Part shown: positions 1 through 62,821 of the stretch, piece after piece
Numbering within the stretch: position 1 is the first letter of the stretch
How the letters are laid out: each line of letters starts with the position of its first letter
Source of the DNA: Ministeria vibrans ATCC 50519
Lineage: Eukaryota; Protista; Filasterea
NCBI GenBank assembly: GCA_943704425.1
Contig: CALSCP010000348.1
Location: forward strand, 1 to 62,821
DNA: 62,821 nucleotides
Direction: 5' to 3'
Notes under the pieces: model-generated
The model's database searches: none
What the model was told of the DNA's origin: nothing
Seen by the model: the letters and a program-made list of their open reading frames with translations, nothing else
Program-made: the position numbers and the translations under genes

Positions 1-73
<73 letters not shown>

Positions 74-160
74 GAAAGGAGAAAGAAGCAAAGTGATAGA
101 GAGAGAGAAAGGAGGGAGAAAGAAGCAAAGTGATAGAGCGAGAATCAAGTGATAGAGAGC
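1..160. repeat. (AG)n microsatellite with AAAGTGATAGAG units
   Basis: Directly visible. Confidence 0.9.
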
Positions 161-201
161 GGGCACTGTGGAGTAATTGACTTGGTGGTGGTGGTGTGTA
201 G

Positions 202-2239
202 CTTGTCGGTCTGTTGAAGTGAACAGTACGAATTGGTGGTCTGCGATTGAGTCATCGGGTTGGCTGAAGCACATTAAGATTGTGCTTGACGCAGTAATGG
301 TAACAATGATAAAACAATACTCATGTGTGATTCATTGTATAGCACGCGCGAAGTAACTTCTCTATCACTCATTCACTCATTCACTCATTCAATCATTCAC
401 TCATTCACTCATTCACCGTCTTGATAATATTGTTAGGTGATGGTTCGTGCGCTGGATGACGAAGGGTGTAGTATTCTGCTGCACTGCAGTGACGGATGGG
501 ACCGCACTGCACAACTCTCGTCCCTCACTCAGCTCCTTTTGGACCCTTACTGTCGCACTATTTATGGGTTTCAGGTGATATCATTCGTGCAACACACACG
601 TAAACAAAACTAGTCCTGACCTGCGTGTGTGTGTGTGTGTGTGTGCAATGTCTCGATTCTTTATTTTAGACTTTGGTGGAGAAGGAATGGCTTTCGTTTG
701 GGCACAAGTTTCTTGATCGTTGTGGTTTTTTGACGGGCGAACGGCGTGAGACTTCACCCGTCTTTACGCAATTTCTTGATTGTGTGTGGCAGCTCAGTTG
801 TCAGTTTCCCTCTGCATTTGAGTTTAATGAGAACTTTTTGATTCAGGTTTGAAAACAAAAAATTAATATAATAATTATATTATTATAATATATTCTCTCT
901 CTCTTATTTTCTCTCCGACTCTATTATCATTTTTGGTTTTTTTTCTCTCCTTTTCTCTGACTCTCTCACTTTGTTTGTTCTATCTATATCTCTCCTTTCT
1001 TGCACTTATCACATCACAATGTTTTGTGTTTAGTTGCACGATATGCTGTACAGCTGCGAGTATGGGACGTTTTTGGGGAACAACGAGCGAGAGCGCAAAG
1101 AGGCGGATGTGGCGCGTCTGACTCAGTCTGTGTGGACAGAACTCAATGCGAATCGCGATGATCTCATGAACCCACTGTATTTGCCAATGGGCCCGGTGGT
1201 GTTGCGCCCGTCCACTGCCCCTGCGCACTTCACCGTGTGGCCTGGTCAGTATTTGCGATGGACACACGATGGTCTTGCGCGTGAGAGTGCATTGCATCGT
1301 CTCATGCATGTGGTGGCGCGTCGCGATGCACTTGAGGCGCGTGTTTATCAGCTGCGTCAGTACTTGCGCGACCCCACGGGTGAGCCCCCCGTATTGCCGG
1401 CGGTCGCGCAGTGGGAGGCTGAACGCCGTGTGCACCATTGTCATGCCTGCTCCAAAGTACTCGAGTTGCGTCGGAGACACTGTCGCCTGTGTGGCGCAGT
1501 CGTGTGCGTTGCCTGCTCCAAAACCCTCGTGAGTCTTCCCGAATACAGTGCTGAGGACGAGCAAGGATTTCGTGCGTGCCGCCCCTGTTTGCAGCGCCAC
1601 GAAAAACACCAACCCATGGTTCCCGTGCCCGGCGCCGCCGCCGTCGTCGTGCGTCCTCCCGACGACCTTGACGCCGAAGTGCCTCCACTCACCGCTTGGC
1701 CCCACACCACCTTTGTTGCGCCCGACAAGCTCCCCGACATTCTCATGCAAGACACCTTTCTCAGCACAACCACCGCTGCTTCAGCGGTCGCATCACCACG
1801 CAGCGCCACCGTACGCGCTCTTTCTGCCGCGCCAGTTCCCACACGCGTCGCACCCGCTCCCCCTTCGACACGAGCAACGTCAACAGCCACAACGACCGCA
1901 GCGACAAGTACGACCCCCACCTCTACTTCTACTACATCTTCGTCTCTTCCGGCCGTCATCAAAGCCTCCGCACCCGTTGCTCCTCCTCGACGCAAAACTT
2001 CCGCCTCCTCGTCCACCACCCCCAGCACAGCTACGCCGTCCACTCCTGGCGGTGTGAGCACAGTGCGTGCCCCTGCTCAGGCCCCTGTCGTACGCAACAC
2101 ATCCTCTTCGCGCCCCAGTTCTCCCCCTCCCACCCCTATCGATCGCCTTCCAGCCCCCGTCCGCATGGCCGCACCCGCTCGTCCCCCAACCAAGAGTGGT
2201 CCACGTCTCTCAGACCTCTTATCCAAGAAGACAAAATGA
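202..2239 (+). CDS. Myotubularin-family phosphoinositide phosphatase with C-terminal FYVE domain (MTMR3/4-like); 5' end outside window; multi-exon
   Basis: Exon ~437-574 encodes the catalytic motif [12 protein letters not shown]; exon ~671-846 encodes [11 protein letters not shown]...[13 protein letters not shown]...FEFNE; the last exon has [22 protein letters not shown] followed by a Pro/Ser/Thr tail. Confidence 0.9.
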
Positions 2240-2279
2240 AAAAGGAAAAGAAAGCAGGTTTTTCACACACAAAAATACA

Positions 2280-5190
2280 TTATATGAGGCCCTGCGAAAT
2301 GGCCTTCTTCACGTCCGCGACCTCTGAGCGCATCACCTTCATGCGCTGTACTGCGCGTGTCGCCCACTCATCACGTCCTAGCTTCTTCAGCGCCACCGCC
2401 AGTAGTTTCTCTTCCTCTACGCATTCTTCAACTTGCGACACGTACTCTAAACGAGAGGAGTGTGTGCGTGTGTGTGTGGGAAGAGAGTCACAAATTATTA
2501 TTATTTTTTTGTTTACGTTGAGGATTGAGCAGTCCGGCTCCGGCGCGTGCCTGAAACACACTCAAGCTGATCTCACACTGCTGTTTGCGGTCCTGGAGTT
2601 CTTCGCGTTGGGGACTAATGGAGCACAATGAGTCGGTTCACATGATTCACATGAGTACTACAAGCTTACGCGGGTGCTTTGGGAATGATTTTTGACAGAT
2701 GGGCAATTTCCGACTCGAGAAGGGCACTACTGACAATGCGTGAGACGTCGTTGGGGTTATTTTCAAACCACCAGTCGTCGTCGGCGTTGGCAGGGATAAC
2801 AAAACGACCGCATTTGTGCTCGACAGAGAGCGCAGGGTTTGCGGTGGGAACAGAAGATTTGGGAGCAGGTTTGGGGGAGGACTTTTGATCTGGTGCGGGA
2901 AGTGGATGCTCGACATGGACAAAGCCGTCGACGTCGGGGGTGGGTGGAGCAATGGCGACGGTGGGAGCATCAGTGGTGAGCGCTGAAGAGAGGCGGACTT
3001 GAGGAGGCGCGTTTTGCTGCTGTTGTGGCTTTGATGGCGACTCGGGGGAGAGAGCATCGGATAGTTTGACGGGAGTGACGGCGGCGGCAGTGGCCGAGGG
3101 ACCTGTCACATCCTTGCTTGTTGCTATTGTGGTTGTGGGGCTGGGAGTGGGCACGGCAGGCATGGTCTGACCAGGATCGACGACGAGCCATTGCTCTTGC
3201 GACTCGCGAATGTCCACGTCGGCCGCAAGCGGCTGACGCAGCGAGACGCTCACTTCAATCTTGGCGCCAGTGGGGCGACGCTTTTCGTTGACCAGGTCCA
3301 AACACTGGACAATATCACAGCGGCTCTCCAAAGTGCCCAATTTCAGTTCGGCGCGGCCAAGGCTCACGTCGGACTTGAGGAAAGACAGACCAACCATTCT
3401 ACGCTCGTGGAACACCTCAAAGGAGATGCCGTGACGCTTGACAAAGCGACCAAAGGTGCGCAGAGGAGCGACATTGCAGATAAACTTGTCGGTGAAGACA
3501 GGGTCAAGGGTGCGCTCGGCACTCGTTTGTGTGCGATGCTCTTGCCGCTGGTCATTTGAGGGAAAGGGCAGAGTTACCATGACATAAGATGAGATGGCAC
3601 CGGACTCTTTGGCGACGCGCAGATCAATGCAGCGCAACACGGCAACTTCAAGTTGCTCGGGCTTAAGCTCAAGGTGCGAATGGATTGCAGGGAATGAGCG
3701 TGTCTCATAGTGCACGCGAGGTGGCAACAACTTGTGCTGACGCCACAGACGCACCAAATCCAAATCCTGACCACACTTCTTCTTGGCGGCGTAAAAGTGA
3801 GTCGCCTGTGCATGGTCACCAGCCTTGTAGTAGTGTGTTGCATTGCCCATGCACAAGGTCGCCTGTCGCTCGAGCTGCTCCTCAAGACGGTTGTACACGT
3901 CGGTGGAAGACGCAGCCAGTGAGATGCTACTTGACGAAGAGCTCAGCTCGCGCGACATTTCTTGGATTAGGCTTGTTGATGCAATCGTCTACATAGAAAA
4001 GTCAAAAAAAAAAAGAGTCGACAAGCAAAAAGAACACGAAACGAATGTGACCTGTTGTTTTGGAGATGGATTGGGGGAGAAGGAGGACGAAGTGGAAGGA
4101 GACGGAGAAGGAGCACCTGGAGGCAGAGTGGGCAAGGGTGGGATGGGACGGGAGGCGTCGAGGAGGGTGCCGCTCTGGAGAGTCGACAGGACACTGTTGA
4201 GGGAGATGCTCACGTCGTAGTATCTAGTAAATGGATTGAGTGATGAGATGAGGTGGGTGTGTACCTTTGTGATGTGTGTATCTTTGTGATGTGTGTGCTG
4301 TTGAGGTTCTTCTACTCACTGTTTTGCGACGGGCATGTTGTTGAGACGCTTGTGCGCTAGCGCGACGTTGCGGTACTCTTCTTGACGGCGTGTGACCACT
4401 TGAATCTGCTGAGCAAGAGTGAGTCCTGCAAGAGACTGGCCAGAGCGAGAGCGCGATGGTGAGGAAGAGGAGGAGGAGGAGGAAGACGGTTGTGCTGATG
4501 ATGAGGGTGAGGGAGCAGAAAGTGTTTGCGGTGTGGTTGATGAAGTCGGAGTCGCAGCTGGTGGTGGTGTGGCTGGAGTAGGGGCGGCCAGTCGGGGAGC
4601 AATGCGTTTTTTGCCGTAGAGTATGACATCGCGGTCCGCGACTGAGATGGTCTCCTGGCCCTTGTCACGGAGTTTCTTGAATTCGCGATACTGTTTCATG
4701 GCGGCCGACTCGCCCTTGGCATCGCCACTCTGCTTGGCTGCTTTGCTACTATTTAGTGCCGCATCAATACATTCCTTGATAGTGACCATTTGGGCGGCAG
4801 GAGCAGGAGCAGGAGCAGGAGACGGGGCGGGAGCGGCGGAAGTAGGAACAGGAGATGCTGATGCGGGTGCTGGTGCGGAAACTGGAGCAGGAACTGGTGT
4901 AGGAGCTGGTCGCACCTTCGCTTTGCCATACAGGATCACATCAACAGCATCTGTGCTGATTTCGGTCTGGCCCTTGTCACGGAGTTTTTTGAATTCACGA
5001 TACTGCTTCATGGCGGCAGACTCGCCCTTGGCGTCGCCACTCTGTTTAGCAACTTTGCCACGCAAGAGCGCGTTGTCAATGCACTCCTTGATGGTCATCA
5101 TGCCGCTCTCGGGAGCAGGAGTCGTAGGAGTTGTCGTTGAAGCTGCGCTCGTGATAGCAGCAGCAACAGTAACAGAAGGGGAAGTAACAG

Positions 5191-5232
<42 letters not shown>

Positions 5233-5849
5233 GAGCAGCAGAAGGAGCGGGAGGAGAGAGTGTGCTGGCTTGAACTTCGACTTTGGGTTCGGGAGCACCT
5301 CCAAGCTCAGCGAGTTGCGCCATGAGTTCGGGATCGTTGAGGTCATCTTCAGTGAGGTCGACATTGTCAAAGGTGTCCCCGCCTTCGTCGGCTGGCTCTT
5401 GTTCGGCGTCGACAAAGACCTATACGAATCAAACAGCACAGTCATAACAGTTACTATGACAAGTCGACGAAATGGGAAGTTCCACAAGCACCTCCTCATG
5501 GTCAGAGTCTGGAGCGGGGGGTGTCGCATGCCCGGGTGCCGCTGCCGAGAGCGGCACAGCGGTGGCGGGAGGCGCAGGCGGCGCAACAGGGGCAGCGTCC
5601 GTTGGGATGCTCGCCTGGAGCATCTGCAGCTCGCGCATCAGCTCGTCGTCGTTCTCCAGGTTGCTGTAGCTCTGTGCTGCCTTTGCCGCCATGTCCGCCT
5701 GACGCAGGTGGCGCGTGAGGAGAGAATGAACAGACACTTTTTTTTTTCGGTCGAGTCACAACAAAAAAGTAAGAAAGTTGTACCGGCGATTGATACGAGT
5801 GGAATCCACTGGCGCTCCCCTGGGAGGCCTTTCCTCGCGAAAATGGCAT
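2280..5849 (-). CDS. CC2D1: Coiled-coil and C2 domain protein (CC2D1/Lgd-like) with DM14-like repeats; multi-exon
   Basis: DM14-like helical repeats (ALAHKRLNNMPVAK; KVAKQSGDAKGESAAMKQYR), a C2 domain (LEVAVLRCIDL...SYVMVTLPFPS...LGRAELKLGTLESRC...RRPTGAKIEVSVSLRQPL) and a C-terminal helix (ALKKLGRDEWATRAVQRMKVMRSEV). Confidence 0.8.
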
Positions 5850-5973
5850 GGGTGAACGAGAAATTGGGAGATGAATAAAATCAATAATAGTAAGAAGAAA
5901 TACAACCCATTTATTAACCACGCTAATACTAATAATGATAATGATAATAATTATAATAATAATAATAATAATA

Positions 5974-6009
<36 letters not shown>

Positions 6010-6329
6010 ATCTTACGTACGTTTAACTACTGTTTGTTTTTTTTCATCTCCTCCATATTATACTACTGCAAATGTCGCTGTGGCACACCTAACAGGGATG
6101 CTGCTGCGCGCACTCGTCACGCAAGGGAAGCGCTGAGGTTTCGTTTTGAGGAGGTGTCCATCTAGCTACGGAGGATGGGATGTACTACATCGAGCTATTG
6201 AGCATCCTAAGAACAACATCACTTTGATAGAATGGCGTGACGTCGTGAGAATCAAAGAGAAAGCGTGTGTATTAGATGTTATTGTGCTCTTATGTTGATA
6301 ATATTAATCACAAAAAGGGAGGAAGAGTA

Positions 6330-8369
6330 TCAGGACCGGGCGGCTGCGGCAGCCCTGAGGGCACGCAGGCGGGCTGTGAGCAGCTGTCGTTCGTTGCGCA
6401 GGGCTGTCTTTTCGGCAAGGTAGGCAGCGTCTTTGCGTTTGAGGTACAGGATGTGGTTGAGAGCCTCGCGGAGAATGATGATTTTGGCGACAGGGTGACG
6501 ATTGGCGAGCGATGGAATGGCTAGTTGGAGTGTGTTGAAGGTCCGGTTGAGATCATCGCGACGTTTACGTTCGAGCACATTGTGCGAGCGGCGTTTCTCG
6601 AGTGTGGCCGCATCGAGAGCTTCGTCGCCAGTGTAGCGTCGTCGGCTGCTTCCACTGCCACTGCCCCCTCCGCCACTGCCCGTCTCGTCGTACAGCTCGT
6701 CGTCCAGTTCGCTCGCCGTGTACCGTCGACGGTACTCGCGGTATGTGTCTGCGGCTGCGGTGGCTGCTGCTGCCGCTACTGTGGTGGAGTGGGTGGCGCC
6801 GCCGGTCGAGCGCCGTCGTCGGCCGCCGCGGCCACGACCACGAGTACCGGAGCCGGCGACGGCCGAGGCGGACGCGGGAGGGTAGTAGTCAGCGTACTGT
6901 CCATGTTGCTGTTGTTGCTGTGGGGGGTACTGTTTGGGAATGTAAAAGGTGTGGGGGGTGTTCTGTTGCAGTGGGGAGGTGGGAGCACTCTGAGCATAGT
7001 AGTGGGAGTAGGGGGGATATGTAAAGGACTGCCCTTGATACTGTTGTTGTTCAAGATGGGGCGCGAGTGGGGGTTGTGGGAACTGCTCGTAGTGCTGTTG
7101 TTGGTGTTGTGGCGGAGGAAGAGCAAGAAGAGGGTCGTCTTCCGAGTCACCTACAACATCGACATCGCCGACGTCGATGATAGGGTCGAGCAGACGGGTG
7201 GCAGTGTGCGTGTGAGTGGGAGTGGTGGTGGTAAAGGATGGAGCGCCTGTGGCTGCCTGCCGGAAGTATGCGTCAAAGTCGTCGTCGTAAATGGGTTCCG
7301 GAGAGTTTGCTGCCGTGTCGAGGTAGTCGTCATCGCTGACACCGTCGTGAAGTGAGGCAGGTGCGCTCTGGTAGTGTTGGTATTGGCTGAGGCCCAGACT
7401 TGGGCCGGCCAGCAACGCTAGAGGGTCGTCGGGCACGCCGTCGATGGCCCAGCCACTGCTGCTTGCCGTGCCCGAGTCCATGCTCAGGGCGACGGACGCA
7501 AGCGTAGGCTGCTGCTGCTGCTGCTGTTGTTGTTGTTGTTCTAGTGTGAGGGAGAAGATGTTGTCGGTGGAGGCGATGGGCGGTGCGCTGCCGGGAAGCT
7601 GAGCACTGTAGCGTCGTGACATGGATAGAGGCGGGCGTCCACGCGCACTGGTGGTGTACGCGCGGTCCGTGGTGCCCTTCCCTTTGCGTCTACGCGGCTT
7701 TTGCTGCTGCGCACGCGGCACGTATTCGTCGGAGACATCGTCGTCGGCCGATGTGGAAAGGTGCCTTCGCGACGATGCATATTCTCGGACATTATTTGTA
7801 TCGTCGTGCGCATCAAAGCTATCCTCGACCGCCAGCGCAGCGCCGTTGCCGCGACGACGCCGACCTGCGCCTTCCTCGGCGCTCTCCTCGTCGTCGCTCG
7901 CCACTTCGAGACGCCGTCGTTTTCTGGGACTCGCGCGCAGATTCATCGCGCGTCCGCCCGGCGTCTCCTCTGCAAGAGCCGAGGACGGCTCGGCAGGGAT
8001 GCCGACAGAAGCGTCCACAGAGGCACCTACTGCGCCTGTTGAGGCGCCAAGTGAGTTGTTGGCGGGAGGAGAGAGAGCAGAAGGAGGGACGGAGGGAAAT
8101 TCGAATGACTGGGGCGCTAGTGAGGCGGCAAAGGCTTGTCCAGCGAGCTCGGACGCAGCAGTAGGCTGGTGGGGGGCTACAGTGGCGTGTGGCGACTCAG
8201 AGGCGACGAGCGTTGTGTCATTGTTGGTTTCATCGGACGTTTCGTCTGTGGCCAATTCACTCTTGGATGTGAGTTGCTCCGTCTGATGGCGCGATTCTCC
8301 CGCAGAAGGCGCGTCCTCGGGGTTGTTGGGTTCAAACAGGCGCACGTGCATTGGCAGAAGATCGCCCAT
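6330..8369 (-). CDS. MYC: Myc-like bHLH-leucine zipper transcription factor, single exon
   Basis: C-terminal KRRSHNVLERKRRDDLNRTFNTLQLAIPSL...AKIIILREALNHILYL plus a zipper ending at the C-terminus, the Myc-type basic region and layout. The N-terminus is long and low-complexity. Confidence 0.75.
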   Translation of the reverse strand: MGDLLPMHVRLFEPNNPEDAPSAGESRHQTEQLTSKSELATDETSDETNNDTTLVASESPHATVAPHQPTAASELAGQAFAASLAPQSFEFPSVPPSALSPPANNSLGASTGAVGASVDASVGIPAEPSSALAEETPGGRAMNLRASPRKRRRLEVASDDEESAEEGAGRRRRGNGAALAVEDSFDAHDDTNNVREYASSRRHLSTSADDDVSDEYVPRAQQQKPRRRKGKGTTDRAYTTSARGRPPLSMSRRYSAQLPGSAPPIASTDNIFSLTLEQQQQQQQQQQPTLASVALSMDSGTASSSGWAIDGVPDDPLALLAGPSLGLSQYQHYQSAPASLHDGVSDDDYLDTAANSPEPIYDDDFDAYFRQAATGAPSFTTTTPTHTHTATRLLDPIIDVGDVDVVGDSEDDPLLALPPPQHQQQHYEQFPQPPLAPHLEQQQYQGQSFTYPPYSHYYAQSAPTSPLQQNTPHTFYIPKQYPPQQQQQHGQYADYYPPASASAVAGSGTRGRGRGGRRRRSTGGATHSTTVAAAAATAAADTYREYRRRYTASELDDELYDETGSGGGGSGSGSSRRRYTGDEALDAATLEKRRSHNVLERKRRDDLNRTFNTLQLAIPSLANRHPVAKIIILREALNHILYLKRKDAAYLAEKTALRNERQLLTARLRALRAAAAARS

Positions 8370-8809
8370 TGCGAGAGAAGGAGAGCGAAAAGGAAAACGG
8401 CCACAAATCAAACAAACGAAGATCGATTCAAACGAAGGCAAAGCGAGTCAAAAATATCAAAATGAGACGAAAGAAGCAAGGAAAAACGGAAGTTACAGAA
8501 CGCTTCAACGCCTGAAAAAAAAAACTTTATTTAGAATTTTAGAATATAGATTGTTTTGATTTTTGAAATTGCATTAATGATTGTCGTTTGTTTCAAGTGA
8601 GTGCCGTCACGAGAGCGAGCAGTTGTTCTGGCAGCAGTTGCGACTGATCACAGAGCAAACGTTCGGCAGAGGTAAGCTTATCATCACCAGGATGAAGAGT
8701 GCGTTTCGGGGAGGAAGTTTGCGTCTCATCGCCAAAACTACAAAGCAGAGTCAATCACAATTTAATTATTACTTATTCTTTGCTTTCGTATTTAAAAATA
8801 TTGTTAGTA

Positions 8810-9300
8810 TTACTCTGATCGCCTGTGTCGAGTGACAGTATTGGTGGGCACAGGAGGAAGTTTGACGGGTCGTGGACGCAATGGAAATCGCCCGTTGTGC
8901 TAATAAAAGTCAAAATTGAATTATAATTATTATTATTATTACTAATCGTTTAGTGACGTTCTTTTTTTTTTTTTTACCATTGATTTGAATTGTTCATATT
9001 CATTTCCTTCGCTTTCTCTTTGAATTCCCATTCTTCTCCATTCCTATGAGAAGAGAAGTGTAAGAAACAACATAAAAGAAAAAATCTTACTTGTAATAGA
9101 GCTGTTTTGCGTTTGAGTTCTCTTTCACTGGCATAACCTTCAAGAGAGTGAGTGAGTGGCTGTGTGTGCATATATATGAGTACCTTTAAGGATCTGATCG
9201 CGGAGAGAAGGATCGCAGTAAGGACTACGGAGGAGAGAGCGGACGGGGAGGGGGATTTCTTTAGCAACACGTTTGGGGGTGTAGGGGAGGGCAGCAGTGC
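8810..9300 (-). CDS. Orphan 3' fragment (4 exons) of an unidentified gene; 5' part absent
   Basis: GT-AG exons splice in frame to [105 protein letters not shown]. The first exon is out of phase with the upstream DKC1 exon. Confidence 0.55.
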
Positions 9301-9319
9301 TACGAGAATGAGAGAATTT

Positions 9320-9321
9320 GA

Positions 9322-9420
<99 letters not shown>

Positions 9421-9490
9421 AGTGATAGAGAGAGAGAGAAAAAAAACAAAGTGATAGAGAGAGAGAGAGAGAACAAAGTGATAGATAGAA
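9320..9490. repeat. (AG)n microsatellite with ACAAAGTGATAGA units
   Basis: Directly visible; coincides with the DKC1 discontinuity. Confidence 0.9.
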
Positions 9491-9591
9491 CAAAGTGAAA
9501 GAGAGTAAGAATGAAAGAAAATAAACAAAAGTGAAAGAAACGTGATATGGCCAAGTGACGAAGAGAGGAAAAAAAAAGTAAATGTAGTTAC

Positions 9592-11101
9592 CTTCTTCTC
9601 TTGGGCAACCTTGCCAAGGCCCCATCGACGGGGATAGGTGTCACGCTCCATGATGACGCGCTTGAGCTTGGCGACAATGCCATGGTCGCACGTGGCAATG
9701 ACCGAGGTGGTCATGAGTGCAATGCCCAACGCAATGGCCTCGCCCTTGGTCGTCATCAGCACGACAACCTCGTCGACCTCGATGCCGCTCTCGTAGCGCA
9801 GGACGCCCGGCAAGAGCACCTTGGCGCCGTAGCAGACGGCGTTGACGGCACTGTCCTTGATCACAATGCGCTTGTACGACTTGAGCAGCAGCTCGAGCGG
9901 CATGACCGCCTTGCGCAGCAGCGACTCGTCCTGCTGGTTGTCGTAGACCCACTGTGCGTCCAAAATATCGTGCATGGTGACCAGGTTGTCGTGTTCGCTC
10001 GTGGCGCCCGACCGCACACGTCTCAGCTCCTGCATGTGTCCACCGACGCCCAGCACGAGACCCAGGTGCACACAGAGCGTACGGATGTACGTGCCTGCCT
10101 CGCAGCTCACCCAAAACACACCCAAGTGACGCTTTGTGTCGTATTCGTACAGCTTGGTGTCGTAAATGGTGCGGACACGCAGCTGTCGCTTGACCGCCGA
10201 GATGAGCGGGGGGCGCTGGAAGAGAGCACCCGTCAGCTTCTCGAGGCCCGTCGCGAGGGCGGTTGCGCCCTCAATGGCGTCGTGCAGTCGCACAATGCAG
10301 ACGTACTCCTTGCCGGCGCTCTGTTGACTCTTGACCAGTCGTGTGGCCCGATCCACACACACAATCAACGCACCCGTCACCTTGGGATCGAGAGTGCCAC
10401 TGTGGCCCGTCTTTTCGACGCGCAAAATCCTCCGAATCCACGCCACAATCTGAAAATAGCAGAGCGCATGAGTGAGTGGTGGGTGCATGTGTGCGTGTGG
10501 GTACCTCGTGCGACGACGGATTCGCAGGCTTGTCCAGATTGATCACGCCATAGCGAATGTAGTCGTGCAGATTGCGCTTCAACGGCGTCGATCCCGACGG
10601 AATCGGTGTGTAGTGGCCTAATGCGCATCAAAGTAAGCGTGGCGTTCAGCATGTGCCTCTCAGTCATCAAAAAGAAGAGCATCGTCGTGATATGCTTTCC
10701 AGTGTAAGGAGAGAGAGAGAGAGAGAGGAAAAAAAAAAAAAAAAAAAAAAAAGGACAGCGTCTGACCTGTCTTGACGTTGAGTTTGTCGTAGTTCTTCAA
10801 GAGAAGCGGCCAGTTGGAGGTGTCGAGGGCGGGCGTCTCCTTTGTGGATTTGATGGTAAACTCGTCGTCGTCCGTCGTCGTGTCCATCGCCTTCTTTTCC
10901 TTGTCTGCACACGAACGAGGCGTCAGTGTCGCGCCTCGCCGACAGCGCAACCGGCATGTGTGTGCGGGAGGGGGTGTCGCAGTGCAAAGGGGAGCGGGAT
11001 TGGGAGCGTGGCGAGGGGAGGAGCGTGGCGAGGGACGGGGTTGCAGACGCGCGCAAATCAGGATCGACAGGGTGCAGAGTAAGCGCCGTACCTTTGCCCA
11101 T
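9592..11101 (-). CDS. DKC1: H/ACA RNP pseudouridine synthase dyskerin/Cbf5; C-terminal exon(s) missing
   Basis: [63 protein letters not shown] domain, [13 protein letters not shown]. Confidence 0.97.
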
Positions 11102-11320
11102 GGTGGAGAGTAGTCAATAGTGAAAGGGAAAGACCAACTATGGACTAAAAAAAAAAAAAAGTTTGAATAAAACAAATCCTTACATGATCGTAACTCACCG
11201 ACGCAACGCTGAAGTGAACAGTGAACACTGCTTTTCGCTGTTGTCGGACCCATCGCTAATTTGCATATTTGAGTTCTTGGCGTCTGAACCGCTTTTCGAT
11301 GGCTACGTCTAATACTTTGT

Positions 11321-11665
11321 ATGACGATGGCATCGTTTCGTATGTCTTGTTCACTCGCAATGTAATGTGTGTGTGTAGTCAACTTGAAGTTCCTTTCCCC
11401 AACGAACGCCTTGCCGAGATTGCTCGTCAAGTCATGAGCGTTGACAAGGAGCCCAGCAAGTCGAGGATATCGCGTGTGGTGACGCGTGAAGAGGCCACAT
11501 TGAAAGTGTACGGATGCAAAACGTCCTTTGCTGTTTTTGATGTTGGTGTCCGTTGTGGTGCGCAGGTCGTGGGACGCAGACGAGTTGAAGACGCTCCGAG
11601 TGAGCGTTGGGTCATTTATGGACTTGTTAGGGCTGTGTATTGACTCGATGGTGGCGTTTGATTGA
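11321..11665 (+). CDS. PCC1: KEOPS complex subunit Pcc1/LAGE3; 3 exons
   Basis: LEVPFPNERLAEIARQVMSVDKEP...ISRVVTREEATLKV-SWDADELKTLRVSVGSFMDLLGLCIDSM. Confidence 0.88.
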
Positions 11666-11709
11666 AATTGAAATATTATATTATTGTACATCACTCTCTT
11701 TCAGTTAAT

Positions 11710-13011
11710 TCATTGCTCTTCGACCGGCATCAACTCTAAGCCCGACTTGGTTGTGGTGTTTTGAAGGGAGTGGACCCACACGCTGGCAGCCCAGTCGGAC
11801 AAAAAGTACATTACTGCGTCTGAGTGCGGGAAAAAGAGAAGCGAATGAGATTCGTAGTGACTCGCACAATCGTACCGAAAAGGAAGAGCCAGGCAGCAAT
11901 CATGAGAATGATGTTGCACAACTCGCCCGATAAATACTGGCAAATGTACGAATCCATTGCATACAAAAGGCTGCCAAACACAAATCCTAAAAGAGGGGGA
12001 AATGTTGTGTTTTCATGTGTGTGAGGTAAGCGGACGCGAGATGTGAGTGTACATACCCCAGTCGCCCCAACCGGCCCAGTCGACGCGTAACGGGTCGGTG
12101 GTGAGCAGACGCCAGCGGGTGCCTGCGCGTCTGCGCTTCCACCACAGCAGAATGCCAATAATCGAGTCGAGTACAAACAAGTGTGAAGCAGCCAGATCGA
12201 AAGCAAAGTTGAGCGTATCGTGGCCGGGTGCAAACCAGTCGAGTGATGCCGTCACAGTGTAGCAGATGGAGGGGAGCAAGAAGAAGACATTTCTAACGGA
12301 GAAATAGGGAGATATAGATAGATAGAAAGAGAGAGGGTGAAGAGAGAAAACAACGTGTTACAAAAACAAGTGATACAAAGTGTAACAAAATGTGACTTAC
12401 GACCAGAAGAAGTGGTCCATGGAATCGATCCAGTTGGGAATCCACGCCGGTAAAGGAGCCTCGGCCCACAGCAGGTCGAGCGCGTCGGCTTCGCTGAGGA
12501 TAGAGACGCGCGCGACCGTTTCGCTCACTTCGCGCTCGACTCCCGCGACGCCGCGCTCTCGCACACGAATGCGCGAGTCAGCAAAGGTGTCCATGAGGTC
12601 GGAGCTGTGGTCGCCGTCGTCGTCGCCCCGACGGGGCTGGCCCGCAGACGCTCCGCTCAGCAGGGGCGGAGCGTCTTCGTCGGCGTCCGCACCGGCACCG
12701 GCGAGCGCTTCGATTTCCTCGTCGGATTTGTGTCGCTCGCCGTCGTCGTTGAGGTCCAATTGCGCTAGCCAGCCGGCAAAGAAATACGCCAAGGGGTTAA
12801 ACAAGTAGAGGATGGCGGCAATGAAGTCGATGGCAAGGCAGGAGCGGTAGACGCCTTGGTTGCGAATCCACCCTGGACAGGTGAAGCCCGCCACCACATA
12901 GAGAACCGAGCCGAGCAGGAACATCAGGTTTCCCAATCTCATCCAGTTCAACGCACGCATTCCGCCCATCACCCGAGGGCCCAGCGTCAGAGCAATGCGT
13001 GAGCGGGCCAT
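11710..13011 (-). CDS. Uncharacterised multi-pass membrane protein with three related helical-hairpin repeats (YrhK-like); multi-exon
   Basis: Repeats GNLMFLLGSVLY..AAILYLFN / SNVFFLLPSICY..ASHLFVLD / GDWGFVFGSLLY..AAWLFLFD, with GT-AG introns. Confidence 0.6.
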
Positions 13012-13122
13012 TTGAAGAAAACAAAACGCTTTGATTTTTTCATTATTGAATGAGTTGAGACACTCATTTTAGAAATGAGTTGTTGAGAGTTCAATTTTTT
13101 TTTATATATATACGAATTCAGT

Positions 13123-14706
13123 ATGGCATCCGCCTCGGTAGAGAAGCTGAAGGGGTCGGCCTACTACCTCGTCTATTTCTGGATTTACCTGGCCATCTTT
13201 GCGATCATTGTCTATGGTATGTGACGGTCCGCTCTGCGCTCGTCTCACGCCCTCCTCTTCTTCTATAGGACTGTACTTGAACTTGACTGGCAATGGTGGA
13301 CGCTTTGACGTGGGCGGGTGAGAATTTGCGCTTTTTCTCTTTCTCTCTCTCTCTTTCTCTTTCTCTCTCTATCTCTTTCACTCTCTCCCTCTTTCTTTTT
13401 TTTTTTNNNNNNNNNNGTTCCATTCCTCGAGGACGTCAAAGTCGTCGATGGACTCTTCGAGAGAGTACGCTCGAGTCTCTGTTTCATCCTTGTGTCTCCC
13501 TCGTCTTCCCCCTCCACTCGAATGCCCCCTCTTGGCGTGGCGCGTGCGGAGGGGGCGCACCCCATGCCCCCCGCCGGGCCTGCAGTGTCGTGTGTGTCGT
13601 GCAGCGCGACCAGTCGGGTGTCATCGATTTGCCTTGCGTTTTGGTGACATCCTGCGCCACGCTTGGCTCGTCCGTCGGACCTTGCGGTGTGCCATGCATG
13701 TCCGTGGGCATGTGGCGTTGCTGGATTGCCGCTTGCTACTTCATTTGCGTCGTTTTCCTTCTTTTTTTTACCAGCCCACTGAACACTCTCTCTTTCGCTC
13801 TCTCTTTCCTGCAGATTCTTGACGAATGTCTCCCCCCATCTGTGGGCCGGTGTCGGTATCGCCTACGCCATTTCGCTGAGCGTTGTTGGTGCTGCTATGT
13901 AAGACAATATCAGCTGAAATGTCTCTTGTCTCTTTTTTTTTTTGTGTCATACTTTATCATACTTTTGTTCATTTTTTATTTATTACGTCTTTTCTTATTA
14001 TTACTATTATTCTATCTAGTGGCATTTTTATTACTGGCGCCTCCATTGTTGGAGGTGGTGTCAAGGCACCGCGAATCAAAACCAAAAACCTCATTAGCAT
14101 TATCTTTTGTGAAGCTGTAAGCAAAAGAGAGATGAAGGGGAAAGGAGAGGAATTGATTGATTTCGTAGGTTGCCATTTACGGGATCATTCTTGCAATTGT
14201 GCTGTCAAACTCATGGAAGCCCTATGACTACAGCAAGATTGAAAATGGTATAAAAGGACTCGCTGTTTGACAAACAATGCACTCACAATGCACTCGCTGT
14301 CGTTGTAGATGCTGTGCTGATTGCACAAAACTACTACGGTGGATACGCTCTGTTTGCGGCCGGTCTCACTGTCGGCTGGAGCGATCTCTTTTGCGGCCTC
14401 TGCGTCGGTGTTGTCGGTACGATCCACACACAGACACACTCACGACAGCGCACATTATTTTGTGTGACTTTTGATTGTCAAACTTGATCAATTTAATTAA
14501 AAATTTAATAATAATAATAATAACAATTAACATCTTTTTTCTTTGTTTTCTTAGGGAGCGGAGCTGCTCTTGCCGATGCGCAAAATGCGGCGCTTTTTGT
14601 GAAGATTCTGATCATTGAGATTTTCGGGTCTGCTATTGGGCTGTTTGGAGTCATCATTGGAATCATCCAGGCGAACAAAGTCATCATGGGCGACGCCGCA
14701 ACCTAA
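13123..14706 (+). CDS. ATP6V0B: V-ATPase V0 proteolipid subunit c'' (21 kDa); multi-exon, one intron contains an N gap
   Basis: [77 protein letters not shown]. Confidence 0.95.
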
Positions 14707-14877
14707 ACCTCTCTCTCTCTCTCACTCACTCTTTCTCTCGCAGTACACGACGACTCTTTTCTTTTATGCCTACTTTTATCATGTGTGGGAACAATGATAT
14801 TTTATAATAGACTTTACTCTCTATCACTTTGTTTCTCTCTCTATATCACTTTGTTTCTCTCTCTATATCACTTTGTT

Positions 14878-14911
<34 letters not shown>

Positions 14912-14970
14912 ATCGCTTTGTTTCTTTCTTTCTCCTCCTCTCTCTCTCCCTCGTTCAATTTTTTGTCGCC

Positions 14971-17648
14971 TCACTGCTGATGGGCCCACACGTACACTGC
15001 GCCATCGGCTGCAACGCTGACAAGCGTGCGATGGTCGGGACTGACGGTACAAGCTGTAATGTCACTGCTGTGGCCCACACCCGTCCATGCGAGTACTCCC
15101 TCGTCATACGCGTACACACTCACGCGCTTGTCCTCGCCCCCGCACACAAGCACCCCCCTTGCGACACACACACCATTCAGTGCGCCGTTCGTGTCGCTCT
15201 CCAGCTCGCGCAGCAGTGTTCCGTCGTAGGTGTCCCAGTAGGCGATCTTGCGGTCCGTACCCACCGTCACCACCTGGTTCTCGTCGCTGCTGTACGCACA
15301 ACCCTTGAACATGGACGGCGCGAACATCACCTGCAACAACACAACACATACAGTGGACAGTTAGCGTGTTCTGGACAGAGTCCCCCTATCCTCTCCCTCC
15401 TACCTGACTTCGAGTGTACTTGGTGAGATCCCACACAATGCACGAGCCGTCGCTGCTGCTAGAGATGCACTCGAGGTCGTCGGAGCGCACATGGACGGCC
15501 GTCACAGTGCTCTTGTGCTCCTTCATGGCGGCCACTAACGACTGTGTCTTCCCCGCCACGTCCCACACGCGCACCTGTCCATCCCCACCGCCCGAAACGA
15601 GCCTGCGCCCACCCTGCGTCACCGACAGCGCTGTCACGCCGCGCTGGTGGGCGTCGTGGATCACGTAGACGAGTCTCCCTGATTGCGGCGCAAACGCACG
15701 AATCTTACCGTCGTCCCATCCGCTGACGAGCAGACGGCCGTCCCATGTAAACTCAATGCAGTGGCACGTCAGATTTGGCACACTGACGCGAAGAACCTCC
15801 TAGACGTACAAAGGTGCAGTTACCCAAATGAGTCAAAAGAGCTCCTCATGCCGTGCCATGGCAAAATGCTTACTTCACTCTTTTGCGTGTCCCATATGCG
15901 AATGTCGGGAGAGGAGCAAGTCGCAAAGACGTGCGAGGCACGCGACGGGAAGGCAACGTCGCGGATGGCATTGAAGTGGGCAGTGAGGAGCAGCACGGGG
16001 GCCGCAAGGACTGCCATGTTTGATTTTGCGGGACTAGCACTGAAGCGGTGACTAGGTCCAGCAGAGGAGAGCAGCTTGATGGCGTACATGTTGCCTTTGC
16101 GCGTGCCGACCCACGCCTGCCCTGTGCTCCGATGTGCTCCCAGTGCGACGGTGCTCACACCTCCCTCGACACTTACTCCCTTGCCGCCCACGCTCCGCAG
16201 CGATGCGCTCTCCAGCACTGCCACCGCACCACCTCCCCCGCCGACCACGACATACTCCCCGTCGTCCGTCAACGCCACCGACTGCGCTCCCATCTCAACG
16301 CGCGTTTTGGCACTGCTTGTGGCACTTAGCACATTTGTGCTCAGCGTTATCTATTATAAAGAAAAGGGAAAAGTACTGAACATATAAACGGGAGGCAGGA
16401 CTCGCGGAGGAAGTGTACAGGACATATGTCTAAACTAGGTACCTTGACAACATCGCCACTGGACGTTGCACCGTATACGTAGGCGTCATCGGGTGAGACG
16501 GCAATGGCCCGAATTACTCGTTTGAGCGACCCAAAATTGCAGTCGTCAGGCTGTAGCGTGTGTGCAATGGGATCGACAATCCACTTGCGTAAGGTGTACG
16601 AACCGGCAGTGACCAGTACTAGATCGCTGTGGTGCATAAAGGCGACGTCAAGTGCATCGCCCGTTGTGCCTGTGCCCGCACGCGCTCCACAAATGGCCAC
16701 GCCGCTCTCCAAATCCCACACCAACAACGTGTTGTTGTCATCGGGCCCACCCAAGGAACCAAGGTATCGCTCATTGCACGAAAACGACAGCGCTTGAACG
16801 CACATTTTGTGCACGGAGAGAGTGTGGACGCGTTCGAGTGTGGCCAAATCCCACACGATAATGTCAGCCTATAATAATTATTATTAATAATAATAAATTA
16901 TTATTATTAATATTATATTAATGTTGTATTCTTCTTTTAATAATTTATAATGAGGCGTATTAATTATTATATATATTATACGTATACGTATGCGCTCACT
17001 TACTTTGAAGCCCATATGGGATTTATAACCGGAAGCGACAAGTCTGCCGGAGGGCGAGATGGCAGTACTGTTGACTGGAAAGCCTGTTGGGTGTCGTAGG
17101 AAATTCTGTTCGCCCGTCCGCTGGTTCTTCACTACCACTGTCGATCCAATGGGATAAATGATGTGTTCCCCATCTGGATGGGCGATTAGACCTCGCGGTA
17201 CGTTGCCTATATAAGTATAATAAGAAAAGTAGTTTGTGACGATTTCGAAAATTTGACGCAGAGTGATGGTCAGAGTTAGGGCACGAGCGAGATCGCGTGG
17301 AACTCGGAAGGACGCCATAGTGTTGTACATTGATCATTAATACACGATACTAGTGCGATACGCTCATATGGTAGGAGAGGAACGCCGATTTTTAGGGGGT
17401 TGCTACGGAAACAAAGTTGTTTTGGTTGTCCCTTCCAGCAACCAAAATCAACGTATCACCTTTCACGGTGTCACACTTGTCAACAGTATAAATAGGCAGA
17501 CAGGCGGCAGTAGATGTAATCTTACACACCGAAAGGTGCTCAGACGACTGACAGACGACTTGGATATTTAAACTTCCTATTGCAAGTTCGTCTAGGGATC
17601 ATTACCTCCAAACCCGACAGTCGAGATGAGCTCAAGGTTTTGAGGCAT
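14971..17648 (-). CDS. CFAP52: Cilia- and flagella-associated WD40 protein 52 (WDR16); multi-exon
   Basis: Exon 1 (17606-17648) MPQNLELISTVGFG joins GNVPRGLIAHPDGEHIIYPIGSTVV; then HMGFKADIIVWD, LGSLGGPDDN, SGWDDGKIRAFAPQSGRL, GTDRKIAYW. Confidence 0.93.
17399..17412. promoter_or_regulatory. Candidate RFX X-box in CFAP52 intron 1
   Basis: GTTGCTACGGAAAC fits the 14-bp X-box pattern GTTGCC-AT-GGNAAC; a looser GTTGTC..AGCAAC lies at 17425-17442. Confidence 0.4.
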
Positions 17649-17794
17649 GCTTCCAAATAAATAATGTGACTTGAGGGTTGTGACAACAGTGATCGCACAA
17701 ATCACAATGACTCAGTTAATCGCCTTACACATTAAACAGTAAACTATTAAGTATTAATAATAATTATTACTAAATTTCTTCTGATTTCGACAAC

Positions 17795-19197
17795 ATGGCT
17801 TCACTTGAAGAGAGCCTGTCGTGGGCCGGTGGCGAGGATACCATTGACGAGGAGATTCTCAGAATGCCAACAGACGAGATTGTCAGTCGAACTCGACTGC
17901 TTGAAAACGAAATTAGAGTACGTGGTGGGAACCTGGCTGTGTTGAAGTGAGGGTCATTCTTTGGTGTGTATGATGCTGTGTCTGCGTGCGTGTCGTTGTG
18001 ACTGTGTGTGTCTCTCTTTTCAAAATTGTAAAAAAAAAATGAATTTTCATCTTGCTTGCTCGCGAACGGTGTCTTCAACGGCTTCTTCGCGGCGCATGGG
18101 CCTGCCAGTGGTCCTGCATACCCGCTGATGCGCCGAGAATCCTTCTGGGACGGCCGTGCAAGCGAGCGATGGGAAGGCGATGATGTTTCACGAAGAACCC
18201 TTTGTGTTTCATCCTCGTTTGCTTCTGCTCCACTTCCCTCTCCTTCGTCGCCCCGCTCATTCGGCTACTGTCCTTGCATGGAGCCCGTCTTGCTCACTTG
18301 TTTGTCATTGGGAGGCCCTGAAAGTTTGAAACGTCGCAATATTATTTTCATGTCTTTTTTTTTTTTTCTTTCTTTCTGCTACGACAGATTCTGAAGAGCG
18401 AAGCAATGATGCTGGCGCGCGAACAGCAGAGCGCCAAGGAACAGTTAAAAGAGAACGAAGAGAAGGTCAAGATGAACAAGCAGCTTCCGTACCTGGTCGG
18501 GAACATCGTAGAGGTACAAGAGAAGAGAGAGGAGGCGCTGAACCACCAGCTCGGGACAGCTCAACTTGAACGTTTTGTTGCTCAGATTCTTGACCTGGAT
18601 TCGTCGAGTCAAGCTGAAGAGGACGGTGGTCATGTGGATCTTGATGCTCAACGAAAGGGCAAGTGTGCCGTTGTGAAGACGAGCACTCGACAGGTAAACT
18701 TGGTGTGCTGCAAGATTAGTTTTGATCGTAGTTTTGATCGTACTCGTTGCATTTTTTTTATTCTTTCTTTCATTTTATGGTATCAGACAATTTTCCTTCC
18801 TGTGGTGGGTCTCGTGGACAGCGCAAAGCTGAAGCCGATGGATTTGGTTGGGCTGAACAAAGACTCGTACCTGGTTCTGGACACACTTCCGGCCGAGTAT
18901 GATTCAAGGGTGAAGGCAATGGAGCTGGACGAGCGACCGACGGAGGTGTACGCTGATATTGGTGGACTCGACAAGCAGATTCGCGAGCTCATTGAAGCCA
19001 TTGTGCTGCCCATGACGCACGCCGATCGCTTCAAGAATCTTGGAATTGCGTCTCCCAAGGTACATAGACGATGGAGAAGGAGAGAGGAGGGAGAGAAACA
19101 AAGCGATAGAGACAAAGTGATAGAGGAGGGAGAGAGAAACAAAGTGATAGAGGAAGGAGAAAGAAACAAAGTGATGAAAGAAGAATCAAAGCGATTT

Positions 19198-19286
<89 letters not shown>

Positions 19287-19360
19287 NNNNNNNNNNNNNN
19301 NNNNNNNNNNNNNNNNNNNNNNNNNNNNNNNNNNNNNNNNNNNNNNNNNNNNNNNNNNNN

Positions 19361-19407
<47 letters not shown>

Positions 19408-20232
19408 GTTTGCTAATGCATATGTTTTTTTTCCTTTTCTGTACGTTTTAGGGAGTACTGTTGTATGGCCCACCGGGCACGGGCAAGACGCTATTGGCAC
19501 GAACGTGTGCGGCGCAGACCAACTCGACCTATTTGAAGCTGGCTGGACCACAACTGGTGCAGATGTTTATTGGTGACGGAGCCAAGCTGGTGCGGGATGC
19601 GTTTGCGCTGGCCAAGGAGAAGGCTCCTACAATTGTGTTTATTGACGAGCTCGATGCCATTGGCACGAAGCGCTTCGACAGCGACAAGGCCGGCGACAGA
19701 GAGGTCCAACGTACCATGCTTGAGCTGCTCAACCAACTTGATGGCTTCTCCAGCTCAGATGGAATCAAGGTCAGACCAAGGGAAACAAGCAACGTTTTTG
19801 TGCAAAATAGTGTGGTGTGAACATTCAACGTTTGTGAGCTTGTATTCGTATCACTCTTGTTCATCATCATACTGCTAACTTTGGGCTTTACAGGTAATTG
19901 CGGCTACCAACCGTGTGGATATTCTCGATCCGGCTCTGTTGCGCTCGGGTCGTCTTGACCGTAAGATTGAGTTTCCACTGCCCACCGAAGAGGCGCGTGC
20001 AAACATTCTGCAGATCCACTCGCGCAAAATGAACGTGAGTCCCGACGTGAACTTTGAGGAGCTGGCGCGGTGCACCGATGATTTCAACGGTGCACAGCTC
20101 AAGGCGGTGTGTGTGGAGTCGGGGATGATTGCACTGCGTCGTGTGGCTACTGAGCTGCACCACGAGGACTTTATGGAGGGCATTCAGGAGGTGCAGGCCA
20201 AGAAGAAGCAGTCCCTTAACTACTACGCTTGA
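17795..20232 (+). CDS. PSMC3: 26S proteasome AAA-ATPase Rpt5 (subunit 6A); multi-exon
   Basis: [30 protein letters not shown], Walker [39 protein letters not shown]-terminus SLNYYA. Confidence 0.98.
19080..19404. repeat. ~28-bp GAGAAACAAAGTGATAGAGG minisatellite plus (AG)n spanning an N gap, in a PSMC3 intron
   Basis: Directly visible. Confidence 0.9.
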
Positions 20233-20337
20233 GACACGCATTCGAGAGAGAGCCAAGAGGATAGAGAGGTAGAGAGACTGACAGATTTCAATGCACAACT
20301 GGATACATTCCCAACAAACAACACACACAGATACACA

Positions 20338-20375
<38 letters not shown>

Positions 20376-20411
20376 CACGCGACTCAACAGTTGATTGTAT
20401 GTACACACATA

Positions 20412-21081
20412 TCACTCGCCCAACATGAGAGCATAGTCCTCGATAAACACACGTCCCTCGGCATCCGCCGCCGTCAGCAGCATTTCTTCGAGGTCTTCCT
20501 CCGCAAATGCCTCTCCTTTTCCGCACAGATAGCGTCGCAGCTCATTGGATGTCAGGTATCCTTTGCCTTCCACGTCCAGCTTCTCCAGTGCCTTTTTGAT
20601 CGTCTCTTCGCTGTCGCGTGGAAATTTGTTTTCCACAATCACCTCAACAAGAACCGGCTCCAGTTTGGTGTACTGCACAAAATAATAATAGAGAGCAAAT
20701 TAAAAACGAAAAGGTACAATGGCATTGATGGACTGAATAAAAAAATTTCTACAAACCGTAATGAAGCCTTCCTCTTCGGATACGCCTGCTTGGGAAAGAA
20801 GTTCTTGGAGATCCGCCTCGGTCGGGCGAGCACCCAGCGAGCGCACAATCGAACCAAATTCGCGCACGTCCACCGTCGGCGCCGTAGGATTGTCCTTGGT
20901 GTCAAAGACTCGACACGAAGCAAGCACCAATTTCTTGGCAGCTAGCACGTCCTCAGAGTCAAGTTCCTGAGGAAATTCAGGCTCGACTTCCTGCTCATGT
21001 TCCTCCCCCCCAACGGCGTCAACTTCCGCTTCCTCCCGATTCTTTTTTCGACGAGACGACCGGGCATTGGCACCCCCACTG

Positions 21082-21124
<43 letters not shown>

Positions 21125-21362
21125 TATCATCATCGTCGTCATCGTTGTCGTCGCCCCCGTCGTCCTCCTTGTCGTCTTCGTCGTCGTGCGCATCGTTGCC
21201 CTTGACAACATCGGATGCGACCGAGCCGCCGTCATCGTCTTCGTCGTCCTCGTCGTCGTCGTTACCGCCCCCTTCCACTTCCACATCGCCCTCATCAATA
21301 TCGCCCATGTCGCTCCCGTCTCTTTGCAATGCGTCGTCGCTCGAGTCATCCAACTGCGACAT
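20412..21362 (-). CDS. EFCAB2: EF-hand dynein regulatory complex protein 8 (DRC8) with an acidic N-terminal extension; 2 exons
   Basis: TVDVREFGSIVRSLGARPTEADL...GFITYTKLEPV...LDVEGKGYLTSNELRRYLCGKGEAFAEEDLEEML. Confidence 0.8.
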
Positions 21363-21602
21363 TGTTGTTCTTCAGAAGGAATTGGGAAAAGTGCCGAGTT
21401 CAGACGCGCCAGAAATTATATTGAATTGTAGACGACGTTACAAAGTAAGACGTGGCACGCCTGCGTACGAGGGAGACCCGAGAGGGAAATTAATTTAATG
21501 TCAAAATTGTTTCAGAAAGGTCAAAAGCCAAAAAGTCAAAAAGTAAAAAGTAAAAAGTAAAAAGTAAAAACAAATTAAACTTATTAAATCACACATTCAA
21601 CC

Positions 21603-22716
21603 ATGGACTATATTCCCGGAGACTCAGCGGACTGGAATGCCGAGCATCGCACAGGAGTACGTTACTGTGACAATAATAATAATTACACAAAAAAAAAAAA
21701 AAAAAAAAAAAAAAACTTTCATGAACAAAACGGACAAGTGTTCACTCGGCGGTGTTTACGGTGTTGGCGGCGGGTTCTAACGCGCCCCTGTTGTTTGTAG
21801 ACGTCGATTATGGCTGTAGAGTACGACGGAGGTGTAGTAATTGGGGCGGATTCGCGAACGACGACAGGGTACGTTTCGGTGGTGCGTCGCTCGCGAATAT
21901 GTCGCTTGGCAGCGAATCCTGGCGATGCCCGTCGCCACCTGCGTGTGTGTCGTGCGCCTTGGAGCCCATTGACACGTCTGCTGCCCTTGGCGCGTCTCGT
22001 TTGTAGGTCGTATGTGGCGAACAGAGTGACAGACAAGTTGACGGAGATCCACCATCGAATCTACTGCTGCCGATCAGGCTCGGCAGCCGACACACAGGCC
22101 ATTGCGGACATTGTGCGATACCACCTGGACATGCACAGGTAGGCGATTGGAGGCGACACTTGAGAGGGATGTCTTAAACGTTCTTTTTGTGTGTGTGTGT
22201 CCACTTGTGTCTTGTGTGTGTGTAGTATTGAGTTGGACGATCTTCCGCCGGTCAAGTCTGCAGCAAATCTGTTCCACACCTTGTGCTACCAGAACCGCGA
22301 GCGATTGTCAGCAGGCATCATCTGTGCAGGGTGGGATCGTCATTTGGGCGGGCAGGTCTTTATGATTCCGTTGGGCGGAATGATCATTCGTCAAAAGTTT
22401 GCCATTGGCGGCTCAGGATCGACCTTCATCTACGGTCACTGCGACGCCACGTTTAAGGAGAACATGACACGTGAAGAGGTATCCTGCTTTGTCGTAGAGA
22501 CCCAACGACGTGGTGTTGATTTTTTATTTTATTATTATTTTTGATTTATTATAATTATTATTGCAGTGTGAGGAGTTTGTGACAAATGCGCTTGCACTGG
22601 CAATGGCACGCGACGGCTCGAGCGGAGGCATCATCCGCATTGCTGCCATTGACAAGGATGGTGTGCACAGACGAGAGTTGTTGGGCGACGAGATTCCCGT
22701 TTTCTATCAGAAGTAA
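21603..22716 (+). CDS. PSMB6: 20S proteasome beta-1 subunit (Pre3); multi-exon
   Basis: Propeptide ..RTG|[66 protein letters not shown]. Confidence 0.97.
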
Positions 22717-22788
22717 AAAGTGGGAATATTCTTCTTGGATTAAAAAATTAATAACTCAAATAGTCAATCTTTGATCTTTGATTATCGC

Positions 22789-23815
22789 ATGAGCACCTTG
22801 ACGCAAACGGCAGTCGAGGGTGCCGATGGGCATGGGTACAATGTGGAGTGCGTCGACGTGGTGCGGGCACGCCTGCGCCTGCACATGTCGCCGCGGTTCA
22901 TGGGTCGCGTGCGGGACGCAGTGGTGGCCGAACTCGCTGCGCAGACCATGAAGTACCACCCTGGCTTGGGGGGCGTCTTGCTGGCCTTTGGCAACATCGC
23001 CATTCCGCATACGCACGGGCGCATCATCAACGACGAGTCGGCAGTGCACTTTGTCGCCAATTTCTCGGCGGTGGTCTTCGCGCCGCGTCCCGGCATGCTT
23101 CTCGTGGGCGAGTGCCACGGCGTCGGGCCCGACCACATTGCCATGCTGGTAAGGGCGCTGCCCGTCCCCCCCATTGGGATTCCAAATACACTGCGTGTGT
23201 GTCTGTCTCTGTCTTTGCAATTGACAGCGTGAATGGTTTTTCTCTTTTTTGAAGGTATTGGGCATTTTCAATGCATCGCTGTCGAACGAAGCGATTCCCG
23301 AGGCCTACCAGTACAACGCGGACGGCGAGTATTGGTTTGACAGCCGGTCGCCGCGGATGCGAGTGGGCGTGGGCACGACGCTGGGCATTAACGTGGAGCA
23401 CCTGACGACGGAGAGCGACGTGCTTGCCATTGAAGGGTCCATGCTGAACCTGAAGCGCGAAGGTCCACGGCGCCCGAGTGCAGCTGGAGATGGAGTAGAC
23501 CACCACCACCACCAACAGCAGCAGCAACAGCAGCAGCAGCAGCAGCAGAAGTATGGCGGGGAAGGGAATGGTGCAGAGGGAGTCTTGAGTGGGAGTGTGG
23601 TGCGGTGGAGCAGCAGTGAGAGCAGCAGCGACGAGTATGACGGAGAGGGGGCGGTAGGGGTGGGAGCCAGTGAAGTGCGGGTGCGCATTACGACGACGGA
23701 GACGGAAACGGCGCAGACGAAGACGAAGAAGAAGAAGAGGAGAAGAGAGGAGGAGGAGGAGAAGGAGAAGGAAGAGGAGCCGAAGAAGAAGAAGAAGAAG
23801 AAGAGCAAAGACTGA
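22789..23815 (+). CDS. POLR1F: RNA polymerase I subunit RPA43; 2 exons
   Basis: LHMSPRF..MKYHPGLGGVLLAF..VFAPRPGMLLVG..HIAMLVLGIFNAS, with a Lys/Glu-rich tail. Confidence 0.85.
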
Positions 23816-23888
23816 TTGTTATTATAATTATGAAAATAATAATAATAAAAATATAATTATTGTTATCATATTTTTATTATTATTTTTA

Positions 23889-25120
23889 TTAAAGGTTTGG
23901 GTTTGTCTTCTTGGCGAGATAGCGCGTGGAGACGGCGCGCCAGTTGACAATGTCCCACATGGCCTGCAGGTACGCCACGCGCTTGTTGGTGTACTGAAGG
24001 TAGTACGCATGCTACACAGAGAAGGGAGTGAGGCGGTGCTCGTTGTGTGTAGTTTTGTATGTGTGTGGATATATGCATGTGTGTATGAATGACTGAGTGT
24101 GAGGGTTCCTCTCTCTCACTTTGTTTCTTTCTCCTCTCTCTTTGTGTATGCGTGTCTCATGTACCTCCCAACAGTCAATGCCCAGCAGTGGATACGCTTT
24201 CCACGTCAGATCCAGTGGGTCTTGGTTGGCCGTCACAAACACATCCAGTTTGTTGTCCTTGAGCCCCTACTCCTCGCAGAATAAAAATGAGTCTCTCAAT
24301 CACGTTCGCTCTATCTCACACTCACCAGCCAAACCCATCCCGATCCCATAATTCCGGCACCCTGCTTGTTCATCTTCTCTTTCAGAGCCTCCACTGACCC
24401 AAACGTCTTCTCAATGTCCTTCTTCAAATCCTCGGCTGCACAAAAACACACGCACACAGAGATGAGACATCAGGCGAGTCTTTTTCTCTTTTTCTCTTAC
24501 TGTCATCAAAAAACTCGCCTCCTCCCTTTCCCTTGGGCGCCAAGCAGTCCCAGAAGATGGTGTGGTTGATGTGTCCGCCTGCACAGAAGAGGTCAAGCGA
24601 GACGAGGCAACCATCGACGTACCAATGTTGAAGTGAAGCAGACGCATCACGTCGACCTTCTGATCGTGTTTGCCAGCCTTCTGCTCAGACACAACGACAG
24701 CATGAGAAAGGCCCTAAAGCAGAGGAGGGTGTGCTACACATGGGTGGTACTTACATCGAGTGCGTTGAATTCGTCCTGCAAGAGCAAAGAGCACAAGTCA
24801 CAAGTCAGTGCGACGCCACTTGGCAAACAAATGTGCCTACCGCAAATTTGTTGGCGTTGTCGACGTACGTCTGGTGATGGCCGTTGTAGTGGAGCGACAT
24901 GATCTCTTTGGAGATGGTTGGCTCGAGCGCATCGAGGCTGTACGACAGCGAGGGCAGCGAGTAGTTTGACTACAAAAGGACACATCGTCTTAGGGCTGTG
25001 CTGGCCTTTGCACGGCCGCCTTACGTCGATGCAGCGCGTGGCCGAGGTCGACAGGGCAGCCTTGGTCACAAGAGAGCGCGAGACGGTCGCCGCAAGGCGC
25101 GTTCGGATGGCAGAGAGCAT
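23889..25120 (-). CDS. SOD2: Mitochondrial Mn superoxide dismutase; many short exons
   Basis: Arg/Ser-rich presequence; [63 protein letters not shown]. Confidence 0.95.
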
Positions 25121-25381
25121 ATCAAAAGAAAGATGATAAAAAAGTGTGATTTTGATTTGACAATTTTGTAGTTTCTACTTTCAAGATGATCAACTCCCAT
25201 GATCGTGCGTGAGCTACTGATTACTGTCAGCTGCACAGCACTGTGCCTTGCCAGGGCCCACTTGAATGTTTCCTATACTATTTCTTTTTTTAACACTTTG
25301 TAGATATTGAGTTCCTGTGTCATGAGTTGTCAGAGTTGAATGTTGAATGTTGCTGAGTTCACTCTTTTTAATCGGTTTCCC

Positions 25382-26776
25382 ATGTCAGACCCTAAGCTGT
25401 TTCCCGACCTCAACGACACGGATTCACACGTGACGGAGGTTGAGAGTCTGTGTGTGCAATGCGAAGAGCAGGTTTGGCGCTGTGGGGCTGTGGCGCGTGT
25501 GATGTGTGGCTGACTTGGCTGACTTGCCCTTCTTCGCACTTCAGGGTGTCACGCGAATGCTGCTGACACGCATCCCCCACTTCCGCGAAGTTGTTGTCAT
25601 GGCGTTTACCTGTCCGCACTGCCACTTCCGTTCGAGCGAGGTCCAGCCCGCGTCGACAATTCAGGTGCGTCGTGTGAGAGAATTGCTCAATCGCCCACTG
25701 ACCCCCGCCGCAGCCCAGGGGCGCCCGAATCACCACCAAGATCACCACTGCCGCCGACCTGAACCGCCAAGTCCTCAAGGTGCGCCTTAAATCCACTCCC
25801 ACGCGCGTCCTTGACTCTTTCCTTTGCAGAATAACAGTGCGACTGTGCGCATTCCCGAACTCGACTTTGAGATTCCGCCAACGACGCAAAATGGAATTCT
25901 GACGACGGTCGAGGGTATTGTCAGCAATGCAATTGAGGGATTGGCCAGTCAGCAGGAGGCGCGACGCGAAGCGCACCCTGACGTGGCGCAGAAGCTCGAT
26001 GCCTTCTTGGAGCGCATGCGCGCACTGCTCGCCCTCGAGAGCTCCTTCACCCTCATTGTCGACGATCCGTCTGGGAACAGCCACGTGGAGAGCCTGACGG
26101 CCCCTGCAGTAGATCCAGCAATGAACACGACGACGTACATTCGGACGCGCGCACAGTGTGAACTGCTAGGCATTGGCGGAGGCACGGAGGACAACACGGA
26201 CGCGAGCAACGCCACGGGCACTGCAGCAGGTCAGGCAGCGGGGGCAGTGCAGGTGGATCAAAGCCGCTTGTCACACGACGAGGTGGTGAGCATCCCATCG
26301 CACTGCCCATCCTGTGCTGCGCCCGTCGATGTGAAGCTCAAGCTCTTCGACGTGCCCCACTTCAAAGTGCGTTTCATTCGATTTATCACTTTGTTTCTTT
26401 TTCACTTCTCTCTCTCTCACTTTGTTTTTTTCTCACTCCTCTATCTCTCTCTCTGACACTCATACTTGTATATACCCGTAGGATGTGGTGATTATGGCTG
26501 TGACGTGCGAGGCATGCGGGCACCGGTCAAACGAGGTGAAGAGTGGCGGGGCGGTATCGGCGAAGGGACGGCGGGTATGCCTGCACGTGCTGGGTGAGGA
26601 CGACCTCAACCGTGATGTACTCAAGTCCGACACTGCTATGGTGCGTGTGGAGGAGATTGGTCTTGAGTGTGTGCCAGGGACGCTGGGCGGTGCCTTTACG
26701 ACAGTTGAGGTAAGTGACAGTGGCACTTGGGTTGAGTTCGACACCTTGTATAGACAGCTCTCCGGTTATGGGTGTG

Positions 26777-26817
<41 letters not shown>

Positions 26818-27218
26818 AGTCTTGTCCATCTCTCACAGCATCTGCTCTTGTTGGCTTTTAGGGACTTTTGAGGCAAATTTACGATCAGCTTAAGGAACAG
26901 CACACTCTGTCGACAGGCGACTCTGCGCCCAACACACGCATGGGCGATTTCCTGCGCCAGATGGAGTGCATCATGGACGCCAAAATGCCCTTCCACTTTG
27001 TCCTCGACGACCCTTGTGGCAACAGCTACCTTCAGAATTTGTAGGCTCAGCACGACCGACAACAACAACAACAATGGTTTTGCATCTAACCCTCTTTTCT
27101 TCTGTGTAGGTATGCGCCTGATCCCGACCCCGAGATGACTGTGGAGGAGTATGATCGTACAGACGAGCAGAATGAGGAACTGGGTCTCAACGATATGAAT
27201 GTGGACCATTACGATTAA
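25382..27218 (+). CDS. ZPR1: Zinc finger protein ZPR1; multi-exon
   Basis: Two modules: [31 protein letters not shown]; [50 protein letters not shown]. Confidence 0.96.
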
Positions 27219-27279
27219 ATAAACAAACCTTCCAATTCCAACTCCCAAACACAAAACACAAATGCACATTTCGCGCACA

Positions 27280-27892
27280 TCAGCCGCTGCATTGAATCTC
27301 TCCTGTCCACCACGAAATGGTAAGGCCACCAACGACTCCCTGGAGAAATGTTGCGACCAGGAAGTAGGCAAAGAGGTAGAAGGGGGCGCGGAAGGTGCCG
27401 TAATCGATGTGGATGCCGACGAAGGCGCACGCCCACCATGTGGAGAGAACGAACACCACGGCACGCGTCCACGGGAGCCCAAAGAGCGCATCGTCGTATT
27501 GCGAAAGCACTGGCTTGCCGTATACTTCGTACAGGAAGGTAGCGAGCAGCCAAGAAGGGAACGTCGAGAGCAGCGGAATTGCCATTCGCGGGTCCTGCGC
27601 GAGCAAGGGTGAGGGTCGCAGGGGCATGTCCAACACGTACCGTATGCTTACGAACCGCATCGCACGTCTCAAATGTCTTTGGAATCCCTGCGGAGAGCGA
27701 TCCAATTGTTTACCTCGACAACACCCAACCGGGGAGGAGGGAGGGAGGGGGTCCTCCACACGTACACCACCTACCTGGCAAAAGGACGGAAACAACGACA
27801 TGGAGGACCAGGTTGAAGACGAACACGGCAAGACCGGCGGTCAGGCCGCACTTGAGGAGGTCGGCCGTGTCGAGGTGAGCGAGAGGGTGCAT
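27280..27892 (-). CDS. Uncharacterised small membrane protein (~4 TM); 2 exons
   Basis: MHPLAHLDTADLLKCGLTAGLAVFVFNLVLHVVVSVLLP, a GT-AG intron (~27713-27774), then a hydrophobic ORF ending GLTISWWTGEIQCSG*. Confidence 0.55.
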
Positions 27893-28035
27893 GACGACTG
27901 ATGGGCAAAACTTGAAGAAGAAAATTGTGTCTCAAAGTTCAAAGTTCAAACTCTCAATGTCGTAAATAAACAAAAATAATCGAGAGTATGTACAAGCTGT
28001 TAGATAAAGAAGAAGACAACAAAAAAAAGGGTGTG

Positions 28036-28152
<117 letters not shown>

Positions 28153-28186
28153 GTATTGTGATAGAATAAGGTGATATAGAAGATGA

Positions 28187-29792
28187 TTAGTTTGAGATGG
28201 CAGAAACATTGACAGAGACGTTGCGAGACGTCTGTCGGGACGGAGGAACACGGGAGCGTACAAGGGGAGCACGCTCGGCGTCAAGGCGGTCACGCGACAG
28301 CACCGACTTCTACACAAGGACGAACGGTGGAGAATAAGTGTTGAACTTCTCTTTCTCTTTCTCTCCCCTCTCCGTCTCTCTATTTTTTTTTCTTCTCTCT
28401 CTTGGGTACGTCGTGGAGGATGTAGAAGATGAGGACGAGCGCCATGTACTCGAGGACGAGAAAGTAAAAGAGAGGAAGCCACCAGGTGTACTTGAGGATG
28501 TCGTACGCCGCAAGCACAACCATCACCGCACGCGCTGCAAATGTCACTGCCACCACCGCAGTGCATCGAGTCACCTACACAGTGCACTCAATCAACGACG
28601 CACACGCACACACACTATCTGTTTATCGATGTACCTTTCGGACAAGCGCCGGTTGAGTGCCCACTGTCTCAAGCTTGTTGTACAGCGAGATGCCGTAAAC
28701 AAGGAAGGCGATGGCGGCCACAATATACAGCGCGGCAATCAGATCGAGCACCACCAGTTCAATCTGGGTGGGCTTTTCTTGCGTCGGATCGTCCACCGCT
28801 GGTCGTTCGAGCGCAAAGTCAAGGATGGTCAGGATCCCAAAGACGGTGTAGAATATCGCGTTGATAATGAAGAAGGCTGGCTTGAACCTGTTCGCCAGAG
28901 AAGGCATGAGCGAACACCGTTCGTGTGCTCTCTCTCTCTCTATCACTTTCTTTCTTTCTCTCTCTCTATCACTTTGTTTTTCTCTCTCTATCACTTTGCT
29001 TCTCTCTCTGTCTCTCTGTCTCTCTCTGTCTCTGTCTCTGTCACTCTCTCTATCACTTTGTTTCTTTCTCTCTGTCTCTGTCTCTCTCTGTCTCTCTGTC
29101 TCTCTGTCTCTCTCTGTCTCTCTGTCTCTCTCTGTCTCTCTGTCTCTCTGTCTCTCTGTCTCTCTCTGTCTCTGTCTCTGTCTCTGTCTCTGTCTCTGTC
29201 TCTGTCTCTGTCTCTCTCCCTCTCACGTACCGGTGGATCATGGTTGTCGTTTCGGCCTTGCTGAAGCCAGCGTGGTAGATTTCAACCCAGCAGAGGAGAA
29301 GAATGAGGAGCACCGTGAAGAAGATGTACGAGGGAAGCACATTGAGAAAGAACATGGCCTGCAACGATCGAACAGTTGTTATGATATGATAATAATTTAG
29401 ACGAGTTCAAAGGGAATGTCATCGGCAGCGAAAGAGGCGCTCGCACACACTCTTACCTGGCCGTTGACGGAGACGTTTTCATTGACATTGTATGCCAGGG
29501 CTATTAACCAGTAGATGATGCGCACTGCAGGGAGAACGAGCGCCGCGACAGCGAGAAAAGGAGAGAGACTGAGTTTTCGCTTGTTTTTTACTGTCTTCTG
29601 TGACATACACAAAAGGCCCGTGGAAAGGAACAGGTGGAAGAGTTTCTGCCAGGAGGCGGGCACATTGTTGCGTATGAGTTTGAACAGTTGGCGCAGCGAG
29701 AAGTAAAGCAAAATGGCGTAGAAAAATGTCAGAATGACATTGACGGCAATCCACTCTGCCTGCGCTGTGCCTGACAAGATCACGTGTGTCAT
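28187..29792 (-). CDS. 7-TM THH1/TOM1/TOM3 (DUF1084, GPR137-related) membrane protein; multi-exon
   Basis: WQKLFHLFL, VRIIYW, FLNVLPSYIFFTVLLILLLCWVEIYH, FLVYGISLY, VTFAARA, YFLVLEY. Confidence 0.78.
28928..29225. repeat. (CT)n/(CTGTCT)n satellite with TATCACTTTG units in an intron
   Basis: Directly visible. Confidence 0.9.
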
Positions 29793-30060
29793 GGGGGAGG
29801 CAAGCGCTAACAAATAATATTATAAGAATTTAATAATAATAATATTTTCAAATTTTCAATTTTCAATAGTGTGAATAAAGGATGAAGAAGAAGACATTTC
29901 CAATATTTTAGTGAATAGACTGAAAATTGTGTGAATTTACTATTAATTTTAGTGTAAAGTTACAGTCACAGAGAGTCGGGGGAGTCAGTACAGTATGTAT
30001 ATTGTATAGGGTATACAGTGGATAGTTGGCTCAGTGGCACAACTCAGTCAATGCGACAAG

Positions 30061-31206
30061 TCACAAGTCCAACTTGAGCAATTTGGAGGGGTTGCCAAAG
30101 GAGACGGATGCGGCGGAATCGCAGTGTACTTCCGAGTGGCTCTGTACCGTCAGTCCTTCGCCCGTTGTGTGCACTGGCGCGACTGGTGGTGTATCTCCTT
30201 CCCATTCGGCGTCTTCTGGCTTGCGTTTGAGGCGTGGCTCAGAATCAGACTGAAAAAAGAGAGTCAACCACACCATGATGAACAACACAAACACACCCAA
30301 CAGTCGCTTACCCATCCGACCAGAATGTCACACGTCAGTCCCGGAATAAAATGGGAAAACAATGTCGGACACAACGCAGAAAGAGCTACAGGCAAATGTT
30401 AGCACATAGTAGTCCAGACGCACACTCAGTGGTTTACAGGAATCCAGCGCATAGAGGTGCTGAAGGGCACTTGCAAGGTACGGCACGGTCGCTACAAACA
30501 TGCGCATGAAAAAAGAACACACGATAAAATGAAGAAGGGCTGATGTGCATCATGCGTACGGGTGAGTGTGGCGGCAGCAAGGGCGTCACGGAGGACAAGT
30601 TGGCCGCGCGGGAGGCAGACGACTTCGCGCACGAAGCACTCGGAGGCGAGTTGACGCAGGGTCGTCGCGCGCACTTTGTTCGTGTACTCCTTGTCTACGT
30701 GTCGAAAGAGTCCTTCAACCCCGGCGAGCGCATTGAAAAACTGCGCTGTGAGTCGGGCAAAATCGGCAGCAAGTCTAAGAGAGAAGCGTCAGCGGCTGTG
30801 ACTGCCCCAGTTGCCACGAATAGTACTGTAGGGGGTTGTCTGTGCCCCCGCTGTACAGATGGGACGCCATCTCAATGCACCGGGCATGCACAAGCCCCAG
30901 GACGAGGTCGAGGAGGCGTTCCGCAAAGCCATATACTGTACTCTTAAACACACTTCTCAAAAGTTCCTCTTTGCGGACGTTTGACAGCACGGACGCAGTC
31001 GATTCACACGGCTCCAACGCCAATAGCTCTAATATGGTCTGTTGGAGTGGCGGCCAGTGTTGTTGCTACGGAAGATATTGTCAGGTGTAATAATATAATA
31101 TTACGATAATAGGAAAACACACACGCACTTCAAATTCCACAGGCGTCACCGATTGACGCATCAACGATGGAACCACAAGGCGCAGTGGCATGCCTCCATT
31201 ACTCAT
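30061..31206 (-). CDS. CACUL1: CDK2-associated cullin-domain protein (CACUL1-like); multi-exon
   Basis: QHWPPLQQTILELL..EELLRSVFKS, QFFNALAGVEGLFRHVDKEY, LQHLYALD, CPTLFSHFIPGL resemble the CACUL1 motifs YWPKLDGAIDQLL, LFIYMNKFY, GLYTLR, PTLFSKFIP. Confidence 0.65.
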
Positions 31207-31378
31207 AGAAAAAAAAATGATTATTATTGAGAATTTAGTGAATTGTTGATCCGTGATCGTAGGACGTAGCGTCACTCACTCACTACCGTGAGTGAGTCGT
31301 AGTGAGTGAGTCAAACGGATTATTAAGTCTCAGAATTAATACAAAATTAATAATAATAATATTATTGCATTAAGATAA

Positions 31379-34300
31379 TTACATGTCGATAATCAAACGC
31401 GCCGTCTCGAGCGATAGACACACTTTGTCGGGAGCACGGAAGACTACGTCGGGCAAATGGGAGCACGTAAGAGTGATGGGAGCAGTGGCAATCCTGAGTG
31501 CCAGCCAAGTGGCGTCGGGGTCGACATGGGCGAGAGCCTGGGCGGCAGCAAGAGCAGCGGGACGCCAACAGGCCACGCGTGTGTGGCTGTCGGCGTGAGC
31601 AAGCCAGGGGAGCAGTGCGGCAAGCAAGGCATCGTGGTCTTCAGCGTCGAGACGCATGTGTCGTGCAAGTTGCTCCACCAGGGTGAGTGTCTCGAGAACA
31701 AGCTGCTGTGCACGCGAGTGGGCCTTACGCGCCTCCCCTTGCGACACTCCCGCAAGCACACGCACCACAGCTGGAATCACATCGCGAGCACGGGTGCGCA
31801 TAAAATCGCCACAGTGGCGCAAGAGAACTGCGAGACAACGGAAGAGAGCGGTGCGTGTGACCAAGTCGGTGTCGGCGAGCACAGGTCGCAGCGACGACCA
31901 CAGGGTGTGGACGAGAGGCAGGAGGGCGTCGGCGCGCGCACTGCGCCCAAACAAATCAAACCCTGTTGCCATCAGCGCAACCACGCGACGTCGCCCGGCC
32001 ACTCGCGCGTCGCTCGACAGCGCATGTCGGCTCTTAAGCATCACGCGACGCACCAACACAAGCTCACGTGGCAGAGCTTTCTCTTGCGCACCATCCTCTT
32101 CTTCTTCTTCTTCCTCCTCCTCCTCCAGTTCCTCATTGCTGGGCTGTGCATTCTCTTCCTCTTCGTCCTCCGCTGCGCTGCGCTCTTCCCTTGTCACATC
32201 CTGCTGCATCTGTCGATAGTACATCTGCATTGCGTGTGCGTACCCCACCGGCTCATTGACCGCCTGTGCGTCCCATGGCCACCGTGCCATTGTGGCTGCC
32301 TCATCTTTAGGCTCATCCAACCCCAACCCCGTTTGCTTTCCCTCCGCCTCGTGCTCTGCGTGTGCCCCTGCTGCCTCCACAAGGGCCTGAAGCACACGCA
32401 AGTAGGCATGGGCGGTACCGCGCTGTCCGTCGAGCGCCGCAAAAATCTCATCGAGAGTGTCCTCGACGAGAGGCACGACGGCCGCACCGGCACGGCGGAG
32501 GAGCTCGCAAAGAATGAGGGGTGCCTCGGGATGTGCGGTAGCGGCAAGACGGATGCGACGAGCAATCTGGTCGACAATGTAGTCTGCGTTGGCGTCGAGG
32601 AGCGCCGCAAGAGAGGGCGTAGTGGGATCGGCGTCGGCGAGGCGTTGAAGGGCGTAGACGGCAGCCCAGCTGACAATGGCGGTGGTGGACGCAGCGAGTT
32701 GGAGGAGTGGGTAGAGAGCACGAACAAGATGGCGGGCGTAGTCGCGAGGAAGAGTCACGAGGGAGGCCAGGGCGAGTTGAAGGCCGTCACAAGCAAGGCA
32801 CTGGAGAAGAGGAGGCAGGGAAGAGGGGAGGGCCGGAGCGGCAAGGGCGAGGTAGATGGGAAAGGCACGGAGAACGACCGGGCGTATGCTCGACGACGAG
32901 ACACTGCTGTTGGTGGTGGTGGTGGTGAGAAGCATGTTGAGGAGGAGAATGGGGGCGGGCAGAGAAGGCTGGCGCCGGTGTTCGTCGATGAAAAGGTCGG
33001 TAATCGCAGTGCAATCGCCGTGAGTGGCTAGCTCGTGCACAATGGACTCGATGGCCGTGAGGATGCGGGGGTCACGAAAGTGAGTAAAGCGTCGTAGGTG
33101 AGGACGCCCGCGCGTGGCCAACGATGCGTCGGTGCGCGCAACGGTCTCGGCAGCGTGCACTGCGTCTGAGCCGGCGGGCGTGGTTTCGAGCATCAAAAGG
33201 TGATCGGGGGCGGTAGGCAGCTCCAAGAGACACAGGAGGGCGTCGGCAAGACGACGGAGCAACGGGGAGTTGCCGCGAGTGAGAGTCAGCAGTCGCGCGC
33301 GCAAAAGACGGCAGTAGTTGCGCACGAGTTGGACGGCTGCAAGTAGTTGTGGGTCGTCGATGGAGGTGCGGGCGAGACGTGGAAGGCGCGTTGCCTGCTC
33401 GTAAAGACCCTCTTCGAGTTGTGCAGGCACTGTGTTGGCCGCGACGGCCTCGTCGTCGTCATCACCCGTGGCGTTCTGCACGAGAGTGGCGACGAGAGTG
33501 CCCAGGGCGGGCGCCAAAGACCATCGACAGTGGTGAAGCAGTGAAGTGGCAAGGCGCGACGCAGCCGTGCGCACGGTTGGGTGGTCGTGTGTGCGCGCGA
33601 GAGCACACACACGTTCAAGCATGGGCACGAGTCGCGACTGCACTTGCTGCAGCCACGCTTCGGTCTTGAGTGCTGCATCAGCACTCTTCGTGGTCTCCGA
33701 CTCTCGTTGTTGCTCGTGGTCAAGATGGGCCTTTAGTGCAACAAAGGTTGTAAGTTGCGGAGGCACGGGAGACGTGTCGAAGGAGGAGTCGGCGAGCGCG
33801 GCGGGCACCAGGTCACCGAGAGCAAGAGTACACTCGGCAATGAGGGCGTGTCCGATGCGCTGATCGCCTGTGACGGTCGCCGACAGTACACTCGCGGTCG
33901 CCGGTAGAAACGCAGCAATAGTGCGACTTTTATGTAGGATTTGGCTGACAATCAGTCGAATGAGACACACGGCGGTCAGCTTGGCTTTGCGCGAGGCGCC
34001 TTTGGGCGCACGGAGGACGTCGAGCAGCGTCGAGAGCACATGACCCAGCGACTCGGCCAAAGACGCATCCTTGGCAAGGGAGTTGATCAGAGTCAAGGCG
34101 AGGCGACGGTCAACGACCGTTGCGTCCTTGTGCGGTGCGTTGGAAGACCGTGCGAGCTGCAGCGGCGTCTGGAAGCACGCGAGGAGGAGCGCACAGAGTG
34201 CGAGCACGGTGGTGTCGTCAAGGTCAGCAAGAGCACGCTCAAGGGCAAACGAGAGACGACTGACGATGCTCAGGAAGTGTCTGGGGTTCAGCGGAGTGCA

Positions 34301-34627
34301 GTGGGCGTCGTCAAGGATCAGTTTGGCCAGGTCGACGGTGCGCGCGCGCACACGCATTCGCAGAGGCACCGCGGACGCCATGGATGCCTCGACGCTCGCC
34401 ACGGGGTCGGTATATTCAAAGCATTGGACGACAAGCGGCAGGGCGTAGGCGAAGATGGGCGTCGCAGCATGGGAGGATTGAAGACGAGCGAGAAGTCTTT
34501 CGACCGTCGCCACAACAATGTCCAGTGCGAACACCACCAGCTCGGAGTTCGCCTCTTGGCCACGTGGTTGACGTAGTGCCGACTCAAGACCAAGCAGGCT
34601 TCCGCGCAGCTCCCCGAGATGCTCCAT
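31379..34627 (-). CDS. TTI1: TELO2-interacting protein 1 (TTT complex), HEAT-repeat, single long exon
   Basis: AAFLPATASVL, HDHPTVR..LLHHCRWSL, NADYIVDQIARRIR, PLVEDTLDEIFAALD, LLPLVHTLW, CGDFMRTR, VDPDATWL. Confidence 0.85.
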   Translation of the reverse strand: MEHLGELRGSLLGLESALRQPRGQEANSELVVFALDIVVATVERLLARLQSSHAATPIFAYALPLVVQCFEYTDPVASVEASMASAVPLRMRVRARTVDLAKLILDDAHCTPLNPRHFLSIVSRLSFALERALADLDDTTVLALCALLLACFQTPLQLARSSNAPHKDATVVDRRLALTLINSLAKDASLAESLGHVLSTLLDVLRAPKGASRKAKLTAVCLIRLIVSQILHKSRTIAAFLPATASVLSATVTGDQRIGHALIAECTLALGDLVPAALADSSFDTSPVPPQLTTFVALKAHLDHEQQRESETTKSADAALKTEAWLQQVQSRLVPMLERVCALARTHDHPTVRTAASRLATSLLHHCRWSLAPALGTLVATLVQNATGDDDDEAVAANTVPAQLEEGLYEQATRLPRLARTSIDDPQLLAAVQLVRNYCRLLRARLLTLTRGNSPLLRRLADALLCLLELPTAPDHLLMLETTPAGSDAVHAAETVARTDASLATRGRPHLRRFTHFRDPRILTAIESIVHELATHGDCTAITDLFIDEHRRQPSLPAPILLLNMLLTTTTTNSSVSSSSIRPVVLRAFPIYLALAAPALPSSLPPLLQCLACDGLQLALASLVTLPRDYARHLVRALYPLLQLAASTTAIVSWAAVYALQRLADADPTTPSLAALLDANADYIVDQIARRIRLAATAHPEAPLILCELLRRAGAAVVPLVEDTLDEIFAALDGQRGTAHAYLRVLQALVEAAGAHAEHEAEGKQTGLGLDEPKDEAATMARWPWDAQAVNEPVGYAHAMQMYYRQMQQDVTREERSAAEDEEEENAQPSNEELEEEEEEEEEEDGAQEKALPRELVLVRRVMLKSRHALSSDARVAGRRRVVALMATGFDLFGRSARADALLPLVHTLWSSLRPVLADTDLVTRTALFRCLAVLLRHCGDFMRTRARDVIPAVVRVLAGVSQGEARKAHSRAQQLVLETLTLVEQLARHMRLDAEDHDALLAALLPWLAHADSHTRVACWRPAALAAAQALAHVDPDATWLALRIATAPITLTCSHLPDVVFRAPDKVCLSLETARLIIDM

Positions 34628-34831
34628 CAATGAGAATAAGAAAAGAAAAAAATAATCGATCGCATTTTCAACGATTAAAACATAATAGTTATATTACTCA
34701 AAACATGAAAATTAATATGCATAATAATTATAATATTGTTATCAATAGTAATCGAGATTATTGCTAATAATACGTGGTTCATTATGATAATTATATAGTA
34801 ATGCAAAAAAACAAAAGCTTTTTGTTGTTCG

Positions 34832-36197
34832 TCACGTCATCCTACGCACGAAGAACAAAGTCAGATGCAGATTGAAGGAGGGGGAGAAAGAAAAGATCTT
34901 ACGAATAGTCATCGAGAGAGGAGGTTGAGGAGGAGAATGAGTGAGGGCGGTTGCCAAGGGGCGGGACAGTGCGACGGTAGGCGGGGAGGTGGTGGACGCC
35001 GACGGGGGGGAAGGAGGCAAAGGAGAAGGAGTTATTGCGACTGGGAGAGCAGGAGAGAAGGTCGGTACGGGGCGAGCGAGGAGGTGCTGGTGGATAGTGT
35101 TGGGAAGCATGGTGGACTCCGGCGGCGTCGAAGAAGCCCTCGTCGGGAGGAGGAAGAGTGGCGGGTGAGGGGCTGCGTTGTGAGGTGGAGCGAGGTGACG
35201 GAGAGCGCGCTTGATGATGGCGCAAGCCAAGGTGCATCATGACGGGATCAGGTGCGGGTGCACGATAGGTGCTTGGAGAAAGCACTGCGGACGAGTCACT
35301 GTACACGTCCATGGCGATGGACACGTCCACTTGAGAGGGTGATGCGCGTCGGTGCGACTGTTGTTGTTGTTGCTGTTGTTGTTGCTGTTGTTGTTGTTGC
35401 TGTTGTTGTTGCTGTTGTTGTTGTTGTTGTTGTTGTTGTTGCTGTTGATGTTGTTGTTGCTGAGGTTGGTAAGTGGCAAAGTAGGCGTGACGGTTGACCG
35501 AGACGGGGACGGTCGTCGCGTACATTCCAGGCGGAAGAAATGTTGCGCCATGACGAGCACCAACGCGGTTCTTCTCGCGCAGACCCTCCAAGTGCGTGGC
35601 GACCTTGGCAGGAACCGAGCCCCATGAGGAGGCGCGGCGGTGGCTCTAAATAAACCCCAACAAAGTGAGTGTGAGAGACCCTCATCAAACATCACACCAA
35701 AATAATATACTTCAAAAACTTTTCAAACAACAATCGTATCTTTTTTCTTACGGGTGGTGACGCAGTAAACTGTGTCGGCAGTTCCGTTTCATCAACAACT
35801 TCTGCCTCTGCAACGAGTTCAACTTCAAGAGGGATCGTCGAGTAATCCTGATGAAAAAAAAAACATTACGAACAAAAAAAAATTAATAATTATTATGAGC
35901 AAAGAAAAAAAAAAAACGAAAAAAAACACGAAAAAAAAAGTGATATACCGTTACAGCACGTGTGGGGGACGGAGTCGCAGAGCGCTGGCGCTGTGATGAG
36001 ACAGGGGAGGTTGATGAGAGAGGAGCGGGCAGGAGGGAGCCGAGGGAGGCAGTGCGTCGCATGCATTCGTGCTGGAAAGGCAGTGTCAACACGGATGAGA
36101 TGGATTCGGAAGAGGGAAGGAATGTGCAACACGCGAGCGGTGTTGACGCGTACCAGAGGCGACGGGGACCTCGGCGAGCTGTGCCCCGAGCGGCCAT
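34832..36197 (-). CDS. Disordered Ser/Pro/polyQ protein, possibly FAM117/GLCCI1-like; multi-exon, start uncertain
   Basis: In-frame exons: MRRTASLGSLL...-DYSTIPLEV...-SHRRASSWGSVPAKVATHLEGLREKNR-polyQ. Confidence 0.5.
35357..35463 (-). repeat. (CAA/CAG)n polyglutamine tract
   Basis: Over 30 Gln codons, interrupted once by His. Confidence 0.95.
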
Positions 36198-36412
36198 GGC
36201 GAGGAGTGGGGTGAATGGGAAGGAAGCTTTGGTCCTGTCAGGAAAGCGAGAGAGGTGTGAAAAAAAAAAGTGTACGAGAGAGAGAGAGAGAGAGAGAGAG
36301 CGGCGAGACACAGCACGGTTGAAGGCCGCAGGGGGGCGTGGTGTGTGCAGCAGGGTTCTGGGCTGCGCGCCCCGCCCTGCGTCGCGGGCGCATGGATGCG
36401 TAGCTTGAACCA

Positions 36413-36449
<37 letters not shown>

Positions 36450-37240
36450 ACTTTTTTTGTTTTGCGGCTCCTGAAACAAGAAGACACAGTTGGTCGTTGC
36501 GAAGCACGGGCATGGCGCAATGCAGTGGAAGAATGACGTGGTTTGCGGCAGCGATCAAGCAGACGTGCGGGCGCGTGCGGGAATGCGCGAAATGCGTCGG
36601 CGTCATCAAATGACATTTTTCGATACGGGCACCAAAGGGACAGCCTTCCTTCCAGCCTGGTCTGGATGCNNNNNNNNNNNNNNNNNNNNNNNNNNNNNNN
36701 NNNNNNNNNNNNNNNNNNGGGGGGGGGGGATGCAGTGGAAGGGGAGAATTAATAAAACTGTGTGACTCAGTGACTGTGATCTACTTCCGTTTTGCTCAAA
36801 CTGATAAAGAGTAGACTGAATAAAATAATAATTATGACTGATAACAGAGTAAACACGCGCGTGTGCGCGTGTTCTTTTTTTCTCTCTCTCACACACATAC
36901 TGGCATTGGTCACTCAGTGATTGGTGGCATTACTGGCAATAAGTCTGGCATAGTGCATACATGTGATTGATATGAAACCTGAGAACTCAGAACTGAGACT
37001 CGACTTGACTGTTTTGTACCCTGTCTTCCCAAGTCATTTTATTCATCACTGAGCAAAAATGATGAGCGAGTATAATGATCGACTTTTGACGTAGTCTTCA
37101 GATGGACTTGCAGAACTACACTCGTCAGGCGTACGTCAATGAGTAGGGTCAACTCAATCTCATTTTGTATGTTGAAACAAGTCCCAACTTGGTTTTTTTT
37201 TGTATTTTTGCTTTGTCCTTTGTGAAGCATGCGAGCGGGC

Positions 37241-39375
<2,135 letters not shown>

Positions 39376-39694
39376 ACTGAGAGTCGACAAAATATAATTG
39401 ATTGTAATTTTTAATTTATTTTTAATTTATTTTTAATTTTTAGAAGAAGAAGAAGTCAAGACACAGGTCAAGAAGACATTTCCAATTTATTATCAATCAC
39501 AAACGAAAAGCGACAACACAAACAGCTCAGAAGTGTCAGAACCACTTTCTAAGCTACAGAAGCGTCGTCTGCGCCGAGAGGAAACAGAGACAGGTAATTT
39601 TTAGAATAATAATAATTTACATTCTGGGTTTCTTTCACTCGTTGTCCAGTCCGCACAGGAAAGGGCCAGAATCCCGATTGTCACAAACTAAGTA

Positions 39695-40945
39695 CTAACG
39701 TACACAACATAAAGATGGAGAGACACTCCAATCGTACTCATACGCTGGCATTGCCATCGTCTCCGCTTCACAAAGTGTCAGACCGGCACTGTCACGTCCA
39801 AACAACATTCGCATCATACTTGCATCCTGTGTGCGATGGCAATGCAATGTCAAACTCGTTGAGCCTACCACCACGTCCTGTGTATACCTGTTTATGCGTC
39901 ACAAGATAGTCGTTGCGACAGCCGCGCGAGCGCCATTCGGTGTCGAACCTCACGTCGTGCCGTCGCTCCACCTGCAACGGCGCCATCCACACCCCAACCG
40001 AGACATCCTCGGCTGCGTAGCGCTGCAACGAGTCGCGCTCTCGTCCCACATACTCCACAATGTCCCCGCTGAGGACGTACCCGCCACCCTGTGGGTACGG
40101 GATGTATCTGGGGGGATAAACGGTAGTACAGTGTGCAGGTGAGTGCGCTGTACGTTGTTTTTGTTTCTGCATCTTCTTTCACCTGTCGCAAAGGTACCAC
40201 TCTTTTTCTTGCCATTTGCCCTCGCGTCGCTTCACTTGAGCGTCGCCTCGAAAGTACGCCCACGCAAACCATTTTCTTGGCTAGAAAACAAAAGGACGCG
40301 AGTGAGTGCCGTGTTGCTCCAGAGCACCCGCTTGCCTGTTGCCGAAGTTCACGGATCACACGCGGGAGCCGTACATACGTGTCCACGTCTGCCTTGAGCA
40401 CATATGCGGTGTCGTACACCTCGCTGATCCACGCAAAGGCCCCCACCAGCTGCGTGGAGGCAGCGCAGTCAGCAGACGCTCCGCAAAACCATTCCAATAA
40501 TACAGAACACGTCTTGTCCCATTCATTCGGCGGTACCTTCTCCGCAAGGGACCGATAGTCATCAGAGTGTTCATAGGGCAGTCTGAGCAGAACCAAATCG
40601 CCAAACTCATCCTGTTCAGCGCGCACTTTTGCCAGACCCTGCACAAACACGAGACGAGCGCGTTCTGATTCTGTCTCCGTTCTCTTTCCTTACCACTTTG
40701 TCGCTGGGTTCTGCTACAAAGAATCGACAGTGCACATCGTCGGGGCGTCTCCAGGACCACCAAGTGGCGCGCAGGACGTGGCGCTCCTCGGTCTGCTCTG
40801 CACTCGACAGGACGGCAACGACCAGGAAGGCTGGCAGCCGCACAGGCTCGCGCGCGCTGTCCCAGAGGCGTGCGACGGGCCACGTGACAGCTGCCGTAAT
40901 GCATACCGCCAGAACCACCTGTAAACTAGGTCCTCCGCGGCGCAT
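39695..40945 (-). CDS. B3GALT6: Beta-1,3-galactosyltransferase 6 (GT31, GAG linker GalT-II); multi-exon
   Basis: Type II anchor, RHVLRATW, VLKADVD, YYWGF-like segment, PYPQGGGYVLS, EDVSVGVW, HDVRFDTEWRSRGCRNDYLVTHKQ, YEYDWSVSPSLCC. Confidence 0.88.
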
Positions 40946-41000
40946 GTCACTCAAAACTGTGAATTGTGAAGTTAAAAATTATTAGTCACTTTTATTTACC

Positions 41001-44000
41001 ATGGCTAACCTTCGCGGCTCTGTAAGACTGCACCACTTGTTTAAGTACCACGACGGCCGACACTAACTGTTCGTGTGTAGCGCAAGCGCAAAGCGTCCGC
41101 GGTGGTCGACGACGACGACATTTTGTCGACGGCCAAAACGCCGTCTGAGAGTGGCGAGGATGTGTACGAGGGCATTGCCCCCTTCCTCGTCAAGGTGTAC
41201 GTCGTGGTCGAAGATGCCGCATGCGACGACATCATCTCGTGGGCGGCGAGCGGAAAGGTACGCGGCGGAGGGGGTGAAACCCAGGAGGGTTGACGTGAAG
41301 GGTCTTTCGCCGTTTTGCGCCTAACACTGCGCTCCTCCCGTAGAGTTTCATCGTACACGACCCGGAGCGGTTTGCCCGTGAAATTCTTCCACAGTTCTCC
41401 AAGAGTAAAAGCTTCTCAAGCTTTGTTCGACAGCTCAACATGTACAATTTCCGAAAGGTGAGAAACGACGAGAGGACAACTTCATCGTAACACTTGACTG
41501 CGCCACCCGGCTTGCGCCTCGCCGCTGCAGGTGATTCCTCCCAAGTCCGGCATCGATGTGCACACGACCGAATGGGAGTTTACATCGCCGCACTTCCGTC
41601 GTGGGCACTTGGAGATGCTCCGGGGCGTCAAGCGCAAGGGCGCTGCCACAGGCGCCGCGGGCACGGCCGGCGCCAGCACGGGCACGACCAGCGCACGTCA
41701 GCTCTGCAGCGAACTCGAGTCAGTCAAGGCAAAGCAGGCGGCGCTGCAGTCGCGGTTTGAGTCGCTCGAGACAGACAACAGAGTTCGACACGATACAAAA
41801 AAAAAAAAAAAAAAAAAAAAAAANNNNNNNNNNCGCCACTACACGACCCTTGTGCCATTGCGTATGTCATTGCGCCCGAACTGTTCTTTTTTTGCACAGC
41901 ACTTCTGAGCTTGTTTGTTGCGTGTGCTGCATTGCCGTGGTAGGTCATGCCGGATCATACGCACATGGCACTAAGACGGACGACGGCAGCTTTGACGGGG
42001 TGATCCACATGCCTGACGCGGTCACTGGTGAGGACGATGCGATTTTTGTCGAGCCGCGCAGCCGTTATGCGAGCGAGCTCAACTTGCCGGCGGACTCGAC
42101 GGCGCCCTCGTCGGTCGTCTTCCGTGCCAGCAGCATCAACCAGATTGGCGCCGGTGCCGTTCTCGATGCCATTGTGGGGCCGCCACGACAGCAGCAGCGT
42201 CGCGACGCAGACGCCGGCAGCGATGACGTCGAGAACGTCTTGTCGCGCGCACGCCGTGCCTATCCCACCAACAAGGTGTGCGGCATGGCGCTTGTGGCCG
42301 ACTGGACGTACATCTTGCGCTTTGGCGGCATCGAGGAGGCCTTCAACGAGATGGTCTACGTTGTCAACGAGGCAAACCTCATCTACCAGGGCACGACCTT
42401 TGCCAACGCCGTGACTGGCGTCAGCCTGAACATTGTGGGGCCTGTCGACTTCTTCCCGGACTCGTCGACGTCGCCGTGGGCGAGTGCGTCGGCGTCGAGC
42501 GACTACCTTCCAATCCTGCAGACGTACGGCGCATCCAATGGCTATAGTGGCGTGTGCCTGGGCCATCTGTTTGTCCACGCCAACATGGCTCCTTCCTTTG
42601 ACGTACGAAACCCATTTACACGAACGCTCCTGTGGGTCGTACACGCAATAATAATAGTTATTAATAATAATTGTTTTACGTGAATGCTTTAGGTGGGTCT
42701 TTCCAACCTTGCCGTCTCGGGATTCAGTGGGGGCATTTGCGACGACGGGGCAAACGGAAAGATCTTCAACGTCGGCTGGACCACCTCCAACTTCTTTGAC
42801 GGAACCTTCTCGCGCATCCGGACCGTGATCAACTTTGCGCACGAAGTCGGACACAGCTTTGGCGCGGTCAACGACAACGAAGGCGATAACGCAAACGTTG
42901 CCGCATGCAACCCGTCGGACGCCAACGGCGGACTCTACATTATGACGGACACCATTCAGTCGGGATCGCTCGACAACAACGACGCCTTCTCGTCGTGTTC
43001 CATCACCGACATGTCTGCGATCATGACGAGCGCTGGATCATGTTTCACCGACGCCATTTCCTCCGCTGTGTGCGACTCGAATCCGTGCGCGAACGGCGGC
43101 ACCTGCCACAAGTTCAACTCGGGCTTTTACTGCCAGTGCGCCACTGGCTTCCGTGGAACCACGTGCGGCACAGCAGTGGGCGCGACCACTTGCGCCTCCG
43201 ACCCGTGCGCAAACGGCGGTACCTGCATTGAGTCGGCTGCACTCGACTCGTACGTGTGCTACTGTCCGTCGGGCGTCGTGGGCGATGCGTGCGAGACGGT
43301 CGTCGACGAATGTGTCTCGTCGCCGTGCCAGAACGGTGGCACTTGCACAGACGGCAGCCTTTTGTTCACATGCGCTTGTGATCCAGGTTACACTGGCACC
43401 ACATGCGAGACGGACATTGACGAGTGTGGCGGAATCAAAGGCGTGTCGCAGGATGCAGTTCCACTGGCGACCGTTGGCTCATGGTTCCAGCGTGGTGGAT
43501 CGGCCGGCATCATCACCATTTCGGGTGACACAGCCACCGTCACAACGGGACCCTCGGGGTCGTTCACATACGCGACGGCAATTTGGACGCAGTTGGCGAG
43601 TGCTTCGGGCGTGTGGAAGTGGGAAGTGACTGTTGTCAACGCGGCATCGGCGACTCTCTACGAGATGTTCATTGGCATCGTCGACTCGTCCGCACTGACC
43701 ACGACGGGCACCAACTACATTTTGGGCGGCGTGCAACCCTCGTATGGCTACGCGCCCAATGGCGAATTTTTTGCCTCTGATGGCAACACGGAAACTGTCG
43801 TAGCGTACGGTTCAAGTTACACCACAGGTGACGTGATTGGTGTGTCGCTTGACGTTACCTCAAACACTCTTGAGTTCCTCCTCAATGGCGCGAGTCAGGG
43901 AACCAAGTCGATTGTCGCAGCCAGCGGCGACGGCTACGTGCTGGGCGTGTCGATGGGAGTTGTCGCGCAGCAGGTGAAGGTCACCGACCTGGATTACTGT

Positions 44001-45604
44001 CTCAACGGCGCAACCTGCGTCGACGATGTCAACGGTGTGACATGCGTGTGTCCATCAGGCTACACTGGCAGTCGCTGTGACTCGGACATCGACGAGTGCT
44101 CTGAGGGCACGCCCTGTCAGAACGGCGGTACGTGCACCAACTCTGCTGGTTCGTTCTCGTGCGCGTGTCCTTCGGGCTTTGAGGGCGACACGTGCGATCC
44201 CGCCAATGTGGGAATGACGCGATGCCGCGTTAAGCTGTTCTGCGAGAGTGGCACGCCCACGATTACGACGCAGAATCACGAGGACAGCGACAACGCCATC
44301 ACGGTGGGTGGCTCGTCGTCGGCGTTGTTCACGAGTACGCCCATTGGTACGAGCCTGACATTGGTTGATCTTGATGCGTTTGGCATCAACCATTCGCTCG
44401 GCTCGAGCGACTTTACTCTGACGCTCCTGATCGACGGAAATGCAGTGATGGATATTCGCGAGACGCGCACGTCGACCACGTCGAGCTGTCAATTCCAGGT
44501 CGCTGGTGGCGGTGGCGCCGTGACCACTGGTCAAACGCTCGGCTCCTGCACCGTGACACGTCTTACTTCCATCTTGACGTAAAGAAGTGAACAAGATCAT
44601 TACCACATTCATTTGATTCATTTGACATAATATTTGGTTGTAACTTTGTACCATTATTATTCGTATCATGCCATATACCTATCCTACCAACGAGCCACCT
44701 AAGACCTAAGTGACCGTGGTGACTAGTGACGGACACTAATCATTGACAGAATTGTCTGCGTCAGTGGTTGAGCCGAAGTTGAGTCCGATACCAGGTCTCA
44801 CTGCAGTCCGCTTCCCGATTCTTTCTGCAACGTCCCTCTGCCTCAGGGCCCAGGGGAGTCTCGGCGACCCCTCATACGGCACGTCTGTGCGACTGCTTCT
44901 TCGCTGCTTCTTCTCTCAGTGACCCCCCCAGAGTGTTCCTGCCCAGTTTTGTGTGGGTGCATCCTGACTCCACTGCCGCTGACCGCTGGGGAGTTGTTCC
45001 CCCCACTTCCCTGTGCGGCCGTGTGCTTGTCCCGATGATCTGGCTATTCTGGTGCGTTTCTGGGTTTTGATATGTGCCGTTCTCCAAAGCGTGAGAGAGG
45101 TGTGAGACCCCTGTCAAATAATTATAATAATTATATTTATTTTGTAGTTGTCTGATAAACGAGAATTTTTCTTCCGTCTGGTTTTTTCTCCATGCTCGTG
45201 TTCGCTGTTCTTGCTACCGTCCTAAGCGTGGTGAGTGCGACGCACCAACGCCATCCGTCGTCCTTCACGATGAGTGATTATGAGTTGACAACAGCCAATC
45301 TCGTTGCGACGGCCGAGCATCGTCGCCGCTCGACCAGCCACATCTACGACCTGTCTCTTGATGTGTTTGGCACGTAGGCAGAATGATACTTTGGCATCAA
45401 TTTGTGTCACATTGTTTTTTTTTTGGTGTTCGTTTTTTTTTTCACACTGTTCTCAGTACCATTGAGCTTCTCCTCGAAGCGGACGCCAATATCCCAAGCG
45501 GACTGCGTCTCCGAGTCCACGACGCATCTGGTGCGCGCGAAGAGACCGTGGGCGCGAACAAGTATCTCGTTGGCCGTGTGAAAGGTTTTGCAACGAGAAA
45601 AAAA

Positions 45605-45635
<31 letters not shown>

Positions 45636-46342
45636 CACACAACTCGCACTTACTCTTCTTTTTATTTTTGATCTCAATCCTTGTGCAGCTGGTGCAATCG
45701 TCGATTTTTGACCTGCGCGACCGCTACGAGAACCAACAGAACACGATCAACAGGATCATGCAGTTCCTGGCGCAGATGGTGACGCAAGGACGCGCGCGCG
45801 TCAGCGGGAGCGGCGGCAAGCGCTCCACCATGCTCGATGGCGGCAGTGTGTCCGCAGACCCCTCGCCCGCCGTGCCTGTGGTAACCAGCCCAGGCAGCAC
45901 TCCAACCACGACGACCTTACCCGCCAAGGCAACCATCACCCCACTCGACGACGACGGCGCCCCCACCACCTCTGCCCTTCCCATCGACTCCTCCTCATGG
46001 GCCGTCGTCCAAGCCCACCCCCTGTCGCTCCTTCCCGCCGCTGCCGCCGCTGCTCCTGTCACGACCGCCCCGACCACCACCACCACTACCACGACGACTG
46101 TTGACGACCTCCCGGTTGCAGCCTTGGTCGACGATACCCACCAGCTCCGCGAGCAGATGGATCTCATCCAGAACGACTTGTACAATATCGAGCAGAACCT
46201 CGAATCTGTCGACGACTTTGAGTACGCCATCTCTCTGCACTTTATAGCAGCAGCCTCACAAAAACTCCTCTCACATGCTGTCTCGTCTCTTCTTTACAGC
46301 CTTGATGAGGATGACTTCCTCAACCTCTCTACTCCCCTTTGA
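41001..46342 (+). CDS. HSF1: Heat shock transcription factor; intron 41783-45688 holds the permuted ADAM-like gene
   Basis: DNA-binding domain [50 protein letters not shown]; the HR-A/B heptads are split ESLETDNR | [27 protein letters not shown] across a phase-0 GT-AG intron. Confidence 0.9.
41944..44582 (+). CDS. Exons 3-4 of a secreted ADAM10/17-like metzincin with EGF repeats and a SPRY-like domain
   Basis: Prodomain [19 protein letters not shown] cleavage site, [26 protein letters not shown], Met-turn [14 protein letters not shown], 5 EGF-like repeats, SPRY-like ([32 protein letters not shown]). No TM helix. Confidence 0.85.
44743..45117. mobile_element. Possible solo-LTR or MITE-like segment
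   Basis: Terminal inverted TTGACAG...CTGTCAA (with TG..CA inside), non-coding, C/T-skewed unlike the AT-rich spacers. No target-site duplication seen. Confidence 0.25.
45192..45584 (+). CDS. Exons 1-2 (signal peptide and N-terminal prodomain) of the same ADAM-like gene
   Basis: [16 protein letters not shown] signal peptide; [16 protein letters not shown]...KYLVGRVK(G); the phase-1 donor at 45585 matches the phase-1 acceptor at 41943. Confidence 0.8.
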
Positions 46343-46430
46343 GCCATTTGCTTCTCTTGATTCTTCTTCTTCCTCAATACACCTTGTTTACTTACTTTAC
46401 ACCCTGCTTCTCCACCCCTTCACGTCCTCT

Positions 46431-47243
46431 TCACGTCCTCTTCGCCTCTACGGCCTCTCGAATGACACGCACCAGCAACTGGTGCTCTTCCCTGTGCATC
46501 CGTTCCTCGAGTGTCTCAAGCGTGTCCGTCTCCTCAATCCCCACACGCGTCACCCCAAGCACCTCCCCTCGATCGAGCACCGCTGTCGCCCTAGAAAGAC
46601 AAGACATGAGTTGTCTGAAATTTTACTCGGTGGGCTCACCTGTGCACCATGAGTCCCGTCTCGGCGATCTCACCGCGCTGGTACGCCTCGAAGGCCCTCG
46701 CTACAGGATGTGCGTTAGCAAAGTCTTTCCGCCCCCCCGTTTCTTTGCTCACCGATGGCATTGGCGCCGTCAAAGGCACCCGGAAGCGCCGGATGCAAGT
46801 TGATGATGCGCCCGTCAAACCGACTCACAAACGCCTCCGACAAAATGTGCATCCAACCCGCAAGAACAATCATGTCCGGCGCATACCCCTCAATCATCTC
46901 GGCCAGATCACGATCAAAGTCGTCGCGCGAGCCTCCCGCATCACGAACCGCTGACAATAGGATATCAATCCACACAGACACACACACAAGTCATCCAATC
47001 CAACCTTTCAGCGACCGGTACACCGTCTCAATCGACGCCTTTTCTGCTCGAACAAGCCCATACGCTGCCTTTCTATTGGACACCTGGATCAAATGCACAC
47101 GGTGCGGCGTGTGAGGGTCGCAGTGAGCAAAGCAGATTTACCACCGCCACAATTTTGGCCTTCACGTCTCCCGACTCAATCGCATCAATAATCGCCTGCA
47201 AATTAGTCCCGTTGCCACTGATCAACACAACAATCCGGAACAT
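46431..47243 (-). CDS. ADE8: Stand-alone phosphoribosylglycinamide formyltransferase (PurN/Ade8); multi-exon
   Basis: RIVVLISGNGTNLQAIID, SNRKAAYGL.RA, IVLAGWMHILS, INLHPALPGAFDG, TGLMVH, LDRG, EH. Confidence 0.95.
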
Positions 47244-47449
47244 CTCAAAAAAAAAAAAAAAAAAAAAAAACAGAAAATTGAATAGTCAATAGAAATTAGA
47301 AGAAATAGAGAATCAATACTTCCGACGTAGACTCCAAGACGAGAATGTTCCGAAAGAAGAGAAAATTGAATAATAATAATAATTAATAATTCACCCTTTT
47401 GGATGATTAGTGCATTCTGCATATGATCAAAAAAAACGTGCATCTCGCA

Positions 47450-52224
<4,775 letters not shown>

Positions 52225-52472
52225 GACTGTTGAATTTGAATCTTAGATTGATGAGAAAATTATTAAATGAGTTGAGAGTTGAGAGACGCTGAATTTCACG
52301 GCCAACTGACTTGCAGGGAAGCATCGCGAGCAGAGTTTGAATGTTGCGTTTACACCCCACAAGCCACGAGTCATTCGTCACGACCACTCGCGCACTGTAC
52401 AGTGACGACTCATGTCTGATGAATTGATAGAACAGTTTACTAATGTTGATGATGATACAGTTTGATGCTCAC

Positions 52473-53254
52473 TCAGTGGCAGAAAAACGCCTTGGAATTG
52501 TCTTCACCACCGCCACGGAACAAGAGAAAGCCCACAAAGGTACCCAAGCAAATCGCAAGCACAAGACCTCCGTTGTAGGTCATGAACGCCAACACTGCAA
52601 AGAGAGAGGAGAGGAGTGGCAGTCAGCGCAGTGCAAGCGGTCACGTCCCGTACTGATGAGGTACGCCCAGAAGAACCGCAGTGTGTGGAGAAGCGCGCGT
52701 ATCAACTGCTGCTTCTTGGTGTACACGAGCCACTTGTAGGGGCGTCGCGTCGGATGGCCCATATCAGCACCCTGCAGCAGTCTAAGGAGACAGAGCGGGC
52801 GGTGGGTGAGTTCACACACACACACACGCACACATTCCACTCAATAACAATGCAGCACACTCGCCAGACACAACGGAACACTATCAGCAGCATGGCCGTG
52901 TGCGGTCGCAACCAAACGCTGCGACGCCGCGTGCGTCTCAAACGCAACGACGACCGTTTTTGACCCGATGACGGATGACGGAGTTTTTAAGCTAAACGCA
53001 CCTTTCCTCCTCAGCGCTTACACGACGTTGCGAAAACGATTGGTCCACGCGCGAGATGATGACCACAAGCAACTCATAGGTCATGGCCATGATGGCAACG
53101 GCAATGCAACTCCAGGCGTACTCTACAGGGTATGAGTGAGCGGAGGCAAGTGCGAGGATTGCACTGGACACGCACCGGTGGTGTTGCTGGGCGCCCACGA
53201 CTTGAACAGAATGGTCACATCTGTGCCCCAGTAGAAGTACATTTGCATCATCAT
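52473..53254 (-). CDS. Ctr/SLC31 copper transporter; multi-exon
   Basis: MMMQMYFYWG..ILFKSW, MTYELL, ALLHTL..AYL, MxxxM motif MLAFMTYN, GxxxG, C-terminal CH. Confidence 0.9.
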
Positions 53255-53513
53255 GGTGGAAAGGTCAAAATTAACTGAAGTCTGAAGACTGAAATGAAAA
53301 AATTAATGTTAAATGAGTTATTGACTTTGAGTATTGAGTAAATGTCTACTCACTAAATGACTCAAATGAGATATGAGAAATCTCAGAATAACTATAAATT
53401 ATTAATAATAATAATTATTATAAATAATATGACTTACGTCTGAAATAATTGAAAAATCATTCTCTCGGGGTGGTGCCGCACACAATGGTCAATGATGCAT
53501 CATGTTGTCAGGT

Positions 53514-53547
<34 letters not shown>

Positions 53548-53607
53548 ATACCACACACAATCACTTTACAATGAAATCCATTATGAGGAATTTTTTTCTT
53601 CACTTTG

Positions 53608-56600
53608 TTACATTTTGGTGCGCACGCGACCCTTAAACTTGTCAATCTTCTTGCGTCGCTGCTCGCGTTTCTGCTCGTTCTTGTGCACCTTGAGGCGTGC
53701 GTGCTTGGCTGGATCAGCAACGGCAAGGACGGCGCGCGCCCTGCGACGCTCACCACGTACCCGCCCCACGTACTCACGCACTCGCGAGTACTCCGCCAGA
53801 AACACCTGCGGCTCGCTCTTCTGCTGCAGCACATCCTGCACTTCTTGTGCGAGTGCACGCAGTTTCTCAGTCACCGACTCGTCCTCAAGCGTGCGATGTA
53901 GCGGGCCAAGAAGAATGCCCAGATGTGCTGCAAGGGCCGCAGGGCGCAATGTCATGGCTGCCGCAGCGTACAGTTTGAAGACATGTTCGCGCTTGACCGT
54001 CTCGCGCCCGCCATTCCGCCCCGATTCAGCTCGCGCAATGTACGCTGCTCGCTTCAGCACACTCGACACCGTCGAACGCTTTGCCACCACCGTCTTCTTC
54101 TCGACGTTGTCTTCATCTTCTCCTTCCTCCTCCTCCTCCTCCGCGTCCTCGTCCTCCTCATCACTGACATCATCTTCGTCGTCGGCGGCCCTTTCTTCGT
54201 TGTCCCTCTGGCGTGCATCCAAAAACTGCAGCACAAACACAAGGTTCTTAACCACCTGGGCGGCCAGGGTCGAGTCGAGACCACGCGCATCCAACTGCCA
54301 GTTGAGTCCGTCGACAATCGAGCGCGTGCCCACGTCGCTCGCCAGAGGCCCACAAGCCGTCACGGGGTCCTTACCCGATGCCCATACCGCCCCGAGCACA
54401 CGACTCGCCGCCAGCTTCACCCAACCATGCGAGTGGCGCATGAGTGCCACGACTGTCGCCCAGAACTTACTCTCGTCCAAACCGGCATCGTCGACATTGC
54501 GTGCGGACCAGCGGTCAAAGAGGAGCCAAGCAAGCGAGCGCTTCTTGTTGCTGTTGGTCGTGAGTGCCGATACAGCCGTCACAAGCACCTGCAGACCGTG
54601 GTAGACAACCTCCCAGTGCGCCTCGGCCGTATCCTCGTCCAACCCCACCACAACACGCACCACCTGTCGCACCAAACGACGCAGGTCCACGTCTGTCCGC
54701 TGTGCCACCCCAATGCAGACTACCTGCATCGCCATCCGTCGCAGCGTCCACATCCGCTGTCCTTCGACAGTTCCCCGTTTCATTCCTTTCGTCTTCTTCT
54801 CTCTCGCTCCTCTTCCTTTCTTCGCCTTCTCACTCTCTTCCTCGTCCTCCACTTCCTCCTCGTCGTCCTCCTCCTCCTCCTCCTCCTCCTCGTCGTCGTC
54901 CTCCCCCTCCTCATCTTCATGCTCATCCACCGCCAACCATCCGTCGCCACACATGTCCATAAATGACCAGAAGGTCTCACGGTCGACTGTGAGCTCCATA
55001 CGAGCCAACAAAAGCCCAATCGCAGCACCCGCCATCTGACGACACACCGTAGTCGTGTCGTTAGCGAGACACATGGAGAGCGACAAGAAGAACAGCCGGA
55101 AATGCGGGCGCACCTGCTCAAGGGGAAAGCTTTCGAGAATAAACGCAATGGCCTCGAGGGCACTCTCGCGGCCCGGCTGCTCCTCGTACGACAGGTGGCG
55201 ACACAAGAAGGCAAACTCGCTCTCGCGCTGACGGCTGCTCAGCGCGTAGTTTTTGACGTAGTCCAGAAAGGCCTTGCGACAGTCGCGGCGCACGTCCTTG
55301 TTGCGGCTGCGGATGCTCATGTCACGCACCTGCTCCATCACATCGCTGAGACCGGCACCACGGAAGCGACGCGCAAGCAGCGCCTTCAGCAGCCCGTGAG
55401 CTGTGCTAAACAGATCCGCCTGGCCTAGACCCGCGTGCACATGCACGAGCAGTACCTGCATATGAGCGTCGCGTAAGGGCAACGTGTCGCGTCCACGCAA
55501 CAGGGCACCAAACAGCCGCAGCACCGCTTGTACCAGCTCCGAGCCGTCGTTGCCCGTGCCCGCACGTCCCAGCAGCTTGAACAGACGCGCACATAGTTTG
55601 TGCACGGCCTTGCTGTCGGCAGCTTCGAGCGACGGCAGCGGCGACGCCACCACCACACAGAGACACTTGATGGCCATAAGAACACAGCGCACCTGCTTCG
55701 AGAAGAGCACATTGACCAGAATCAAGACAAAAGGATCGAGGAGTGCAACGGTCGCCTCAGCACTCAGGTGATGAAAGCGATCGCGCTTGAGAGCCGCCTG
55801 CAACAACGACAACCCAAACTCAACCAGAAGATACGCATTGGCGCGAAACTGGTCACCGCTCGAGGGCGCCGCGTACGCACGCATAGAACGCACCACGTAG
55901 GTCGACTCAAGCTGGGCGTTAATGCGGTGTCGCATGCCAGCTGGCGTTGACGCCGTCGCAGCCGACGTCGGGCGCGGCGCGGTCGACGAGGCAAGCGCCG
56001 CTCTCTCTTCCACGGTGCGCACCGCCTGGGACGACTCGGAAGACGCAAGTGGCTGTGCCAGAACGCCCTTGCCGGTGACCAACGAGTGCACGACCACAAG
56101 GAGCGCCTGTTCGCTCAACGACGCATTCTGATTCAGGCCGTACGACACAGACTGCAGACAGGTAGCGACGATACGTGCGTGCTGGAAACCCTGCTCGGCA
56201 CCCATGGCAGCCTTGAGAGGCGCCAGCAGCGCAGGCAGCGTTTCCACGGCAATGTGTCCCGCCAAAAGTTTGCATATCTCGGGTCCGCGACGCACGCGCG
56301 CCTCGTGCGTCTTGCTCACAATCTTGTCGACCGACTTTTCCTCGGCCGCCAGACCAAAGGTGTCGACATACACGACGTCCATAATTTCGGGAACACAATA
56401 GTCAAAGGAGCCGGGCGCATGTTTGCCAACGCACGCCTCCACCAGCGAGTGCAACGTGTAGCTCAGGACGTGTGCGCGATAGCCCCGATCAAGCGACTGG
56501 CGCAGTTCGCGCACAAAGTAGCCGACATGCTCTCCGGCAAGTACCAGCGCCATGCTCACCAGTGTCCGTCGCGCCCCGTCGCGCTCGTCTTGGTCCTTGG

Positions 56601-59600
56601 AGCGTAACACTTGCGCCACGCGAGTGATCACCGGCGGCAGCTGAGCCACCATAGCCTCATCCGGCATGGCCACGAGCAGCTTGGTCATGGCCAGGGCCAT
56701 TTCGGTATAGACAGCGCCTGACTTGAGTTGCTCCTTGGGCGCATCAGCCGCCCCCGTGCTCGACGACGACACAGACTGACTGCGCTTGTTGAATACCTCT
56801 TGCTGCACCAGATGTCGATACAGCTGCGGCAATATCTTGTCCGTGACCTCCTGCAACACGTTGCGTTTGCTTTGTGCCTCCGCCGAGGACGACGACATGC
56901 CATGTGTCGTCAATGGCTCCGTCTTCACATTGTTGTCTTTTATATTTTCGGCATCGTCGTCGTCGTCGTCATCGTCGTCGTCGTCTTCCGCGCCCTCGGC
57001 ATCATCATGTTCATCTTCATCGTTGTCGTCGACGGCGTCTTGGTCCACCTCCATAGCGTTGCGCTGCTGTTCAAACACCGCGGCAAATGGAAAGCCATCG
57101 ATGAGAGCAATGACGGTGCGCAGGAGAACCTTGGCCAGCGAGGCTTTCTTTGACACAAGTCGGAGATAGCGCGTGAGAACAATGCGAAAGCGGCCCCAGG
57201 GCAGCAGCGTTGCCATACTGCCAATGCACTCAATCGCGTCGTGGACGAGATTGTCAGCCTTGGTGCGGCTCTGCTCAAACAACACGTGCTCCACCAGCGG
57301 CAAAAAGTACTGTTGCACCGCAGCAGTGCCCACAAGACCCGCACGACACGCTGCACCCAACTGGCGCATGGCGCGCGCTCGACGACCCGTCTGGATGTGG
57401 CGAATGTTGGTGAAAAAGGCAGCGTCCTCGTGCTGCTCGCTCACGAGTGCCTGCATATCGCGCAACACGGGGTGCTCGGGAAAAAGCACACAGCAACGAC
57501 TGAGCAAAAGCAAGGCACAGCAACGGGCAGCGTCCGACGCAATGCACACACAACGACGAATGGCAGGCAACAAGACACGCAACAGTAGGTCGTCCCACGA
57601 CGAGGGAGTCGCGGTGTAGACGGTGTCACGGCGCGCGCGACAAGCCGCTGTGTGTTCTATGAGACGCACAAGAACCTGCGTCGCGGTGTCGCGCACTGCA
57701 AAGTCTGTTGTGTTTTGCATCATATACACACACGTGTGCATCACCGGTTCCCATGCAAATGACGAGCCCAGTGGTGCCAATGGTTCCATGCCCAGCTCCG
57801 ACACGTGCGCTCCCTCCTCCTTCTCCTTTGTCTCCGTCTTCGTCTTCTTTCCCTTCGTTTTTGTGGGCGTCGCCACCGTCGTCTCCTCCTGCGCTACAAT
57901 GTCCATTGGGGTGTGATCTGCCTCGACGGAGACCAACTCGCCGAGAGCACCGGCAATCTCGTCAAAGTCCAACTCGTCAATGCGGTCGCGACTGAGGGCG
58001 TTAAGACGTGCCACGGTGAGCGCACTCGTCTCAAGTCGTGCGTCGAGACGAGCATACGCCGCAAGCAGCTGCACCGCCTCTGCGCGACACGAGTGGGCGC
58101 GCAGCCACTGGAACTGCATGGCGATAAACTGACGTAGAGTATCGCTGGGCTCGACCAGGGCAACGGCGCCCCTGAAAATACCAAGTACATTGCGAATAGC
58201 ATTGTCGCCCAGACGCATCCGATTGGTCATGGTAAGGTAGGGTGTGAGCAACTCGAGTGCCTGTTGGGCGCGAACCGAATCATGGGCGTACGAGGAGAGG
58301 CGCGACAACAGCGCAAGGCCCCGATGAGAGAACCGCGCCGTAAAGCGCACCCAGCCGGCTGAGCCAGAGCGACTCTTCTGCTGCTGTTGCTGCGGCTGTT
58401 GCGGTTGTTGATCCTTCTTTTGCAGTTGATACTCTTTTTGCTGAACGGTGCCTTCCGTGTACATCATGTCCTGCAAATGGTCAAGGAGTGCGCCAACGGT
58501 CGGCTCAAAGACACGGTCGCGAATGAAAGTACTCGCGGCCGCACCCACACTTGCATTGCCATCGCACAGCACCAACAGAGACTCGGCGATGCCCAGAACC
58601 TTTTCCACGACAGCATCTTGAACGCGTGGTGCTGTCAGCAGTGAGTAGACGAGGGGCAATACGGCGGGCCCTTCATGCTCGGCGATGAGCAGGGGGGCCA
58701 ATTCGCGGTGCTTCGCCCATGTCGCAAAGAGCGACAGCACGCCACTGGCACTGTGCTGTCCCTCGGCGCGAAGACGTGCAAGTCGAGGGGTAATGCATGC
58801 GGCGTAGACAAGTGGTGAGTGGGTTGACCAGCGCGGATCGGCGGCGTAATTTTCGTAGAGCAAGCTGAGCAATTTAAGGGCCTCCAGACGGACCTCGCGC
58901 AGCGGCGTGACGTAGCACGGGTGCACGCGCCGTTGCTGCTCGTCGGTATCGTCGCGCAAAGCCATGTCGAGGAGAGCATGGCTCGTGTGCGACATGCGCA
59001 AGAGCGGAAAGAGAATGCGGTCGAGAAAAGGCAAAGCGCCTTGTCCGAGTTGGCGACACACATCACGCATGGCATGGAGAAAGCCCAGCTGAGTACGCAG
59101 CGGTACAATTGCATTGGGATCGACGGGCGCATCCACGACAGTGGTGGATTTCTCACTGAAATTGGAAGTCTCCTCGAACGGACGCAGCACCAAATCAAAG
59201 AAGGTACCGAGATCGTCGACGCCACGGCTCGCCAGGAAGCGCAGGACACCATTGCGACGGGCTCGGAGGGTGGTGCGACCGCCCTGACCACGACGGGCAA
59301 ACATCTTGCCAATGAGAATGCGAATGATGATGGGCAGAAGACCTTGGCGATGTTCCGGTGCAATGTGCACGACTACGTCGCGTTTGTCCTCACCCAGCGA
59401 GTCCTTTTGCTTGCTCTTTTTCTTGCGCTTCTTGGCGGGCTCCGTGGATGCGGCCGCCCGTTCGTCGGCGAGCACTTGCGCAGCATCACTCGTGGCGGCC
59501 GCCTCGCCATCGTTCACGGCCGAGTCGCTGTTACCCTCGCGCAAACACATAAGGGTATCGCGGAAGGACTCGTCGCCACACAGTCGCTCGAGAGTGGTCA

Positions 59601-62600
59601 CGTAGGGAACGACGTGAGCGTGACGGTAAGCACCGACGCATCGCAAGGCGAGTCGTTGCAGCGTTGCATCGCCGCGCATCAACAAGTCAAAGTAGATGGG
59701 CTGGAGACGCGCCGCGTGCACCACCGATGTGGGATTGGTGAAGTCAGCAAAGAGCTGGAGAAAGCCACTGAGACGACGCATGATGCTCTGACGCACAGTT
59801 TGGACCCGCTCGCGTTGAGCGCGCGCTTCTGCCAGCGACTTGGGGCGCTCCTCTTCGACTGGAGTTGCTGTTGTCGACCCGGCGGTGTCGTCATCATCAT
59901 CGTCCCGCTCCTCTTTGTCCTCGCTGGCATCAGCTTCGACAAGCGCCACGTCGAGGTCGGCGGTGAGACGTGGTAAGAGGCTTTGGTGCTTGCGCGCACC
60001 GTCGTAGGCCAAGGGGTACTCGTCATCGACAATGGCAAGGAACATGGGCACAACGTCGCGATGGTGTCGCTCGACAACCCCACGTGCACCTTGAAGAGTG
60101 TCAAGCAATTGTGTGAACAGATTGAGTACGTTGATACGTTCGCCCACCAGTCCGGCACTTCTCTCCGTGTCAAACGCCCGTTCCACCAGCGCGTCGGACG
60201 AGGCGGCGAAGGCAGATGGCAATGTCGAGGCGCTAGTGGAGGGTACAGTTGAGTCGAGGGAGCGGCGACAAAGGGTGTTGAGGTCGAGAAGAAGGTCGCG
60301 ACAAATGGGCCAGGTAAGGTCGTGGTGGGCGGCCAGCTGGTCGTGCACGATGGTCTGGAGCGGGGGCCACACAAGACGAAAGTTGACGGTGAGAAGACCC
60401 AAAATGTAGCGGGTCAGAGTGCTGTGGTAGGCGCTAGGCAATGAGCCGTCGGCGATGAGACGCGAAGAAGTACGTGCGGCACGTTCGGCCAGGAGAATCT
60501 TTTCACGGAACGAGTCAAAGTCAACGGGCGTCTGTTCACACTCGAGACACATCGCGAGGAGCTCGGTGAAGGCGCTGTCGATGGACGAGGCAAAGCGGTC
60601 AAGGAGAAGGAGCGAGTTGAGACGCATGCGAGCAATGGGAGAGGAGAGATTCGGTGCAAGCAGTGCGTAAACACGCTCGAGGGGCGACTGGTCCGACGTG
60701 GCGACCACCAAGGGTGTGTCGGTGAAGACGGAGATAAAGTCGAGGACAGCGCGCACAACACTTGAGCTGTGGAGTGCATTCTGTTCGAGAGCACACCACA
60801 CAAGGGAGGTTGCATCGCTGGTGAGGGGCGTGGTTCGAGACACGACTGCCAGCGTGCGAATGAGCTGTGCGATCAAGGCCAAGCGTCGATCGTCTTCTCT
60901 GCTGGTGTCCCCGTGCAGTTTTAAAACTGTCGACGTTGCCGCTGACACTGCTGGCGACGATGACGGGACTGGAGTAGAATCGGCACGAGGACGCTTTGAG
61001 GCGGGAGTCTGCGAAACTGCAGCGGTCTCCTGCGAGGAGGAGGAGGAGACAAAGAACTGGAGGAGTCTCACGAGAAAGCCCATGGTGGTGTCTGACGAAA
61101 TGGCAATGCTCTGAAGGCCCACGAGCGCCGCCCAGAGATCTGCAATCGCACAGGAATCGAGAAGGGACGCTGTAGAGGCACTGTTCGCTTGGAGAGCTCC
61201 GGCGGTGTTGTCGAGGTTGTCGCCGTCGTCGAGCGGACGCTTGCGCTGTTCGCGTTTCTTTGCCTTTTTCGAGGGAGTCTTCCCGGGGGTTTCCGCTTTG
61301 GGCAGAAGTGCAGCAACAGTGGCGGTGAGTTGAGAGGCAAGGGTGGGCCACTGAAGAGGACGCACCATGGTGAGGGAGTCGCCATTGAGGTGAGCATTGA
61401 GTTCGCTGGCAAAGAGAGCACACGAAGATGGAGCAAGGGTAGCGTGGCGTTCGCAAAACTCCGTTGCCATCGGCACGAGGAGAGAGGCCGGAAGCGAGAT
61501 GCTCATGAGGGTACGCAAGAGTTGCAAGCCCGATAAGGTGGGAAAAGCTGCAAAGAGGGGCGCGAGCGTGTCGTGCGAAATGCGGTGGACCAGGCCAATG
61601 TGGGAGTGGGCGATGAGGGTGCAGAGCAGCGAAAGGGTGACGCGGTGAGCGGAACCGTACACTCCGGAGGGCGCATCGTGAACGGCTAGTGCCACGTGGG
61701 CAACCGTCGTAAGAAGGCTGTCGTCATCTTCGTCCAAGGTGCGCAAGTGTTTCCCATGGCGGAAGGCACAGAGGACGTCTAGAAGGGCGGCACAACAGAC
61801 AACAGAGTCGTTGGTGGCATCGTCGTGACGGAGACGTCCAAGAAGAACACTCCACAAAAAGGCCGCTTTGTTCGCATGGGCAGTCTCGGCGATGCGCTGA
61901 AACATAGCTGTGACGAGGTTCTTGACGGCACACGCACCGCGCGTGGACGTGGCGGCCGCAGCGGAGTCGGCCAAGGCAGCTGCCTCGGCGGCGCGCATGC
62001 GATGTGAGCGTACAGTGACGCCCGTGCGAGTGGCCGCTTCGATCGCTGCCGACATGGTGATGGAGGCGACGGCCGCATTGTTGCTGCGGTTGTCGTCGTC
62101 GTCGTCGTCGCCAAAGGAGCACGTCATGTTGTCGAGAACCGCCTCGACAACGGAGACGGCACGCGAGTGAAAGTCGCCGCGGACGCCACGGATGAGTTCG
62201 TAGAGAAGGAGTCCAACGCCGTGAGAGAAGTCTGTAGTGTCGGAGCAGCCACGTGCACCGCGCACGTAGACGAGTGCAAGGAGTCCGCGAATGATATGGT
62301 GGAGACGTTGGGGGTCGAGGCGACGCAGCAGCAGGGCGAAGCTCTCGGCGGCAAACTGACGCACGTAGTCGTGGTGAGCACCGTTGGAGGCAAGGAGTTC
62401 GGCAAAGTAGGTGAACACCTGTTCAATTTCGTCCACGAGATACTTGATGAGATACTTGAAGAGGAAAGAGAGCGTCGTGAACACGTTTTCGAGCAATTCG
62501 GGCTGGCGGGGATCGAGAAGAGCGCAGAGGGCGCGGAAGACCGTGCCAAAGTGGCCCTTCATGTCGTCGCAGAGGTCTCGCGCCAGTTGCACAGTGAGAT

Positions 62601-62805
62601 CGAGAAGGGCCGGCAAACACAGGGAGTTGTCGATGGCGAGGTGTTCGCACAGGATTTCAACGAGACGCGTCTGATGCAGCACGATTTGCTCGATGGACTG
62701 ACTGAGGGGATGGACAGCAAGGCAGAACTGGCCAAAATGATGGGTGAGATTGAGTTCGCGCCAGCGCACGAGTGCGTCGCCGAAGAACGTGTCCGCCTCA
62801 GATGG
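53608..62805 (-). CDS. UTP20: SSU processome component UTP20 (DRIM), giant HEAT-repeat protein; 5' end outside window
   Basis: WRELNLT..F, LLDLTVQLARDL, YVRQFAAESFA, FFTNIRHIQ..RRARA, LDRGYRAHVLSYT, LSYE...GRESALE, basic C-terminus; ~9.2-kb exon. Confidence 0.95.
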   Translation of the reverse strand, partial: PSEADTFFGDALVRWRELNLTHHFGQFCLAVHPLSQSIEQIVLHQTRLVEILCEHLAIDNSLCLPALLDLTVQLARDLCDDMKGHFGTVFRALCALLDPRQPELLENVFTTLSFLFKYLIKYLVDEIEQVFTYFAELLASNGAHHDYVRQFAAESFALLLRRLDPQRLHHIIRGLLALVYVRGARGCSDTTDFSHGVGLLLYELIRGVRGDFHSRAVSVVEAVLDNMTCSFGDDDDDDNRSNNAAVASITMSAAIEAATRTGVTVRSHRMRAAEAAALADSAAAATSTRGACAVKNLVTAMFQRIAETAHANKAAFLWSVLLGRLRHDDATNDSVVCCAALLDVLCAFRHGKHLRTLDEDDDSLLTTVAHVALAVHDAPSGVYGSAHRVTLSLLCTLIAHSHIGLVHRISHDTLAPLFAAFPTLSGLQLLRTLMSISLPASLLVPMATEFCERHATLAPSSCALFASELNAHLNGDSLTMVRPLQWPTLASQLTATVAALLPKAETPGKTPSKKAKKREQRKRPLDDGDNLDNTAGALQANSASTASLLDSCAIADLWAALVGLQSIAISSDTTMGFLVRLLQFFVSSSSSQETAAVSQTPASKRPRADSTPVPSSSPAVSAATSTVLKLHGDTSREDDRRLALIAQLIRTLAVVSRTTPLTSDATSLVWCALEQNALHSSSVVRAVLDFISVFTDTPLVVATSDQSPLERVYALLAPNLSSPIARMRLNSLLLLDRFASSIDSAFTELLAMCLECEQTPVDFDSFREKILLAERAARTSSRLIADGSLPSAYHSTLTRYILGLLTVNFRLVWPPLQTIVHDQLAAHHDLTWPICRDLLLDLNTLCRRSLDSTVPSTSASTLPSAFAASSDALVERAFDTERSAGLVGERINVLNLFTQLLDTLQGARGVVERHHRDVVPMFLAIVDDEYPLAYDGARKHQSLLPRLTADLDVALVEADASEDKEERDDDDDDTAGSTTATPVEEERPKSLAEARAQRERVQTVRQSIMRRLSGFLQLFADFTNPTSVVHAARLQPIYFDLLMRGDATLQRLALRCVGAYRHAHVVPYVTTLERLCGDESFRDTLMCLREGNSDSAVNDGEAAATSDAAQVLADERAAASTEPAKKRKKKSKQKDSLGEDKRDVVVHIAPEHRQGLLPIIIRILIGKMFARRGQGGRTTLRARRNGVLRFLASRGVDDLGTFFDLVLRPFEETSNFSEKSTTVVDAPVDPNAIVPLRTQLGFLHAMRDVCRQLGQGALPFLDRILFPLLRMSHTSHALLDMALRDDTDEQQRRVHPCYVTPLREVRLEALKLLSLLYENYAADPRWSTHSPLVYAACITPRLARLRAEGQHSASGVLSLFATWAKHRELAPLLIAEHEGPAVLPLVYSLLTAPRVQDAVVEKVLGIAESLLVLCDGNASVGAAASTFIRDRVFEPTVGALLDHLQDMMYTEGTVQQKEYQLQKKDQQPQQPQQQQQKSRSGSAGWVRFTARFSHRGLALLSRLSSYAHDSVRAQQALELLTPYLTMTNRMRLGDNAIRNVLGIFRGAVALVEPSDTLRQFIAMQFQWLRAHSCRAEAVQLLAAYARLDARLETSALTVARLNALSRDRIDELDFDEIAGALGELVSVEADHTPMDIVAQEETTVATPTKTKGKKTKTETKEKEEGAHVSELGMEPLAPLGSSFAWEPVMHTCVYMMQNTTDFAVRDTATQVLVRLIEHTAACRARRDTVYTATPSSWDDLLLRVLLPAIRRCVCIASDAARCCALLLLSRCCVLFPEHPVLRDMQALVSEQHEDAAFFTNIRHIQTGRRARAMRQLGAACRAGLVGTAAVQQYFLPLVEHVLFEQSRTKADNLVHDAIECIGSMATLLPWGRFRIVLTRYLRLVSKKASLAKVLLRTVIALIDGFPFAAVFEQQRNAMEVDQDAVDDNDEDEHDDAEGAEDDDDDDDDDDDAENIKDNNVKTEPLTTHGMSSSSAEAQSKRNVLQEVTDKILPQLYRHLVQQEVFNKRSQSVSSSSTGAADAPKEQLKSGAVYTEMALAMTKLLVAMPDEAMVAQLPPVITRVAQVLRSKDQDERDGARRTLVSMALVLAGEHVGYFVRELRQSLDRGYRAHVLSYTLHSLVEACVGKHAPGSFDYCVPEIMDVVYVDTFGLAAEEKSVDKIVSKTHEARVRRGPEICKLLAGHIAVETLPALLAPLKAAMGAEQGFQHARIVATCLQSVSYGLNQNASLSEQALLVVVHSLVTGKGVLAQPLASSESSQAVRTVEERAALASSTAPRPTSAATASTPAGMRHRINAQLESTYVVRSMRAYAAPSSGDQFRANAYLLVEFGLSLLQAALKRDRFHHLSAEATVALLDPFVLILVNVLFSKQVRCVLMAIKCLCVVVASPLPSLEAADSKAVHKLCARLFKLLGRAGTGNDGSELVQAVLRLFGALLRGRDTLPLRDAHMQVLLVHVHAGLGQADLFSTAHGLLKALLARRFRGAGLSDVMEQVRDMSIRSRNKDVRRDCRKAFLDYVKNYALSSRQRESEFAFLCRHLSYEEQPGRESALEAIAFILESFPLEQVRPHFRLFFLSLSMCLANDTTTVCRQMAGAAIGLLLARMELTVDRETFWSFMDMCGDGWLAVDEHEDEEGEDDDEEEEEEEEDDEEEVEDEEESEKAKKGRGAREKKTKGMKRGTVEGQRMWTLRRMAMQVVCIGVAQRTDVDLRRLVRQVVRVVVGLDEDTAEAHWEVVYHGLQVLVTAVSALTTNSNKKRSLAWLLFDRWSARNVDDAGLDESKFWATVVALMRHSHGWVKLAASRVLGAVWASGKDPVTACGPLASDVGTRSIVDGLNWQLDARGLDSTLAAQVVKNLVFVLQFLDARQRDNEERAADDEDDVSDEEDEDAEEEEEEGEDEDNVEKKTVVAKRSTVSSVLKRAAYIARAESGRNGGRETVKREHVFKLYAAAAMTLRPAALAAHLGILLGPLHRTLEDESVTEKLRALAQEVQDVLQQKSEPQVFLAEYSRVREYVGRVRGERRRARAVLAVADPAKHARLKVHKNEQKREQRRKKIDKFKGRVRTKM

Positions 62806-62821
62806 CTAGCCGGAAAAAAAA

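Follow-up and report, generated by a model that had tools for sequence, protein, structure and literature searches.

A permuted ADAM-like gene in an HSF intron of Ministeria vibrans is very probably a collapsed tandem gene pair misjoined through homopolymers

The window analyzed here is the 62,821-nt stretch of Ministeria vibrans ATCC 50519 DNA represented by contig CALSCP010000348.1 (assembly GCA_943704425.1, referred to below as G000). On its forward strand it carries an HSF gene whose 5' exons lie at approximately 41162-41257, 41344-41457 and 41531-41782 (41162-41782 overall, ending at a phase-0 donor) and whose 3' exons, delimited by RNA contigs, lie at 45689-46221 and 46300-46342 (45689-46342 overall). 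Pfam HSF_DNA-bind matches 41344-41457 (E 1.3e-13), and an HSF-type DNA-binding domain is therefore present. Introns of ~86 nt and ~73 nt are spliced out among the 5' exons in RNA contigs, and X7 RNA contigs also show the splice from 46221 to 46300. The assembly letters place the donor GT of the intervening intron at 41783-41784 and its acceptor AG at 45687-45688, both in phase 0, in agreement with an earlier note made from the sequence alone. The RNA junction between 41782 and 45689, which that note had suggested looking for, was found in a poly(A)-RNA contig from X20 with 251 and 39 letters on either side. This splice fits an ordinary intron of ~105 nt and is equally compatible with a long one. 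The HSF region is single copy in G000, where a search with the HSF intron tail likewise matched the window alone.

In the assembly, this HSF intron encloses four ADAM-like exons on the same strand in the order 3, 4, 1, 2, as the earlier note had read them. The first two belong to a unit designated copy A (41944-44585), which consists of exon 3 at 41944-42602 (659 nt), a 90-nt intron and exon 4 at 42693-44585, the coding part of which spans 42693-44582 and is followed by the stop codon. The 3' end of copy A intron 2 precedes exon 3 at 41887-41943, as drawn from the assembly letters and the contigs of X3, an independent sample. After a spacer of 606 bp (44586-45191), a second unit designated copy B (45192-45597) provides exon 1 at 45192-45373 (182 nt), an 83-nt intron, exon 2 at 45457-45584 (128 nt, phase 1), together with the initial 13 nt of intron 2. 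The phase-1 donor of exon 2 and the phase-1 acceptor of exon 3 are compatible, and the linear splices from HSF to ADAM and from ADAM to HSF are out of frame, both as previously described. The exon coordinates of the intact four-exon reading frame proposed in that description also held; the RNA splice from 42602 to 42693 fixes the exon 4 acceptor and brings the four exons to 953 codons, not 952, and the frame does not represent one gene.

Copy A has reprolysin/ADAM-type (M12B) catalytic-domain homology, based on matches of Pfam Reprolysin_2, Reprolysin_4 and Reprolysin_5 to exons 3 and 4, and it also matches Pfam EGF and SPRY. The translation of exon 4 departs from the zinc motif HExxHxxGxxH by an Asn in place of the third His. 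Exons 3 and 4 are strongly expressed, with a depth of ~3700 in the RNA contigs, and the loose end of an RNA contig places the poly(A) tail of the copy A mRNA at ~44627. Upstream of 41942, RNA contigs from both X7 and X20 run into an exon 2 ending K-F-L-V-G-R-V-K that differs from exon 2 of the window at 4 of 23 bases. The reading of the four exons as a single complete gene fails on this point, since RNA joins exon 3 to another exon 2. The window's own exon 2 was seen in X7 only as an unspliced contig with a depth of ~6, compared with ~3700 for exons 3 and 4, and the predicted RNA junction from 45584 to 41944 occurs in none of the contigs listed. A 23-25-nt pattern for the copy A exon 2 DNA, derived from the loose end of the RNA contig, had no match in G000 or in JGI metagenome contigs, and a search of G000 with the copy A intron 2 tail and the start of exon 3 returned no copies besides that in the window. 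Protein searches were carried out with the ADAM exons one at a time. The exon 4 search for a full-length transcript-derived ADAM was dominated by EGF proteins and yielded exon-sized ORFs only, the exon 3 search returned one paralog fragment, and HMMER, run with exon 3 against representatives, did not find a close full-length protein.

A candidate for the missing start of copy A occurs on G000 contig C969, which ends 56 nt past an ADAM exon 1 whose length (182 nt) and phase are those of exon 1 in the window. A kinase gene, not HSF, lies upstream of it. The terminal ADAM exon of C969 is probably exon 1 of copy A; a pattern derived from it had no match in the metagenome contigs, and its protein search gave no match.

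Evidence for a second gene body comes from L050, an independent 3633-nt contig holding a near-identical second ADAM copy. It reads A22, representing an A-run of 22 nt or more, followed by 48 nt ending in AG and then by exon 3. The first 37 nt of its exon 3 contain 14 mismatches to the window, within 41950-41980; in total 37 mismatches were counted, and outside that segment divergence is ~0.9% as far as 44555. The 3' end of L050 leads into a flank of the type found on G000 contig C2014 (97.7% identity), which itself opens within an ADAM 3' end (95% identity) and then runs into another gene. Comparison of L050 with the window, together with X3 depth, thus delimits a near-identical tract of copies A and B at 41981-44555 (2.57 kb) that is collapsed in the assembly. 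The order across the spacer was confirmed by its collinearity in three independent contigs, L023, L024 and the X3 contig covering 44510-45588, each of which carries exon 4, the spacer and copy B exon 1 in window order; L023 (in part) and the X3 contig additionally reach copy B exon 2. The tail-to-head boundary between the copies therefore exists as real DNA.

Depth was taken from contigs of X3, not from the source reads of the assembly. It amounts to 250-300 in the HSF flanks and in the hydrolase contig, 445 in the ADAM body (41888-44416), 171 in the spacer and copy B head and 288-304 in the C2014-type end. At least two genomic copies are thus represented as one with raised depth, as X3 depth, L050 and C2014 all indicate, and the depth comparison of the ADAM block with its flanks that had been proposed as a check thus came out raised for the ADAM body in this independent sample. 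The depths of the two exits, into the spacer and copy B head and into the C2014-type end, sum to approximately that of the ADAM body, although the values of 171, 304 and 445 depart from the simple 1:1:2 ratio expected of a homozygous tandem pair.

Both junctions of the block are suspect: the left one consists of A27, N10 and a foreign 53-mer, and the right one of A26. In the assembly letters, A27 occupies 41797-41823, the N10 scaffold gap 41824-41833 and A26 45598-45623, as had been noted from the sequence. No contig crossing the gap was found among those listed from four runs, and continuity across it is unsupported. The 53-mer at 41834-41886 (forward strand) matches at 100% the interior of a nucleoside-hydrolase coding region on G000 contig C1980, whose ORF is identified by Pfam IU_nuc_hydro (E 1e-58). 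In X3 the same 53 bases have one context only, midway in an unbroken 4287-nt hydrolase contig, while the X3 contig of the ADAM side begins at 41888, within a short T-run of copy A intron 2. The 53-mer marks a chimeric contig end. Because the bases at 41834-41886 are foreign, the two flanks of the gap are discontinuous. An integrated circle would require continuous DNA at both junctions between host and insert; this does not hold on the left, and no contig listed from the independent data spans the junction on the right.

On the HSF side, the true 5' end of the intron comprises 14 nt and then the A-run (41783-41823). An X3 contig over 41000-41783 carries 40 extra letters, ~13 of them intron bases and the other 27 presumably the A-run of the HSF intron. 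The true 3' end, as given by the assembly letters and the start of an X3 contig, comprises 65 nt at 45624-45688; that contig, covering 45650-46500, starts ~41 nt upstream of 45650, inside the HSF intron tail. X3 contigs begin or end at A26, no contig among those listed from the four runs (X3 included) bridges either A-run, and no contig or read crossing any of the four half-introns was seen. The A-runs had been put forward as direct repeats bounding the unit; nothing sets them apart, 20-40-nt runs of A or T being common in this assembly. The window has no A-runs of 16-23 nt and five of 24-27 nt, and a hard assembler limit at A-runs of 24-27 was considered and rejected when another 200 kb of G000 proved to contain A-runs of 33, 36 and 40. 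With A-runs of up to 40 nt in the assembly, the assembler was not strictly incapable of reading through A26, which counts against a misjoin there.

We conclude that the permuted ADAM gene in the HSF intron is, with high probability, the product of a tandem pair that was collapsed and then misjoined at homopolymer runs. The block at 41834-45623 is most likely foreign to the HSF intron and derived from a locus with two tandem ADAM-like (reprolysin-EGF-SPRY) genes, of which 45192-45584 is most likely the start of copy B, the tandem neighbor of copy A. Two copies with distinct 5' exons and 3' flanks, the 53-mer, the tail-to-head joint and the HSF splice were all observed, and the steps by which the error would have arisen are reconstructed from them. 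Copy A would consist of an exon 1 probably at the end of C969, an unassembled exon 2, and exons 3 and 4 at 41944-44585. Copy B would run from its exons 1 and 2 at 45192-45584 through an intron 2 with an A-run into exons 3 and 4 nearly the same as those of copy A, and then into C2014. Collapse of the 2.57-kb tract to a single copy may have left an A-run hanging free behind copy B exon 2. At a presumed true length of ~105 nt, the HSF intron holds an A-run too, and the assembler would have fused both at 45598-45623, making A26 the site where ADAM-B intron 2 was wrongly connected to the HSF intron. The other end of the resulting contig would be chimeric and start with the foreign 53-mer, and the scaffolder would have set this contig after the HSF 5' contig across the N gap, probably guided by true HSF mate links. 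On grounds of parsimony, copy B exon 2 would pair with an L050-type exon 3 across the A-run, both ends being A-runs, and pairing these two half-introns gives a normal intron of ~87 nt. Parsimony and the RNA splice likewise suggest that the HSF 5' half pairs with the HSF 3' half across the A-runs. The model leans partly on contigs from other samples, some of them ~2% diverged. The underlying biology is ordinary, namely tandem secreted reprolysin-EGF-SPRY genes with near-identical bodies and diverged 5' exons. In its exon structure, copy B agrees with a paralog on contig C386, which has exon 1, exon 2, a 57-nt intron and exon 3; other introns in this region measure 73-90 nt in RNA contigs. The earlier note had rated an assembler loop, in which collapsed tandem ADAM copies are joined through poly(A), as at least as likely as its alternatives, and our results favor that option.

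It is highly unlikely that the block truly lies within an HSF intron of ~3.9 kb or longer, as a nested insertion or as an integrated circle that arose when the tandem ADAM genes recombined. In G000, one contig does run across A26 from copy B exon 2 to the tail of the HSF intron, the HSF splice does not discriminate between a long and a short intron, and crossing over of copies A and B in tandem would yield a circle with exactly the exon order of the window. Against these points, foreign sequence follows the gap at the left junction, the junctions are bridged by no contig among those listed, copy A exon 3 requires exons 1 and 2 of its own that are missing upstream, copy B carries on elsewhere (C2014, L050), the ADAM block differs in depth from HSF, and other introns are just 57-90 nt. 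The excisable or integrated circle of the earlier note is likewise unsupported, since the unit combines two paralogs. Unlike extrachromosomal circles from tandem genes, it draws its exons from a pair of genes whose 5' ends differ, and none of the present data shows a circle. Like an intron-nested gene, it appears in the assembly as coding sequence on the same strand within the intron of another gene; unlike one, its first half has no gene start and its second half no gene end.

We also consider it very unlikely that the misjoin is real and 45192-45584 is an orphan, a partial duplication that comprises exons 1 and 2 and lies behind copy A, with the L050/C2014 copy having another 5' end. The near silence of copy B exons 1 and 2, seen only unspliced, would suit such an orphan, as would the X3 depth of the spacer and copy B head (171), which is below the ~300 of the C2014-type end; moreover, exon 2 and L050 are connected solely through their shared A-run ends. 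Both exons nevertheless retain open frames, splice sites and the phases of the family, no third version of exon 1 or of exon 2 from this ADAM subfamily was found in G000, and matching the A-runs restores an intron of normal size.

It is exceedingly improbable that, in the sequenced strain, the HSF intron and ADAM-B intron 2 genuinely underwent a reciprocal exchange at their A-runs, with both derivative chromosomes merged by the assembly. The right junction (copy B exon 2, A-run, HSF 3' part) resembles one such derivative; the left one (HSF 5' part, A-run, L050-type tail) was not found in G000, where a search for the copy B intron 2 tail and exon 3 start was also negative, HSF is single copy and normally spliced in RNA, and the 53-mer would stay unexplained. 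A scenario in which the copy A tail and copy B head were excised as a circle by tandem crossover and reintegrated at the HSF A-run, with the 53-mer as captured filler DNA, has a similarly slim chance. Expression of one permuted gene by trans-splicing or back-splicing from 45584 to 41944 is hardly credible, as the phases of the two sites agree but abundant mRNA links exon 3 to another exon 2 and that of the window is a trace, unspliced species.

A misjoined, collapsed tandem pair combines features of known assembly errors. Textbook signatures of mis-assembly include wrap-around of collapsed tandem repeats and rearrangement via repeats (Phillippy, Schatz and Pop 2008, PMC2397507), and the same paper warns that rearrangement mis-assembly can mimic biological rearrangement. 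As in a collapsed tandem repeat (PMC2397507), adjacent near-identical copies are merged, a tail-spacer-head boundary is wrapped, depth is raised and unique sequence flanking the second copy is found on contigs of its own, C2014 and probably C969. Unlike in that case, the dangling end was fused to an unrelated locus via a homopolymer instead of being left as a contig end, and the copies are identical over 2.57 kb only, their 5' exons being old paralogs. As in rearrangement-type mis-assembly (PMC2397507), unique sequence is shifted between repeats, here the A-runs of two introns; these are homopolymers of ~26 nt and not a dispersed element, and one junction is a gap with a chimeric contig end.

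For users of this draft assembly (2860 contigs), the locus is a caution that homopolymers can move a block into an intron of another locus. An exact look-up of the copy B exon 1 ORF, and of a chimeric 319-aa ORF at the right junction, returned no record. The misjoin makes a permuted gene and a 3.9-kb intron appear where neither exists, and it is also the source of that spurious 319-aa open frame (45383-46342), in which ADAM exon 2 is fused to HSF.

The ADAM-like block in the intron of the heat-shock-factor (HSF) gene is very probably an assembly error of a known kind, in which a collapsed tandem repeat is combined with a repeat-mediated rearrangement, both recognized forms of mis-assembly (PMC2397507). 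On the forward strand, the HSF 5' exons, with an HSF_DNA-bind domain on 41344-41457 (Pfam), extend up to 41782, and the frame restarts at 45689. The GT donor (41783-4) and AG acceptor (45687-8) lie where the earlier note placed them, and the RNA junction that it had proposed was found, with 41782 spliced to 45689 in a poly(A)-RNA contig of run X20 (251 and 39 letters on either side). The intron starts with 14 nt, followed by A27 at 41797-41823 and a 10-N gap; its 3' end consists of 65 nt after the A26 at 45598-45623 and closes with the HSF acceptor. If both A-runs are one run, the HSF intron is ~105 nt long (14 nt, run and 65 nt), comparable to the 73-90-nt introns elsewhere in the window. HSF is single copy in the genome assembly (G000).

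ADAM exons were searched singly, exon by exon. In the window, all on the forward strand, the block comprises a 57-nt intron tail (41887-41943), exon 3 (41944-42602), exon 4 (42693-44585), a 606-bp spacer, a start exon (45192-45373) and a second exon (45457-45584) followed by 13 nt of intron, with Reprolysin, EGF and SPRY domains across exons 3 and 4. Exon phases are as previously described. The reading of these exons as one complete gene in the order 3,4,1,2 fails, as RNA joins exon 3 to another exon 2. Two runs, X7 and the poly(A) library X20, yield RNA contigs that span exons 3 and 4, including the 42602-to-42693 splice, and that extend upstream of 41942 by ~330 nt of sequence absent from the window. 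Over its final 30 letters this upstream sequence encodes ...K-F-L-V-G-R-V-K, against ...K-Y-L-V-G-R-V-K in window exon 2, and the two differ at 4 of 23 bases. Window exons 1 and 2 are represented in X7 by one unspliced contig only, at a depth of ~6 versus ~3700 for exons 3 and 4. The different RNA exon 2 and the contrast in expression thus identify exons 3 and 4 as part of a highly expressed gene, copy A, whose own exons 1 and 2 are absent from the window; its exon 2 was not found anywhere in G000. The abundant copy A mRNA carries a poly(A) tail after ~44627, 42 nt past the stop codon (X7 RNA contig). Another G000 contig, C969, terminates 56 nt beyond an ADAM exon 1 that has the length (182 nt) and phase of window exon 1, with 43% protein identity, and it is likely the start of copy A. 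The gene upstream of it appears by eye to be casein kinase 1-like, with a weak Pfam match. In the zinc motif of the highly expressed copy (42839-42876), Asn replaces the third His of HExxHxxGxxH.

Window exons 1 and 2 most likely belong to a tandem neighbor, copy B. The intron after window exon 2 runs into the A-run, and a contig of X3, an independent data set from this same organism, spans 44510-45588 with 32 extra unplaced letters, which by position would be 9 intron bases and ~23 A's. L050 (3633 nt), an independent contig from Logan, opens with 22 A's and a further 48 nt that close with AG. In its exon 3, the first 37 nt (41950-41980) hold 14 differences from the window, its body beyond 41980 differs by only ~0.9% up to 44555, and past 44555 it continues into the end and downstream gene of G000 contig C2014 (97.7% identity). 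C2014 itself begins within an ADAM 3' end (95% identity to 44232-44555) and then enters a different downstream gene. The layout of L050 indicates a complete gene for copy B, with an A-run leading into the rest of intron 2; the half-introns of window exon 2 and L050, when joined, would form a normal ~87-nt intron. The paralog on C386 is organized alike, its exons 2 and 3 being separated by a 57-nt intron. Two more independent sequences, an ENA metagenome scaffold (L023, matching 42023-45544) and a Logan contig (L024, matching 42627-45363), are collinear with the window, so that copy A, spacer and copy B head represent a true tandem arrangement. The 2.57-kb near-identical tract is phased directly by no contig; the copy A entry was paired with the spacer exit on account of the very high expression of both, and the copy B entry with the C2014 exit since the two occur together in L050.

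At the left border, the 53 nt to the right of the N gap (41834-41886) match C1980 at 100%, mid-exon in an inosine-uridine nucleoside-hydrolase gene (Pfam E 1e-58). In X3 this 53-mer lies within an unbroken 4287-nt hydrolase-gene contig and the ADAM contig begins only at 41888, so the sequence right of the gap opens with a chimeric piece, and there is no support for its two sides being continuous.

X3 contig depths gave the comparison of block and flanks that had been suggested: 445 for the ADAM body (41888-44416) versus 250-300 for the HSF flanks, with 284 for the hydrolase contig, 171 for the spacer and copy B head (44510-45588) and 288-304 for the C2014-type end. Coverage of the body is raised, and the depths of its two exits sum to approximately that of the body, as expected when a repeat has been collapsed (PMC2397507). 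At 171, 445 and ~300, the spacer with the copy B head, the body and the C2014-type end stand at ~1:3:2, with single-copy contigs at ~285; this would fit a copy-number polymorphism, in a heterozygote carrying one ADAM copy on one haplotype and two on the other.

Taken together, the evidence favors what the earlier note had offered as an alternative and rated at least as likely, namely collapsed tandem ADAM copies joined through poly(A). Genuine insertion or exchange in the strain that was sequenced is improbable, even with all such readings taken together. An excisable or integrated DNA circle, the note's leading proposal, was rejected along with a nested or a permuted gene, given exons from two copies and a left junction made of a gap and a chimeric 53-mer.

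As for how the misassembly arose, G000 commonly contains A-runs 20-40 nt long, so two introns with one each are unremarkable. No A-run crossing was found among the reads and contigs examined, and the model rests partly on contigs from other samples. The assembler would have merged the 2.57-kb tract of copies A and B, leaving copy B exon 2 without a continuation past its A-run. That A-run may then have been overlapped with the one in the HSF intron, yielding one contig of ADAM block, A26 and HSF 3' half, which the scaffolder would have set behind the HSF 5' contig, probably via true links between the HSF halves. Window homopolymers are bimodal in length, with the 16-23 nt class empty and five runs at 24-27 nt (10729, 21689, 41797, 45598 and 47247). 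A T-run adjoins the other N10 gap of the window (13407) and one gap in a sampled G000 stretch (L040); another gap (L036) adjoins a C-rich stretch. Gaps at homopolymers suggest that contigs of this assembly often end there.

The ~99% identical tract of the tandem copies (window 41981-44555 versus L050:108-2682) begins 37 nt into exon 3 and ends 27 nt before the stop codon. In the 5' exons (window 45192-45584; L026:1501-1682), the first exons have only ~43% protein identity, and the promoters show no relationship. Such a pattern resembles the outcome of gene conversion or concerted evolution confined to the gene body. C2014-type letters at 44341-44540 are not tied to a particular copy when samples are compared: in L023 and L024 they occur in the copy that precedes the spacer, X3 has them exclusively, X9 and X20 have the window type only, and X7 expresses both, a distribution that suggests alleles or conversion tracts that are polymorphic. 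Lengths also vary between samples: L023 is 35 bases longer at 42657, where an AT-rich intron separates exons 3 and 4, and 11 bases of an AT-rich spacer part (45121-45131) are missing from L023, L024 and one X9 contig. The false join also creates a 319-aa open frame (45383-46342, forward strand) that links ADAM exon 2, via lysines read from the A-run, to the C-terminal exon of HSF and that a gene caller could report as a fusion protein.
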